Shown here: positions 1-64,000 of the stretch, in pieces | Numbering within the stretch: the stretch's first letter is position 1 | Layout of the letters: each line of letters starts with the position of its first letter | Assembly: GCA_024679065.1 (NCBI GenBank) | Contig: JAGIQG010000013.1 | Coordinates: 56,482,001 to 56,546,000, forward strand | DNA length: 64,000 nt | Reading direction: 5' to 3' | From: Sphyrna mokarran | Taxonomy: Eukaryota | Translations under genes and position numbers: made by a program | The notes under the pieces: generated by a model | Database searches by the model: none | What the model saw: the letters and a program-made list of their open reading frames with translations, nothing else | Told to the model about the DNA's origin: nothing

Positions 1-573
1 AATAACCCATTGGTTGAGAAGCACTTTGGAATATCCTGAGGGCATAATAAAAATGTAATGAATGCAAGTTATTTCTCTATAAGCAAGACCCATCTGGAGT
101 CTTTCAGAATGATGAAACAGCACCATTTCTCATTCCCTGGTAGAAACTCTTTCAGGATGAAATGTTAGACATTGCAAAAGCTCGATGTGCCCACAGAGCC
201 AGGGTATCTGTGCCAGAAATAAAATGCTACTCAAAACCATATGTTTTTGTGCTGTGAATCCCTCATGACCAAGGGATAATGAGGGAAGAAGTTCCCATGG
301 AATGTTAATGAGAAACTCAACACATATTGTTTGGGTTTTAAGAATCTGAGTACGCGACACAAGCAACTTTATTTTAATTAACTTACTATGGAAATGAACA
401 TTTAAAAACGATGGCAAAGCGAAGAGCTACTGGCAATCTTCCCATGACCCTGCGTGGTTCACACAGATCACAGAGCTGATTTTAACATTTGCATAACTGA
501 CTAATCAAGTGTATCTATAGTGAAGTAGCAGTGGCGATGGTGAGGCACTCATTAGGATAGGGAACTGATGGAC

Positions 574-770
574 AGTAAAGAGGAGGGGTAGGAAGGGGAA
601 TGGAGGGGGAGTGGAGGGAGGGGGAGTGGAGAGAGGAATGGGGAGGGTAGGGTGTTGCCAAATGGGTGTTTTGCTGCAGCTCGCCAAATTGAGACCTTCT
701 AATGTTGGCTTGTTGTGGTAAGGTAAGTCTGGGCAAAAGGATCATGATTGGGGATGGTGGAGTGCCTGGG
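574..770 (+). repeat. Copy 1 of a ~190-bp local direct repeat with G-rich head
   Basis: Aligns by eye with 1244-1432 (shared aatgggtgttttgctgcagct..ccaaattgagaccttc..ggtaaggtaagtctgggcaaa). Confidence 0.85.
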
Positions 771-1243
771 TGTAGACAGATTATTTTTGTTCACGATTTG
801 AAGGAACATGTGCTGTATTTCCCAGAATGTGTGCAGAACATTTGCTACCAGTTTTAGTCCAACATCGACAAATCCCATAATAAAAGCAGCTGATCTGCAA
901 GCTCTTTGGGCACCCAAACCTCGGTCCATTTGAAATTGTCACCAGCATCTTCAGTGGTGTTAATGAGGCAGTAAAGCTGAATTTTGAGGCCTTTATTGCT
1001 TCCATTCACACTGGGTATAGAACGGAAAATTGACTCGAGGAAGTCTCCTATCACTGCCCTTTATTTTAAAAAATATTCTATAAACAAAATAAGGCAAACC
1101 TCCTGGAAACCTAATTTTGCGATTAATAAAATGCATTTAATACATCAGAAATTTTTGAAACCATCTGTGCCTCAGTTTCACTGGTTAAAATCCCAGTCAC
1201 TGTAAAACCTGAGGCCTTTCACCGGTATTTAGGAAGAAGTTAT

Positions 1244-1432
1244 AGTAAGGAGGAGGGGTAGGAAGGGAAATGGGGGAGGATTGGAAGGGGTAGTGGAGGA
1301 AGGTAAGTTGTTGCCTAATGGGTGTTTTGCTGCAGCTTGCCAAATTGAGACCTTCCAATATTGGCTTGTTGAGGTAAGGTAAGTCTGGGCAAAGGGATCA
1401 TGATCGTGGAAGGTGGAATGCTTCCATTGGGT
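1244..1432 (+). repeat. Copy 2 of the ~190-bp local direct repeat
   Basis: Same sequence as 574-770 with scattered substitutions and indels in the G-rich part. Confidence 0.85.
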
Positions 1433-1622
1433 AAGGTCCAGGCTATGTTATTGTTCTAATGCAACTTTAAACTTGACACCCTTGTAAGATCAAGCCGAAT
1501 GCACTGATTCACATCTAGGGGGTAATACTTTTCTCACTCTTGAGAAATTTAGATGTCCTAAGCCCAAATAATTTCAGACTAATAAAAATGCATGAAACAG
1601 TACATTGCAAGGAATGCCTTAC

Positions 1623-1725
1623 CTCAGCCTCTGAATGTTGGATGTGATTCCTGAGAGCCTGTAGACCCCGTCTACGATGCCATGTTTCTCAATGAATTCT
1701 GCACAGCTTTTAAGGACTTGAGGAA
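1623..1725 (-). CDS. ARHGAP31: Coding exon 2 of ARHGAP31-like gene (start of RhoGAP domain with arginine finger)
   Basis: Acceptor cttctcttcacacag|, 103 nt encoding (V)PQVLKSCAEFIEKHGIVDGVYRLSGITSNIQRL(R), donor AG|GTAAGG. G-x-Y-R-L-S-G arginine-finger motif. Not in the ORF track. The gene continues beyond position 1. Confidence 0.95.
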
Positions 1726-2311
1726 CTGTGTGAAGAGAAGAGGTGGCAAGTTGGTTCAGTTCTCAATGTAATGCTTTATCTAATCTCTCTTTACCTCAGT
1801 TACCTAAATTAAAATACAAGATCCAGCGGCCTCTGGATAGAAACACATTTTTTTAATTGATCAATTTAATAGCGTATCTTTGACTGAACCACAATCCACA
1901 AGAGAAAACAAGATTAGATTTGAAAACAGTGTCCATCCCTTTTCGTCAATCCATTTATAAAAATTCTAAAGTATTACAAAGTATTTACAGCACAGCAACA
2001 AGCTATTCGACCCAACAGGTCCATCTGGATGTTTATCTTCTATTTGAACCTCCCCCAGACTTCTTTATTTAACCCCCAATATAATTTTCTTCAATTGGAA
2101 CACAAGCCCTCGAAACAGAGCTGTATCAAACAACATTGCCACCTAGATAATGTACCATGCAAAGCTTCTGGCAAGTGATTGTGAGGGGAGCAATGCTTAT
2201 GTGGAAAAAGTAATTATGTCGCAGTCTGAAATTTCTAAGTGCCTACCTTAAGATAAGATGCACTGAATCAAACAATACTCAGCAATAGCTATGAGCTCAT
2301 GTAAAAGACTG

Positions 2312-3210
2312 ACATTCACGGTAAAGGGGATGGAGTATAAGAGTAGGGAAATCTTGCTACAACTGTACGAGGCATTGGTATGACCACACTTGGAGAACTG
2401 TGTACAATTCTGGTTTTCCTTTGTGAAGAAAGAATATGCTTCCAATGGAAGCTGTTCAGAGAAGCTTCACAGGTTGATTGGAAGGATGAACAGTTGTCTT
2501 ATGAGGTAAGGTTGAGCTTGTAATCAATGAAGTTTAGAAAAATGAGAGGCGATCTATTGAAACATATTAGGCATCATCACAGTGGTTAGCACTTCACAGC
2601 TCCAGGGATCTGGGTTCAATTCCCAGCTCGGGTCACTGTGTGGAGTTTGCACATTCTCCTTGTGTCTGCGTGGGTTTCCTCCAGTTGCTCCGGTTTCTCC
2701 CACGGTCAAAGATATGTGGGTTAGATTGATTGGCCATGCTAAAATTGCCCCTTATTGTTCTAAGATGCTTAGGTTAGAAGAATTAGTGAGTAAAATATGT
2801 AGGGATATGGGAATAGGGCCCGGGTGGGATTATGGTTTGTGCAGATTCAATAGGCTGAAGGGCTTCTTTCTGCACTATAGGATTCTATGATTAGCTTCTG
2901 AGGGGGCTTGACAGGGTGGAAGCTGAGAGGATGATTCTTCTGTTGGGGCAATTTAGAACTCTGAGCCACAGGAGCAGTTAAGGCAGAGACGGGGAGAAGT
3001 TTCTTCTCTGAGGTGGTTAATCTTTGGAAATCTCTAAGAGAGCAGTGAAAGCTGGGTCATTAAATATATGCAAAACTGAGTTTGACAGATGTTTGATTTT
3101 CAAGAGAATCAAAGGGTTATGGTAAACAGGTAGGAAAGTAGAGCCATGATTTTATTGAACAGCAGCCTTGAGGGGGCAACCAGCCTACACTTGCTCCTAT
3201 TTTTTATGAC
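2312..3210 (+). mobile_element. Degenerate CR1/HER1 LINE 3' fragment, interrupted by an HE1 SINE
   Basis: Decayed EYKSREILLQLYEALV.PHLENCVQFW reading; CR1 3' tail at ~3150-3210. Confidence 0.8.
2570..2890 (+). mobile_element. HE1-type V-SINE (tRNA head, V domain, HER1 tail)
   Basis: cagtggttagcact head, gggttcaattcc B box, V core gtgtggagtttgcacattctcc..gggtttcctcc..ctccggtttctcccac, tail gattctatg; possible ATTAG TSD. Confidence 0.9.
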
Positions 3211-4319
3211 CTTAGGATCTTTCTTGCCATTGTCCCAGCTCAACATTTGAATGAATCTGAGATCAAATGACATGCTGCATAGATGCATGGATACTACTTC
3301 ATGTTTACTTTAAAATTATACTTTTAAAGGTAAGATAATAACATGCAAAGGAGTTATTGCCACATATCATGTTTATATTCCTGTGAGAAGGCTGCAGTTA
3401 TCAGTAGAAATATGCCCCAGGAGAAAACTCAAGTGGGATCGAGAACATCTTCAAAATGACCTGAGCAATTTCTGAAATTGCTGAAGATGTCTCTTTGATT
3501 GATTTCAGATATACTGCAGGATTTAACTCCACTATCCATGGCGTTCAGAACTAAGAAATGAGACATGCAATAAATAGATTTCCAACCTTCACTGAGATTC
3601 CCTACAGAATGGAAGTGTTCTCCTACATGGGATTGAGAAAGGGATTTAGACATTCTTTCACTCTCAGGGATGTTTCAAGCAATTCCTGGCAGAATTAAAT
3701 AAAAAGAAACAACCCAGAAATAACTACAAAGATCGATTAATGGAAATAAATCTCTTGAAATAAAATCCTGGTCTCAGGGCTTACTCTGTGCAAACAGCCA
3801 TCAGAACTTCAAGGAATGAGGACAGAATACAAAATACAGTGGGGAATCTCCCATTACTGTTTTCTTCAATGTTTCCTTAACATAAAGCAACAAAACCACT
3901 GAGCACAATACCATAGCACACAACAGGGTGACTTAGAAAGTGACAGTTTCATGTGTGGTCGCACACTGAACAAACTCCGCAGTGTTAGGAGTCAACACTG
4001 CATCCTCACCCTGCCGCGGTGAAATGGAGATTTCTGTCAGCCCAGACCGGGTGGTGGAGTGCTGCCAGCCGGAGTTGTTTGGGTTGCACTGTGTGTGACT
4101 TTGTGCTCACTATGGCTGGAGCACAGCAACAAATAATGGGCTGGGAGAATGGTGAAACAAGAGACTCCTGATTCTGTGACACAGAATGCATACATACTCA
4201 CATATTCACACAATGCTCATTTTGCTTAATATCGTTTTTCACTCCACTAAGAATTCAGTTTAGAAATTCCAAGAAAAATGTTTATTGTTTGACAAATAAA
4301 CTGTCCCACCATATACAAG

Positions 4320-4632
4320 GAATCTCTACAATGCAGAAGGAGGTCATTCGGCCATTGCGTCAACTCTGACAACAATCCCACCCCTATCCCTATAATTCTA
4401 CTAACCCTCTAACCTACACATCCCAGGACATTAAGCAGCAATTTAGCATGCCCAATCAATCTAATCTGCACATCTTTGGACTGTGGGAGCTAACCAGAGC
4501 ACCCAGAGGAAACCCATGCAGACACAGGGAGAACATGCAAACTCCATACAGACAGTGACCCAAGCTGGGAATTGAACCCAGGTCACTGGAGCTGTGAGAT
4601 AGGAGTGCTATCACTGTGCCACCATGCCACCC
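4320..4632 (-). mobile_element. HE1-type V-SINE
   Basis: Reverse complement of the same head, V core and tail. Confidence 0.88.
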
Positions 4633-4689
4633 ATATCTGTGAACAATTTGCAGGGAAGCTAGATTGCAAACTGTAGCCAGGAATTTTAC

Positions 4690-5070
4690 AATAAAGTCTG
4701 AAGTTTTGGGGTTTAAATCTCATTCTAAATTCTGACATATAATGCAGGTTGGTAATTCAGTGCAGTAATGAAGGAGTGCTGTGCACTCTTTCAGACAAGA
4801 CGTTGAAGCTAGGTTTCACCCAGACACTCAGGTCAATATAAACACAACATTGTTCGAAGAAGAGAAGTCTTTTCGGTATTCTTGGTAAATTCTTCTGTCA
4901 ACCACACCAAGGTTATCTGCTATTTGCTGTTTGTGGGAGCTTGCTGTGCACAAGTTAGAAGATATGTTTTCAAAACAGCTGCAGCAAATATCCTTCAAAA
5001 ACACTTCATTGGTTGTAAGGGGCTTTGGAGTCACAAAAGTTACTATATCAATGCAAATTCTTTCTTTTAT
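4690..5070 (+). mobile_element. Deu-domain SINE (SacSINE1/AmnSINE1-like), degenerate
   Basis: cagtgcagtaatgaaggagtgctg..ctttcagac-agacgtt core; 3' gctgtttgtgggagcttgctgtgcaca..aatgcaaattctttcttt. Confidence 0.7.
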
Positions 5071-5564
5071 TGCCTGTAGAAGTTATTGCCAGGTACTGTT
5101 CCAGAGTGGTGAGAATCATGAATATACTGTCAGCTAAGCTGAGCTCTCAAAATTGGGTAAAGCAGGACGACATGCTAGTTTAACTTGACTCCTGACTCTA
5201 AAAGTGATTTAAGCTGAGGGTTATATTAAGTAAGGCCCAGCAATGGTTGCTAAATACCAAGATTAATGGTGCTTACCATTATTAATGTGTGAATGTCCAG
5301 CAATTTATAGTAAGGAAACAGTAATCCATAGACTGTGAATCACCACAAGATGCTGGAGGGCTTGCACTGCTTTGCTGTTAGCCTTGTGAAAATAGAAGCT
5401 CATCCTGAACTTCTCCATGAGTTTCATGAAATGAGTGCATTTGTGCATTAATTACCAATTAAAATCATTACAAGAGCTGGTACTTACAGCACGAGTACCT
5501 TTTTAATGAGTAAATTCATGCTCTTGTAATACTAATCAACTTCTCTGGTCAAGGAAGGAAACAC

Positions 5565-5780
5565 AGTATCCTGATTTGGAAATATATTGCTGTTCCTTCA
5601 CTGTTGCTGGGTGAGAATCCTGAAACCCCCTCCCTATCAGCACTGTGGGTATACCCACACCATATGGACTGCAGCAGTTCAGGAAGGCAGCCCACCACTA
5701 CCTTCTCAAGGGTATTTAGGGATGGACAAAAAATGCTGATCTAATCAGTTGGGATCACATTCCACAAATGAGTAAAAAGT
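5565..5780 (+). mobile_element. 3' end of a second CR1/L2-group LINE family (ORF ending GLQQFxKAAHHxLLKG)
   Basis: Same terminal sequence recurs at 16690-16910, 40695-41455(-), 45660-45920, 60975-61545(-) and 61870-62055(-). Confidence 0.7.
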
Positions 5781-6897
5781 AATCAGATAATTGGAATCAA
5801 GTGATTTTGAATTAAGGCAGCACAGATGTATAATATACAGGAAGTGAATTGAAAAGAGACTAAATTGGATAGAACAGGACAAAAGCAGAATGTTACTGCG
5901 GTAACACACATTCTTTTAAAGGCGCATGTCCATCAGAAAAAATGCATTAATTTTTTTCAATGTTATTCTCCAAGTGTGGCTTTGGGTTTGGCACTGTGGA
6001 GACCACCTCATCCTTTGCTTTACGTAATTGCTAAATAGAGATTTCAAACGGCTCTTTCCAGTGCAAGCAGGAAGACTGAGGTCACGGGAAGTGAAAATTA
6101 GTTGTTTGTTTCAGTAGAAAAAAGCAACACACCCAAAATGTGAATGTTCTGCTTGTGTTGAATGCAGCCTTACATTTTGCAACAGAATTAAGCTTTCTGT
6201 CTCAAGCTGTGCAATCTGCAGTGTGGGGAAAAAGGGGATTATATAGATCTATTCCTCAATTGGAGGGGATCGAAGTGTATTCCGGGAAAAATAGGGAAAT
6301 CGTTGTTTCACTCTTTCTAATAGATTTTCATTTTTAGTAAGCACATTGTCCTATAGCACATTCTATAGTTTATAAAATATACTACTGGAGACTTGCAAAC
6401 ATCACATTAGTATCTTTGTTGCAACATTATAGGATTTCTAGTTGTTATTTCACCAAAAACTTTAACAGAATCAAAACTGTTCACTCTGAGATAAACTACA
6501 TTAAATTGTCCATGTGTAAAAACAGGCTGAGGGATGTTAAACACAAAATTTGTCAAGAGTTTAGCCTTGTGACTTGTTTCTAGTCATCAAACAGAGATGT
6601 CTAATTGGCACTGTCTGTTCCTGAATTAAAAGGGAGGGTTTACATTGGTTGAACTCAATATTATTTGAAAAATATTTCCTTGAAATCTCCAGTTATAATT
6701 TCAGCATTGAATATTTGAAGGAAACAGTTTCCTAATTACTAAAGTGGTTCCATGACAAGGCTTTTGTTTAGGATTCATTCTTCACAGCAGCATTATAATT
6801 GCTGTTTTGTTGAAACTGATTTTGGGACTGAATTTTCATCCTTGAGGCAGGTAATGAGAATTGAGATTAGACAACAGAACTACCAGTCAAGCAATGA

Positions 6898-7018
6898 TTT
6901 CCCTGGGGCTCAGCTGTTTCAACGGTCTTTTGAATTTCTGGGCTCTAAGTCAAGAAAGCATAATGAGATTTGGCCCAGAAATTCATTAGACTGTTGAAAC
7001 AGCTGAGCTGCAGGGAAA
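6898..7018. repeat. Isolated 46-bp inverted repeat (41/46 matches) with 29-nt loop
   Basis: 6898-6943 tttccctggggctcagctgtttcaacggtcttttgaatttctgggc pairs with 6973-7018 gcccagaaattcattagactgttgaaacagctgagctgcagggaaa. Confidence 0.9.
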
Positions 7019-7651
7019 CATAGCTTTAAAGCTCTCTCTCTCTCTCTACACATTGTTTATTATTCATTAAGTTAAAGAGGATTCAAGTGTTTGTAGTTTC
7101 TGCTAATGATGCATTAAAGGGTCTGGATGACTAATACTTTTATTAGTTTGTGGAAAAGTTTATTTTTACAGAAAGTAGGAAATTAGTTATGAATGACTGC
7201 TTTTAACCATTTAAAAAAATATTTCTTTGTCAAGGTAGTATTTATTGTTTATTTACAGTATAGAATGAATGAATGGATATGGAGGTGCCATAGCTTGAAT
7301 GGGGGGCATAAGAGGTCATGGGGATAGTAAATGGCAAAGATAGGGATGGGGGAAGCATAGGGAATGGGTGGGGGGTATAATTTAGCATGGGAGACATGAA
7401 GAGCATCTTTTGAATTTAATTTCTAAAAATTTCCCTCCTGTACAGAATGATTTATGACACCTCTGAGATGTCATGAATCATGAATCTTTGAAAAACTGTC
7501 TCAACTTGTGGAAATTTTGTGGGGACTAGTACATAGTCTCAATGAAGCTGGCCAGGTCAGCTTCATGACCTGGAGTGCAGGGCCCTGATTCATAACTTGA
7601 ACCAACGCACCTTTAAAAGGTTTAAATGAAAATTAGACATATGGAAATGGA

Positions 7652-7773
7652 CTCTGACAAGGGTCATCCAGACTTGAAATGTTAGTTCTGTTCTCTCTCT
7701 ACGGATGCTGAGATTTTCCAACATCTTCTATTTTTGTCTCGGATTCCAGCATCTGCAGTAATTTGCTTTTATC
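7652..7773 (+). mobile_element. Short Penelope-terminus-like repeat with degenerate hammerhead core
   Basis: ctgac(g)aagggtcatccagacttGAAAtgtta followed by tctctc..cggatgctg..gagattttccaacat; related copies at 37805, 42576, 59862, 60406 and 60659. Confidence 0.65.
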
Positions 7774-8974
7774 CAGGAACTGGCTCCTGATTGCCATTTT
7801 ATGAAGCCTTGCCAACTCCATGAAAATCCTTTGTGTGGTGAGATGCCCATTGAGATTATCCAGTGCAGGAACCCTGGAAAGTATAGAGTGTTGTCATTTT
7901 CCTCATTGTCTCCCTGCTCTTTATCAATTCTATCTGATCAGTCACGGAAACAATCTCTCCAACTAGCAAATGTTGTTTGGCTCTCCTTGCCTTCAGCTAT
8001 TTTTCAATCTCCACTTCAAACCTGCTCCCTATCCTGAAAAACTGCCCCAAATTGTGGAAGGTTTGGGGGTATTAGAATATGCCTATACTCTCAATGGAGC
8101 CAGCCAGGTTGGGAATACAGAGCCCGGATTTGAACCAACCCAAATCCTTAAAAGGCTCCACTGAAAATTAGATAGTGCTGAAATGGGATCCACGAACTGG
8201 ACTCACTGGGGTCCACCAACCGTACTACTACCCTGCCATTGACATCCATTGGGAACTGCATGTACATCTCAAGCTTCAGTCCTCCCAGTGTTCACGTGCC
8301 TCTGTACTTGCCAAGCACTGCCCACTAAATAATCCCATAGTCCTTAAAGTGACCAATGAAAACACTCCAGACAGACAAAAACTGAGTATTATTTTTACGG
8401 ATTTAATTTGGGTACTAATAAATATTTTATGAAGCTATTACAGGTGAACATTTGGAAATGTTTTACATTGTATTATGAAGAAACCATTCTCATATAAAAT
8501 ATATGAGATAATTGTATGTTTCGTTACACTCAAATAAAATGCTTATGATAATGCATGTTCTCATGTATAAGTTATGAAGTTACAGCACATCCTGCTTTGT
8601 ATATTTCCCATGAGAAGAATGTAGGTCAGGGGTTGAGACTGTTGGTCCTGAAGGAAGTTCCTTAGTCTCAGGGGCCTGGTTGCTGCCTTGATTTGAGAGC
8701 AGTGCCCCTAATGGCCAATTACACCACTGCAGCATAATTAGTTCCAAGTGGGTCTCCAGGAAGAGACTCCATCTTAACTGTTACGTCCCCAGTTTCAGAA
8801 GAAGACCAAATGGTACTTATTTTGATTGGCATCTTTCCTACACATGTTTCAGCCACATGTTTCTCTTGTGAGAGAGAGTGCACTAGGTCACAGAAGAGGA
8901 TACATTTTGTAGCCAGCAGCAAGTCTGCTCATTGTGAACCTCTCTCACCAGTGAAAATACCAAGGCAACACTAT

Positions 8975-9400
8975 GAACATTTGAACTAGGAGCACGAATA
9001 GGCCATTCTGCCCTTTAGAGCCAGCTCCATATTTAATAAGATCATGGTTGATCTGATTGTGACCTCAACTCTATAGTTCTGCCATCTCCGTTATCCTTTG
9101 ACTCCCTTCTTAGTCAAAAATTTATCTACTCTATCTTAAAAATATTAAGTGGCCCCTGCCTCCACTGCTCTCTGGGGAAGAGTTCCAAAGACTATAAATA
9201 CTGAGAAAAAGAAATTTCCTCAGGTGGATCCCACTAAAGTCAAGGGAGTTTTGAATGGCTCACTGCATTTTATGGCACTACACCCACTGTGACAGGGCGG
9301 TAAAACTCCAACCCTCATCTCCATCTTAAATGGACAATCCCTTATTTTTAAACTGTGTCCTCTGGTTCTTGTCTTTCTCGTAAAGGCAAACATCCTCATG
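8975..9400 (-). mobile_element. CR1/HER1 3' fragment
   Basis: Minus frame reads RKTRTRGHSLKIRDCPFKMEMR; tail at ~8975-9060. Confidence 0.75.
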
Positions 9401-9543
9401 AGGCAGTACAGCAGTACAGTGGTTAGCACTGCTGCCTCACAGAGTTTGGGGTTACAGGGATAGGGCCTGGGTGGAATTGTTGTCAGTGCAGACTCGATGG
9501 GCTGAATGGCTTCCTTCTGCACTGTAGGGATTCTATGATTCTA
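9401..9543 (+). mobile_element. Internally deleted HE1 SINE (head joined to tail)
   Basis: cagtggttagcactgctgcctcacag directly followed by ggggttacagggatagggcctggg..gattctatgattcta. Confidence 0.8.
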
Positions 9544-9589
9544 TTTGCCTTGGCTGAGCCGGGTTTCCTGGATTAATGAGACTGGACTG

Positions 9590-10060
9590 GAAAGTGATTG
9601 TCTAGTCGGTCAACACACTTGCCTCCAAATTACTACATTCTGTGTTCATTGCCGGGGCTTCGGCATGTAAATCAAGCTGACATTGCAATGCAGTATGGAT
9701 GGAGCAGTGCATTGCCTACATTACAGCAGTGCTATCTTCTCGATGTGATGGTAAACTGAGGTCTCATCTGTAGAACAAAATAACCCATGGCTCTATTTTG
9801 AAGAAGCAAAGTTATATTGGCCATGACACTAAGTTATCTTAGTGTCATGGCCAATATTTATTCCTCAAATGTCCAACACTACAAACAGATTATCTGGTGT
9901 CTATCATGGCTGCTTGTGGGATTTTGCTGAATCCAAATTGGCTTCCGATTTGCCTACATTACAGTAGGGATTACACTTCAAAAAAACACTTCATTGCTTG
10001 TAAAGTGCTTTGAGACTTCCAATGATTTTGAGAGATGTTATATGAATACAAGTCCTTCTA
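9590..10060 (+). mobile_element. Deu-domain SINE, degenerate, containing a perfect 20-bp hairpin
   Basis: gctgacattgcaatgcagtatggatggagcagtgcattg core and typical 3' end; hairpin at 9814-9857. Confidence 0.7.
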
Positions 10061-10419
10061 TTTTTTTTTGGGAGTTCTGTACAGAATAGTTTAATGCAGG
10101 GACGTGATGAGTGCATGTGAGGAAGTGTGACCCTTTCTGGCCACAGTCTCTCCAGCAGCTGTCTGATAGGGAAGAATGAAACTTGTGTTTATGTAGGGAG
10201 TACTCTGTGTGACGTGTGAATCTGAGATTGGCTCTGTGCATTTTCCATCATTCCTTGGTGTTTGTGACTCTGTCTGTTTCTGTTCCTCCCGCTTCAGGCC
10301 AGGCCCCATTGTCAGGTTTCCTTTAGGTTTTGAAATTGCATCCAGGAAGTAGAGTGGATGAAAAGCTAAAGCCTTGCAGAGTTCTGGAGGTAGTAATTCA
10401 GGGGGGAGAGTGGGATGAA

Positions 10420-11055
10420 ATATTTATCGCGAGAGGGATGGAGTTGAAAAGCACGGAGGTCTTGTTGCAATTGTACAAGCTATTGGTGAGGCCACATCTA
10501 GAGTACTGTGTGCAATTTTGGTCCCCTTATTTAGGAAAGGATATATTACCTTTGGAGGGAGTGCAGAGAAGATGCACCAGGTTAATACCAGAGATGAGGG
10601 GGTAAGTTTATGAGGAGAGATTGGGCCTGTGCTCACTGGAGTTTAGAACGCTGAGGGGAGATCTCATAGAGACATATAAGATAATGAAGGAGCTATACAG
10701 GGTAGAAGCAGAGAGATTATTTCCACTGAGAATGGAAACAAGAACTAGAAGGCACAGCCTCAAAATAAGAGGGAATCAATTTAGAACAGAGTTGAGGAGG
10801 AACTTCTTCTCCCAGAGGGTAGTGAATCTTCGGAATCCGCTGCCCATTGAAGTAATGGAGGCTACCTCGTTAAATGTGTTTAAGTCACAGATAGATTTTT
10901 GACCAAAAAGGGAATTAAAGGTTATGGGGAGCAGGCAGGTAAGCGGAACTGAACCATTATCAGATCAACCATGATCTTATTGAATGGCAGGGCAGGCTCG
11001 GGGGGATAGATGACCTACTCTAGCTCATATTTCTTACGTTCACATGTTCTTACGT
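10420..11055 (+). mobile_element. CR1/HER1 LINE 3' fragment
   Basis: ORFs LLQLYKLLVRPHLEYCVQFWSPY and LRGDLIETYKI..RRNFFSQRVVN; tail ttcttacgttcacatgttcttacg. Confidence 0.9.
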
Positions 11056-11577
11056 AGCTGAAGGATGAGCACAGGCTCCCATGGAAGAGCACATGGAATC
11101 CCTTTGCTATGTTAAGCATTTCAACAAGTTGTCTTGAGTCCCCTTTGAAGTTTGCCACTGTACAAAACTAGAGAAAGGGTGATAGACCTCAGATTGTTAA
11201 AGAGGAGCTCCTCTCAAGCTAAGAAATTGTATTTGCTTTATATTTAAACTGATATTATTGAATAATCCCTTTCATATAGGTGACTGATTAGAATTAAGAA
11301 TCAGCATGGATCCAGTTTCAGGACTTTAGCATCAGGACATAGAAACCTTCTCAATGACACTCTTCTTAAATTCAGTGGTCATTTAACTTAGGTCACTCCT
11401 ATTATATGTAATAAATCAATGGCTTAGGACAGCGAGCACTATATATGTTGGTCAGAAGGTGTAAAATGATTTTCCGTCAAACATGTACAGAAGTTTAACT
11501 CTTGTTCTAATTGAGGAATATAGAAAGACAATGAAAACATGAAAAAAACTGAATTAGGATATATCAGCCTTATTATG

Positions 11578-13150
11578 AGGGCAATTCTCCCATCCTGCTG
11601 CACTGCATTTTTAATGCAGCAGAAGGAGAGATTCTAGCAGCGGCTGATGTACACTGGATGTCCAGGCCTGAGTACGGAAATATGCATGGAGCTGCCTAAT
11701 ACATGCAGCCTCCCATTATCAACTATTTGAATATCATTAGTGGGTCTGTGGGTCCACTAGCCTCTCCCATCTGCCAGGACTATTTCACTCCAGTGGGATT
11801 TACAGTAGCTGCCCATTGCTGGCGCTGGTGTCCTGACTCTGCTAGAATGAAGGGAAGCGGCAATCGAGGCCTCTCCTGGACAGTGACAGTGGGGGGATGC
11901 CCTCTTGGCATTGTCATCTTAGTAGTGCTAGCCTAGGCCCCTGGCACTAAGGGGTAAAGTGCTAATGCACTGGGGACACCTTGGTACTGCCCAACTTTTG
12001 AACTATTATTGAAATGGTAAAAATTGCAGCATGCTGCTGTACAGAGGGATCTGAGTGTCCTTGTGCAGGAATTTCAAAGAGTTGGTTTGCAGATGCAGCA
12101 GGTAATTAAGAAGGCAAATGGAATTTTGTCCTTCATTGCTAGAAGAATGGAGTTTAAAAACAGCGAGATTATGATGCAGCTGTATAAGGCGCTGGTGAGG
12201 CCACATCTGGAGTACTGTGTACAGTTTTGGTCTCCTTACTTAAAAAAGGATATACTGGCACTGGAGGGGGTGCAGAGGAGATTCACTAAGTTGATTCCAG
12301 AGTTGAGAGGATTGGCTTATGAGGAGACACTGAGTAGACTAGAGCTATACTCATTGGAATTCAGAAGAATGAAGGAAGATCTTATAGAAAATATAAGATT
12401 ATGAAGGGAATAGAAAAGGTAGGAGCAGGGAAGTAGTTTCCACTGGCAGGTAAATGGAGTTGAGTCTAAGAAAAGATCGGCCATGACCCGATTGAATGGT
12501 GGAGTAGGCTCGAGGGGCCAGATGGCCTACTCCTGCTCCTAATTCGTATGTTCTTATATACCTATCAGGCATAGGGCAGCGCCAAGGGTGTGGTCCTAAG
12601 GGGAGTGAGGCTTTTGGAAGAACAATTAATGTTGATAAGGGATCTCTCTGCCAATCTGCAGTCGGGATCAGTGGAGGAAGGATGGAGACCAGCGATCGGA
12701 GCTGGCCATTGGGATGGGGGGGTGGGGGGGGGTTTCACTGTGTGGAAGATGGTCGGCACTGCAGCGAAGGATGAGGGAGTCAGCGCTGTGGGGGGAGGGG
12801 GCCTGGCAAGAGATTGGTGCTGACCAGAGGAACACGAGATTGACGGGGGGAGAGGTTCAGGCTAGGCCGGACTCATTCGATGGCCAGCTATCGAGAGGCT
12901 GGCAGTGCGGGTTCGTGCGCGTGCGCTGATCTAGGCAGTGACAGATCGGTGTACGTGCAATGCAATGCTGCCGGATTGTCCAGTAGAAACAGGCCTTAGC
13001 CCCTGTGTTGCAGCGTGATTCACACAGAGGCACTCTGCGGGCACAATGTGGGAGATTCATTTTGAAAATCCCACTGAAAGAACCAGCGTGATTTACTCCA
13101 ATTTTCACGCAAATTTGACACTTAGAATTTTTTTTGAGAGAATCCAGTCT
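11578..13150. mobile_element. Probable non-autonomous DNA-transposon-like repeat with a nested CR1 fragment
   Basis: Ends gggcaattctccc .. gagagaatccagtc form an imperfect inverted pair; GC/CpG-rich interior; similar ends at 38260-38457 and 52467-52603. Confidence 0.45.
12005..12555 (+). mobile_element. CR1/HER1 LINE 3' fragment
   Basis: ORF 12024-12404 QRDLSVLV..LYKALVRPHLEYCVQFWSPY; tail ttcgtatgttcttat. Confidence 0.9.
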
Positions 13151-13635
13151 AATTTCACTTGTTTCCTGAATGTACAGCTCAACAATGCCACAACCAGCAC
13201 CAAGTTAACTAATGATCCCACAGTCTAACTGGTCACGCTAATCTATTACGTAGGATATCTAAAGAAGAAACTTGAGCAACAGTTACGAAATGTTCGACGC
13301 AAACTCTGATGCAAGTTGTCATATTCAGTTTTACAGCTGCACTGTCTAGGTGATGTGTACAGCTTTTCTGTGAAAAAAAAATCTGTACTGAAAGCGCATG
13401 TATAGTGTTGGGTGGCCGGGGTGATTCCTCAATGTGCCTGACCTGTAGAGTTGGTCACATGTCTTGAACATATTCCCATCCATTTTCTATCCAATGGTTC
13501 TCACGATATCTGAGAGGCTGTTTTCTCTCTTCTCTTTAGAAATGTGGAGTACAATTGCACAGTTTCTAGTTAGAAATAAAGAGACTCTGTGGAGGGAGAG
13601 CGAATGAAAGAAACTGAAGAGAGAGTCTGAAAAGA

Positions 13636-13930
13636 ATCATAGAGAGTCCACAGTGCAGAAGGAAGCCTTTCAGCCCATCGAGTCTGCACCAATCCCAATC
13701 CTACCAAGGTCCTATCCCCATAGCTTGATAACCCCCTGACATTAAGAGCAAGGTCAAATCAACTTAATTTGCACATCTTTGGAGTGTGGGAGGAAACCAG
13801 AGCACCCTGAGAAAAGCCACACAGACACAGGAGAACGTGCAAATTTCATCCAGACAGTGACTCAAACTGGGAATCAAATCCGGGTCCCCGGAACTGTGAC
13901 ATAGCAGTGTTAAGCACTGTGTTGCCTTGC
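13636..13930 (-). mobile_element. HE1-type V-SINE
   Basis: Reverse-complement head, V core and tail. Confidence 0.85.
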
Positions 13931-13934
13931 TACT

Positions 13935-14175
13935 CAGAGGGAGAGAAATTGATAGGTTAGGGAGGGAGAAAGAGAGAGAAATTGGGGAGAGAGGCTGCAG
14001 AGGAGTAAAATTGGAGAGGAGATAGTGAAAGAGAATAGCGAAAGACAGAGAGACTGCAGAGACAAAGACAAGGGAGAGAGAAATTAGGGGAAAAAGAAGA
14101 AATATATGGAAAGACTGGACATAGAGACTAGAGTTAGAGATACTTGGGGAAAAAGAGAGAGAAAGGAGGGGTGGT
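13935..14175. repeat. GA-rich polypurine low-complexity tract
   Basis: Mostly A/G on the plus strand over ~240 bp. Confidence 0.75.
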
Positions 14176-15639
14176 AAGATTGAAGCCCAGGGCTAATACT
14201 GTTGCTGCTCACTATCTACCTGCCTGTCTGACTGTGATAGAATTGGAGACTAGTACAACAATCAGATGCTGATACAGTCAACACATCTCTGCAGAAGAGG
14301 GAGAAAAACAAGTGGGTGGGGAGAATTACGAAACAAGAAGTGGTCAGTTGTACACGAGACTGTGACAGCTATATTGATAAGGAGATTATGATCAACAAGT
14401 CAACAGTATTCTGCTTTACTTGCTGTCATTACCAAGTCAGCTAGTATTTCCCCATGAAATCAGATTGTTTCTTCCAAAAGGAAACTGTGAATTGAATTGT
14501 CCCCCCAAAAACAAAACTCTAGCATTTTGATCAGAATGGTTTGTGGATTGTCCCTTTGAGCTTATAATGGCTGACGGCTGAAAATAAGTGTTCATTTCCC
14601 ATTTCTACTTTGTGACATTGCATCTTTTAAACTTGGCTGCAGGAAAATGGTATTGCAAAGTATTACAATACGCCATTGGTAATGCCTCACTTACTAGCAG
14701 TGGGCCCCTTATTTGCACCAGGCTTCACTCTCTACAAATGTTACACATTAATCCTTTCCAGTCATTACCAAACCTCTGACAGTTATTGAAAGAGTAGGGA
14801 AATTTTCCTGTCCATCATTTATTCCTCATCAAGAATCAGATTCCCTGATCATTGTCAGATTACTGCTAGTGGGATTTGGTATGTGCAGATTGCCTGTCAC
14901 ATTTCCTACATTATAGCAATGACCACACTTCAAAACGTATTTCACAGGCTGCTTAATACTTTGGGACATCCTTGAGGTAGTGAAAGGTGCTGCATAAATG
15001 CAAGTTTTTCTTTTATTGGCTGTGGGATCCTGACTTGCAGGGAAGCAAATCATCCTTAGGTTCCATCTATGAGTCATGAGACTGTTGTGGTGATGTCTCC
15101 GGTGACTAGCTCTGGATTGGATTTGATCCACGCTCACCACTGTCTGCATGTTTTTCTCTTGCTGTTGGAGACAACCCAAATAGGATGAATGAAAAACTGA
15201 GAGTCTCTCCCAAACTGGCTACTTGAATTGCTGCATTCATAAGTTTGAACAGTATGAGACTGTATGTTGCTGCTTAAGTTTGAATTATATTCAAAGGCAC
15301 AGTATGTAGATTCTGGCCTTCATCGAAACCTACCAGGAGTTCAATTCTTAGTCTCCTCGGGTAGCTTTCTGAATATATTCATTTATTTCCTTAAAGCTGG
15401 GTGTGAAAGGACATTTTTTGCACTGGCTGGTATGTGTCAATACTGCTGACCTCAATTATTTCAATCAAATTCAGGCCATGCTGTATCCTACTGCTCCAAG
15501 CTTTTCTCACCCAGAACCCAGTTCAAATTCTCGAAGTTTGCAGGCTGAGGTTATAAAGACTCTGGAGCAGTGTCTGATTTGGGTCCCTCCTTTGTCCTTG
15601 ACATTATAGTTAGGGGTGAATAACCAGACAGCTTCTGTG

Positions 15640-16910
15640 AAGACCATGCCCTATCTTCACCCTGAGCATACCCTAAATTGTGTTATGAGGCATTATGCCA
15701 TGGTGCTAAATGGGATAGATTCAGGACCAACCTAGCAGCTCAAAACTGGGCAACCAAAAGGTGCTCTTAACCATATTGTATTCATTCATAAAATGTAACG
15801 TCATGGTCCAGCATATCTCCCACTCTATTATTACCACCAAGCCAAGGGATTAACCCTGGTTCAATGAACAATGCAGGAGGGCATGCCAACAGATAATTAA
15901 AAATGAAGCGTCAATCCGATGAAGCTGCAACACAGTGCCACTTGCATGCCAAACAGCATAAGCAGCATGTAATAGACAGAGCTAAGTGATTCTTGGATAT
16001 TGCCCTGCAGTCCTACCACACACAGTCATGAATGACGGGAAACAATTAAAAAACTACAAGAGGAGCAAGCTCCACAAATATCCTTATAATCAATTTGCAA
16101 CCATCTTCAGCCAAAAATGCCCAGTGAATGATTTAGCTTGTCCTCGTCCAGAGGACCCTGACATCACAAATACCAGTCTTCGGTCATTTCGATTCAATTT
16201 ACACAGCATCAAGAAATAGCTGAAAATGCTGGATTGTAAAGACTATGGACCCTGATAACATCCTAGCAGTTATATTAAAGGCTTGTGCTCCAGAATTAGC
16301 CTTTCCCCAAACCAAGTCACAGGACCTTAAGGAGGCTTGACAGAATAGATGCTGAGAGATTGCTTTCCCTTGTGGGAGAATCTCAAACCAGAGACCCTAA
16401 TCGCAGGCTCATTTAAGTTGCTCATTTAAGACTTGAGCAGGAATTTTGTCTCTCAGAGGGTAGTGAATCTGTAGAATTCTTTACCACAGGAAGCTGTAGA
16501 GGTTGGGTCATTATTTGCATTCAAGGCTGAGATAGAGAGATTTTTAATAGTAAGGTAATCAAGGGGTTTGGAGAAAAGGTGGAAAAGGAGAATTGAAGAT
16601 AATCATAACAGATCAATGATCTCACAGAATGGCGGAGCAAGTTCCATGGGCTGAATGGCCTATTTCTGCTCCTTCACCTTATGGTCTTAAGCCACACACC
16701 ATCCTGACTTGGAACTATATTGCTATTCCTTCATTGTTGTTGGGTCAAAATCCTGGAACTCTCTCTCTAACAGTGCTGCGGGTGTACCTGGACCATGTGG
16801 GCTATAGCAATTCAAGAAAATGGTTCACTACCACCTTCTCAAGGACAATTAATGATGGGCAACAAATACTGTCCTTGTAAGCGATGCCCAAATTCCATGG
16901 AAGAATAAAA
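15640..16910 (+). mobile_element. Degenerate second-family CR1/L2-group LINE with nested HER1 fragment (16320-16690)
   Basis: Decayed PWFNEQCRRAC and GPDNI..LKACAPELA motifs; family 3' end at 16690-16910; HER1-type FVSQRVVNL in the insert. Confidence 0.7.
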
Positions 16911-17343
16911 AACGTTCTTTCAGCTTTAAGCATTGAACACGTCCAGTCTTCACACACTGTGCTTATTGATTTTCCAGTAAAACTATATATATCGGATAGA
17001 TCTTCATAAGGAACTATTGCAGTTGATTGCCAGCTTTCCTGTGAAAGGGACCAAATAGATCTTGAACTGCAGTCAGACAGCACGAGCACTCATGACTCTG
17101 CTATTCTTCAGTACTTCATATGATGCTGACCTTTCTCACTCACTAAATAAATAGTATCTATTGTACTATGTGATTTACTCTGTCCAATCACTTTCAATCT
17201 GTAATGTTACATACTGACCTTTAAAACAATTTTTACTGGGAAGGCCTTGAACTTTTTCAGGTTGCTGGCTCAGTCAGAAACAATGCTCACTAGATTTTGG
17301 CTTCTAATAGGATAAATTCTTCTTTGTGTAAGTGAATGCTAAA

Positions 17344-17345
<2 letters not shown>

Positions 17346-17374
<29 letters not shown>
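17346..17374. repeat. (TG)n microsatellite
   Basis: About 14 perfect TG units. Confidence 0.95.
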
Positions 17375-17379
<5 letters not shown>

Positions 17380-18214
17380 CCTGGATATTGACTCTCAGTA
17401 ACAAAATCTGAAGTGAAAGTAACTTGAGGCTAGTATTTGATGCATTTTTGAAGCAGAGGTTTGAAAGTTAGCTTGCACTCTTGTGGTTTGAAAAGGATAA
17501 AGAAGGTGCTAATAAAAGAGATGTTGTGATCTAAGGTCCCAAAACTATAGGGAGATGCTGTGGTCTGAAGCACACCATAGGCCAACAGGCAAGCGATTCA
17601 ATTAAACTAAGTGACTATACTATGGTTTGTGATGGGGGTTAAATGAGGATATGTGCAGAATGATGATAGATTCTGAAGTTTACTGCACCAGTGTGGTTTA
17701 GAATAAGAGTTGAGTTTATTAGTTCTCTCAGTTTATTCTGTTAATTAGGCCTTTGTTTTTATATTGATTTCTCTCCCTAATTTTGATGAATTGCGACTGA
17801 TGCAAATCTGTCCTATCCAATCACCATGTATCAGCAGTGTTATGTGCCAAGATAGACAGTGCTGGGATTTTCTGGTTCTTTCCTGCTAGTAAGATCTTCT
17901 GGTTCCACTAAAGGTGGTAGGTTTCCTGGCAGTGAGACTGGGAGGCCATGCAAAATGCCGTAGGTATGAGCAGAACTGGAAGATCCCGCTGCCGGAGTGT
18001 GGTCAGCTGCCTCTGCTTCAGAAAACATGCTGCGTAGAGGGACTGGTAAATTGGGCTCGGTAACATTTATATGCAGCGTGAATCTGAATTATGGAATATA
18101 TTATGGTGATTATAAGAATTGGTTTTCTTTCAGAAATTGTGAGCCATAAATTATATTTTTTTATGGAAACCAATATGCAAAAGCTGACTTAGTGTGATGA
18201 GAGTTTAGCACAGT

Positions 18215-19330
18215 GCTTGCAGACAATTTACTTACAGCTTTCAAAATAAAAGTTAAACCTATTTGATGGTAATTGTAACTCTGAGAGTGGTGGCAAATTT
18301 TCAGAGTGGAGGAAGGTATATATTGGGGTTCTCCAGGGACTGTTGATTGGACCATTCTTTGCTTATGTATGAATGACTTAGACTTGAGTGCATAAGGGCG
18401 CAATTTCAAAATTTCAGATAACACAAAGTTTGGAAGTATTGTGAATGATGAGAAAATAGTGATACCTTTCAAGAGGACATATACTGGTGGAATGGGCAGA
18501 CATGTTGTAGATGGAATTTATTGTAGTTGAGTAGGGGAATTTCACAGTAACTTCATTGCAGTGTTAATGTAAGCCTTACTTGTGACTAATGGATAAATTT
18601 TAAGTAATTTTTATTGATAAGAAGGAGAAGGTGAGGTGATAAAAAATAAAGGGTACAATTCTGAAGTGGGGGAGCAGGAGCAGAAAGACCTGTGGGTATA
18701 TGTCATTGAATCATGAAAGGCAGCAGAACAGGATGAGAAAACAATTAATAAACCATATCAACAACAGCATTGAGTACAAAAAAAGCAAGTTATGATAAAC
18801 CCGTGTAAAAGACTGGTCTGACCTCAAATGAACTAATATGTCCAGTTCTGGGCACCAATTTTAGAAAAAATGTTATGGGATTAGGGAGGGTGCAGAAAAT
18901 GCCCTGAGAATGGATCCTAGGTTGAGAAACTTTAGTTACATGGATGGGTTAGAGAAGCTGGGGCTGTTCTCCTTGGAGAAGAGAAGATTAAGAGAGTCTG
19001 AACAGTATAGAGAAGGAGAAACTGTTCTTATCGGTGGGAGAGTTAAGAATGAAAGGACACCTACTTCAGGTAATGGGAGAAAGAAGCAAAGGCGACACAA
19101 GGAAAAGCTTCTTTATGAAGCAAGTGGTTAGGATCTGGAATCCTCTGCCTGTGAATGTAGTGGAGACAGAATCAATAGAAGCTTTCAGAAGAGAATTGGA
19201 TAATTATCGGAAGAGAAAATGTTCACAAAGCTACTGCAAAAAATGCGAGAGGGACCATGTGAGTTCCTGTCGCAAAGAGCCGATACAGACATTAGGGACC
19301 AACTAACCTCCTTCTGTGTTGTAGCCATGA
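18215..19330 (+). mobile_element. Old CR1 LINE RT and 3' fragment
   Basis: Decayed ISKFQ/DNTK, LEKLGLFSLEKRRLR and FFMKQVVRIWNPLP. Confidence 0.8.
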
Positions 19331-19619
19331 CATGATAGATATAAATACTTTTCTCATTCTTTCAAGGACTCTGAGTTTCACTGGTGAGATCATCATGTTC
19401 CCATCTCTAATTGCCCTTGAATTGAGTGGCTTGTCGAAGACATTTCAGCAGGAACAAAGAACAAAAAACAGTATAACTCTGGAAAAAGTAAAGCAAAAGT
19501 AAAGTTTATTTATTAATCCCAAGTAAGCTTTACATTAACACTGCAATGAAGTTACCGTGAAATTCTCCCTTTGTCCTACCAAGGCCATCTGGTACCGCAC
19601 CTTGGTCCTTTGTTCCCAC

Positions 19620-20540
19620 CAAGTCTATGCAGACACAAATGCCTCTCTAATTTAACAGTTTCTTGCCTCTATACAGTACATATCCCTCTATTCCCTGCCT
19701 ATTCATGTATCTATCCTAATGCCTCTTGAATGTCGTTATAGAATCTGCTCCCACCACCTCCACTGGCAATGCATTCCAGCATTCACAAATTGTGTGAAAG
19801 AAATGCTAAATTGATATACTATTAGGGGATTAACAGGATAAATTGCGGGGGTTATGGTTATAGAGGTTGGGTGGGATTGTAATTGGTGCAGACTTAATGA
19901 CCAAATAGCCCCCTTCTGCACTGTAGGAGTTCTATGATTCTATGATTTTATATACCTGAGTAATTGATCCTTCTCCCTGGGTGAAAGACTCTGGCAATGT
20001 ACTCTATTCATGTCTGTCATAATCATGTAAACCTCTATCAGGTTTCCTCTCGTCCTCTGACACTCCAATGAAAACAACAATCCAAGTTTGTTCAAACTTT
20101 CTTCATAGTCCATCTCTTCCAAACCAGGCAACATCCTGGTAAATCTCTTCTGCACCCTTTCCAATGCATCAACATTCTTCCGGTAGTGTGGTGACCAGAA
20201 TTGTCCACCTGAATTGCCACCTTCAGGGAAGTGTGGATCTGCACAGCTAGATCCCTCTGTCATTTCTAAGGGATATATCATTCAATGTGTACTTTCCTTC
20301 TATAGTAGATCTTCCAAATCACATCACCTCACATTTGTCTGGGTTAACTTCCATCTTACAACCTTCTTACTGTGTTTACTTCAGTCCAATGCCGGCATCT
20401 CTATATCTTAATTTCCACCTGCCATCTTTTGGCCCAGTCCTCCAGCCAATTTATATTCTGCTTATCCTCTGACAATCCTCCCCCAATTTTTGTATCATCT
20501 GCAAATTTATTAATCAGACTACTTACATTTTCCTCCAAGT
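19620..20540 (-). mobile_element. CR1/HER1 fragment with an HE1 3' piece (19820-19945, +) inserted
   Basis: Minus ORF QFWSPHYRKNVDALERVQKRFTRMLPG. Confidence 0.8.
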
Positions 20541-21149
20541 TAAGAATCAACCATATTGCTGTAGAGTCACATGTAGGCCAGATTAGGTTAGGATGGCAGA
20601 TTTCCTTCTCTGGAGGACATTAATGAAGCAAATAGGCTTTTGTGACAATTGGTGATAATTGTCATTGTCATTGTCACTGAGATTAGCTTTATATTCTAGA
20701 TTTACTAATTTAATTTAAATTCCATCAGCTGTCATGGTGGGATTTGAACTCATGTTACTAGACCATTGGAGGGGGGGTGGTTTCTGGATTACTAGTTGCG
20801 CGACATTATCACAGCTATGATATATATGATATGGAGGAATATTGACTGCATTCCATGTGAAACAATCACATCTTGACAATTAGGATGATAGAGTGCTCCA
20901 AGTGGAAACTACAGGTGTACAATCTATTTCCCCACTTTTCTAGATGAAAGAGGTGTCTAAAAGTCAAATTAACTAATGCAGTTACTTTTCCTTCTTAACG
21001 ATAGATCCAAAAGGGTTCACAGCAATTGATTACTCCTTTCAGTGATGCACCCACAGATTTATTGCATGAAAATCAGACTCTAATGGAAAGACTTTATCAC
21101 TCCAAGAATGTCAAAGTCTAAGTGATACAATCCAATGTTTGATAAACAG

Positions 21150-21920
21150 AGGAAATAGGAGCAGGAGTAGGCCATTTGGCCTCTCAAGCTAGCTCCGCCG
21201 TTCAATTAGATAATGGCTGATTTTCTACCGCAGTGCCATTTTCTTGCACTATCCCCATATCCTTTGATTTACAGTCTAGAAATCAATTACTTATTGGGTG
21301 GAATTTTCCTCCCTCTCTGCGGTGTGCTTTACTACAACAGGATCTTCTGATCCTGCCATTGTCAAAAGAGTTTCCCATTGAACGCAGTCCTCAGCAGCAG
21401 GAAACCTATGGCAGAAGTGCGCAATCAGCAGGACTGTAAGATCCCACCCGTGTAAACAGCAGCAAGATTTCAGCATCTGTTTTGAATGACTAACATTACT
21501 ACAGCTTTCTGAGGTCAGACAATTCCAAAGATTTGCCACCCTCTGAATGAAGAAATTCCTCTTTATCTCAGAACTAAATGTCCTAACTCTTATTCTGTAC
21601 TGTGCCCTGTGGTTCTAGTCTCCCCAGTCAGAGAAACATCCTTCCTACATCTATCTTGTTAAGCTGAATAAGACTGCTGAAAGTTTCAATTAAGTCACCT
21701 TTTATTATTTGAAACTCAAGAGAATAAAGGTTAAGTCTCCTCCCAGGAAAATCCCACCATCCCAGGACTTGTAGTGAACATTTATTGCACATCTTCTGTT
21801 GCAAGTGTACCCTCCCCAGGCAAGGAGGCCAAAATTCTACGTAATGCTCCAGATGCTGTCTTACCAAGGCTCGATGCAATTTCAGTAAGACTTCTGTACT
21901 CCTGTGTTCAAGTCAAAATG
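21150..21920 (-). mobile_element. CR1/HER1 3' fragment, with an insertion at ~21295-21470
   Basis: Minus ORF RALVRQHLEHYVEFW..KGDLIETF; tail ataggagcaggagtaggccatt. Confidence 0.75.
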
Positions 21921-23249
21921 TAAAGGATGGGCAATAAATGCGTATAATGTGAAATTGAACTAGCTCGCTTAGGTCCCTTTATATAGTGAAGCATTTATTC
22001 TGTGTCGAGTCAGTATGTTGACTGTGAGTGTGGTTTCCTACTGGTTGCAAAATTGCCTCATCCTTAACCAGAACTGCAGCTGTATTGACTAATAAAGAAC
22101 TTTCATAACTGAATTCAGCATTTCATTATATGCCCATTTTTGGTTAACTTGTCCTTTCAAGGTTCAGTTACAATAATCCATAGGTACATTCATTTATGCA
22201 TGTCGACCTTCTAATGTTGTTGCAATCAGGAAGACACAGATTGTGCCAGAAAAACAGGAGGCGAGGCCAACAGGATGCACACTTTGATAAACCATCCTCA
22301 GACTAATATTGTCCTGATATGTTTTTACTAATTAAAATCCAGTTTGCGTGTGAACCTTAAGAACCATCAGCAAAGTTTCCTGGAATCCACATCAACATGA
22401 ATACGCAGAGTACCTCTCTGGCCACCATCATGTCACAATATCTACACTATTCGCTTATGAGTAGTCAGATCTAGGCATTGTACAAATTTATAATTTGAAT
22501 ACCTGAGTTTTTCTTGGAATAATGCTACATGTCTTTGCTATTTGTTTTCTGTAACATATAGGCCAGGCTGGGTAATGATGGCATTCTTTTTTCTCTAAAG
22601 GTCATCAAGGAACCAACTGGATGTTTACCATAATCCAAAAGCTTTTTGTCACTTTTACTTTATTCTCAGACTTTTAAAATCTGAACGCAAATTTGTAAGT
22701 TGCTACAATGAGATTTTACACACAGCCTCAATCTCCGATTTACAAGTCCTGCAACATAAACACCAGGCTTTCATACCCTGTTCAGACAATTGTTCCCGAT
22801 CAAGACTAAATCGGTTTTCGGTTTGTGCTTGAAGCTCCTTGGTGTTAAAAAGCCTCACTGGAAACTTTGGCTAAATGGTCAAACTCATTCTGCTATGCAA
22901 TGTGTATTCAGATCTATCCCAGAGGTGAATATTGTGTTCTAAACTACTGTAGCATCTGGATTTGTTGGTTCTAACGCCAGTTAGTTCTATTCAGTGCAAA
23001 TCTGAAGCCTTTATTTATCCGCTATGAATCAGTGCTGAGTTAACAATGCTGTCTTTGTGATCAATTGGTTCTCCCATTGTTCATCAGGAACAATGAAGCA
23101 CCCAATTGAATATTGTACAAACATCCCAGCAGAGGCTCCTTGGAAACACAATGACAAAACAATCACAAACTGCAGGAAATATCCGTGACCATTTCCAATA
23201 GACTTTTTCAGCCTCACTTAAGAGTAGACTGAGCAGATTTCTTTGGAAA

Positions 23250-23897
23250 GGCGGCACAATGGTTAGCACTGCTGCCTCAAAACGCCAGGGACCCGAGTTC
23301 AATTCCAATCCTGGGTCATTGTGTAGAATCTGCATGTTCTCCCCAGGTCTGTCTGGATTTTCTCTGGGTGTTCCAGTTTCCTTCCACAGACCAAAGACAT
23401 GCAGATTAGATTGACTGGCCATGCTAACTTGACCCCTTAGAGTCAGGAGTTTAACAGGGGAAATACATGGGATTATGGGGATAGGGCCTGGGATGGTTAA
23501 AAACCATCTAACCATGGTTAGAACCATCAGATCGGATTTGAGGAGGTTTTCAGATCGGAGTTGTGGCGGAGTTTTCAGATTGGAGGGGTTTCTTCACGCA
23601 AAGCCTGGTGAATGTTTGGAATTCTCTGCCTGATGGGGTGGTGGAGGCTTCCTCACTGAACATGTTCAAGTCAAGAGTGGATAGGTTTTTAATTGACAAG
23701 GGAATTAAGGGTTACGGGGAGAAAGCGGGAAAGTGGTACTGAACCACTACAGATCAGCCATGATCTTATTGAATGGTGGGGCAGGCTCGAGGGGCTGTAG
23801 AGCCTACTCCTGCTCCTATTTCTTATGTTCTTATGATTGTTGTCAGTGCAGGTTTGATGGGCCAAGTGACCTCTTTCTGCAACATACGGATTCTAAG
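23250..23897 (+). mobile_element. HE1 SINE split by a CR1 3' fragment (~23525-23835)
   Basis: HE1 runs to gggcctgggatggtt (23498) and resumes at gattgttgtcagtgcagg (23835); the insert has the CR1 tail ttcttatgttcttatg. Confidence 0.8.
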
Positions 23898-23939
23898 ATC
23901 CTGCTCCTCACAGAAAAGGAGCACTTTCATCAAAATACT

Positions 23940-24240
23940 TGGGGTGGCACAATGGCACAATGGTTAGCATTGTTACCTCACTGTGCTAGGGAGCAGGGTT
24001 CAATTCCGGCTTTGGATGGCTGTCTTTGTGGAGTTTGCACATTCTCCCCGGCTTTCCTCTGGGTGCTCCATTTTCCTACCACAGTTCAAAAATGTGTAGG
24101 TTGGTGGATCAGACATGCTAAATTGAGCCTCAGTGTCAGAAGGATAAATAAATGGGGTTACAGGAATAGGATCTGGATGGGATTTTTGGTGGTGCAGGTG
24201 TGATGGGCTGAATGGTCTCCTGCACTGTAGGGATTCTATC
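23940..24240 (+). mobile_element. HE1-type V-SINE
   Basis: Full head, V core and tail. Confidence 0.88.
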
Positions 24241-24315
24241 ACTTGTGGCTGTACCTGGGTGTACTGGGCCACTTGGGGCAAACATTTGGCATGAGGCAGG
24301 GCTAGTCTGGAGACT

Positions 24316-25455
24316 TAGAACATAGAACATAGAACATAGAACATTACAGCACAGAACAGGCCCTTCGGCCTTCGATGTTGTGCCGACCAAAATAAAAAGC
24401 AATGCCCCTCCAAACTAAACCATTCCCTTCTCTTCCATATACTTATCAATTAACCTCTTAAACGCCACCAAACTTGGCGCATCTACAACAGCTGCAGGCA
24501 GGGCATTCCACTCCCTAATCACTCTTTGAGTAAAGAACCTACCTCTGATATCCGTCCTATAACTCATACCCCTTAATTTAAAGCTGTGTCCCCTCGTGCT
24601 AGCTTTCTCCATCCTAGGAAAAAGGCTATCACTGTCCACCCTATCTGAACCTCTAATCATCTTATATGCTTCAATAAGATCCCCTCTTAGCCGCCTCCTT
24701 TCTAACGAAAACAACCTCAAATCCTTCAACCTCTCTTCATAGGACCTGCCCTCCATACCAGGCAACATCCTGGTAAACCTCCTCTGTACCCTCTCCAATG
24801 CCTCCACATCTTTCTTATAATGTGGCGACCAGAACTGCACACAATACTCCAAGTGCGGCCGCACTAGAGTTTTGTACAGTTGCAACATGATGCTGCGGCT
24901 CCTAAATTCAATCCCCCTACCAATAAAAGCTAAGACTCCATATGCCTTCTTAACAACTTTATCCACTTGACTGCCTACTTTCAGGGATCTATTGACACAT
25001 ACACCAAGATCCTTCTGTTCCTCAACACTATTAAGAGCCCTACCATTAGCCCTATACTCTACACATTTATTGTTCCTGCCAAAGTGCATTACCTCACACT
25101 TTTCCACATTAAACTCCATTTGCCACCTCTCGGCCCAGCTCTGCAACTTGTCCAAGTCTCTCTGCAAACTATAACACCCCTCTTCACTATCTACCACTCC
25201 ACCGACTTTAGTGTCATCTGCAAATTTACTGATCCATCCCTCAATACCCTCATCCAGATCATTTATAAAAATTACAAACAGCAGGGGCCCCAAAACAGAC
25301 CCCTGAGGCACACCACTCGTCACCGAACTCCACGATGAATATCTCCCATCAACCACCACCCTCTGTCTTCTATCTGCCAGCCAATTCCTAATCCAATTAG
25401 CTAAATCACCCTCTATTCCACACATCTGCATTTTCTGTAGAAGTCTTCCATGGGC
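24316..25455 (-). mobile_element. Young 5'-truncated CR1/HER1 LINE (open RT C-terminal half)
   Basis: Uninterrupted 338-aa ORF with GVPQGSVLGP and ISKFADDTK; (TTCTATG)n tail; stem-loop ggccgaagggcc. Confidence 0.97.
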
Positions 25456-28055
25456 AAACTTCTCATGATGACTTCAATGAGAGCCAAAGTAAAAATGGTG
25501 ATGATGTTGAGCAACTGGAGACATTGATGTTCAGTTGTTTGGTGTTTGATTGTGTGTGACTGTTGACTGTGAGCTGAAAGTCGACTTTGTGGATGGGGTG
25601 ACAGAGAAACTGAGAGCAAATGGGAAGCACGAGAGGGCAAATATTTTCAAAGCATTGAATAAAGCTCCTATTCACACATAGAACCTGGATCCTCTCCGCA
25701 TATCTCTCAGGCACAAAACACAATGGGCCTTTACTGGACTTTATGGCCTCACTTGTCCCGAAACCATAAAATCCCACCCAATGTCAATGGACCTTCCCAC
25801 TGTCTGTCCCTCATCTGTTCTGATATCCATGGTGGGCAGGATGGTAAAATTCCAATCAATACCTGATGACAAGAATGGGTTGGATTTATACGTGCGAGGT
25901 AAGAAATGAAAGGATTGTTTAATATTAACTTCACAAGGGCATATGCAAAACCCCTGTCAATCTTGGCCTTTAAAAAAATTTAAAAATCAAATAAATTACA
26001 CAGAATGCATCCCTTCTGACTTTGCTCAGAGAGTTCATAGAAAACTTGCAGGGGCTGATTGGGGAAGTCTCCATCAGCTTCAGTGTGTTTGTGAGAATTG
26101 GTACACCCACCACTGAACTGTACAAAGCAGCACTTGCACTTACCTGCCACATGCTGCTAATAAGGTGTTCTCCCACCAATCCTACAATCACTGACAGATA
26201 CAGCGCTGGAGGGTGCCATTGGGAATAATCCTGGTGTTATCAGAAAATAAAGCAGCAACCATAACAAACAGAAGGCTTCATTCCACAATGTTTCTAAAAA
26301 AATAAACCCCACCTGGGTGCATATGTTCTTCTGGATTTAATTTAAACAAGATGAATAGATGTGAGTAAAGAGGTGAGTAAGTCTGGTAGACAACAATCAA
26401 TGGCCATTTCATCTGTTATTCCCATAACTCGCTTTCATCGCCAAAATAAGTAGAAAAAAATTTAAAAATGTTTTTTATTAAACTCTTCAAAGGCCTGTCT
26501 TGAGAAAATTGTGTAGGGCTACATGAAGTTAGTGTGGTGATTGGTTAGACAAAGGAAGTGCAAATTTCAATGTGTCAGCACAGTTAGTATTCATTGTTTA
26601 AAACAAATCTATATATAGTGGTGTCCAGTAACAATGCACTGATGCTATAAATAATTCTGATGTGTTTTATAAAAACATTGCTTTTTTGATGGCATTAATT
26701 TTTTAAATACACAATAAAACTCATTTGAAGGAAAGGTGTAATGCATGGATGCTTCAATGTGCCACACTGAGTATGATTTAGCACTCTGATGATGTGAAAT
26801 AATTTAGCAACATTTTCAAATCTAGGTTTCTTATATGCTGTGAAGACAGGCAAAGAGACCTGTAGTAATCTGAAATGCACGGCTAACACTTATTCTATGA
26901 TCTTCTAGAGGAAAGACTCAAAATCAAGTAATGATTTGATAATCATCATGAAAAATGCATCTCTGCACTTTTTGAGAAACTGTTGATGTCCCCTTAGAAC
27001 ATTTTCTAGTTCACCTACACTTACATGAAGGTGACTCTCCTTTTCTAAACTAACCTCAAGTCCCGTTCTCACTTTAAACCAAACATCAGCCTATTTCCCT
27101 TCTCCTGACATTAGCCTTTGATGATTGTGCATCTGCTTTTTTTCAGACATGTCTTAAGTTCTATTGCAGACTGCCACATGTTTTAAATTTTTTGCAACAT
27201 TGTAAAATATATTTGAGAAAAGATGTGCATGTGTCAAAAATATGCAACCATTTACTAATTTATTATTGCTTCTTTTGGTTCTTTCAGGTCACAACTTTAT
27301 ATAACTTGCGTATTCATGTTGCCAGCTTGGTGATGACTGTCAATAAGAAGGCAATTCTACAGTATAACCAGGGTGAAGTTGCTTATTGGTGGTGTTAATG
27401 TCAAAGATTCTCATTCAAGAGTCTACCTACAGTTCTTGAGGTTGTCAGGTTTTGTGGCTGTAACAGGATCTGAAGAATTATCATTTTATTACACTTTTTT
27501 TTGTATTCGACTTACAATCTTTCTGTTTATAATGAACATAGCTCTTATTACAATATCACAGATTTCCTTTGGGTAGGTGACATTTCAGAGTTTCGGAGGT
27601 CCCTAGAAGTGTATTAATATTTTCAGGCCCATGCTGAAAATCGAAACTCTTGGTTTATAGAGACCTGCTATAAAGGTTCACTCTTAATTAATTATGTAGT
27701 ACAATATGCATGGGTAGAAAAAAATGTCATGTAGTACAAAAGCTACTTAACTGAGACAAATCATAATGGCAGTACATCTGACCTATTCTGGCATTTGTTA
27801 GAGTTGCACATTCCTAAGATCTGTTACACACAGGCTGCAAATTTATATTTTTAATAAATTACAGGAGTATACTTGACAAAACAAATTTCCTTGGGGATAA
27901 CTGGGGTTAAAGACCATGGGATATTCAGGAACAATTCATTAGTATGTTAGGGACAAAAATGCTGTCACACTACTCCTGCCCTACACCAGGAGCAAAAATC
28001 CTGAAGACATTCAGTTTCAGCATGGTTATCCATCCATTCACTGAGATAGATACAA

Positions 28056-29565
28056 ACAGTAAGAAGTCTCACAACACCAGGTTAAAGTCCAACAGGTTTA
28101 TTTGGTAGCACAAGCCACTAGCTTTTGAAGCACTGCCCCTTCATCAGGTTAGTGAGATTTCAGTTCACAAACAGGGCATATAAAGACACAAACTCAATTT
28201 ACAAGATAATGGTTGGAACGCAAGTCTTATCAAGTTTTAAAGGTACAGACACTGTGAGTGGAGAGAGGGTTAAGCACAGGCTAAAGAAATGTGTATTATC
28301 TCCAGCCAGGACCGTTAGTGAGATTTTGCAAGTCTAGGCAAATCGTGGGGGGTTACAGATAGTGTGACATGAATCCAAGATCCCGGTTGAGACCGTCCTC
28401 ATGTGTGTGGAACTTGGCTATCAGTCTCTGCTCAGGACTCTGCGTTGTCTCTGCAACAGACACCTCCAGATGCTGAAAGATGCCCTCATAAGAACAGGAT
28501 ATGGTGCTCAACTCATCAATTGACAGTTCTGATGCACCACAGCAAAAAACCAAACCGACCTCCTCAGAAGACAAACACAGGACACGGTGAAGTAACCTTC
28601 ATTGGCCAGAACTTTCCCAGAGTGGAGAAGCTATGACATCTTCTTCAGACTTTCAACATTTCATTGATGAAGACGATCATCTCGCCCAAGGCCATCCCCA
28701 CACCCCCACTTCTTCCCTTCAAACAACCATACAACCTCAAACAGATTATTGTCCGCAGCAAACTACCCAGCCTTCAGGAGAACAGTGACTACAATACCAC
28801 ACAACCCTGCCACAGCAACCTCGGCAAACGTGCTGGATCATTGACACAGATGCCATTATCTCATGTGAGAACACCATCCATCAGATACACAGTACATACA
28901 CTTGCAAATCGTACAATGCTGTCTACCTGATACACTGCAGGAAAGGATGTCACAAGGCATGGTACATTGGGGAGACTATTCAAACGCTATGTCAATGGAT
29001 GAATGAACACCACTTGATAATCACCAGGTAAGAGTGTTCTCCTCCTGTTGGGGAATACTTCAGCAGTCACGGGCATTCGGCCTCTGATCTTCAGATAAGT
29101 GTTCTCCAAGGCAGGCTTCATGACACACGACTGCGTAGAGTCACTGAGCAAGACTGATAGCCAAGTTCCATACACGAGGATGGCTTCAACCGGCATTTTG
29201 GGTTCAATTCACACTATCTGTAACCCCCATGACTTGCCTGGGCTTGCAAAATCTCACTAACTGTCCTGACTGGAGACAATACACATTTCTTTAACCTGTG
29301 CTTAACCCTCTCTCCACTCACATTGTCCATACCTTTAAGACTTGATTACCTGTAAAGACTTGCATTCCAACCATTATTTTGTAAATTGAGTTTGTGTCTT
29401 TATATGCTCTGTTTGTGAACTGAAATTCCACTCATCTGATGGAGGGGCAGTGCTCCAAATGTTAGTGGCTTGTGCTACCAAATAAACCTGTTGGACTTTA
29501 ACCTGGTGTTGTGAGACTTCTTATTGTATTACCCCCAGTCCAACACACGTCCTATTATGGCTGCC
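28056..29565. mobile_element. Penelope-like retroelement: truncated, inverted terminal copy, GIY-YIG remnant, 10-bp TSD
   Basis: 28056-~28446 is the reverse complement of ~29130-29527. Decayed CKSYNAVYLIHCRKGCHKAWYIGET (GIY-YIG) at ~28900-28980. ATAGATACAA duplicated at 28046-28055 and 29566-29575. Confidence 0.9.
28118..28154 (-). ncRNA. Degenerate minimal type-I hammerhead ribozyme in Penelope terminus
   Basis: Minus strand cactaacCTGATGAaggggcagtgcttc(a)AAAgcTAgtg; the G of GAAA is lost, consistent with CpG decay. Second copy on plus at ~29428-29467 (CTGATGG..ctccAAAt). Confidence 0.7.
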
Positions 29566-31520
29566 ATAGATACAACACCAGATAAGGAATCGTAATAGCT
29601 GCATCAGGGGTGGATTTTTATCTCATCATTTTAAAATTATCCAGAAAGCCAAAAGACAGCCTCCGGAGTTGAGAAGACCCACAATTTATTTTTGATACCA
29701 TAAACACCCTGCAAGTATAAGAAGTCTTTCAAAGAGCTTCCTGTACGATATTTTTAAACGGAACATCACAAGGTAGTGGTTTGAAGGAAGAGTGTTGATG
29801 TTGCCAATGAGAGCAACAAATTATTTATATAACCAAACATATTCATGAAACTTTGGATCTAATTGGATTGAAAGGAATTATACAAAGCTGATTTTTGTTT
29901 CAGCAAATTTACCTGGGGGACAAAAAGATTACAATTGGCGAATTAGGCAGAGAAACAAATAGTTTTAAGCACTATCTCGTTGCACAAAGGACACCAAAAA
30001 AACACATGGAAATGAAGCAGATTTTTTTGTCAGAAATCCAATTTCAGCCCATTGTTTTTCCAAAGCAAGTGTCAAAGGTTAACAATCATTCCATAGAAAA
30101 CATGGAATTTTTAAGGAAACATACTATAGGTTGCTACCCAGCATTAGATACAAACTTAGCAAATACATCATTTTTTTTATAGAGAGAAAGAGCTGCAAAG
30201 GGCAAACAGGAAAAAATACTTTCAACACTTCAACTCAGTCTACCCCATTGGGTGCAAGAGTAAAAGAGGCATTGTCTTATTCAGAGTCATAAATCGGTCA
30301 AAGGTATATATATGAATAGTTTTGAGGACTTCAGTTTTAATAGTCACAAGAACCTTGCTGCTGCCTCTGCATTTATTCTCCTAGGCTATCTATGTTGTTT
30401 TTTTTCCCAGATATATATTTGATTAGAGTAATCTAGAAGTGCACAAGTTAGTGGCAGTGCCTCGTCCAGACTTGAATTCCTTATATATGACATCAAAGAG
30501 ATACCATTTGATTGTCCATTACTATATAATATATCAATAGTCGAACTGCACAAGCATTGCTCATGTTTAAACTGGATCTCAGGTATCCAGAGTTGTGGAA
30601 GGAAACCATAAAAATGCAAGTCATTATCATTATTTCTTTTCCTCTTTTTAAAAAAATATATTTCTCAACATTCTGTGCGCTGCTGCTTGTATTTAAAACT
30701 GAACTGCAGTTAACTGTTTGTTGTTAGACCAAGGTTACAGGATCATGCATTAGTCAATGGAAAATATTTGACCCATTTGGTAACCGAGATCAATTGCTTC
30801 ATTTTTTTCTGTACTCCCAAAAAGGACTGGTACAGATTTACATTACCAGGCCCTGATTTTGACAGGGGTGAACAAACTACACAGTTGCCTCTGTAGCTTC
30901 AGGCAGGAAAGTTCCCTAAGAGACAGTTCCGTAATGGAATCAGAATTCCTGTTACACTCATGCACAAGCACACACATACATCCACATGCACGCATTCATA
31001 TTCACATCTATCTGTGTACTAAAAGAGACCTGCTACAACACAAGGCAGAGTATCCACATGGAAGGCTAAATGTCTGGTTTATTCGAGGAAATTGGAAATA
31101 TCATTGTGTCTTTGTCACATGTCATAAGCAAATCTAGATGGCCAACTTCTTTTCCTCACTAGACTGGGCGTTAAAGTCACAAGTTGGATGACAGGTTTGG
31201 TGAAGGATATAAAACACCATTTATTGTTTCAGAAAAGCAACAAATAAACAATTTGCATGTACATACAAAGACAAAAAATAATCATCTGGGACAAATAAAC
31301 TCTTAATATACGCTTCCTCCACATGGCAAAGGAAAATTGAATTTCTAGTTCTTAAATTATTTTACTGCCAAGTACAAATGAGACATAATTTTGAGTCCAC
31401 ACCTGCTCACAGTATTGTAACACATTGTGGTGATAATAATATAATGTGTATGGGATCTGTTTGTCTGTCAGATTGATCAGACTGATAGAAGAAGCGGTAT
31501 CACCAGGAAATAAAGATCTT

Positions 31521-33943
31521 GATTGGAATAGCTATAGCTCTAGCTCGTTAGAGGGGTCAGTTTTCGTACAGAGTGTGCAGGAAGGTTTTTTGACTCAGTA
31601 TGTAGAGAGGCCAACTAGAGGTGAGGCTACATTGGATTTGGTGCTGGGCAATGAGACAGACCAGGTGTTAGGCTTGGAAGTTAGTGAACATTTTGGTGAT
31701 AGTGACCACAATTCGGTTACGTTCACCTTAGTGATGGATAAGGATAGGCATGAAGCTGGGGGCAGTAGTTATAGCTGGGGGAAGAGTAATTATGAGGCCA
31801 TAAGGAGAGAATTAGGGTGCATAGTTTGGACTAGGAAACTACAGGGACTGGGAACATCTGAAATGTGGAGCTTATTCAAGGAGCAGCTACTGCGAGTCCT
31901 TGATAAGTATGTTCCTGTCAGGCAAGGAGGAAATGGTCGAGTAAGGGAACCATGGTGTACTAAAAAAGTTAATTCGCTGGTTAAAAGGAAAAAGGAGGCT
32001 TATGTCAGGATGAGGCTTGAGGGCTCAGTTAGTGCAATGGATAGCTATAGATTAGCCAGGAGGGAGCTAAAGAGTGAGTTGAGGAGAGCTAAGAGGAGAC
32101 ACGAGAAGACTTTGGCTGATAGGATTAAGGAGAATCCTAAAGCTTTCTTTAGATATGTTAAGAATAGAAGATTGGTTAGGGCAAGATTAGGGCCAGTCAT
32201 AGACAGCAGTGGGAAGTTGTGCGTGGAGACTGAAGAGATTGGTGAGGCACTGAATAAATATTTCTCTTCGGTATTCACGCAGAGTGCTGGAAATGTAGCT
32301 ATGGCGAACACTGAGGTACAGGGTTGCAAATTGGGAAGTATTGTAGTAGATAGGGAGGATGTGTTAGAAATTCTCGAGGGTTTGAAGTTGGATAAGTCCC
32401 CTGGGCCGGACGGGATTTACCCTAGGATTCTCGGGGAGGCAAGAGAGGAGATTGCAGAGCCTCTGGCTCTGATCTTCAGGTCCTCGTTGGTTACGGGTGT
32501 GGTTACGGAGGACTGGAGGATGGCGAATGTGGTCCCATTGTTTAAGAAGGGGAAGAGAGACCTTCCTGGGAATTATAGGCCAGTGAGTCTTACTTCTGTG
32601 GTGGGCAAGGTATTGGAGAGAATTATTAGGGATATGATTTATAGTTATTTAGAGAGAAATGAATTGATTGGGGATAGTCAGCATGGTTTCATGAAGGGTA
32701 GGTCATGCCTTACTAACCTCATTGAGTTTTTTGAGAAAGTGACCAGAGAGGTGGATGGGGTAAGGCGGTTGATGTAGTATATATGGACTTTAGTAAGGCG
32801 TTTGATAAGGTGGCCCATGGAAGACTTCTGCAGAAAACGCAGATGTATGGGATAGAGGGTGATTTAGCTAATTGGGTTAGGAATTGGCTAGCAGATAGAG
32901 ACAGAGGGTGGTGGTTGATGGGAGATATTCATCTTGGAGTTCGGTGACAAGTGGTGTACCTCAGGGGTCTGTTTTGGGGCCCCTGCTGGTTGTAATTTTT
33001 ATAAATGATCTGGATGAGGGTATTGAAGGATGGATTAGTAAATTTGCAGATGACACTAAAGTCGGTGGGGTGGTAGATAGTGAAGAGGGGTGTTATAGTT
33101 TGCAGAGAGACTTGGACAAGTTGCAGAGCTGGGCTGAGAGGTGGCAAATGGAGTTTAATGTGGAAAAGTGTGAGGTAATGCACTTTGGCAGGAACAATAA
33201 ATGTGTAGAGTATAGGGCTAATGGTAGGGCTCTTAATAGTGTCGAGGAACAGAAGGATCTTGGTGTATGTGTCAATAGATCCCTGAAAGTAGGCAGTCAA
33301 GTGGATAAAGTTGTTAAGAAGGCATATGGAGTCTTAGCTTTTATTGGTAGGGGGATTGAATTTAGGAGCCGCCGCATCATGTTGCAACTGTACAAAACTC
33401 TAGTGCGGCCGCACTTGGAGTATTGTGTGCAGTTCTGGTCCCACATTATAAGAAAGATGTGGAGGCATTGGAGAGGGTACAGAGGAGGTTTACCAGGATG
33501 TTGCCTGGTATGGAGGGCAGGTCCTATGAAGAGAGGTCGAAGGATTTGAGGTTGTTTTCGTTAGAAAGGAGGCGGCTAAGAGGGGATCTTATTGAAGCAT
33601 ATAAGATGATTAGAGGTTTAGATAGGGTGGACAGTGATAGCCTTTTTCCTAGGATGGAGAAAGCTAGCACGAGGGGACACAGCTTTAAATTAAGGGGTAT
33701 GAGTTATAGGACGGATATCAGAGGTAGGTGCTTTACTCAAAGAGTGATTAGGGAGTGGAATGCCCTGCCTGCAGCTGTGTAGATGCGCCAAGTTTGGTGG
33801 CGTTTAAGAGGTTAATTGATAAGTATATGGAAGAGAAGGGAATGGTTTAGTTTGGAGGGGCATTGCTTTTTATTTTGGTCGGCACAACATCGAAGGCCGA
33901 AGGGCCTGTTCTGTGCTGTAATGTTCTATGTTCTATGTTCTAT
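31521..33943 (+). mobile_element. Young 5'-truncated CR1/HER1 LINE (end of APE domain, RT, tail)
   Basis: LDLVLGNE, GDSDHN, KSPGPDG, NYRPVSLTS, FADD across ORFs broken only by 1-bp deletions; (TTCTATG)n tail; possible ATCTT TSD (31516-31520, 33942-33946). Confidence 0.97.
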
Positions 33944-36544
33944 CTTCACTGAGTCTTCAGTATTTTTTTGAGAAGGGAGACATTACATTTTGAACCTTAC
34001 ATGATATATACTGCTGTCTCTGTTTTTCAAGTGCCACAGATAATACTGACAGAGAATTTGCTAGTAAAATAACTACAGTTTGATATGCATTCTGTTGTTG
34101 GCGTGCACATCATTGAGCAATTTGTGATCAGTAGGAGATACCCTATCAACTGTGAATTTCTATGTGACAGTAGTTCCCATGCCAGACCATTACCATCATG
34201 ACAATAGAAGCTCACCATCAACACTATCTCGAGTTTCAAGACATGCTTGTATTTGCAGTGCCAATATGAATTAAACTCATAGCTGAAAATTATGGTTAGT
34301 ATTTTACTGCTTACAGACTTTTAAAATGACAAATCGTGTGTTCTTGCCATCCCAAACTCTCTGCTCTAGTAACAACTCAATTATGAAATCTCATCCCTGC
34401 AGGTAATAAATTGTTCCTGTAAGTTTTTTTAAAAATTTTATTAGTTTTTCTTTTACTTTCTGTGCCATTTTTTTATTTATCTCACTTAATTCAAATTTTC
34501 TTTCTCTCTCTTCACTTCCTTTCTATATGCAATCGGACTCAAATTCACACTGTGTTTCTCTGGCTTTAATTTTTGTCGATTAAGGTGCTGGTTTCATTCT
34601 TCACCGGATCCCAGGTGTCCTAAAGAGCTCCCCAAACCATTTAAAAGTCACGCCTTCAGCAATTTTCAGTGCAAAATTGTTTTCAAACTGAAGGGAAAGG
34701 GAAAAACTAAAGTCACAAAGCACACCAGGAAAGATAAGCTTCTGATGTCATTGAATGGCATGATATTCGCTTCACTTAGCCAGGAAGAGCTAAATTTTCA
34801 GCTTGGAGTAACATTTTCATTCCTGGGTGTGTGGGGTGGGGAGAGGGGTGCTGTTGGTGAGGGTGTTGGGGTAGGTGCTAACTGGACTCGGAAACAGCAA
34901 GGAAACAGAAAAATGTGAATTGCCAAATGCTGAGGCAAGCTGGTTAAAAGCCCAACTAGCCCGAGTTGTAATAAGAAGGGAAACACAAAAAAAAGCCTGC
35001 CGGCCCTCTCCCTTCACACACTTCCTATGCCCCATCCCTGCCAAACTATACCTCTTCACTCACCACCAATGCCTCTCAATGCTCATGCCAACCAATGCTC
35101 CACACTCCTAATGACCTTTCTTACCCTCCATTACAACTTATGGAACTTCCATGCTTATTTACACAGTATACATTCTGTCCAGAACCAATGAGCTCTTTAT
35201 GGTAGCAATGGCAGGTATGGAAGACTTTTAAAAAAATTCATTCATAACTTTCTTTACAAAACTAATTTTATTGTCATGTCAATCACCCTGAAAGTATCAA
35301 CAGCAGTAATTACAAACACTTGACAGTGCCCTATTTAGTGTAAATAAACAATTGAGAAAATAGATCTAAGAGAAAGATTTTTCAGTCAAGCATGCTTCCC
35401 CTTGAGCACAGTGGTTTCAACAGAATCATGGATGTCTGGACTCTTAGCCAAGCTGCGTAAACATTCTTCACTTGAAATTGCATGTGTATGCATGCAGCAA
35501 CTCACACACTTGATTGCTTTTGTAAGCTACTAAACATGCTCAACCATGCAAAAAAAATTAAAGCAGCCACGTATTTAACCAAATTGTGCACCAACCTCCT
35601 TCTCTCCCCAAAGAGAAAATAAGGGCATGTTTACCTCACAGGTAAAGAATTTATTAAAGTTATAAAGTAGCATTTGATCAGTTGCACTTACAGCAAAGGA
35701 TGACCAATTTAGAGATTGCCCTTCCAATCAGGATTATCCACTATCCCTTCCTCAAAATAATTATGCTGGATGGAAGTGAGACATAGTATGGAGCAACCTG
35801 ATTGTGAGATTTCTGCGTAAGTGTTTGAGCTCTGATACCTTGAACGATGACTCTACTTATCCCACTTCTAGTGCAATGATAATATATGCTGCTAGTTCAA
35901 GGATCAGGAAACGGACAATTCAGAGCAAGCAGGCACTGAGCTACAAATATGGGAATGGAATGTTCTTTTGCTAATGTTTCTGATTTGTTTGTTATCCTAT
36001 GTGCCTGATTAAAGAATCCACAATGCCATGATCCTTGTGACTCCTGGATTGAATTATAACTTTGAACTCTCAGCCCACCAACCATGTACTCTAAATTGAA
36101 TTCAAGAAAATACTGTCCATTATTAAGAGATCCATCAGGTTCTACAGTCAAAACAATCTGGATTCACCATACAGCTCCACCCTGACGTAGTGGAACTAAA
36201 TGGTTGATGAGAATAAATGACACTTGTCAGTGAATTATGATAAAAGATTACACTGATAACTTCTTTGTAGTGATCATCTGTTAATTGGATAATACAGTGC
36301 AGAATTGGAGCACTTATCCAAGCATGTGTGTGCCAGATTTGAAAGAGTTGTTTGTTCTAATTCTCAGATGTTGTACGACCTGCCACCACTGCCAGCGAGA
36401 ACAGAGAATTTGGTGCTCAGATAATCTTCAATCACAGCAGCGGGACTGGAGAATCCCAACCCAGGGCAAGGTCAGAGAATCCTAGCCATTAAATAGGGTT
36501 CCCAGATTTATCCCTTTCTGAATCTGCACAAAATGCTCTGTTGG

Positions 36545-37550
36545 AGAATCAGTGAGAATGATGGCATAGTGGACAGTGAAGAAGATTATCTAGGATTGCA
36601 ATGGGATCTTGATCAATTGGGCCAGTGGGCTGACGAATGGCAGATGGAGTTTAATTTAGATAAATGCGAGGTGATGCATTTTGCTAGATTGAACCAAGGT
36701 AGGACTTACTCAGTTAATGGTAGGGCGATGGGGAGAGTTACAGAGATCTAGAGGTACAGATTCACAGCACATTGACAGTGGAGTCCCAGGTAGACAAAGT
36801 GGTGACGAAAGCATTCGGCATGCTAGGTTTCATTGGTTGGAACACTGAATATAGGAGTTGGGATGTATTGTTGACATTGTGCAAAACATTGTACATTTGG
36901 AATACTGTTTACAGCTCTGGTCACCCTATTATTGAAAGGATATTATTAAACTAGAAAGAGATTTATGAGGATGCTACTGGGACTTGATGGTTTGCATTAT
37001 AAGGAGAGGCTGGATACACTGGGACTTTTTTCCCTGGGTGTAGGAGGCTGAGGGGTGATCTTATGGTGATCTATACAATAATGAGGGGCATAGATCAGCT
37101 AGATAGTCAATATCTTTTTCCAAAGGTAGGGGAGTCTGAAACTGGAGGGCATAAGTTTAAGGTGAGAGGGGAGAGAGTGTCCAGAAGGGCAATTTTTTCA
37201 CACATTTTTTCACCACTGGCCTAATTGATTCTGCACTGTATTATCCAATTAATAGATGATCACTACAAAGAAGTTTGAGATGTCACGGTAGAGATGTCTG
37301 GAACAAGCTGCCAGTGGTGGTAGTAGAGGCAGGTACAATTTTGTCTTTTAAAAAATGGCTAGATAATTACATGGTTAAGGTGGATATAGAGGAATACGGA
37401 CAAATGCAGTCAATTGGGATGAGCTTAGGGGGTTTAAAAAAAGGGTGATATGGACAAGTTGGGCCAAAGAACAGATTTCCATGCTGTAAACATCTATGAC
37501 TCAGATTCGATGGGCCAAATGGCCTCCTTCTATACTGTAGCAATTCTATC
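36545..37550 (+). mobile_element. Degenerate CR1/HER1 3' fragment
   Basis: LQWDLDQLGQWADEWQMEFNLDKCEVMHF and following motifs. Confidence 0.88.
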
Positions 37551-38259
37551 AATACATACTTTTCAAAATTATGATTGAATCTGCTTCCACCATCCTTTTG
37601 GCCAGTGAATTCTAATTTAACACTAACCCAACACCGTCAATAGACAAAGCTCAGATTTGTCAGTTAGTTGCTCAGTTTGGCTGCAAACATTCTTTCAAGC
37701 CTTGGCTGCTGTTAATGTGCATCAGTTAAAAAATGTTCAAACCTCATCAGATTTACATCTCAAAAAGCTGTCTGAGCCAATGAAACAGTACATGTAAGCA
37801 GCATTCAAACAGAAAATGCTGCAAGTACTCAGCAAAAAACAGAGGTATCGAGTGGGATTTTGGCCCACTCAAAACCCATTGCCTTGGACAGCATTAAAAC
37901 TGGGCCCAATGTTTCAGGTCAATGAACCTTGTGTCAGATTCTGGCATTGACTCAGGGGCAGTGCTGCTCTCATAAGTAACCCAAATGCCCCACGTTTTGG
38001 AGTGAAGAGTGTGTCCAATATTTCATTTTACAACAAGCTAACCTGAGATTTGTCACTGTCGGCTTGTGGTCTGAACCAGGTGCTATTTATTTGGTATGTG
38101 TTCTCACACGAATAAAACACATAGAGAAGTATTAGTGAAATAAGACCAGGTATGAATTGTTCCATGGAATGAGTGATTATCAAGAGAAGAGTTGGAGCAA
38201 GTTCTAACTATCTGCTCAATCTTTCTTTCTCTCCTAAAATGTAGGGAAAAATGAATAAG

Positions 38260-38457
38260 ACTGGAATTCTCTGACCGTTCATACCAGCAGGATTCTCCGG
38301 CAGCATGCCCTACTCTTGGATTTCCCGCTGGCGTTGGGTGGCGTCAAAGGAAACTTCCACTGACAGCGGTGGGACCAGAGAATCCCACCACGAGCAAACA
38401 CAGCACCACCTCCCAGCAGTGGGAAACACACGGCTGGAAGGCTGGAGGATATCGGGT
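38260..38457. mobile_element. MITE-like repeat
   Basis: gactggaattctc .. ggaggatatcgggtc imperfect inverted ends, internal self-complementarity, similar to 52467-52603. Confidence 0.5.
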
Positions 38458-39779
38458 CAAACCACTATTAGTTAGAAACCTGAGGGAGGTGGAGCAATCA
38501 TATCTTTTCTGTCAAGCCACCCTTCCAGAGAGATAGATTGTGGACAAGAAGAAGTGTTCAAATGTTATTTTAGCTTTTTTTATAGACCAGGTAAGTGTGC
38601 TTCTCTGGGCCTCATGAGGAATTGTTGGGTCTTTCTCAATCCCCAGTATCCAATCGAATCCAGAGTTCTCCCTACCTTCCCTTCGCCATCCTCACGCACC
38701 AACCCCCCCCCACCCCACCACCAATCCCTCGCCCGCCCCCTCCTAGTGCCCTATTGACTGCTGGGTTTGTTCTCATATTTCCCCAGCTGTGGTCTTCTAC
38801 TATTGTTCCCTGGCAGGTTTGAACAGGAGTCAGAGAAAATTTATGGCCTGGCTTCTATCCTCCTGATTCCTTGGATCCGCACCAATCCCAAGCTATTGGT
38901 TCAACATCAGGGGCCATTAGGTTAAACCTTTGGTTACATTTTTCATAGTTTGCCAAAGCTATAATATTTGTCAAAGCTTCCCTAAGTTTATCCAATATAG
39001 ATTCAAAGGTTCCTCATGTTGATTTAAGATCATTAAATATTTAATGTTGGAAATAATTGCTTAAATTTGTAAAAGGAGTTGAATATTGTAAACAAAACAA
39101 TTGTAATTAAAGTATATTTTCCATCGTCTAATTAAGATTTATTGGATTTCCTGTCAGAAGTTGTTCAAATGTCAGAGTTTAAGGATGTAAGATTTAAGGT
39201 TGATACCAGCAAAGCACTGTTTTTTGCTTTCCATTCACTCCAGTAATATGGACATGATTTTTAATTTCAAACCAAGTACCAGTGATTCTGAGACTAGGAA
39301 CTAAATTTCCAATCAGGGTTTGAACTATCACCCTGTGAAATTCAGGGGAAAGAAGATCCATGTGGTTAAAAAAGTTGTCTGTCAGTTTGTTTTGACCCTG
39401 TTTCACACTGCCAATTTCACTCCCAAGATCTTAGTTGTTAAAATTTCTAGTTAATGGTTATTAACCCACTGCGTTGGGCCCACTTTTGGGCAGAGTCAGG
39501 CAATTAGCGTGATCCGCGCCTGCATTTGCACAGATGCTCACTTTACCGAGGCCCAAAAATGATCTCCATCCAAACCACGCCTGAAACAGGAGCGACATCA
39601 ATTTAAATGTATTTGCATGCATTTAAATTGACTTACTGAGCTGGACGTCCAAACTTACCAACATTTCCCCCTTTACCATCACATTCACCCATTCACATTC
39701 TGCGTGAAACAGACACGCTGGGCAAAGATTTGTTTCAGGCACTTCTGAAGAGGTAAGTTCAGAGTTTCCAGTGACTCTC

Positions 39780-40250
39780 TAACTCAGATTGATGGTGGGG
39801 GCGTGGGGGGGTAGAGGCAGGTCAGATCATTCTCTGGTGGGGGGGTGGGAGGAGGAAGTGGGTCAGATGGTTCCTGGTGAGGAGGAGAGGAGGGCACATG
39901 TATCTCTGATGGGGGTGGGGAGGAGGGAGGCTCAATCATTCTCTGGGGGTGGGGGAGGGAGGACAACATGAGGCCAGATCGCTCTCTGGGAGGCAGGGAG
40001 GGGAAGGTCAGATAGATCTCAGATGGGGGGGGGCTGGGAGGGCCCAATTATTCTCTGATGGTGGGAGGAGAGGAAGGTCAGATGGATCTCTGCTGGAGAG
40101 ATGGGGGGGAGGACTGATCATTCTCTCGTGGGGAGGGGGGGAGGAGGAATCACTCTCTGGGAGGGAAGCCAGATCATTCTCTGGTGGGAGGAGCAGGGGT
40201 GTCCGCTGCCACTCTGTGAGTGATCAGTGGCAGGGAGGAGAAGTGGGACA
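39780..40250. repeat. G-rich degenerate minisatellite inside a probable TIR element (~39420-40597)
   Basis: About ten units of roughly agatc(a/g)(tt)ctctgGTGGGGGG..gagg, ~35-40 bp each. Confidence 0.8.
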
Positions 40251-40694
40251 GGGGATTGTCTTCGGTCTGGGTAGCGGGGAAGAGGTAGGTGGATTCGGTG
40301 GACAATTATGCTGTGGGGGTAAGGCAATATCTGTGGGGGCCATCACTCTCGGGCTGCTTTTTGCAGCCCGGGACCCGATGTGGCAGGGGCATGTTTTTCA
40401 AATTTTTTTTACTGTACATGCGCAGTTCAGAGCTTCAGTTGGACCAGCAGCATTTCAGGCACGATAAGCCCCGTTCACAGCATGATTCAGACTCACAAAT
40501 TTTTTTTTCATTCTAAATGCGTATGGGTGTGCCTGAGAACAGGTTTCCAAGTTGCACCCAGGTTCAGCACTTAGAATTAAAATGGTAACCTTGGGCCCTT
40601 GATATAATGAAATAGTTTGAAGCTGGAAAGCTGTGGTTTACTCTACTTATGTGGCCTCTAAAGGAGACTTCATTAGATATTTTTATTAATTCAT

Positions 40695-41455
40695 TTACAG
40701 GGGGTGATCATTGTTGACTACACCAGCATTTAATGCCCATCACTAATTGCCCTTGAGGAGGTGGTGATGAGCCGCCTTCTGGAACTGTTGCAGTCCCTGA
40801 GGTGTAGGTACACCCACAGGAATGTTAGGGAGAGAATTCCAGGATTTTGACCCAGTGACAATGAAGAAATAATGATGCATTTCCAAATCAGGATGGTGAG
40901 TGGCTTGGAGGGGAATTTTCAAATGGTGGGGTTCCCAGGTACCTGCTGCTCCTGTCCTTCTAGATGGCAGTGGTCATGAGTTTGGAAGATGCTGTCTAAG
41001 GAGCCTTGGTGAATTCCTGCAGTCCGTCTTGTAGATGTAATACATAGCTGCTATTGTACATCAGTGATGGAGAGAATGAATATTTGTGGATGGGGTAGCA
41101 ATCAAGTGGACTGCTTTGTCCTGGATGATGTTAAGTTTCTTGAGTATTGTTAGAACAATTATCATCCAGGGAAGTAGAGAATATTCAATTGCACCCCTGA
41201 CTTGGGCTTTTGTAGGTGGTGGACAGGCTTTGGGGAGTCGAGAGGTGAGTTTTTTGCTGCAGGATCTCTAACCTTTGTCCTATTCTGGTAGTCACAGTCT
41301 TTATATGGCTAGTCCAGTTCAGTTTCTGGTCAATGGTAACCTCCCCAGGGTGTTGATAGTGGGGCAATTCAGTGATGGTAAAGCTAATGAATGTCCAAAT
41401 GGTTAAATTGTATCTTGTTGGAAATAGTCATTGTCTGGCACATGTGTGGCACACA
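40695..41455 (-). mobile_element. Second-family CR1/L2-group LINE 3' fragment
   Basis: Minus ORF VTIDQKLNWTSHIKTVTTRIGQRL..LSTPQSLSTTYK; family tail. Confidence 0.8.
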
Positions 41456-41459
41456 TGTG

Positions 41460-42170
41460 AAGGGTATTTGACATATTGGGATGACAGGAAGTTCAGGAGT
41501 GAGGGTGTAGCTCTGTTAATTAAGAATGGCATAAGTTCAGTACACTACTGAGAGACCTTATCTTAAAAGAGCAATTGTAGATTCATTTTGGCTGGAGAAA
41601 AGAAATAGCAAAGCTCACTTGTGGGATTCATTTATAGGCCTCCTAACAATTGAAATACAATGATACAGAACATTCAGGAAGAAATAAATGGATTGTGTAA
41701 AAAAGGTCCCACAATAATCATGGGTAACTTCAATTTACATGTAGATTGAAAAAATCAGATCGGCAAAGATAGCCTGGAAAATGATTCATAGAGTATTTAT
41801 GGGAAAAGTGATGTAGTACGTAGTGTAGGAGGTAACATATTAACATGGATAAAAGGTTGATTGGCTAGCAGGAAACAGAGAGTAGGGATAAATGGGTATT
41901 TTTCAGATTGGCAAGCTATAACTAGTAGAGTGCCATATGATCAGTGCTGGGTTCTGAAATATTCACAATCTTTATCGATAACTTGGATGGAAGGATCAAA
42001 TATATGGTAGCTAAATTTACTAATGACCCAAGGTAGGTAGGAAAATAAGTTGTGAAGAGAAAGTCGAGAGTCTACAGATAGAGACTGATTACGTCAATGG
42101 GCAAAAACGAGGCTGAAGAAGTATAATGTGAATAAATGCAAACTTGTTCACTTGACAGGAAGAGTAGAAA
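41460..42170 (+). mobile_element. Old, internally deleted CR1 fragment (APE plus RT remnants)
   Basis: Decayed GVALLIK, IYRPPN, IIMGNFN and VAKFTND motifs. Confidence 0.7.
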
Positions 42171-43523
42171 TGCCCTCCCCCCCACCACCCCGTGGAATTT
42201 CATGAATGGACACAGCAATTCCGACATAAGGCAATTTATAACATAGAACTTTGTCCCTGATTTGCAGGCCATCAAAGATGTCCCTGATTTGAAGGCTGGA
42301 TCTAAGCTGGACAACTGATGAAGACTTTATCGGAGGAAGCAAATCAAGGTGAATCTGCAGAAGCTGCACAATGTAGGAAACAAATTACCTTTAATTGTAA
42401 TTAGGTGGCACAGAGGTTTAGCAAAATGCAAAGTCCCTCACAAAGTTTTAAATTGTCCCTATACTAATGAGAACGTTTGTAGTAGTCACTATATTTCAGA
42501 ATAGTTTAGTTTTGAACAATTTCTGCATGCAGCTTTAAAAAGATGAACTAAGGGGGCAGTTACACCAATCACCAGTTCTAATAAAGGTCATTCACCTGAA
42601 ACGCAAAGCGTTTCTCTTCACAGGCAATACTGGACCGGCTGAGTATTTCAAGCATTTTCTGTTTTTATTTCAGATTTCCAATATCTGCTGCATTTTGCCA
42701 ATGTTGCAGTAATCCTGAAAGAGAAAGACTGATGCTCTTGCCTATATTAGTGGGTGATCACCTGATGTATTTGCATTACACTCCATTCTGATTTTAGTAG
42801 ACAATCCTATTCCTTTTCGGTATACATAGTTGACACCTTTAGCTGAAAGAGTGTTACTGATAATAAGTATGCTTGAAATAATTATCCGAGTGGACGGGAT
42901 TGGGAACCCAGATCCTTGAAGGTTTTATGATTTGCCATTGGATTGCTACTTGTTTGTAGCTATATGTGCAGAGCCAGCAACTCCACCATTCACCATCAGT
43001 GATGGGCCTTCAGCCTAGAGTGGGAATTGATTTGGAGCATTGAGCAAAGCAGGATAAATGGGGGACAGTGGTTCACAGAGTTTAAAGAATTCTATTGGAA
43101 TGCCAATCCCCACAACCCTAAACAAATTGTATAAACACCTAATATTCCCAAAAAAGCCTTTAATTAATACAAGAACTTAGCGTGAAAGTTGTATTTGTTC
43201 AGTACTTTTCATTGATTAGCTCAGGTTGATCAGGCTTCTCTGAGGAAGGCTGTGTTTTCTAGAATCAGATGTTGATTTCTGTGTTACTTGGATCTGTGAG
43301 ATTTGCTTTCCTGACTGTTGGATCTTCTCCATTTATCAAATTTCAAATTGTGTAACAGCTCTGCTGAGTCTTATATAAATTGCAAAATATTTCAACAATA
43401 GCTCAGAAGTGTCGGGTACATTGCTTACTTTTCAAATTGTGATTCTGAATTCTACCTCCGGCTATAGCCCTTCCTCAATGATTGATGGTGTTATATACAG
43501 CCTGTCTTCACTATTACAATGAA

Positions 43524-43838
43524 ATCATTGAATTTCCATAGTGTAGAAAATGGCCATTTGGCCCATCAAGCCTGCACCAACACCAATTCCATCCTATCCC
43601 CGTATCCCCACAAAATCTTCCTTTGATCCTTGGTGTCACCAAGGGTTGCTTTAGCATGGCCAATCAACCTAACCCGCACATCTTTGCAATGTGAGAGAAA
43701 ACTGGAGCACCAGGACGAAACCCATGCAGACACATGGAGAATGTGCAAACTCCACACAGTCAGCCACCCAAGGCCAGAATTGAATACGGGTTCCTGGTGC
43801 TGTGAGGCAGCAGTGCTAACCATTGTGCCACCGTACCA
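43524..43838 (-). mobile_element. HE1-type V-SINE
   Basis: Reverse-complement head, V core and tail. Confidence 0.9.
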
Positions 43839-44389
43839 CCTCCTGTCATCACAATTCTAATGGACCATAGACTGCTCTTTCCTTGTGAGAGAAAGCTGAC
43901 CGGTGGTGATTTAACTTGAAGGTCACTACAAGGTTGGATAGGCAGAGGTAAGGTTGGGAAGGCACAGCTTTCATGAATAACTCAACTGATATGGGAATTC
44001 AACCAGCGCTGTTGGCATCACTCCACAAACCAGCTAACCAACCTCCATTAAAATATATATCCACTAAATGAATTTATGTACTAAATTCACCATTGTTCAA
44101 ATTATCTCTGATTCATGAATCCTGGTATTCAAGCCACTTTGTTACATTTATTCTCATATTTTTTACCCTCTGGCTTAAATCCATAGACCTGAAGTTTTGG
44201 GAAGGGTCTTTCTGGGCACTGTTGCCAGGTAGATTGTGGCAGATTAGTTTATTCTGCCATCATGTGGAGCTTTCTTTCTCATTTCAATTCTAATCTGAAT
44301 GGATCTTCACTAATATTCTGCTGCTCTTGGCTTGACTCATGGTCAATAGTGAGTTGAAAGCCATTACAATTCAAGATTTGAGTTAGTAT

Positions 44390-44660
44390 AAAGCAAAAAA
44401 TCCAGAATTAAAAGTCTAATGATGACCACAAAGCCTTTGTTGATTGTCGTAAAACTTATCGAATTCTCTAATGCCCTTATGGGAAGGAAATCTGTCATCC
44501 TTACCTGGTTTGGCCTATGTGAAATTCCAGATCCCAGCAATGTAGTTTACTCTTAAATGCCCTCTGAAATGGCCAAACAAGCCTCTCGGGTTAAGAGCAA
44601 TCAGGGACGGGCACCAAATGCTGCCCCAGCCAGCGACTTCCATGTTCCATGAAAGAATGA
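44390..44660 (+). mobile_element. SINE-like repeat sharing the second LINE family's tail
   Basis: gggaaggaaatctgtcatccttacctgg core and tail agggacgggcaccaaatgctg; related copies at ~20545-20810(-), 22555-22770(-) and 45020-45250(+). Confidence 0.6.
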
Positions 44661-45929
44661 ACCAAATTTGAAAAGTATAACTGATTTTTACTTACTGATC
44701 AATGAATGAATCTAATAGGAATCACCCCCAAGAGAGAGATTGCATGTATGAAAACTAAATAGTCAGTGACCATTTTCACACTTGGCTTTGTCTACTGACA
44801 GTGCCTTCCACCTCTCCCAGCCAAACATCAGCATGTGGCTATTGCCTTTAAAATTGTTTCTGTGGTTAGTATAATTTATCTAAGTTAATATGCATTTCTA
44901 AAGACTGCTCTAAATATTCTGAGAAAATGTAATAGCTAATTGATGCATGTTCTTAAATCGTTCATTGAGCAGACAGTTTAGTTGCTTCTGACAGATGAGT
45001 GCATTTGGCATTCATTACAGGACCAGCAATCCAGAGACCAGAACTCACAATCCCGAGAACATAAGCACTGAATCTCACCATGGCTATTAGAGAATTTGAA
45101 TTGTGTTTATTGTCCTATAGACAAGGAAACCTAAAGTCCTTGCCTGGTTTTGTTTATAGATCTGCACAAATGTGGTCAATGCTTAACTGCCTTGCGAAGT
45201 AGCCCTCTGACCTAACAAGAAGTCATATTGAACCAATACCAGCGGTTCAGAAGAACGCCCACCTGAGGACAAACAGGATGGACTTGAAAGCTGATACTGT
45301 TTAGTGTCAGTATCTGTTTACTGTATATGAAATAACACAGAGTCAACAGTCAAAGTAGCCTGATGTTGCCAGCTTAATGACATCTGAATCCAATAACTTT
45401 GGTAGATAGATAGCAATCTTTTTTTAAGTATTTCAAGAAGGCAACTCATCACCATCTTCTAAAGAGAATTAGAAATAGGCAATAAACGTTGGCCTAATTA
45501 GCAAAGTTTATATTCCTTGAATGAATTTTTAAAAATGCCCTCTATCTTACTGTTGACTCCAAGTGGATTTTGAATATTCATCATAATATTGGAAAAATGC
45601 AAACAAAGCAGCAGCATCTTTAAAATGTGTGATCTCTAAAACTTAAAACAATGAGGGTAAGCAAACAGACAGGGGCAATACCCACCTGCAAGTTCCACTC
45701 AAATTCACACATCATCCTGACATGCCAGCATTTTATTGCTTCTTCACTATCATTGAGCCAAAAATCTTGGAACTTCTTTCCTAACAGCATTGTGGTTGTA
45801 TCTACAATACATGGACTGCAGCAGTTCAAGAAGGCAGCTCACCACCGACTTTTCAAGGGCAATTAGAAATGGGGAATAAATACCAACATTGCCAGACATG
45901 CTCGCATCCTAGGGAATACATGGAGAAAT

Positions 45930-46340
45930 GGAAGATTTGTTTTTATATCACACCATTCATGATTACTGGATACAGCAAAGCCCTTTACAGACAATTAAAT
46001 TCTTCAGCAGTGTAATCACTGCAATAATGCAGGAAGCACAGCAGCCAGTTTGCATTTAGCAAACTCCCACAAACAGCACTGTGATTCTGAGCAGACAGTC
46101 AGCTTTTGTGCTGATGACTGAAGGATAAATATTGGTCAGAATATCGGGAATAACTCCTGTGCTCTTCTCTGAAATCATGTCAATAGATCTTTTACATTGA
46201 CCTGAGAAAGCAACCCAAAAGGCATTACCTCTGAAAGTGTAGCCATCCAACAGTACTGTGCTGAATGTCAGCCTTAATTTTTGTACTCAAGTTCAGAAAC
46301 TTCATGCTCAGAGATGAGAGTGCTATCAGTTGAGCCATAG
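45930..46340 (-). mobile_element. Deu-domain SINE, degenerate
   Basis: Reverse complement of the 4690 and 9590 family, including a tRNA-like head (tcagttgagcca). Confidence 0.7.
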
Positions 46341-47279
46341 CTGATAAAACTGATGCCATAGATGATGAGTAGAGCAATGTATGCCAGGTAAAGAAGAAGT
46401 ATCCAGGCTATGACAGTTTATATACCCTGACTGGCAAATATAAGAAAAATATAAAAGGCATAACTGTATGAAACACCACAAAGTATTGTAGCGTTTCATA
46501 CAAAGTATTGTGGTGTTTCATACAATAGTGTAACCTAAAAGCTTTTGTGAATAACTTTCAGGGAGAACTCACAGCTGTGGATTTTCTATCAAAAACTAGA
46601 TTACAAATGTTTTATGGATTGTTCCAGATACGAGTTTAGAGTATGGCAGACAATAAACACTATTTTTAGAATAAAACAAAACTTCACAACGGCACAGCTT
46701 TCAAAATATTCCTCCTCCTTGTTACAGGAATTGTCACAGTATATGCATGTTTTGTAAAGCATTATAAAGGTTGTCGGAAGAAACCCAAAGATGTTTCCAG
46801 GATAACAGAAGCAAAATCACAAATGGACCCCAAGCTCTTCAAAACAGCAATTTATAATTTCCATGACTTGATGACTTGGTTTTATTTCTTGTAGTTTTCT
46901 GTAATAATGTTGATAATACAGCATAATACAGGCACATATGTGAGAGCGAATTTCCCTTCTTGACTAATTCTGATACCGTTTTAATAAACGGACCTTTGAA
47001 GATCCACTCCGAACAATGGTTATTATCAGTTATTTTGGCGAGTTTCTGCCCTTTTTAAGGTAAGTGAGCAATGATAGCAGAATTAAGTGTGGAGCACTTT
47101 TCGCCAACAATGCATGTTAGTCCCAACCACAGAAGTGCCCCTGGACTGCCACAGCTTTTATTCCTTAATTAACCATCATGATTGCCACTCAGTTTAGTGC
47201 CTGCTTATGCCACATGAGAGCTATTTTCATTCCATTCTAATGGAAACTTGGTTGGAGACAAACCAAATTCATTTCATCA

Positions 47280-47635
47280 AATCCCACAGATTGTCTACAG
47301 TGCAGAAGGAGACCATTCAGCCCGTTGAGTCTGCTCCATCTCTCAGACAGAGTATCCTACCCAGGCCGTCTCCCCTGTACTATCCCCATAACCCTACACA
47401 TTGCCATGGCTAATCCGTCTAACCTACACATTTTTGGACACTAAGGGACCAATTAGTGTGGCCAATCTACCTAACCTGCACGTCTTTGGACTCTTAGAGG
47501 AAACCAGAGCATCCAGAGGAAACCCATACAGACATAGGGAGAACGTGCAAAATCCACAGTGTTACCCAAGACCCAAAATGAACCTGGGTCTCTGGAACTA
47601 TAAGGCAGCAGTGCCAACCACTGTGTCACCATGCC
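47280..47635 (-). mobile_element. HE1-type V-SINE
   Basis: Reverse-complement head, V core and tail. Confidence 0.85.
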
Positions 47636-50600
47636 TCGTATAAAGCCCTTACAAATTACTGAGATGAGATTTCTATCCTATTGGTTTAGTTGAATTTCGA
47701 CCTTAGTTGCAGACAGAACTGCAGCAGGCAAACGTCCTCAGTCTCCCCAAACTGACAAATGCCAATTTCACAATGCAGCACGGGAATGCAATTCTCAAAC
47801 AGACCATACATTTGGGTTTCCCAATATTCTAAGGCCACCAGTCACTCTATTTTGAGAAAGGAAGTCAAGGGGAGGTTTATCACTGGGATCTAAAAAAACA
47901 CTGAAATTGTGGGTAGGTGTGGCCTACAACGATGTGTTCAGGGAACGCATTTTCATTTGTGGAAATAAAAAAGACACAGCCCATTCCAAACAATAATAAC
48001 AATGAGCCTTTAACATTTCTCGAGTTGCTAATAATAGCTTAACTGTAATAGGTGTCAGTGATTGCTTTGCCTGGCTGTAGAGTGATAAATGATTGACGGT
48101 ATGTACAAAGAGCTGCTGTTGGATATCAGTTTCTGGCAGCCCCTGTCCTGATGAGATATGAGTGGTTTTAATTCAACATTACAAAAGGTGCAAGTGATTT
48201 GACAGGCCACCAGACATCTGGTTAGCATTGCCTCATGACTGTCTGGGCTTGTCGGCAGATCCAGAAGGAATTCTGTGCAAGGAAAGGACAGGATTTGATT
48301 GTCAATGTGTAAAGTCAGAGTTATGTGACATGAAGAAAATGAGGAGATGTTAAGCATATATGCGAGAGGAATGTGCTCACTATGAGAAATGGTGGTGAGG
48401 ATGTTGCAAATAATATTACTGTGAGAATGAAATGAACAAGCAAGGAGATGGCAAGGGAAATGTGCTACAGGAAGGAATTGCTCTTGGTATAAAGACTAAG
48501 TTGGCATTCCATCAAACCTTGCAAAATGAATCAGTTGGTGGGCCATCAGATGAGACAGGATATTGTTTATGTGAACACTGTTGTTGAATTCTTTGTTAGG
48601 GACAACTTAGAAAGTACAAAGCCTTCAGAGGTTGGGGAAGAGCAACAATAACTTGCATTTATGTAGTGCCTTTAATGTAGCAAAACAGCCCAAGACTTCA
48701 TAGTTGGGCATCACCTATTGTTCATTTTACTAGGGATTTGCATCAGCATCTCCACACATCAATTGATTGTGCTTAACTGTCTGATGGTACAAGTCACAAA
48801 GTCTGCTTCTTACTATTCCCTTCATGGGCAAAAGTCAACCTTTAAGGCAAAGCAGAATTGAATCTCTCAACAGACCAACACATGTTATTTCTCAGACAGT
48901 AGCACAGAAACATATAATGCATAGAGGATTTTGAAAAACAAGAAAGCCAGACCAATAACAGAGCACTGAAAATGAAAGGGTAACATTGATGTTAGATGAT
49001 GAGGAGTTAATTGGTGCGTGGCAGAGAAATACCTAAGTAACTACATAACTGGGAATGCAATGGCTGCTTCCAAAATGGCATTCAGCATACTTTCAAGGGA
49101 GATAGGGCATTGCAGACTGTGGTCTAAAAATGATTTTCTCAAACTTCCTAATGCTCCAAAAATGGACATAAATGCAATCAAACTTTTCATTGCATTGTAA
49201 ACTGGAGTTAAATATTTATTGTTGAATTATTTTTCTCATATCTTCCAATTATCATTCAGTGAAAATGTCTCTTAATTGGCTGTTAACAAGCCTTTGGAAA
49301 TGACACTGCCCTCTGAACTTTGGACGGAGTTGCAATAAATACCCTGAGGGTAAATACAAATAATATTGCTCCCTACTGGCTTCTCATCCCCTGCTTTATC
49401 AGAGAGTCATACAGTGCAGAAAAGGCCCTTCGGCCCATCGAGACCACCTTCTTCCCTAAAATGAGCAAACAAAAACTAGAATCATTTAATCTTCCTGAGC
49501 AGCCGCCAGTAACTGGACTTGGGTGATGAACAGACATGAAAAGCTTTTCCTTATGTAACACTGCACTGCTGTTGCCTTTTACACGTTTGGAAAGGAGCTC
49601 AGTGTTCAAACAAATGGAAGTTTAATCTAAAAGAAAACATTTGTTTCCCAACAAACCGAACAGGAAGCAAAGTCCCTGGCTGACAGAGAGATGATATAAG
49701 CAATCTCCAGTGATTCTCCAACCAATGGGGCAGACTGATTTGCTCCTTCCTTGCACTTTTGGGTAAACAACTCAATTTGAGCAATAGCTGATTACTCATG
49801 TGTAATATATATGTATTGTTAGAGGAGTGTATGTGTTTATACATGAGGTATTGTCCCTCCAGCAATCAGTGGGGGCTTGCTGAGTCCTTGCTGATAAAAC
49901 AGAATAGAATTTCTAAAGAAGAACATGACTTACAAGAAATCTGAGGGGGACCCCCCCACACGCTCCCCAGCCTCATCCAAAGCCCCCATTCCCCCCCTTT
50001 TTATTTTTGCAGAAATTATTATTATTTTTTCCACCTGCCAGCAGCCGAGAGTTTCTAGCCGTCAAATTCCGGCATCGCTGAATCGCGCAGTCACTAGGAG
50101 AAATGTGTTTGCCAGCTGTTTGGGAAGCAGCCAAGGATTCTGACCTGTTGCTGGAAATCAGTCGGAATGTTTCCCAACTGCAGTCTACAGACCGGGGTGG
50201 GGAGTCACACTGGCCCTGGCAACCCCCAATGCTAGCCAGCCTCTCGAATGTATTGGCACAAGACAACTTTCTGCTGTAGACGGATTATCTGCCTGATTTA
50301 ACAAAAGAGCTCCAGATCAGAGTGTGAGGGGAAAGCGCAGCGTTCCTAGAAATTGCAGTACGAGTGTAGTAGTCCCTTGGCTAATGCACTGACACTTCCT
50401 CATCTTACTGCATCGATTGATTTGCAGGAGTGTTTTATTCGCCGGATTTGTAACGCCGCTACATATTGTATGGAATAAACTCAGCGCTTGTGTGAACGCT
50501 GTTCCGCCAAACCACTTGTAAAGTTGAGCAGGGACGGAGCAGAGAGGTGGTCAGGGGAGTGTTCAACTGTCTGAAGAGGCAATCATTTAAAATCAACTGA

Positions 50601-50876
50601 CTAGGATTAACCGCAGAGCCTCCTAACGTCTGAGACTTGCATGCAAATTCTTTTGAAGTTTCACACTCTGACATTATAACCAGACTGTAAAATACAAAGG
50701 ACCCGCTTGATTTTAAGTTTCTACCCTTCCCTAGTTACTGCTGGTACGATTTAGTTGAAGAGATAAAAAGACTTTTTCCACCAATCCCAGCAGCAAGAGA
50801 AGCGCTGGTGCAGAGATCAGCACCCTTCAGAAGCAGCCACTTTAAACACAGTAAAGGTGGTTTGATTTTACTTTAC

Positions 50877-50979
50877 CATCTTGTCCAGAGTTCAGTAAGT
50901 AGTCGCCCAGGTCGCAACCAAACGCTGTGTCCTTCGCACCTTTTCGTTTGCCTTTCTGTTTTGCTGCCTTGTTCTTCAT
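50877..50979 (-). CDS. ARHGAP31: Coding exon 1 of ARHGAP31/CdGAP-like Rho GTPase-activating protein
   Basis: ATG at 50979 gives MKNKAAKQKGKRKGAKDTAFGCDLGDYLLNSGQD plus 1 nt, then donor G|GTAAAG. Closely resembles the ARHGAP31 N-terminus as I recall it (MKNKGAKQKLKRKGAASAFGCDLTEYLESSGQD); less like ARHGAP30. Phase 1 matches exon 2. Confidence 0.92.
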
Positions 50980-51570
50980 GGGTGAGCAAGATGACTTGGA
51001 TGATCTGTGCCTCAAATCGCTCCGCACAAGAGCTGTCTGCAAACAACCATCAGTTCAGGGAGAGAAAATAAACAAAATCTCAGTGAATCTGCCTACGCCA
51101 ACAGGCAGTGCAGACTCACATCCTGACAGGCAGTTTTGGTAGCAGCACTGACTTTTGCACGATCCACATTGTGTGTGGGAAGAGACGATAGCGTTCCTTT
51201 TTCGTCCTCTCACCGGGGACAGTTTAACCGCTTGGCATCAATTTCTGAAGTTCGCGCAGCTCCAGATTTGTAGGAAACAAATTGGGAGATTTTTCTCCTC
51301 TCTCTTCCAGGCCCCGTGAAGACTGAGACTTTAAACATCAGCTTCCTGTGCCTTTTTCCCCCTTCCAAAGCATGTCAATGGTTTATCAATTTGTGCTCAG
51401 GAAATGCTGTAAGAAACCAAGGAAGTGAGGCACTAAGGACAAGCGTTGCTGTTAGCCGGGCCTGACAGCAGGGAGATAACGGCCCCAGTATTTAATAGTC
51501 ACAGCCTAACAGGAAACCTGGTGCAGGCCAGGCTTGGTGCTCAGTGCTAAACCACATCCTGTTGCAAAGT
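50980..51570 (-). promoter_or_regulatory. Putative 5'UTR and promoter of ARHGAP31-like gene
   Basis: Repeat-free and locally CpG-enriched (about 49.95-51.5 kb). Clustered ETS cores (caggaaat ~51398, aggaagtg ~51420, caggaaac ~51510, acatcctg ~51555), RUNX AAACCACA ~51549, GATA AGATAA ~51474, TATA-like TATTAAATA on minus at ~51489-51497. TSS not directly visible. Confidence 0.6.
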
Positions 51571-52724
51571 CTCTCAAAACTCATACACATAAGTAAAAAG
51601 AAGGTCCTATGGTTTTTATTAAGTGAACACCATAATGTTATAACATAGTTATAATTATGTAAAGGCCTTTTACCACGTAGCTGACTAATAATATTTTAAC
51701 GTAGCTAATTGCTCTTTAACAATATTTAAATTTGTGACCACTGAGCTGAATTACAGCACTGTTCACAAAATATTTATTTGGTCTCCACTGCAAAATAAAA
51801 TCAATGTTTAAATTCCTCCAGCACATTTCCATTTCTTTCCTCCTAAACTTTATGCATTCTCCTTAAAGGAACTTTTCTATGGGTTGATTAATAATGTGGA
51901 TGTCCACATTTATTCTGAATAACATAGTGAGATTTCTCATACTTATCTACAACCTGACAAGAGGTCGAACTGAATGAACTGTATTGATTTAATCTGCTGC
52001 CCAGAGCTAAGAAACTTGTTTCCTCCTTATATATGAGATTTCTGAATAAAATCTCAGAGAACAAGAGTAAATAATTATTATTTGGCTGACAGATTTGCTC
52101 AATTTGTGTTGAGACAAAGTACAGCAAGTTCTTATGGTCAAAATTATAAAAAAAAGTAAAGGTTTTCTTAATAATTAAATGTAATTTGTGGCAGTGTGAA
52201 ATGAATACTGAGGGAAAGTAAAAATATGCACTGAAATACTACCTTTCTATGACCTTAGGATGTCCCAGACCATTTTGCAGTCACTGAATACTTTTGTAGT
52301 GCGTAGGCATTTACTTTACGGTATGTTGAGCATTATTTGGTGTCAAGTTTCCTAATAACAAACAGCAATTGCCAACAAAATAATGATCAAAGTAACATTT
52401 CTACATAATAAGTTATCTGTTTTATTCTGAGGGTAAGTATTTTGATCCCTATATAACCAAAGATGTAGGGCCGGATTCTTCAATCTTGCCAGCAACTGGG
52501 ATTCTCTGGGCCCACTGCAGTGAATGAAGATGTTGCTGAGCGCCAAATTCTCTGTTCTCACTGGCAGCGTCAGTGGGGCATGAATAGCTGGAGAATTCCA
52601 GTCGCAATCACATTGTTCATGTTGCCATTTGAAGTTTCTTCATTTTTCTCCAATTCTTTACTCCATTTTGTCATCAGCATCCTGGACCTTTACCACGGGA
52701 GTCATTATTCACTGTATCAGCCCT

Positions 52725-53280
52725 GGTTCAGTGACTGCAGCTTTGCTTCTGAGCTAGAGGATCTTGATTCAAAGTCCACTCCAGGGATAGAAGCAGAACG
52801 AAACCTAGGCTGACACTCCAGTGTAGTACTGAGTGAGTGCTGCATTGTCAGAGGTGCTGTCTTTTAAATGTGATATTACGCTTTGCTCTTGAATGGATGA
52901 AAACGATTTGAAGAAAAGTAGGTGTGTTCCTAACTTCTGTCTAATTTCTTTTGAATTTTTTGGCTGATATATTTATGTATGTGGCCCCTTTAAATTTTTT
53001 TGAAAGGCTGTGACATGGTAATTTAAAGGGGCTGACTCAGGTGTGGAATATACTGCATAGCTACACAGCTGCAGAGCTTACAGGGAACATTGGTGAGTTC
53101 TCCCCAGCATTGTGGCCAGTTTGAATCTCTCAACCAATATCAATAAAATAACACATGTATTTATGACATTGCTGTTTGCGGGAGCTTGCTGTGTGCAAAT
53201 TGATGTCATGTTTCCTACCCTACACCCTTAGAAAATGTTTCAGTAGCTGTAAAGCATTTTGAGGTGCACGTCCTTTGTTT
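52725..53280 (+). mobile_element. Deu-domain SINE with insertion; an opposite-strand 3' fragment lies at ~52215-52460
   Basis: ggctgacactccagtgtagtactgagtgagtgctgcattgtcagaggtgctgtcttt Deu core. Confidence 0.75.
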
Positions 53281-54570
53281 CTTTACTGGTGTAAATTAGA
53301 AAACTTTTCTTTTATGATTAGCTTATTTTTTTTCCCTTTCTCTGCTGTGGATCAAATCTCCAGACCCCTACCAAAGCAGACATCCTTCATGTACAAACCT
53401 GGATGGTGAGAATCAGGCTAACAAAACCTGCAACCATTTCAGTCTCACCCAGTAAGCACACACCTGTGCACTAGTGTACGGAAAGCGATCGGGAGCAGAG
53501 TTACTTATACTGAGTGTTTTCTTGCAGGACGAAGGTAGGAGTTAATATCAAATATCAAATCTTTAAATCACCCTTACAGACGCACTGTTTACTTTTTATT
53601 AACTTGCTTACTTTGATTAGTAGCCAAATATGTACAGTTTTGGATTTCACCAGACAGAGTTCCTTAAAGGACCCTTTTATTTTTGTGGTGTCATTTCACA
53701 GGTTCTAAAAAGGAACAGTTCTATTAAATTAATATTGGATATTACGAGGAAATAAAATGAAAATAGGATGAGTTGAATTTAGGAATCATTCTCTGAAGCT
53801 TTGTAAACTTGGAGCTCCTTCAAACATATGATGGCATTTGTAAATATGCAATCCTGATAGGTGTGAGTTGAGCTTCACAAGATATAATCAGGAGAGATTG
53901 ACGTGATACCCAAGTATTATCATCGCCTGTACAAACTGTTCATTTCTTCAGCCAAGCTCTATACTATTGTGTTTCAGTGAGTTGGTGACGTGTGCCATGA
54001 TGTCAGTCAGTGCTTGGCACTGTTTTATCTGGACTCCTGACAAGTAAGGCAGAGACGATTGTGTGGCTATTTTGGGAAGGCCATGTTCACTCCCAGCTTT
54101 TTCATTGTTTGGATAATTTCCTTTGTAATACTGTACTTTTACCAGCTCTCGAAATAATTATACTCACCACTTCGTTTTAACACCAAATCATGAAGGTTAT
54201 GGCATAACTTTTATTGTGCAATCTGTGGTGTTTAGTGATGTAATTTGCTTGAAAGCAAGGCCAGTGATGCACTGACCCGGTGATCGGAAACAAAATGTGA
54301 GAGAAAGATGTTTAAGTGGGAAAGAAGCAAAACATGAGGAACTACAGACTCAACCTTTCATAGCATGGACTGGTGTAAACTGCACCTGGATACCTATCTA
54401 TAACTTGGAAGTACTAAACATGAAGGAAGAACTGTCCTGATTATTATGTGTTGCAGCAACACAGATATAAGACTCTTTGAGTGATTTTGCAATAAAAACA
54501 GATCAGAACAATCTTTCCTCCACATGGACTGTGTTTAATCCTTTGGTTACTTAATTTAAGATATATTTAA

Positions 54571-56111
54571 TTTAAGAGCAACACAGCACGGGAAACAGGC
54601 CCTTCGGCCCAACGAGCCCGCGCCGCCGTCATAACTATATAGTAGCAATTCCATTATCCTATTATAGATTTAGGTTATTCCTAATATGGAAGACTCTCAC
54701 TATAGGGACAATTTGTTTCCCAATTAGCCTAAGAGCGAATTTTTGGGTTGTGGGAGGAAACCGGAGCGCCCGGAGAAAACCCACGCAACCACGGGGAGAA
54801 CGCGCAAACTCCCGCAGACACCGGCCCAATTCCAAGTGTCTGCACAGCCACATCGATAGTCTCTGAGCTGTCATGGTGCCCTTCAGATGGTCCACATAAA
54901 GCACTCATTTACGACATGAGGTACCAGGCAACCCATGAATCAACATCCAAGAGCTGTCCTCGCACCACCTGCCGAATGCATGCTCCTTGTTGGTCAAGTA
55001 TGGACCGAATTACCTGTGGAAAAAAAGCCATAGTTAAACAGTCCTACTATATCCCTCTATCTGCATACCGCTCATGTGGCTGTCCAAGAGACCCTTAAAC
55101 AGCCCCAGCGTGCCTGCTCCCACCACCTTACTCGGCAGTGCATTCCACACCCCCACTACCCTTTGTGTGAAAAACTGCCCTCTAATATTCGTCTTATACA
55201 TAGCCCCCCTCACCCTATGGCCATGACCCCTCGTCCTATCCATTTCTGAAGGTGGAAAAAGTTTACCTCCATTTACTCTATCTATACCCCTTATAATCTT
55301 ATACACCTCTATGAGATCCCCTCTAAGCCGACGTTTTTCAAGGGAAAACAACCCCAGTCTATTTAATCGTTCCTCATAAGATAATTTTATAAGGGGTTAG
55401 ATAGAGTAAATGGAGGTAAACTTTTTCCACCTTCAGAAATGGATAGGACGAGGGGTCATGGCCTTAGGGTGAAGGGGGCTATGTATAAGACGAATATTAG
55501 AGGGCAGTTTTTCACACAAAGGGTAGTGGGGGTGTGGAATGCACTGCCGAGTAAGGTGGTGGGAGCAGGCACGCTAGGGCTGTTTAAGGGTCTCTTGGAC
55601 AGCCACATGAGCGGTATGCAGATAGAGGGATATAGTAGGACTGTTTAACTATGGCTTTTTTTCCACAGGAAATTCGGTCCATACTTGACCAACAAGGAGC
55701 ATGCATTCGGCAGGTGGTGCGAGGACAGCTCTTGGATGTTGATTCATGGGTTGCCTGGTACTTCATGTCGTAAATGAGTGCTTTATGTGGACCATCTGAA
55801 GGGCACCATGACAGCTCAGAGACTATCGCTGTAGCTGTGCAGACACTTGGAATTGGGCCGGTGTCTGCGGGAGTTTGCGCGTTCTCCCCGTGGTTGCGTG
55901 GGTTTTCTCCGGGCACTCCGGTTTCCTCCCACAACCCAAAAATTCGCTCTTAGGCTGATTGGGAAACAAATTGTCCCTATAGTGAGAGTCTTCCATATTA
56001 GGAATAACCTAAATCTATAATAGGATAATGGAATTGCTACTATATAGTTATGACGGCGGCGCGGGCTCGTTGGGCCGAAGGGCCTGTTTCCCGTGCTGTG
56101 TTGCTCTTAAA
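54571..56111. repeat. ~725-bp inverted repeat (54571-55296 and 55387-56111) with 90-bp spacer
   Basis: Arms are reverse complements with about 10 differences by manual count; spacer 55297-55381 is a direct repeat of 56118-56202. Confidence 0.97.
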
Positions 56112-58761
56112 AAAAAATCTTATACACCTCTATTAGATCCCCTCTAAGCCGACGTCTTTCAAGGGAAAACAACCCCAGTCTATTTAATCGTTCCTCATAA
56201 GACAGTCCTTCCATACCAGGCAGCATCCTGGTAAACCTCCTCTGCACTCTCTCCAAGGACTCCACATCCTTCCGATAGTACGGCGACCAGAACTGGACGC
56301 AGTATTCCAAGTGAGGCATAACCAACGTTCTATACAACTGCAACATCAAACTCCTACTCTTGTATTCTATACCCTTTTCTATGAAAGCTAACATACTATA
56401 CGTCTTCTTTATCACCTTCTCCACCTGTGAGGACACCTTCAGAGACTTGTGAACCTGCACCCCCAAGTCTCTCTGCGTCTCTATGCTCCGTATAGTTTTA
56501 CCTTTTATCCTATAACTCTCTTCTACATTTTTCCGGCCAAAATGCATCACCTCGCATTTATCCGGATTAAATTCCATTTGCCATCTATCTGCCCAGTCTA
56601 CCAACCTATCTATGTCCTGTTGTATTGCCTGGCACTGCTCCTCTGTACCCGCCAATCCAAGCATCTTAGTGTCATCAGCAAATTTGCTGATCTCACCACC
56701 TACCCCAACTTCCAAGTCGTTTATGTAGACCACAAATAGAAGAGGACCTAGTACTGAGCCTTGTGGCACTCCACTAGTGACAGGCTTCCAGCCGGAAAAA
56801 GAGCCTTCCACTACTACCCTCTGTCTCCTCCTCCCGAGCCAGTTCTCAACCCATCTACATACCCGACCCTGTATCCCATGCGCCTTCACCTTCTCTATCA
56901 GTCTACCATGAGGAACCTTGTCAAACGCCTTACTGAAATCCATGTAGACGACATCAACAGCATGTCCTTCATCAACTGTTTTTGTCACTTCTTCAAAAAA
57001 TTCCACTAGATTTGTAAGACAAGACTTCCCCTTGATGAAGCCATGCTGCGTATCCCTGATCAGATCGCAGTGCTCCAGATGCTCATACATCCTGTCCCTG
57101 AGAATCCTCTCCATTAGCTTACCTATAACTGAAGTCAAGCTCACCGGCCTATAGTTCCCTGGGTTATCCCTCTGAACTTTTTTAAACAACGGTACTACGT
57201 TTGCTATCCTCCAGTCCTCTGGGACCTCACCTGTGTCCAAGGAAGAGACAAAGATTTGCGTCAGAGGCCCAGCCAAGTCTTCCCTCAACTCCCTTAGCAG
57301 CCTGGGGTACATGCCATCAGGCCCCGGAGCTTTATATGTCTTTAAGCTGCCTAACAGCCCCAACACCTCTTTCCTCGTAATCTTTATTTCCCTCAATGGA
57401 TCCTCAACTTTGTCAACATCAGCAACAGACATCTGGCCAGTCTCCTGCGTGAATACCGACGCAAAGTATTCATTCAGGATCTCCCCCATTCCCTCAGGCT
57501 CTAAGCATAGATCCCCTCCTCTGTCCCTGAGGGGTCCAATCTTGCCTCTAACCATCCTTTTGCTCCTTACATAGGTGTAAAATGCCTTAGGATTTACCTT
57601 AATCCTACCTGCCAGAGCCACCTCGTGGCCCCTTTTTGCCTTTCTAACACCCCTTTTAAGATCCCTTCTACACTCTCTATAAGCTTCCAGCGCTGTCTCA
57701 GTCCCCAGTTGCCTAGATCTAATGTAAGCCTCTTGCTTCTTCCTGATCAAGTCCTCAATATCCCTGGTAAGCCACGGTTCTCTAATCCTACCTTTCCCAT
57801 CCTTCCTCCTTGCCGGCACGTATCTTTCCTGCAGAGAGTTTCGTTTTCCCTTGAAAGACTCCCACATGTACCTCGTCGACCTGCCCTCGAAAAGCTTATC
57901 CCAGTCGGTATCTTTAAGATCTTGCCTAATCTGGCTGTATCTAGCCCTCCCCCAGTTAAATACCTTCCCTTTTGGGCCTGTCTCGTCCTTTTCCATTAAT
58001 ATCCTAAAGCAGACAGAGTTGTGATCACTATTTGACACCTGCTCTCCTACCTCGGCGTCAACCACCTGGCCTGGCTCATTCCCCAGAACCAAATCCAGTA
58101 TAGCCCCCTCTCTAGTCGGGCCATCCACATACTGCTCCAAGGACCCTTCCAAAACACACTGTACAAATTCCTCCCCGTCCACTCCTACAGCTCTGGGCAC
58201 TCTCCAATCTCCTCCAGGAAAATTGAAATCTCCCACTACTACTACCCTATTTTTCCTACACTTATCTAAAATGTCCCTGCATATCCCTCCTTCCACGGCT
58301 CGCGGGCTGTTGGGCGGTCTGTAGTAAACACCCAACAGAGTAACCACTCCCTTCCTATTCCTCAACTCCACCCATAGAGACTCAATTCCTAAATCATCCA
58401 TACCTCCCTCCCTCTGCACTGCTAGGATGTTGTCCTTAACTAATAAAGCCACTCCCCCGCCTCTCCTCACACCAACTCTGTCATGCCTAAAACACTTATA
58501 CCCTGGAATATTCAATTGCCAGTCTTGCCCCTCCTTCAACCACGTCTCGGTCACCGCCACCACTTCTAAACTCCTCGTGAACATTATTGCCTTCAGTTCA
58601 TCTGTTTTGCCAGTCACACTCCTCGCATTAAAACACGTGCACTGAAGACCCTCAGCTCTCGGATATTCCTTTCTACCTTCTGGTGTTACCCTATCATCCC
58701 TCTCTCTCCCACTCCCAGTTCCCTCTCTCTCCCCACCCTCCCTCCCTATTAGTTTAAACAC
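56107..58761 (-). CDS. LINE ORF2: APE endonuclease plus reverse transcriptase, broken near the C-terminus by the rearrangement
   Basis: 884 codons without a stop: CFNARS, VTETW, GDFN, SDHN, GVPQGSVLGP, FADD. The missing C-terminus (IIRGIDRV..EGYSRTV*) is present in both inverted arms. Confidence 0.95.
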   Translation of the reverse strand: MFKLIGREGGEREGTGSGRERDDRVTPEGRKEYPRAEGLQCTCFNARSVTGKTDELKAIMFTRSLEVVAVTETWLKEGQDWQLNIPGYKCFRHDRVGVRRGGGVALLVKDNILAVQREGGMDDLGIESLWVELRNRKGVVTLLGVYYRPPNSPRAVEGGICRDILDKCRKNRVVVVGDFNFPGGDWRVPRAVGVDGEEFVQCVLEGSLEQYVDGPTREGAILDLVLGNEPGQVVDAEVGEQVSNSDHNSVCFRILMEKDETGPKGKVFNWGRARYSQIRQDLKDTDWDKLFEGRSTRYMWESFKGKRNSLQERYVPARRKDGKGRIREPWLTRDIEDLIRKKQEAYIRSRQLGTETALEAYRECRRDLKRGVRKAKRGHEVALAGRIKVNPKAFYTYVRSKRMVRGKIGPLRDRGGDLCLEPEGMGEILNEYFASVFTQETGQMSVADVDKVEDPLREIKITRKEVLGLLGSLKTYKAPGPDGMYPRLLRELREDLAGPLTQIFVSSLDTGEVPEDWRIANVVPLFKKVQRDNPGNYRPVSLTSVIGKLMERILRDRMYEHLEHCDLIRDTQHGFIKGKSCLTNLVEFFEEVTKTVDEGHAVDVVYMDFSKAFDKVPHGRLIEKVKAHGIQGRVCRWVENWLGRRRQRVVVEGSFSGWKPVTSGVPQGSVLGPLLFVVYINDLEVGVGGEISKFADDTKMLGLAGTEEQCQAIQQDIDRLVDWADRWQMEFNPDKCEVMHFGRKNVEESYRIKGKTIRSIETQRDLGVQVHKSLKVSSQVEKVIKKTYSMLAFIEKGIEYKSRSLMLQLYRTLVMPHLEYCVQFWSPYYRKDVESLERVQRRFTRMLPGMEGLSYEERLNRLGLFSLERRRLRGDLIEVYKIFF

Positions 58762-59518
58762 TTCTGAAACCCTCCAGCTAACCTCCCAGCTAAAATATGT
58801 GTTCCCCTCCCAGTCAACTGCTCCCTATCCCTCTTGAATAGATGACCCTCCCTCCTGAAGACCTCCCAATGACCAATGAATATGAAGCCTTCTGCCCTAC
58901 ACCAATCCCTCATCCATGCATTTAGTTGTAGTGTCTCATTTGTTTTTACCCAATCGGTCCCGGGCACAGGCCAGAGAACGCCACCCTGGAGGCCCTACCT
59001 TTCAGTTGAGCCCCCAACTCCCTAAAATGCCTACGTATGTCCCCCCTGTGCTTTCTTCCTACATCTTTCTGTCCTACGTGAACTATTACATTTGCCTTAG
59101 ACCCTTCTCCCTTCAAAATTCCCTCTACCCTCTCTGAAACATCCTGGACTCCTGCTCCAGGGAGGCAGACTACCATCCTGGAGTCTCTCTTTTGCCCACA
59201 GAAATGCCTATCGATTCCTATAACCATCCCATCCCCCACCAATATCTCACTTCCTACTTTCCTGCTGGTCTCTGTGGCATTCTGTTCCCCCTCACCTGCC
59301 CTCTCCATCACAGCTTTTACCCCTCCCTTGGTTTTCTGGGAATCCTCCTTAGAGATGGCCTTTGTGCCTTGATTTTTATTCTTGTTCCTCGTAACTGTAA
59401 CCAGCCTGTCCCTACTACTAGATCCTGGGGTCCCCGCAGGACTACCTTCCCTATTCATTGTAACCTCATTTTCCCTCACTAGACACATGTCCTCCAAGCG
59501 CAGCTCCAGCTGCCTCAA
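58749..59518 (-). pseudogene. LINE ORF1, 5'-truncated, coiled coil plus SGNH/GDSL esterase fold, one frameshift near 58960
   Basis: LRQLELRLEDM coil, ILVGDG, VCLPGAGVQDV, VIVHVGQKD, LNAWMRDWCRAEGFIFIGHW and FKRDREQL match the layout of CR1 ORF1 esterases. Confidence 0.85.
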
Positions 59519-60405
59519 CCTAGCGTTACAGGTTATATTGAACAGTAATTAGGTAAATATCTACAAAAATCTCTCAGGTTCATGATTTTTGTTATCTATA
59601 CTTCTAAAAACAATAGGAAAGAAATAAGTAATAGATTCTAACCAATAATTCTCAATACAACAAATCTAGATGTTGGTAATTTTCATTCATTCTGTTGCCA
59701 CCTCCAGACTCAATCTCTGGAATTCTATTGCTTTGCCCGCCACGGAATCGGAACAGGCAAGGGGCGGACAAAAGAAATGTCAGTTGACCTTGGGTGCAGA
59801 TTCCCAGTCTTGCTCAAGTGAGACTGTAAAATACTGCGCAATAACTCCAATTAAAGTAAAGTACAGTGAATGCTGGAACTCTGAAATAAAAACAGCTCAT
59901 GCTGGATAAACTCAGCAAGGGTGGCAGTATCTGCAGAGAGAAACAGAGTTAAAGGGCAGCATTTTTTAAAAATAAAATGGCAAAATGCCAGGTTCTGACT
60001 GAAAACTGATGTGTTTTTCTCCAGAAACACAGTTCATGTTTTCTCACCACAGCTTCTGACGCATGGTCAAAAAAATCTGGGAACGTGCTTTATGCCGTCA
60101 CTCTGGTGTGGACACTGCCGAATGCCAGGAGGCAGTGCCCAGCCTCAGCCCTCAAACCCCAGGGCCTCCAGCACCTCCACCTTACCAGTGTGGTCATGTT
60201 GATTGGTTGTTGTTTTTGAAACCAGTGATGAAATGTGCTGGAATAACATTATGCTGCTGGGAGGGAGCATTCCGCAGAGCTGGACAATACGATGCTGAGC
60301 CTTTTAATTATATTTAAGTTCATTCAAATCAGGTTCATACCCTTTCTGAGTGTGAATCTGATTACGTCGCCAGTGAGGGAACGGAAAGATCTCAAACCGA
60401 GCCAA

Positions 60406-60762
60406 AAACTGAAAATGCTGGAAAATCTCGGCATGTCTGACAACATCTGTGGGGAGAGAATAGAGCCAACAATTCAAGTCTAGATAACCCTTCATCAGAG
60501 TTTGTATCTCAAACTGAAGTCTCACTGGCACAAATCCTGTTATGTCCCTCTTGCAAGAATTAGCAGCCTTAATAGGATTTCTGTCTTTTGTGCATGGGCT
60601 CACTAAATATCACCCAAAATTTCATGGCCATATGACGTCTTTACAGAACTGTAAAGAGTTCTATAGAAGGATCACATGGACTCGAAAAGTTAATTCAATT
60701 TCTGTCTCCACAGATGCTGCCAGAACAGCTGAGATTATCTGGCATGTTTTGTCTTTATTTCA
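60406..60762. mobile_element. Inverted pair of short Penelope-terminus-like repeats (60406-60500 minus, 60659-60762 plus)
   Basis: Minus copy CTGATGAagggttatctagacttGAAttgtt; plus copy ctatagaaggatcacatggactcGAAAagtta; both followed by tct..ccacagatg..tg.caga..gagatt. Confidence 0.65.
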
Positions 60763-60974
60763 ATTACTCCAATGCTGTCCACCAGCTTCTATCCTCCAAC
60801 CCCCTGCATCCAATACTTGATGACATATATCATGTCTTGGAACATGTCCTACTTGTCTGTTATCTCATCCTCGCTGACCTCGCATTATCCCTGCTCCACA
60901 ATGGGTCAAGTTTCAAATTCTCATTCTTATGAGAGGTAAATTGTTCCATGACATCACCTCTCCTTTTTCTTTAT

Positions 60975-61545
60975 ATTCCTTTATGGGATGTGGGCATGGC
61001 TGGCAAGGCGAGCATTTATTGTCCTTGAGAAAGTGGTAGTGAGCTGCCTTCTTGAATTGCTGCAGCGTAGGTACACCTACAGTGCTGTCAAGAAGGGAAG
61101 TCCAGGATTGACCCACCGACACAGAAGGAATAGTGATATATTTTCAAGTCAGGATGGTGTGTGACTTGGAGAAGAAACTGCAGGTGGTGTTCATATACAT
61201 CTGCTGCCCTGGTCCTTCTTGGTGGTAAAGGTTGTGGGTTTGGAAAATGTTGTCAATTAGAAACTTGGTGAGTTCCTGCAGCACGGTACACAGTATATCG
61301 TAGACAGTCCACACTGCTGCGACTGTGTGTTGGTGTTGGATGTTTATTGTGAAGGATGAGATGCCAATTAATTGGACTGCTTTGAAATTTTTGAGTGTTG
61401 TTCGAGCTGCATTCACACAAGCAGATAGTATTTCATCACATGACTGACTTGTGTGTTGTAGATGATGGATAGGCTTTGGGAAATTAGGTAGTAAGTTACC
61501 CTCTGCAAAATTCACAGCTTCTGGCTGCTCTTTTGCCACAGTCTC
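60975..61545 (-). mobile_element. Second-family CR1/L2-group LINE 3' fragment
   Basis: Minus frame LQQFKKAAHYHFLKDN; INIQHQHTVAAVWTVY. Confidence 0.75.
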
Positions 61546-61549
61546 AATG

Positions 61550-62307
61550 GAATTTTACACATTCTTCCCATGTCTGTGTGGGTTTCCTCTGGATGCTCCG
61601 GTTTCCTCCCACAGTCCAAAGATATGCAAGTTAGATTGCTTGGCCATGCTAAATTGCCCAACGGTGTCAAGGGGATTAACAGGGTAAATATGTGGGGGTG
61701 TGGAGATGGGGCCTGGGTGAGATTGTCATTGGTGCAGGTTTGATGGGCCGAATAGTCTCCTTCTACACTGTAGGGATTTTATGAAATTTAACTCTCATTC
61801 TACAGTGGATGGCATGGTGGCACAGTGGTTGGCGCTGCTGCCTCACAGCACCAGGGACCCTTTTCAATTGGGAAGACGGTAGTGAGTTTCCTTCTTGAAT
61901 TGCTGCAGTCCATGTCATGTAGGTACACCTACAGTGCTGTCAGGAAGGGCGATCCAGGATTTTGACCCACCGATGGTGAAGGAATGGTGTTATATTTCCA
62001 ATTCAGGGTGTGTGTGAGACTCGGAGAGGAACTTATAGGTGGTATTTGTATACAGCTGTGACTGTCTGTATGGAATGTGCACATTTTCCCTATATCTGTG
62101 TAGCTTTCCTCCGGGTGCTCTGGTTTTCTCCCACAGTCCAAAGATGTGTGGGTTAGATGCATTGGCCATGCCAAATTGCCTTTTAGTGTCAGGGGGATTA
62201 ACAGTGTAAGTATGTGGGGTTACAGGGATAGCGCCAAGGTGGGATTGTTGTTAGCGCAGCCTTGATGGGCTGAATGGCCACCATCTGCTTTATAGGGATT
62301 CTATGAA
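61550..62307 (+). mobile_element. Two HE1 SINEs (61550-61785 headless; 61808-62307 split by a LINE tail at 61870-62055)
   Basis: V cores and gattctatg tails; head ggcatggtggcacagtggttggcgctgctgcctcacag. Confidence 0.8.
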
Positions 62308-63287
62308 TATAGGGGGCAGGTGACCTCTCTGTGCCTAATATTAAATAAATATAAATCATTGGGGAGGGGTTGAGAGCACAGCAGGAGTACAGCACAACAC
62401 CCATTTTATCCTTTTTCTGCTCTCTTTTATCTTCCTGCTGGGGAGGGAGGATTAGAGTCAGCTCTTAAATGCTCAGAGTCAAAGTCAAATTGTCGTAAAT
62501 CCTGCAATGTACACAAATTCAATATAAAACTCACTTCAGCTTTTTATTTAGGCAAGAAAGTATGAATTATTTTCACCAATGTCATTGTACAGCCAAGTGT
62601 ATATACAACGTACAAGACAGCGAGTTAAATAAATTGATGCATATGACAAATTCTCCCAGAATCTGAACAATAACAGTGTTGCATACTGACAGGAGAATTC
62701 ATTGGGCTGTTTCCCACATGAAATCATTTTCTTGCTGTCTAAGATAATCTCTTCTCATGTTTCTGCCAATATTATTCTTGAGGCAATCAGTTGCACAAAA
62801 CTGGCCTAGTTTGACTTGTCCTCCAATCCTTGTCTGGCCTTGTGCCAAAGCATGTGTTGTTCACTTGGCATCTCCAAATGATGGCACAGCCAGGCAAGGA
62901 GATGTAAGAGAGAATGAATGATCATACTGGAGTTTACTATCCTCAGTCTGGTCAGTACACACGGGGGTTGCACCTATTTATCTCTAGAACAGAAGACTAC
63001 TTGACCATTGAACTGGTTGAGTTCAACTCACACTTGACTGGCCAACCCATTAGAATTGTCCTGAAATCTCCATGAATTAAAGGTTAATCTCCTGCTTGCT
63101 GCTGCATGAAATGTGGTGAAAAGTCATGGAGGTGTTACATAAAACTCATTTTTTTTGTATTTGTTTTGCAGCCTTTTGTTTACTAGCTTTAGAATGATTG
63201 TAAATGGAGGTAAGAAGACAATTTAATCAGGTAGATCGGTCAGTCATGTGTTGAAACCTCTAGGTATAAACTGGATCAGAATTGGCA

Positions 63288-63518
63288 ACCTGTGCGGAGT
63301 TCACACATTCTCCCCGTGTCTGCATGGGTTTCCTCTGGGTGCTCCGGATTCCTCCCACTGTCCAAAGATGTTCAGGCTAGGTTGATTGGTCATGCTAAAT
63401 CATCCCTTAATGTCAGGATATATATGTGCAGTTATGAGGGTAGTGCCGGATGGGATTGTTGTTGGTGCAGGTCAATGCACTGAATGGCCTTCTTCTGCAC
63501 TGTAGGGATTCTGTGATT
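63288..63518 (+). mobile_element. 5'-truncated HE1 SINE
   Basis: V core and tail without the tRNA head. Confidence 0.85.
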
Positions 63519-64000
63519 TCATGCAGTCTTAGAACATTATGTCAGTCTGTCCTGGGCTGGAGGGAAGGGGATATGGGTGGGCAACTAGAGAGCACCAGAC
63601 CAGAGAACAGGCAGAGAACCCTCTTCTTTCTGTAAGATAAATTAAACATATTAAAAGGCAGACATTCATTGCTGAGGACTGGCTGACGTGATTTGTGAGG
63701 CAAGGCTGCAATGCATTGTTTTGAATTGCTGACCCTCCTCAACAGGAAAAGACTGTGTGTGTCCCAGTGGAGGCAGACAAGAAAGCAAACACGAGTGTGG
63801 ATTGTAAAAGGCAGACACCCATAAGTGGGCCTTGAAAGGTAGGTGGGGAGGAGGGATTATTTTAAGAGATTATGAGAGAAGATCCCCTCCTCTCAACAAT
63901 TCCACAGCTGAGAGCAACTTTAGTCACAGTCAGTCAGAAATTTTTATGACAAAAATTGAAATCAAAGAACTTAATATTTACATTGCACTCTCCTCAGCAG

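Follow-up and report, generated by a model that had tools for sequence, protein, structure and literature searches.

A CR1-clade LINE with a doubled and partly inverted 3′ end in Sphyrna mokarran, and cDNA snap-back as a candidate origin

The element and its neighborhood

The window analyzed here, a stretch of 64,000 nucleotides of Sphyrna mokarran DNA, contains a 5′-truncated LINE of the CR1 clade, a common type of vertebrate retrotransposon, on the minus strand at 54551-59524. Its features are listed in Table 1. ORF2 is open over 905 codons before it is interrupted at junction 2, and encodes both an APE-type endonuclease and a reverse transcriptase (RT), as is characteristic of this clade. 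The nearest protein matches were 90% and 83% identical, whereas a search of representative proteins found no relative above 73%. The best named relatives were RT proteins from birds, turtle, frog, and the elasmobranchs Scyliorhinus (59%) and Mobula (48%), which we take to be CR1 proteins. The ORF1 remnant, which contains a single frameshift near 58960, matched bird proteins (30% identity, E 3e-8), and its match to the OSK-type (esterase-like) domain was below the cut-off with this 5′-truncated query (E 0.008). The truncation point lies inside ORF1, so that the 5′ end of the element is gone, and at 59524 the GC content drops from 0.6 to 0.28.

Table 1. Positions of the element, its rearranged parts, and the neighboring exon in the window
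Feature	Position	Strand	Remarks
First coding exon, RhoGAP of ARHGAP30-33 type	50878..50979	-	Neighbor, outside the element
Candidate target-site duplication GTTAC, tail side	54546..54550		Sequence
Element 3′ tail	54551..54577	-	11-nt AT-rich unit twice, 5 nt between; contains ATCTTA
Arm c, upright	54571-55296	-	Last 87 codons of ORF2 and 3′ UTR
3′ terminal stem-loop	54580..54630	-	Directly upstream of tail; second copy in inverted arm
b1, palindrome spacer, 85 bp	55297..55381	-	Flanked by 6-bp inverted repeat TCTTAT/ATAAGA
Junction 1 filler, 5 nt	55382..55386		
Arm c′, inverted copy	55387..56111	+	Full to 3 nt into tail; 1-nt deletion near junction 1
SINE-body-like segment in LINE 3′ UTR	55853..55963	+	Mirror copy in upright arm
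ORF2 (endonuclease and reverse transcriptase)	56107..58824	-	PF03372, PF14529, PF00078; CR1-type relatives
Junction 2 A9 run	56109..56117	+	3 A from start of tail, 4 additional, 2 attributable to b/c boundary
b2, second b copy	56118..56202	-	Runs directly into a
ORF1 remnant, 5′-truncated	58749..59524	-	Weak OSK/SGNH-type match; bird proteins
Candidate target-site duplication GTTAC, 5′ side	59525..59529		Sequence

The upright end consists of a stem-loop followed by short repeats and lacks a poly(A), again as in other CR1-clade elements. In CR1 and L2 elements the 3′ stem-loop plays a role in recognition by the RT. The predicted fold has a free energy of -28.6 kcal/mol (z -2.6; 3/200 shuffles equally good), and the pair of tail units may be the product of a slip and restart. 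The SINE-body-like segment in the 3′ UTR matched a SINE copy at 4451-4563 (74% over 113 nt, E 5e-13) and was aligned with 7 SINE copies. The preliminary description of the locus had proposed GTTAC as a single target-site duplication (TSD). The motif is present at both ends and plausibly is the TSD of the whole unit, but this falls short of proof, since two 12-nt flank windows paired at random shared a 5-mer in 6.8% of 20,000 trials. TSD lengths of CR1/L2 elements peak at 3-5 bp (PMC4245944), and a 5-bp TSD around the entire unit, as expected from the snap-back model below, is consistent with this peak. No match bridging both flanks, as expected of an older repeat running across the insertion, was found. 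Rfam gave a single chance match (E 0.44), and no tRNA genes and no same-family DNA in plasmids were found. The exact 25-nt 3′ end pattern had 0 matches in genome_contigs, which is not a collection of animal genomes, and 164 candidate stretches were reduced to 3 distant loci of 36-64% identity, none carrying an inverted repeat.

The neighboring exon, of 34 codons, is read from the minus strand; its start at 50979 and the tail are 3572 bp apart, which agrees with the 3.6 kb given earlier for the distance to the start of ARHGAP31, the presumed name of this gene. The sole database match of this exon was weak, to RICS/ARHGAP32, a related RhoGAP (PDB 3IUG, E 0.067); it had no match in Pfam or Atlas, and neither a motif scan nor the ORF list revealed further RhoGAP exons. 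Earlier remarks on double-stranded RNA and proximity to this gene are unsupported: the element breaks off within ORF1, and its 5′ end is missing.

Layout, junctions, and age of the arms

In element orientation, the layout is a-b-c′-b-c: the final 725 bases are doubled with one copy inverted, while part a is upright throughout, from 59524 to 56203. The structure was confirmed at the position first reported, and the alignments bore out its details. The two copies of b differ by 2 substitutions in 85 bp, and the arms, described as about 725 bp with some 10 differences, show 9 substitutions and one 1-nt indel in 725 aligned columns. TCTTAT was found at 55297 and ATAAGA at 55376, at the ends of b, and after the 5-nt filler, the inverted arm and the A9 run, the sequence picks up at the b/c boundary to within 2 nt. 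With a upright and c doubled, this geometry indeed differs from classical twin priming. Less than one tail unit is left in the inverted arm, whereas repeated units are kept at the upright end and at the ends of both control CR1 copies.

The inverted microhomology at the ends of b exceeds chance (p 2e-4 to 3e-3): an equal match of 6 nt occurred in 0.02% of 400,000 random in-element position pairs, and in 0.28% when register slack was allowed. The 6-mer at the b/c boundary recurs in the tail, which is true of just 0.4-1.3% of ORF2 positions, and along sense c the first ATCTTA falls in the tail, at position 735/746. In minus-strand reading, junction 2 consists of a primer ...TAAGAT(T), a T-run, and the start of the tail. 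Two further ideas on the junctions were rejected. A templated origin of the filler rested on a 9/10 match to the b/c boundary that is not significant, as 15% of 1024 possible fillers, and 50% of the 32 AT-only ones, match nearby sequence equally well. The other idea, that the endonuclease favors TAAGA on either strand, was not borne out at the outer TSD ends.

To date the duplication, the decay of part a was compared with that of the arms. At 132 near-invariant ORF2 columns, defined from 106 relatives, part a shows 2 deviations, against 1.98 expected from the 0.68% per branch of the arms. Relative to equal age, the likelihood is 0.21 if the host element is twice as old as the duplication, 0.04 if it is three times as old, and 0.33 when averaged over later dates. 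The decay of part a thus equals the age of the arms, which supports a duplication at or soon after insertion. The divergence of the arms does not differ from that of b (p 0.32), and both arms carry a rare G at position 88 (found in 1/54 relatives; E or D in 50/54). Yet equal age and a shared rare residue suit a sibling copy from the same source equally well. Also, an independent sibling pair in the window differs at 19/1108 columns (1.71%), compared to 9/725 (1.24%) for the arms (Fisher p 0.56). Arm divergence therefore fails to exclude a sibling insertion, and the two independent insertions named as a rival in the preliminary description cannot be refuted in this way.

The arm substitutions comprise 6 transitions, 1 of them at a CpG, and 3 transversions, and the indel lies outside any homopolymer. 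Derived states occur on the upright side (H55, and a K in b1) as well as in the inverted arm (K58, the deletion, and one CpG change). A-to-I editing of a retroposed hairpin RNA was considered and rejected: 4/6 transitions would correspond to G:U pairs, but 2 of these polarize to the other arm.

Candidate routes to the structure

An RT-linked origin fits the locus, because the inverted arm ends at the tail. The best single reading, although we put it at somewhat less than an even chance, is a snap-back of the first strand on the nascent cDNA followed by a return to the RNA, as proposed in the preliminary description. In one CR1 insertion from one RNA, the RT would start at the target and copy the tail, c, and b. 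The cDNA 3′ end ATAAGA would then quit the RNA, fold onto the TCTTAT that lies 85 nt behind it in the cDNA itself, and acquire the 5 filler bases; the strand polarity of this step is assumed. Either ORF2p or a host polymerase would copy the new cDNA back into the tail, halting about 20 nt before the target junction. The RNA paired over c would presumably be removed, and the new end would gain a few A, jump to the terminal UU, recopy b, and continue through 3.3 kb of a. In this scheme the return point coincides with the fold-back point because that is where the RNA 3′ end was left. Ordinary 5′ joining would finally create the 5-bp duplication.

The microhomology and the age of the duplication speak for this snap-back. 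On the strand that it would synthesize, junction 2 has A as its additional bases, and the R2 RT adds 3-4 non-templated bases, mainly A, and jumps by +1/+2 pairing (PMC8857657). The same account describes overhangs of at least 3 bases as non-productive for jumping and addition as occurring at template ends, unlike the stop here, which lies 20 nt short of the end. The 6-bp stem with its 73-nt loop does not appear in the fold predicted for the strand. Moreover, b must leave the RNA while the RNA stays undestroyed, and either the tail copy of the boundary 6-mer is a coincidence or the A-run is a rewritten tail.

An alternative, which we consider unlikely, is a nested insertion: a second 5′-truncated copy of the same subfamily, antisense at the b/c boundary, for which b would be an 85-bp TSD, junction 2 the 3′ junction, and junction 1 the 5′ junction. 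Junction 2, when taken in the minus-strand direction, resembles ordinary priming on a CR1 tail, a point overlooked in the preliminary description; the 3′ stem-loop is intact, and the primer end could base-pair with the tail (a chance of 0.4-1.3%). For ZfL2-2, about 80% of 3′ junctions show microhomology, about 40% of 5′ junctions contain extra bases, and 1/25 new insertions has a long TSD (PMC2666801), and independent siblings in the window are as alike as the arms. However, the second copy must have been truncated within 2 nt of the site homologous to its insertion point, which we estimate at 0.3-0.7% unless homology drove it. A TSD of 85 bp is far off the 3-5 bp peak, the inverted arm holds less than one tail unit, and no age gap is seen.

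Slightly more doubtful is the mirror polarity, in which second-strand synthesis stalls where b ends and its 3′ end primes a second time, now on the tail of the same RNA. From there c is copied up to a trimmed RNA 5′ end that abuts the stall point, and the product pairs with the first strand again 85 nt farther upstream and is completed. This would account for the tail-complementary primer and the start in the tail, for breakpoints that adjoin exactly, for filler at the arm end, and for the equal age. In L1, twin-priming variants and dual priming have been proposed to involve a second end that primes on the tail (PMC2837659). On the other hand, the RNA must persist over c, which was copied first, a 6-nt end must invade duplex b, the extra T must arise by slippage on just three A, and the literature searched contained no precedent.

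Equally doubtful is a switch of template and return during replication or repair after the insertion (four-point order 3-2-4-1, mirror 4-1-3-2), with exit via ATAAGA/TCTTAT and return via the ATCTTA of the tail. As in four-point events (PMC5453318), there are two switches, a reverse-complemented middle fragment, and an inverted plus a direct repeat. The position of the first ATCTTA along sense c agrees with this, fork regression might bring the switch and return points together, and DNA ends in general can fold back where short inverted repeats occur (PMC11702581; PMC11724301). Nevertheless, in the data of the four-point study, orders with point 4 before 1 are absent among 794 human-chimp and 90 human-human events, all of which are much shorter, and a link to a LINE tail is absent (PMC5453318). 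The 11 AT-rich tail bases preceding ATCTTA would have to turn into 8 A while the arms differ by just 1.2%, and the timing favors simultaneity by about 3 to 1.

Fold-back chimeric reads yield inverted duplications, but an assembly or library artefact of this type is highly improbable, since the derived changes are private to each arm, the differences include 6 transitions, 3 transversions, and a non-homopolymer indel, and the sequence re-enters in register and continues into unique flank. The copy is dead and holds a palindrome of 725 bp; it is an unusual insertion scar without sign of function, and the mechanism of one such copy cannot be fixed from its sequence.

Relation to known insertions

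A close likeness is to the 5′ junctions of PRINT insertions, in which R2 cDNA snaps back onto itself, so that its 3′ end primes on the same cDNA and produces antisense element sequence (PMC11371274, PMC11331408). Here, too, the antisense copy begins at microhomology with the cDNA 3′ end, with a 5-nt filler at the junction. Those events concern engineered R2 in human cells and, as described there, end joined to the target without a return to RNA, whereas the arm in this natural CR1 leads into b and a, 3.4 kb in the original direction, instead of the 5′ target flank. Our literature search found no natural CR1 with a 725-nt snap-back and 3.4 kb of further cDNA.

L1 twin priming and its 5′/3′ switching variants share with the present copy an internal inversion and a short breakpoint duplication, but there the inverted part joins the 5′ flank, the 3′ end is single, and the duplications have a median of 22 bp (bioRxiv 10.1101/2024.08.27.596794); in the CR1 copy the 5′ part is upright and the entire 3′ end is doubled. 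In twin-priming variants, and in dual priming that yields a 5′ poly(T), an inverted T-run primed on the tail likewise lies inside the TSDs, although there it adjoins the 5′ flank (PMC2837659); in the present copy 3.4 kb of sense element come before the T-run and the 725-bp arm comes after it. Foldback inversions at L1 5′ junctions (PMC10191854) and L1-induced foldbacks (PMC11702581) likewise involve short fold-back synthesis at a retrotransposition intermediate. As far as these sources describe them, they duplicate upstream target DNA (52-220 bp) or rearrange chromosomes, and a return to RNA is absent.

If the snap-back did occur, a LINE polymerase changed template twice during a single insertion, leaving its RNA for the cDNA that it had made and then returning to that RNA. 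This would constrain when the RNA is removed as cDNA synthesis proceeds, a question still debated for target-primed reverse transcription, and would show that a reaction observed for engineered R2 also takes place when a natural CR1 inserts in the germline. The a-b-c′-b-c layout, with the return at the fold-back point, would then be a countable signature in long-read genomes. That CR1-type RTs, for which 5′ inversion is reportedly rare, possess a recurrent route of this kind, with release after a tail-like UCUUA, copying of the cDNA to the tail, and resumption on trimmed RNA, seems improbable. Were it true, the family would seed the genome with long self-palindromes, and read-through would generate double-stranded RNA against the family 3′ end and the SINE body it carries, a brake on spread.

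Finally, the element resembles HER1, a CR1-clade LINE of cartilaginous fish that partners the HE1 V-SINE and that has an esterase-like ORF1, an endonuclease/RT ORF2, a stem-loop, a repeat tail, and a short TSD (PMC3747384). The likeness is at the level of clade features, with the esterase-like region and the short TSD as candidate features here, and the element described here differs in its long 3′ UTR with the SINE-body-like segment.

Structure and coding content of the palindromic CR1 copy

This locus holds a genuine insertion scar, unusual and well preserved, in a dead CR1 copy, which is a 5′-truncated LINE on the minus strand. All the coordinates of the preliminary description were borne out. 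In element orientation, an upstream coding part (a) is followed by a direct repeat (b2), an inverted arm, the repeat again (b1) and the upright arm. Over 725 aligned columns the arms show 9 substitutions, six being transitions and one lying at a CpG, and one arm has lost a single base 10 nt away from the inner junction; the repeat copies differ at 2 of 85 positions. On the plus strand, b starts with TCTTAT and ends with ATAAGA, after which five filler bases lead into the inverted arm, which extends 3 nt into the tail, and nine A in total precede the second b. GTTAC, the candidate target site duplication (TSD), is found at 54546 and again at 59525.

Features of the palindromic copy and its surroundings
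Feature	Position	Strand	Remarks
Inverted arms (upright; inverted)	54571-55296 and 55387-56111		window self-comparison
Direct repeat b (b1; b2)	55297-55381 and 56118-56202		window self-comparison
ORF2, 905 codons	56107-58824	minus	endonuclease and RT domains; cut at junction 2
ORF1 remnant	upstream of ORF2		truncated at ~59524; one frameshift near 58960
34-codon exon	starts 50979	minus	same strand as element
Sibling control, copy 1	24318-25465	minus	young, another CR1 family
Sibling control, copy 2	31440-33943	plus	young, same family as copy 1
Local palindrome	6889-7026		139 bp at 76%
Local palindrome	9814-9857		44 bp at 95%
Local palindrome	46465-46524		26-bp arms, 8-nt spacer

The final 115 ORF2 codons are intact across b1 and the upright arm, and a stem-loop lies directly before the tail. 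Where ORF1 is truncated, GC falls from 0.6 to 0.28; since the 5′ end is missing, the element presumably has no promoter of its own. The named relatives comprise RT proteins of birds, turtles, frogs and elasmobranchs, which we take to be CR1-clade. The predicted fold of a 481-nt sample across the locus gave a z of -39, and a transcript in either direction would be expected to fold into a long stem. Regarding the ARHGAP31 start codon placed nearby, the exon itself was recovered but matching did not yield the gene name: the sole database match is RICS/ARHGAP32, a weak one (E 0.067), so ARHGAP31 is an assumed name for this exon.

Decay of the arms and age of the duplication

Coding differences were polarised with the two closest proteins (90% and 83% identical). 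The upright side carries H at position 55, seen in 0 of 56 relatives, and a derived K in b1; the inverted arm carries a derived K at 58 and a frameshifting deletion, and the CpG change at 54767 was assigned to it. Because these changes are private to each arm and mostly transitions, the alignments point to decay within a genome and not to a chimeric read. A glycine otherwise present in 1 of 54 relatives is common to both arms; judged by such comparisons, this shows a close common source for the arms, and descent from the same molecule does not follow, because two CR1 copies that inserted independently elsewhere in the window are as alike. These two control copies lie head to head at a distance of about 6 kb, each ending in a 7-nt repeat tail, with 97.4% identity over 1161 bp; 19 of 1108 columns differ between 24345-25455 and 32813-33921, a divergence that does not distinguish them from the arms (p 0.56). 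The CpG observed/expected ratio is 0.65 for the arms and 0.40 for part a. Differences located at CpGs number 1 of 9 between the arms and 5 of 19 between the control copies, too few to interpret.

The duplicated parts have changed by 0.68% per branch. For part a, 114 candidate relatives were reduced to 106 full-length ones by dropping those outside 880-1065 aa; at the 132 columns with at least 95% conservation among them, the element shows 2 deviations versus 1.98 expected. Some of these deviations may be background, because the relatives themselves deviate at a median of 2 columns; of the closest six, one deviates at 4 columns and the other five at 0 or 1. Raising the threshold to 98% leaves the element with 2 deviations in 109 columns and the relatives with a median of 0. 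The age likelihood, which took in the lack of a stop in ORF2 and the single frameshift in ORF1, was, relative to equal age, 1.29 for an insertion half as old as the arms and fell to 0.48, 0.21 and 0.04 for one 1.5, 2 and 3 times as old; it averaged 0.33 over later duplication dates. Together with the decay of part a, these likelihoods suggest, on small counts, that the duplication is about as old as the insertion; gene conversion between the arms would make it appear too young.

Junctions and candidate mechanisms

A 6-nt complement as at junction 1, the filler between b1 and the inverted arm, turned up in 0.02% of 400,000 randomly drawn pairs, or in 0.28% when slack was allowed. The inverted microhomology pointed out in the preliminary description is thus above chance, and the ATAAGA/TCTTAT pairing is part of the event; the stem alone is unstable in the predicted fold. 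Sequence matches sought as a template for the filler gave nothing significant. On the plus strand, 54551-54577 and 55376-55386 both read TAAGA and a short TA-starting filler before copying restarts, which may mark a site of RT release.

The mechanism is likely RT-linked and co-insertional, and origin from a single RNA during insertion is, on balance, somewhat favoured; all such weights are judgements rather than computed values. We tentatively rank first a snap-back of the first strand with return to RNA, because it covers the fold-back geometry and the age, explains why copying ended close to the target junction and where the added A came from, and agrees with there being one short TSD. The cDNA would fold back on itself, copy toward the target junction and stop near there, then return to the RNA through a few added A and copy b again; removal of RNA from the still-hybrid upright arm would place the new RNA end at the fold-back point.

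Snap-back had been proposed before and keeps first place, though not as the exclusive mechanism, as junction 2 (the A-run between the inverted arm's tail and b2) also reads as tail priming. This junction is ambiguous. Read on the plus strand, the start of the tail is followed by four additional A and then by a further two able to pair with the boundary UU; R2 RT is described as adding 3-4 bases, mostly A, and jumping via one or two paired bases, longer overhangs being non-productive (PMC8857657). Read on the minus strand, a primer end TAAGAT(T) leads through T into the 3′ end of the element, stem-loop included, which is the arrangement that ordinary priming on the tail produces; the primer end is complementary to ATCTTA of the tail, a match of a kind found at only 0.4-1.3% of ORF2 positions. 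Each model therefore fits one junction easily and is strained at the other.

A nested sibling copy inserted antisense is unlikely: it requires truncation at the homologous base and an 85-bp TSD, whereas CR1/L2 TSD lengths are reported to peak at 3-5 bp (PMC4245944), although a long TSD accompanied one of 25 new ZfL2-2 insertions (PMC2666801). Re-priming by the second strand on the same RNA is less probable still; priming of a second end on the tail has been proposed for L1 (PMC2837659). Equally improbable is a replication switch after insertion, an event order given for 0 of 794 and 0 of 90 hominid short switches (PMC5453318).

Self-snap-back of cDNA is a named junction class in R2 insertions (PMC11371274, PMC11331408), but those were engineered, whereas this is a CR1 copy in a genome. 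A long-read L1 catalogue describes 3,598 truncated copies, 81 unclassified; its classes include templated insertions and twin priming, the latter with switching variants numbering 20 and 3 cases (bioRxiv 10.1101/2024.08.27.596794). Also on record are target-DNA foldbacks (PMC10191854), L1-induced foldbacks (PMC11702581) and support for L1 ORF2p template jumping (PMC7617806); 5′ inversions were reported almost only in L1 among three LINEs tested (PMC4245944). A full-text literature search, with most subscription papers outside its reach, returned no a-b-c′-b-c LINE with a doubled 3′ end; the scar is a variant, unmatched in that search, of known fold-back and template-switch outcomes.

The SINE-like 3′ UTR and other repeats

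The element's long 3′ UTR (55853-56110 plus; mirror 54571-54830 minus) shows similarity to the window's abundant SINE in both its body and its tail (74% over 113 nt, with 7 SINE copies in the alignment). The SINE body resembles the V-SINE domain. A SINE may have been taken over by the LINE lineage to form its 3′ end, or the SINE body may have one of its sources in a UTR of this kind; where widely conserved SINE bodies come from is called unknown in PMC5786205.

CR1-type RT sequences also occur in short contigs of Carnobacterium, Aeromonas, Nitrosocosmicus MAG and Flavobacteriaceae MAG assemblies, where they are probably host or environmental contamination. Elsewhere in the window, inverted terminal repeats of ~390 bp (28056-28444 and 29134-29527, 88% identical) enclose a decayed, coding-like interior, a unit that we take to resemble a Penelope-like element.

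What the first reader, a model, noticed from the sequence alone, without database searches (positions are those of the whole stretch)
55649..56111. Autonomous CR1 LINE whose 3'UTR contains a V-SINE core (LINE-SINE chimera)
Seen: after the ORF2 stop (55646-55648 in the plus arm) there are ~460 nt of UTR, against ~95 nt in the CR1 copies at 24316 and 33943. At ~55860-55980 it reads gtgtctgcgggagtttgcgcgttctccccgtggttgcgtgggttttctccgggcactccggtttcctcccacaacccaaa..taggctgattgg..aaattgtccct, clearly homologous to the V domain of the HE1 SINEs in this window, CpG-rich but diverged from HE1. It is preceded by a possible decayed tRNA head (ggcacc..cagctcagagactatcgctg, no B box) and followed by the gggccgaagggcctgt terminal stem-loop. 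Established: V-SINEs share a conserved core of unclear function, and HE1 borrows only the tail of HER1. Inference: this LINE lineage captured a V-SINE as its 3' end and kept the V domain while losing the Pol III promoter, which would suggest an RNA-level role for V in retrotransposition.
Basis: partly seen in the sequence, partly recalled or inferred. Interest (0 to 1): 0.78.

Follow-up and report, generated by a model that had tools for sequence, protein, structure and literature searches.

The report
Shark LINE lineage carrying disabled V-SINE
A large, long-lived family of self-copying LINE elements in this shark-like genome took in a short parasitic SINE, broke its promoter but kept its conserved 'V' core and RNA fold, giving a natural test of what that core does.

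Summary
Confirmed and extended. The 3' UTR at 55649-56117 is the normal end of a CR1 LINE lineage, not a one-off insertion. There are 40,586 exact matches to a head motif. 27 of 30 copies picked by the V variant run into ORF2, and 0 of 40 picked by the head begin like a SINE. Five subfamilies (A-E) share the UTR; the V-bearing rows form one ORF2 clade. Subfamily D keeps the whole tRNA-derived head with both promoter boxes broken; A, B, C and E deleted the B box. The direction is therefore SINE to LINE. Between subfamilies A, C, D and E, V is 89-98% identical, against 59-78% at silent ORF2 sites and 62-85% in the spacer beside it. Head plus V keep the SINE's predicted fold. A role on the LINE RNA is inferred, not assayed. 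A 2016 paper states no such domain was known in LINEs. Repbase and Dfam could not be checked.

The parts
55381..55648 (+). Last 89 codons of CR1 ORF2 in the inverted arm; stop TAA at 55646-55648
55644..55668 (+). Branch-point-like motif, pyrimidine tract and AG (splice-acceptor-like). Kept in all five subfamilies, although the stop-to-AG distance is 20, 21, 81 and 168 nt in A, B, C and D. Use in splicing not shown.
   Evidence: negative tests
55669..55800 (+). Folded block of unknown origin, closed by a helix (55676-55681 with 55788-55793); z -2.5 to -5.0 in consensuses A-D; no Rfam match
55801..55861 (+). Remnant of the tRNA-derived SINE head: A box broken (55812-55822); 18-19 nt over the B box deleted near 55852
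55862..55962 (+). V domain (101 nt in all five subfamilies), 82% identical to the local SINE consensus
55963..56054 (+). Fast-changing spacer (51-154 nt across subfamilies); its first part still resembles the SINE
56055..56117 (+). LINE-type terminal stem-loop and A run
54571..55381 (-). The element's own 3' end: end of ORF2 (stop near 55033) and the same UTR, with V at about 54720-54820
56116..58824 (-). Main part of ORF2, open for 905 codons: endonuclease (aa 66-268) and reverse transcriptase (aa 553-769)
58752..59524 (-). 5'-truncated ORF1 (codons 60-319 of the family frame, with a frame break near 58960); esterase-like by recall, no Pfam hit
55295..55381 (.). 87-nt duplication (the other copy is 56116-56202) flanking the inverted arm

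Best explanation
A V-SINE (tRNA head plus V) entered the 3' UTR of an active CR1 master once, upstream of the LINE's own tail. It came by nested insertion with later loss of the SINE tail, or by a template switch. Shown: the chimera founded a lineage of at least five subfamilies, the A and B boxes were broken and the B box was later deleted, and V stayed as conserved as coding positions. Inferred: the boxes were purged because an internal Pol III start would make short RNAs with the cognate tail that compete for ORF2 protein. Also inferred: head plus V are kept as a folded RNA module that helps the LINE mRNA (stability, export or RNP assembly) before the tail is used for priming.
For: Family: 40 of 40 scored hits at 99-100% over 606 nt among 1446 candidates; 9371 and 40,586 exact motif matches, controls 0; 17 of 20 copies found by their ORF1 region reach the V-bearing tail. 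One origin: 27 V-bearing ORF2 ends form one branch (95/96) against 34 short-UTR rows. Direction: D aligns with the full SINE head. Constraint: V 89-98% against fourfold sites 59-78% (Fisher P 1e-7 to 3e-5), codon positions 1+2 87-96% and the post-V spacer 62-85%, for A, C, D and E. C, D and E copies were not picked by the V core. Fold: each consensus folded alone shares 29-45 pairs with the SINE fold. LINE changes break 6-8 SINE pairs against 12-15 expected (P 0.002-0.013). No free SINE form: 0 of 40 copies start at the head.
Against: No functional assay. Within V alone the pair test is significant only for A (P 0.01; 0.10-0.33 for B-E), and D-to-others tests are not significant (P 0.11-0.26). 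V alone is not unusually stable (z -1.1 to +0.9). Among C, D and E the upstream block is as conserved as V (P 0.2-0.7). The subfamily comparisons are not independent, and the tree rests on 267 columns. 34 sister rows do without V, so V is not needed for CR1 mobility. The motive for promoter loss was not tested.
Confidence: 0.6

Rival explanations
1. Neutral passenger: the SINE was captured and carried along, and its apparent conservation comes from recent exchange of 3' modules between subfamilies or from conversion by the abundant SINE.
For: Conserved SINE domains have been proposed as recombination hotspots (PMC5804259, passages). The ORF2 tree does not place D, which has the full head, outside the other subfamilies with support (88/70).
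Against: The spacer between V and the tail changes at about the silent-site rate, which a block swap would not give. A-E share V changes that the SINE lacks, so conversion by the SINE does not explain them. UTR types map onto ORF2 branches with the least possible number of changes.
Confidence: 0.15
2. The kept unit is a terminal exon. The acceptor-like motif joins the block, head, V and tail to the LINE's 5' UTR donor or to host exons, and selection acts on that short RNA.
For: A pyrimidine tract and CAG|G are kept in A-E while the DNA before them shrank. A donor-like motif lies about 75 nt before ORF1 in subfamily A. All conserved parts begin right after the AG.
Against: 0 genomic copies carry the donor-acceptor join. 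15 copies change near the AG, with no shared upstream exon. No such joint appears among the 15 of 31 joints shown from four runs' contigs. Donor-like motifs also appear in several published catshark CR1 5' ends, so the donor is not special.
Confidence: 0.13
3. V acts at the DNA level (a factor-binding or chromatin signal that favours master copies) rather than as RNA.
For: V is conserved in loops as well as stems. A headless V-SINE body also persists in the DNA transposon MER6 (PMC6887750).
Against: Changes in the head keep pairing, with two-sided changes between SINE and LINE rows. V stays in the sense orientation next to the tail.
Confidence: 0.08
4. Reverse direction: this LINE UTR is the ancestral source of the V domain of SINEs.
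For: LINE UTRs gave rise to other SINE bodies (PMC5786205, passages).
Against: D carries a whole tRNA-derived head with relic boxes. The clade sits among short-UTR CR1s. V-SINEs occur from vertebrates to cnidarians (PMC4824008).
Confidence: 0.03

Closest known systems
HE1 V-SINE and its partner LINE HER1 of sharks and rays (table row in PMC3747384; original papers not read)
   Same: tRNA-derived head, V core and CR1-type terminal stem-loop.
   Different: Here head and V sit inside a coding LINE, both promoter boxes are dead, and the tail is the LINE's. In the known pair only the tail is said to be shared (recalled).
MER6/MER6A, a non-autonomous Tc1/Mariner element holding a headless V-SINE body and tail (PMC6887750, parts 1-2 of 5)
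   Same: V captured by another kind of mobile element and amplified without a Pol III promoter.
   Different: MER6 is a non-coding DNA element with one old burst. Here the host is a coding retroelement with successive subfamilies, so selection on V can be measured.
Ceph-domain-like stretches in the 5' UTRs of RTE, Ingi-3_AC and R4-1_ADi (PMC5786205, passages)
   Same: A conserved SINE domain shared with a LINE UTR; recombination with a SINE is suggested for Ingi-3_AC.
   Different: A different domain, in the 5' UTR, and mostly LINE to SINE. No head relic or measured constraint in the passages read.
Vertebrate CR1 LINEs with esterase-type ORF1 (PMC13343379, passages)
   Same: ORF1, then endonuclease and reverse transcriptase, a stem-loop tail, and 5'-truncated copies.
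   Different: A 3' UTR of about 420-640 nt with a SINE-derived module, instead of about 100 nt in the sister CR1 of the window.
Alu/LINE-1 chimeric insertions (PMC13174262, abstract and passages)
   Same: SINE-LINE joining at the RNA or reverse-transcription stage is a known route.
   Different: Those are single insertions with the SINE at the 5' side; in the passages read they do not found a lineage.

Membership tests
CR1 LINE | ORF2 with apurinic endonuclease and reverse transcriptase | tested here: met
   Pfam PF03372, PF14529 and PF00078 above their cut-offs
CR1 LINE | ORF1 upstream of ORF2, esterase type | tested here: inconclusive
   A 301-codon ORF1 is open in 12 of the 18 copies where its start was found, out of 20. 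No Pfam hit on the window's truncated piece. Esterase likeness is recalled.
CR1 LINE | Terminal stem-loop with a repeat tail and variable 5' truncation | tested here: met
CR1 LINE | Placement in the CR1 clade against named reference elements | not tested
   The tree holds only copies from this genome
Autonomous element | Copies with both frames open | tested here: inconclusive
   0 of 20 have the whole stop-to-stop ORF2 frame of about 990 codons. One has ORF1 plus 937 open codons starting before the endonuclease match. Breaks differ between copies, as expected from an intact master.
V-SINE | V domain | tested here: met
   82-88% identical to the consensus of 29 local SINE copies. That this core is the published V is recalled; the published consensus was not available.
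V-SINE | tRNA head with intact A and B boxes | tested here: not met
   No intact box in 30 of 30 copies; no B box in 40 of 40. The 20 copies read of 167 with a GG-ending A box are members of the same lineage without an intact B box.
V-SINE | Short non-coding unit that starts at the head | tested here: not met
   40 of 40 copies extend 62 nt or more upstream into LINE sequence
Described Repbase/Dfam family | An entry with this UTR | not testable with these tools
   No access. In the 2026 CR1 catalogue each supplement cell shows only about the first 400 letters, so 3' UTRs appear unsearchable; four 5' motifs gave 0 hits.

The most novel reading that the evidence does not exclude
The V domain, together with the tRNA-derived head it pairs with, is a portable RNA module that raises retrotransposition in cis, independently of Pol III. 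An autonomous LINE took it back from its own parasite and kept it under purifying selection through five subfamilies. This would be the first V-bearing LINE lineage and would tie the long-unexplained conservation of V to a benefit for the mobile RNA itself.
Probability: 0.45. Interest if true: 0.88.

Novelty: new variant of a known kind. Interest (0 to 1): 0.76.

Why it matters
Why SINE central domains are conserved across phyla is an open question (PMC4824008 section 13). [quoted passage not shown] This lineage is a counter-example with a built-in clock: silent ORF2 sites next to V show how much V should have drifted, and it drifted far less. It separates V from Pol III transcription, which argues against a pure promoter role, and it supplies natural variants for reporter tests. 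It also shows the usual flow (SINEs borrowing from LINEs) reversed. In practice, more than 40,000 copies may be mis-annotated as SINE fragments.

Tried and rejected
One-off nested insertion: rejected. tRNA scan of the window: 0 genes. Rfam on 5 loci: 3 weak hits, none on the UTR. A donor SINE with this tail: 1 hit, a C copy. An older subfamily with an intact promoter: 167 hits, 20 read, none with an intact B box. Spliced retrocopies: 0. The pattern could not have caught the donor join, so one search was run. Full-length C, D or E copies: none of 10 extended loci gave a 5' UTR, so the donor motif is known only for A. The 'B' group and the 'B' rows were mixed with A copies and are not used; B figures come. 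Most C copies were picked for a GG-ending A box, so the fold tests used the C consensus. The pair counts (91% paired, 12 pairs with two-sided change) use a structure derived from these same sequences and related rows, so they only illustrate. Run contigs cannot show expression; the three 'RNA?' labels are guesses, and the small shares for organisms I and J count only where laid. Earlier findings of the scan: nothing. Paper searches that found no V-bearing LINE. The original V-SINE paper was not held.

Full report
Observation. The sequence is as described: ORF2 stop at 55646-55648, about 460 nt of UTR, a V-like core and a terminal stem-loop. The CR1 near 24316 has about 100 nt after its stop. 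The stretch is an inverted copy (98.4% over 732 nt) of the 3' end of a minus-strand element that runs from 59524 to 54571, and it is flanked by an 87-nt duplication. That element's ORF2 is open on both sides of the inversion and has endonuclease and reverse transcriptase domains. The names HE1 and V are recalled and fit the anatomy of the local SINE (consensus of 29 copies). No reference sequence came from a tool.

It is a family. A 606-nt probe across the ORF2-UTR-V-tail junctions gave 1446 candidates, and all 40 scored were 99-100% identical. A 33-letter V variant occurs 9371 times and an 18-letter head motif 40,586 times, with reversed controls at 0. Of the first 30 loci with the V variant, 27 run into ORF2 and 3 are cut inside the UTR; none has an intact A or B box. 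I also read 40 loci picked by the head motif alone (the first 46 listed, less 6 already held). All 40 extend 62 nt or more upstream, 39 carry V and none has a B box. Of 20 copies found by their ORF1 region, 17 reach the tail. ORF1 is open for 301 codons in 12 of the 18 where its start was found, and one copy also has 937 open codons over both ORF2 domains. None of the 20 has the whole stop-to-stop frame. Nineteen public runs from 13 studies hold part of the stretch, under ten coded organism labels. In one run of organism J, a 206-nt contig covers head remnant plus V.

Five subfamilies, one origin. A (this window), B, C, D and E share the plan: stop, acceptor-like motif, 132-135-nt folded block, head remnant, 101-nt V, spacer, tail. 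Median divergence from consensus is 0.6% (A), 3.7% (C), 6.2% (D) and 6.7% (E); these are partly best hits, so they run low. In a tree of 61 ORF2 ends, the 27 V-bearing rows form one branch (95/96) against 34 short-UTR rows. Only 6 A rows were kept, the single E row was labelled D, and the order inside the branch is weak.

Direction and place of capture. D carries an 80-nt head that aligns with the whole SINE head (53 of 79, 0 of 2000 shuffles), with changed letters in both promoter boxes. A, B, C and E lack 18-20 nt over the B box. This points from SINE to LINE. The tail matches a sister CR1 at 43 of 48 positions and the SINE at 35 of 52. The only hit for a SINE-type lead-in on this tail is a C copy. 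So head plus V sit inside the UTR, upstream of the LINE's own tail. An extinct SINE with this tail cannot be excluded. From recall, ray HE1 copies share some of these letters; this was not tested.

Constraint. Among A, C, D and E, V is 89-98% identical, fourfold silent sites of ORF2 59-78%, codon positions 1+2 87-96%, the spacer after V 62-85% and the tail 92-98%. C, D and E copies were found without the V core, though the D probe held its first 20 or so letters. The upstream block is less conserved than V against A (67-73%) but about equally conserved among C, D and E (88-96%). The comparisons share branches and are not independent.

Fold. Each consensus folded alone gives the same junction, in which the head's 5' end pairs with V, and shares 29-45 pairs with the SINE's fold. 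With the SINE fold as a fixed yardstick and substitution types preserved, the LINE changes break 6-8 pairs against 12-15 expected (P 0.002-0.013). Most of the signal is in the head; V alone is significant only for A, and tests from D to the others are not significant. The window's UTR folds better than 100 of 100 shuffles (z -3.75). The upstream block has z -2.5 to -5.0, while V alone is unremarkable. A stem-loop in a V subdomain was predicted for invertebrate SINEs and was said not to hold in fish V-SINEs (PMC4758252, passages).

How it likely works. Shown: capture, promoter decay, amplification and constraint. Known: stringent LINE ORF2 proteins bind their own tail stem-loop (PMC4176376, abstract). 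Inferred: an internal Pol III start would yield short RNAs with the cognate tail that compete for ORF2 protein, so the boxes were lost. Also inferred: the folded head-V module benefits the LINE mRNA; RNA stability is among the proposed roles (PMC4824008 section 13). I put this at 0.6. Rivals are a passenger with module swaps (0.15), a spliced terminal exon (0.13), a DNA-level role (0.08) and the LINE as the source of V (0.03). The acceptor-like motif is kept in all five subfamilies, but no spliced copy was found.

Known and new. V was known outside SINEs in the DNA element MER6 (PMC6887750, parts 1-2 of 5). Ceph-like stretches occur in LINE 5' UTRs (PMC5786205, passages). A 2016 paper says no highly conserved SINE domain had been found in LINEs (PMC5804259, passages). 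Nine searches of the open library found no V-bearing LINE. Passages of PMC3747384, PMC13174262, PMC11481361, PMC5499810 and PMC13343379 showed none either. The original HE1 and V-SINE papers, Repbase and Dfam were not seen, and the cut supplement cells of PMC13343379 hide 3' UTRs that could hold this family. Verdict: a real CR1 lineage, not a V-SINE, and a new variant of a known kind. Interest 0.76.

Noticed in passing
window 54571-56202: The inverted arm's 5' cut, its insertion point and the end of the 87-nt duplication all fall at the same position of ORF2. This suggests a fold-back or homology-guided event rather than a random second insertion.
   Followed up: partly
window 55644-55668; L051, L058, L090, L176: A branch-point-like motif, pyrimidine tract and CAG|G are kept while the DNA between the stop and the AG shrank from 168 to 20 nt.
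   Followed up: yes
window 55669-55800: A strongly folded 132-nt block of unknown origin with no Rfam match; its short hairpin is partly lost in subfamily A.
   Followed up: partly
L034-L050, 5' ends: Subfamily A's 5' UTR has a TATA-like box and a donor-like motif before ORF1. L034, L039 and L045 show a tandem repeat of the first part of the 5' UTR.
   Followed up: partly
L015, L062, L071, L073: 4 of 58 copies lie tail to tail with another CR1 3' end. Many loci hold nested CR1 copies, hinting at a target preference.
   Followed up: no
window 55904-55907 (in V): All five subfamilies have a run of four T in V where the SINE consensus has three; it could act as a Pol III stop.
   Followed up: no
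window 24307-25465 and 32803-33960: Two short-UTR CR1 copies, 97.4% identical, in opposite orientation.
   Followed up: no
L201: A D-like head with a changed stretch just before the B-box relic; possibly a further variant.
   Followed up: no
window 28056-29527: An inverted repeat of about 390 nt at 88% identity, possibly the ends of a DNA transposon.
   Followed up: no
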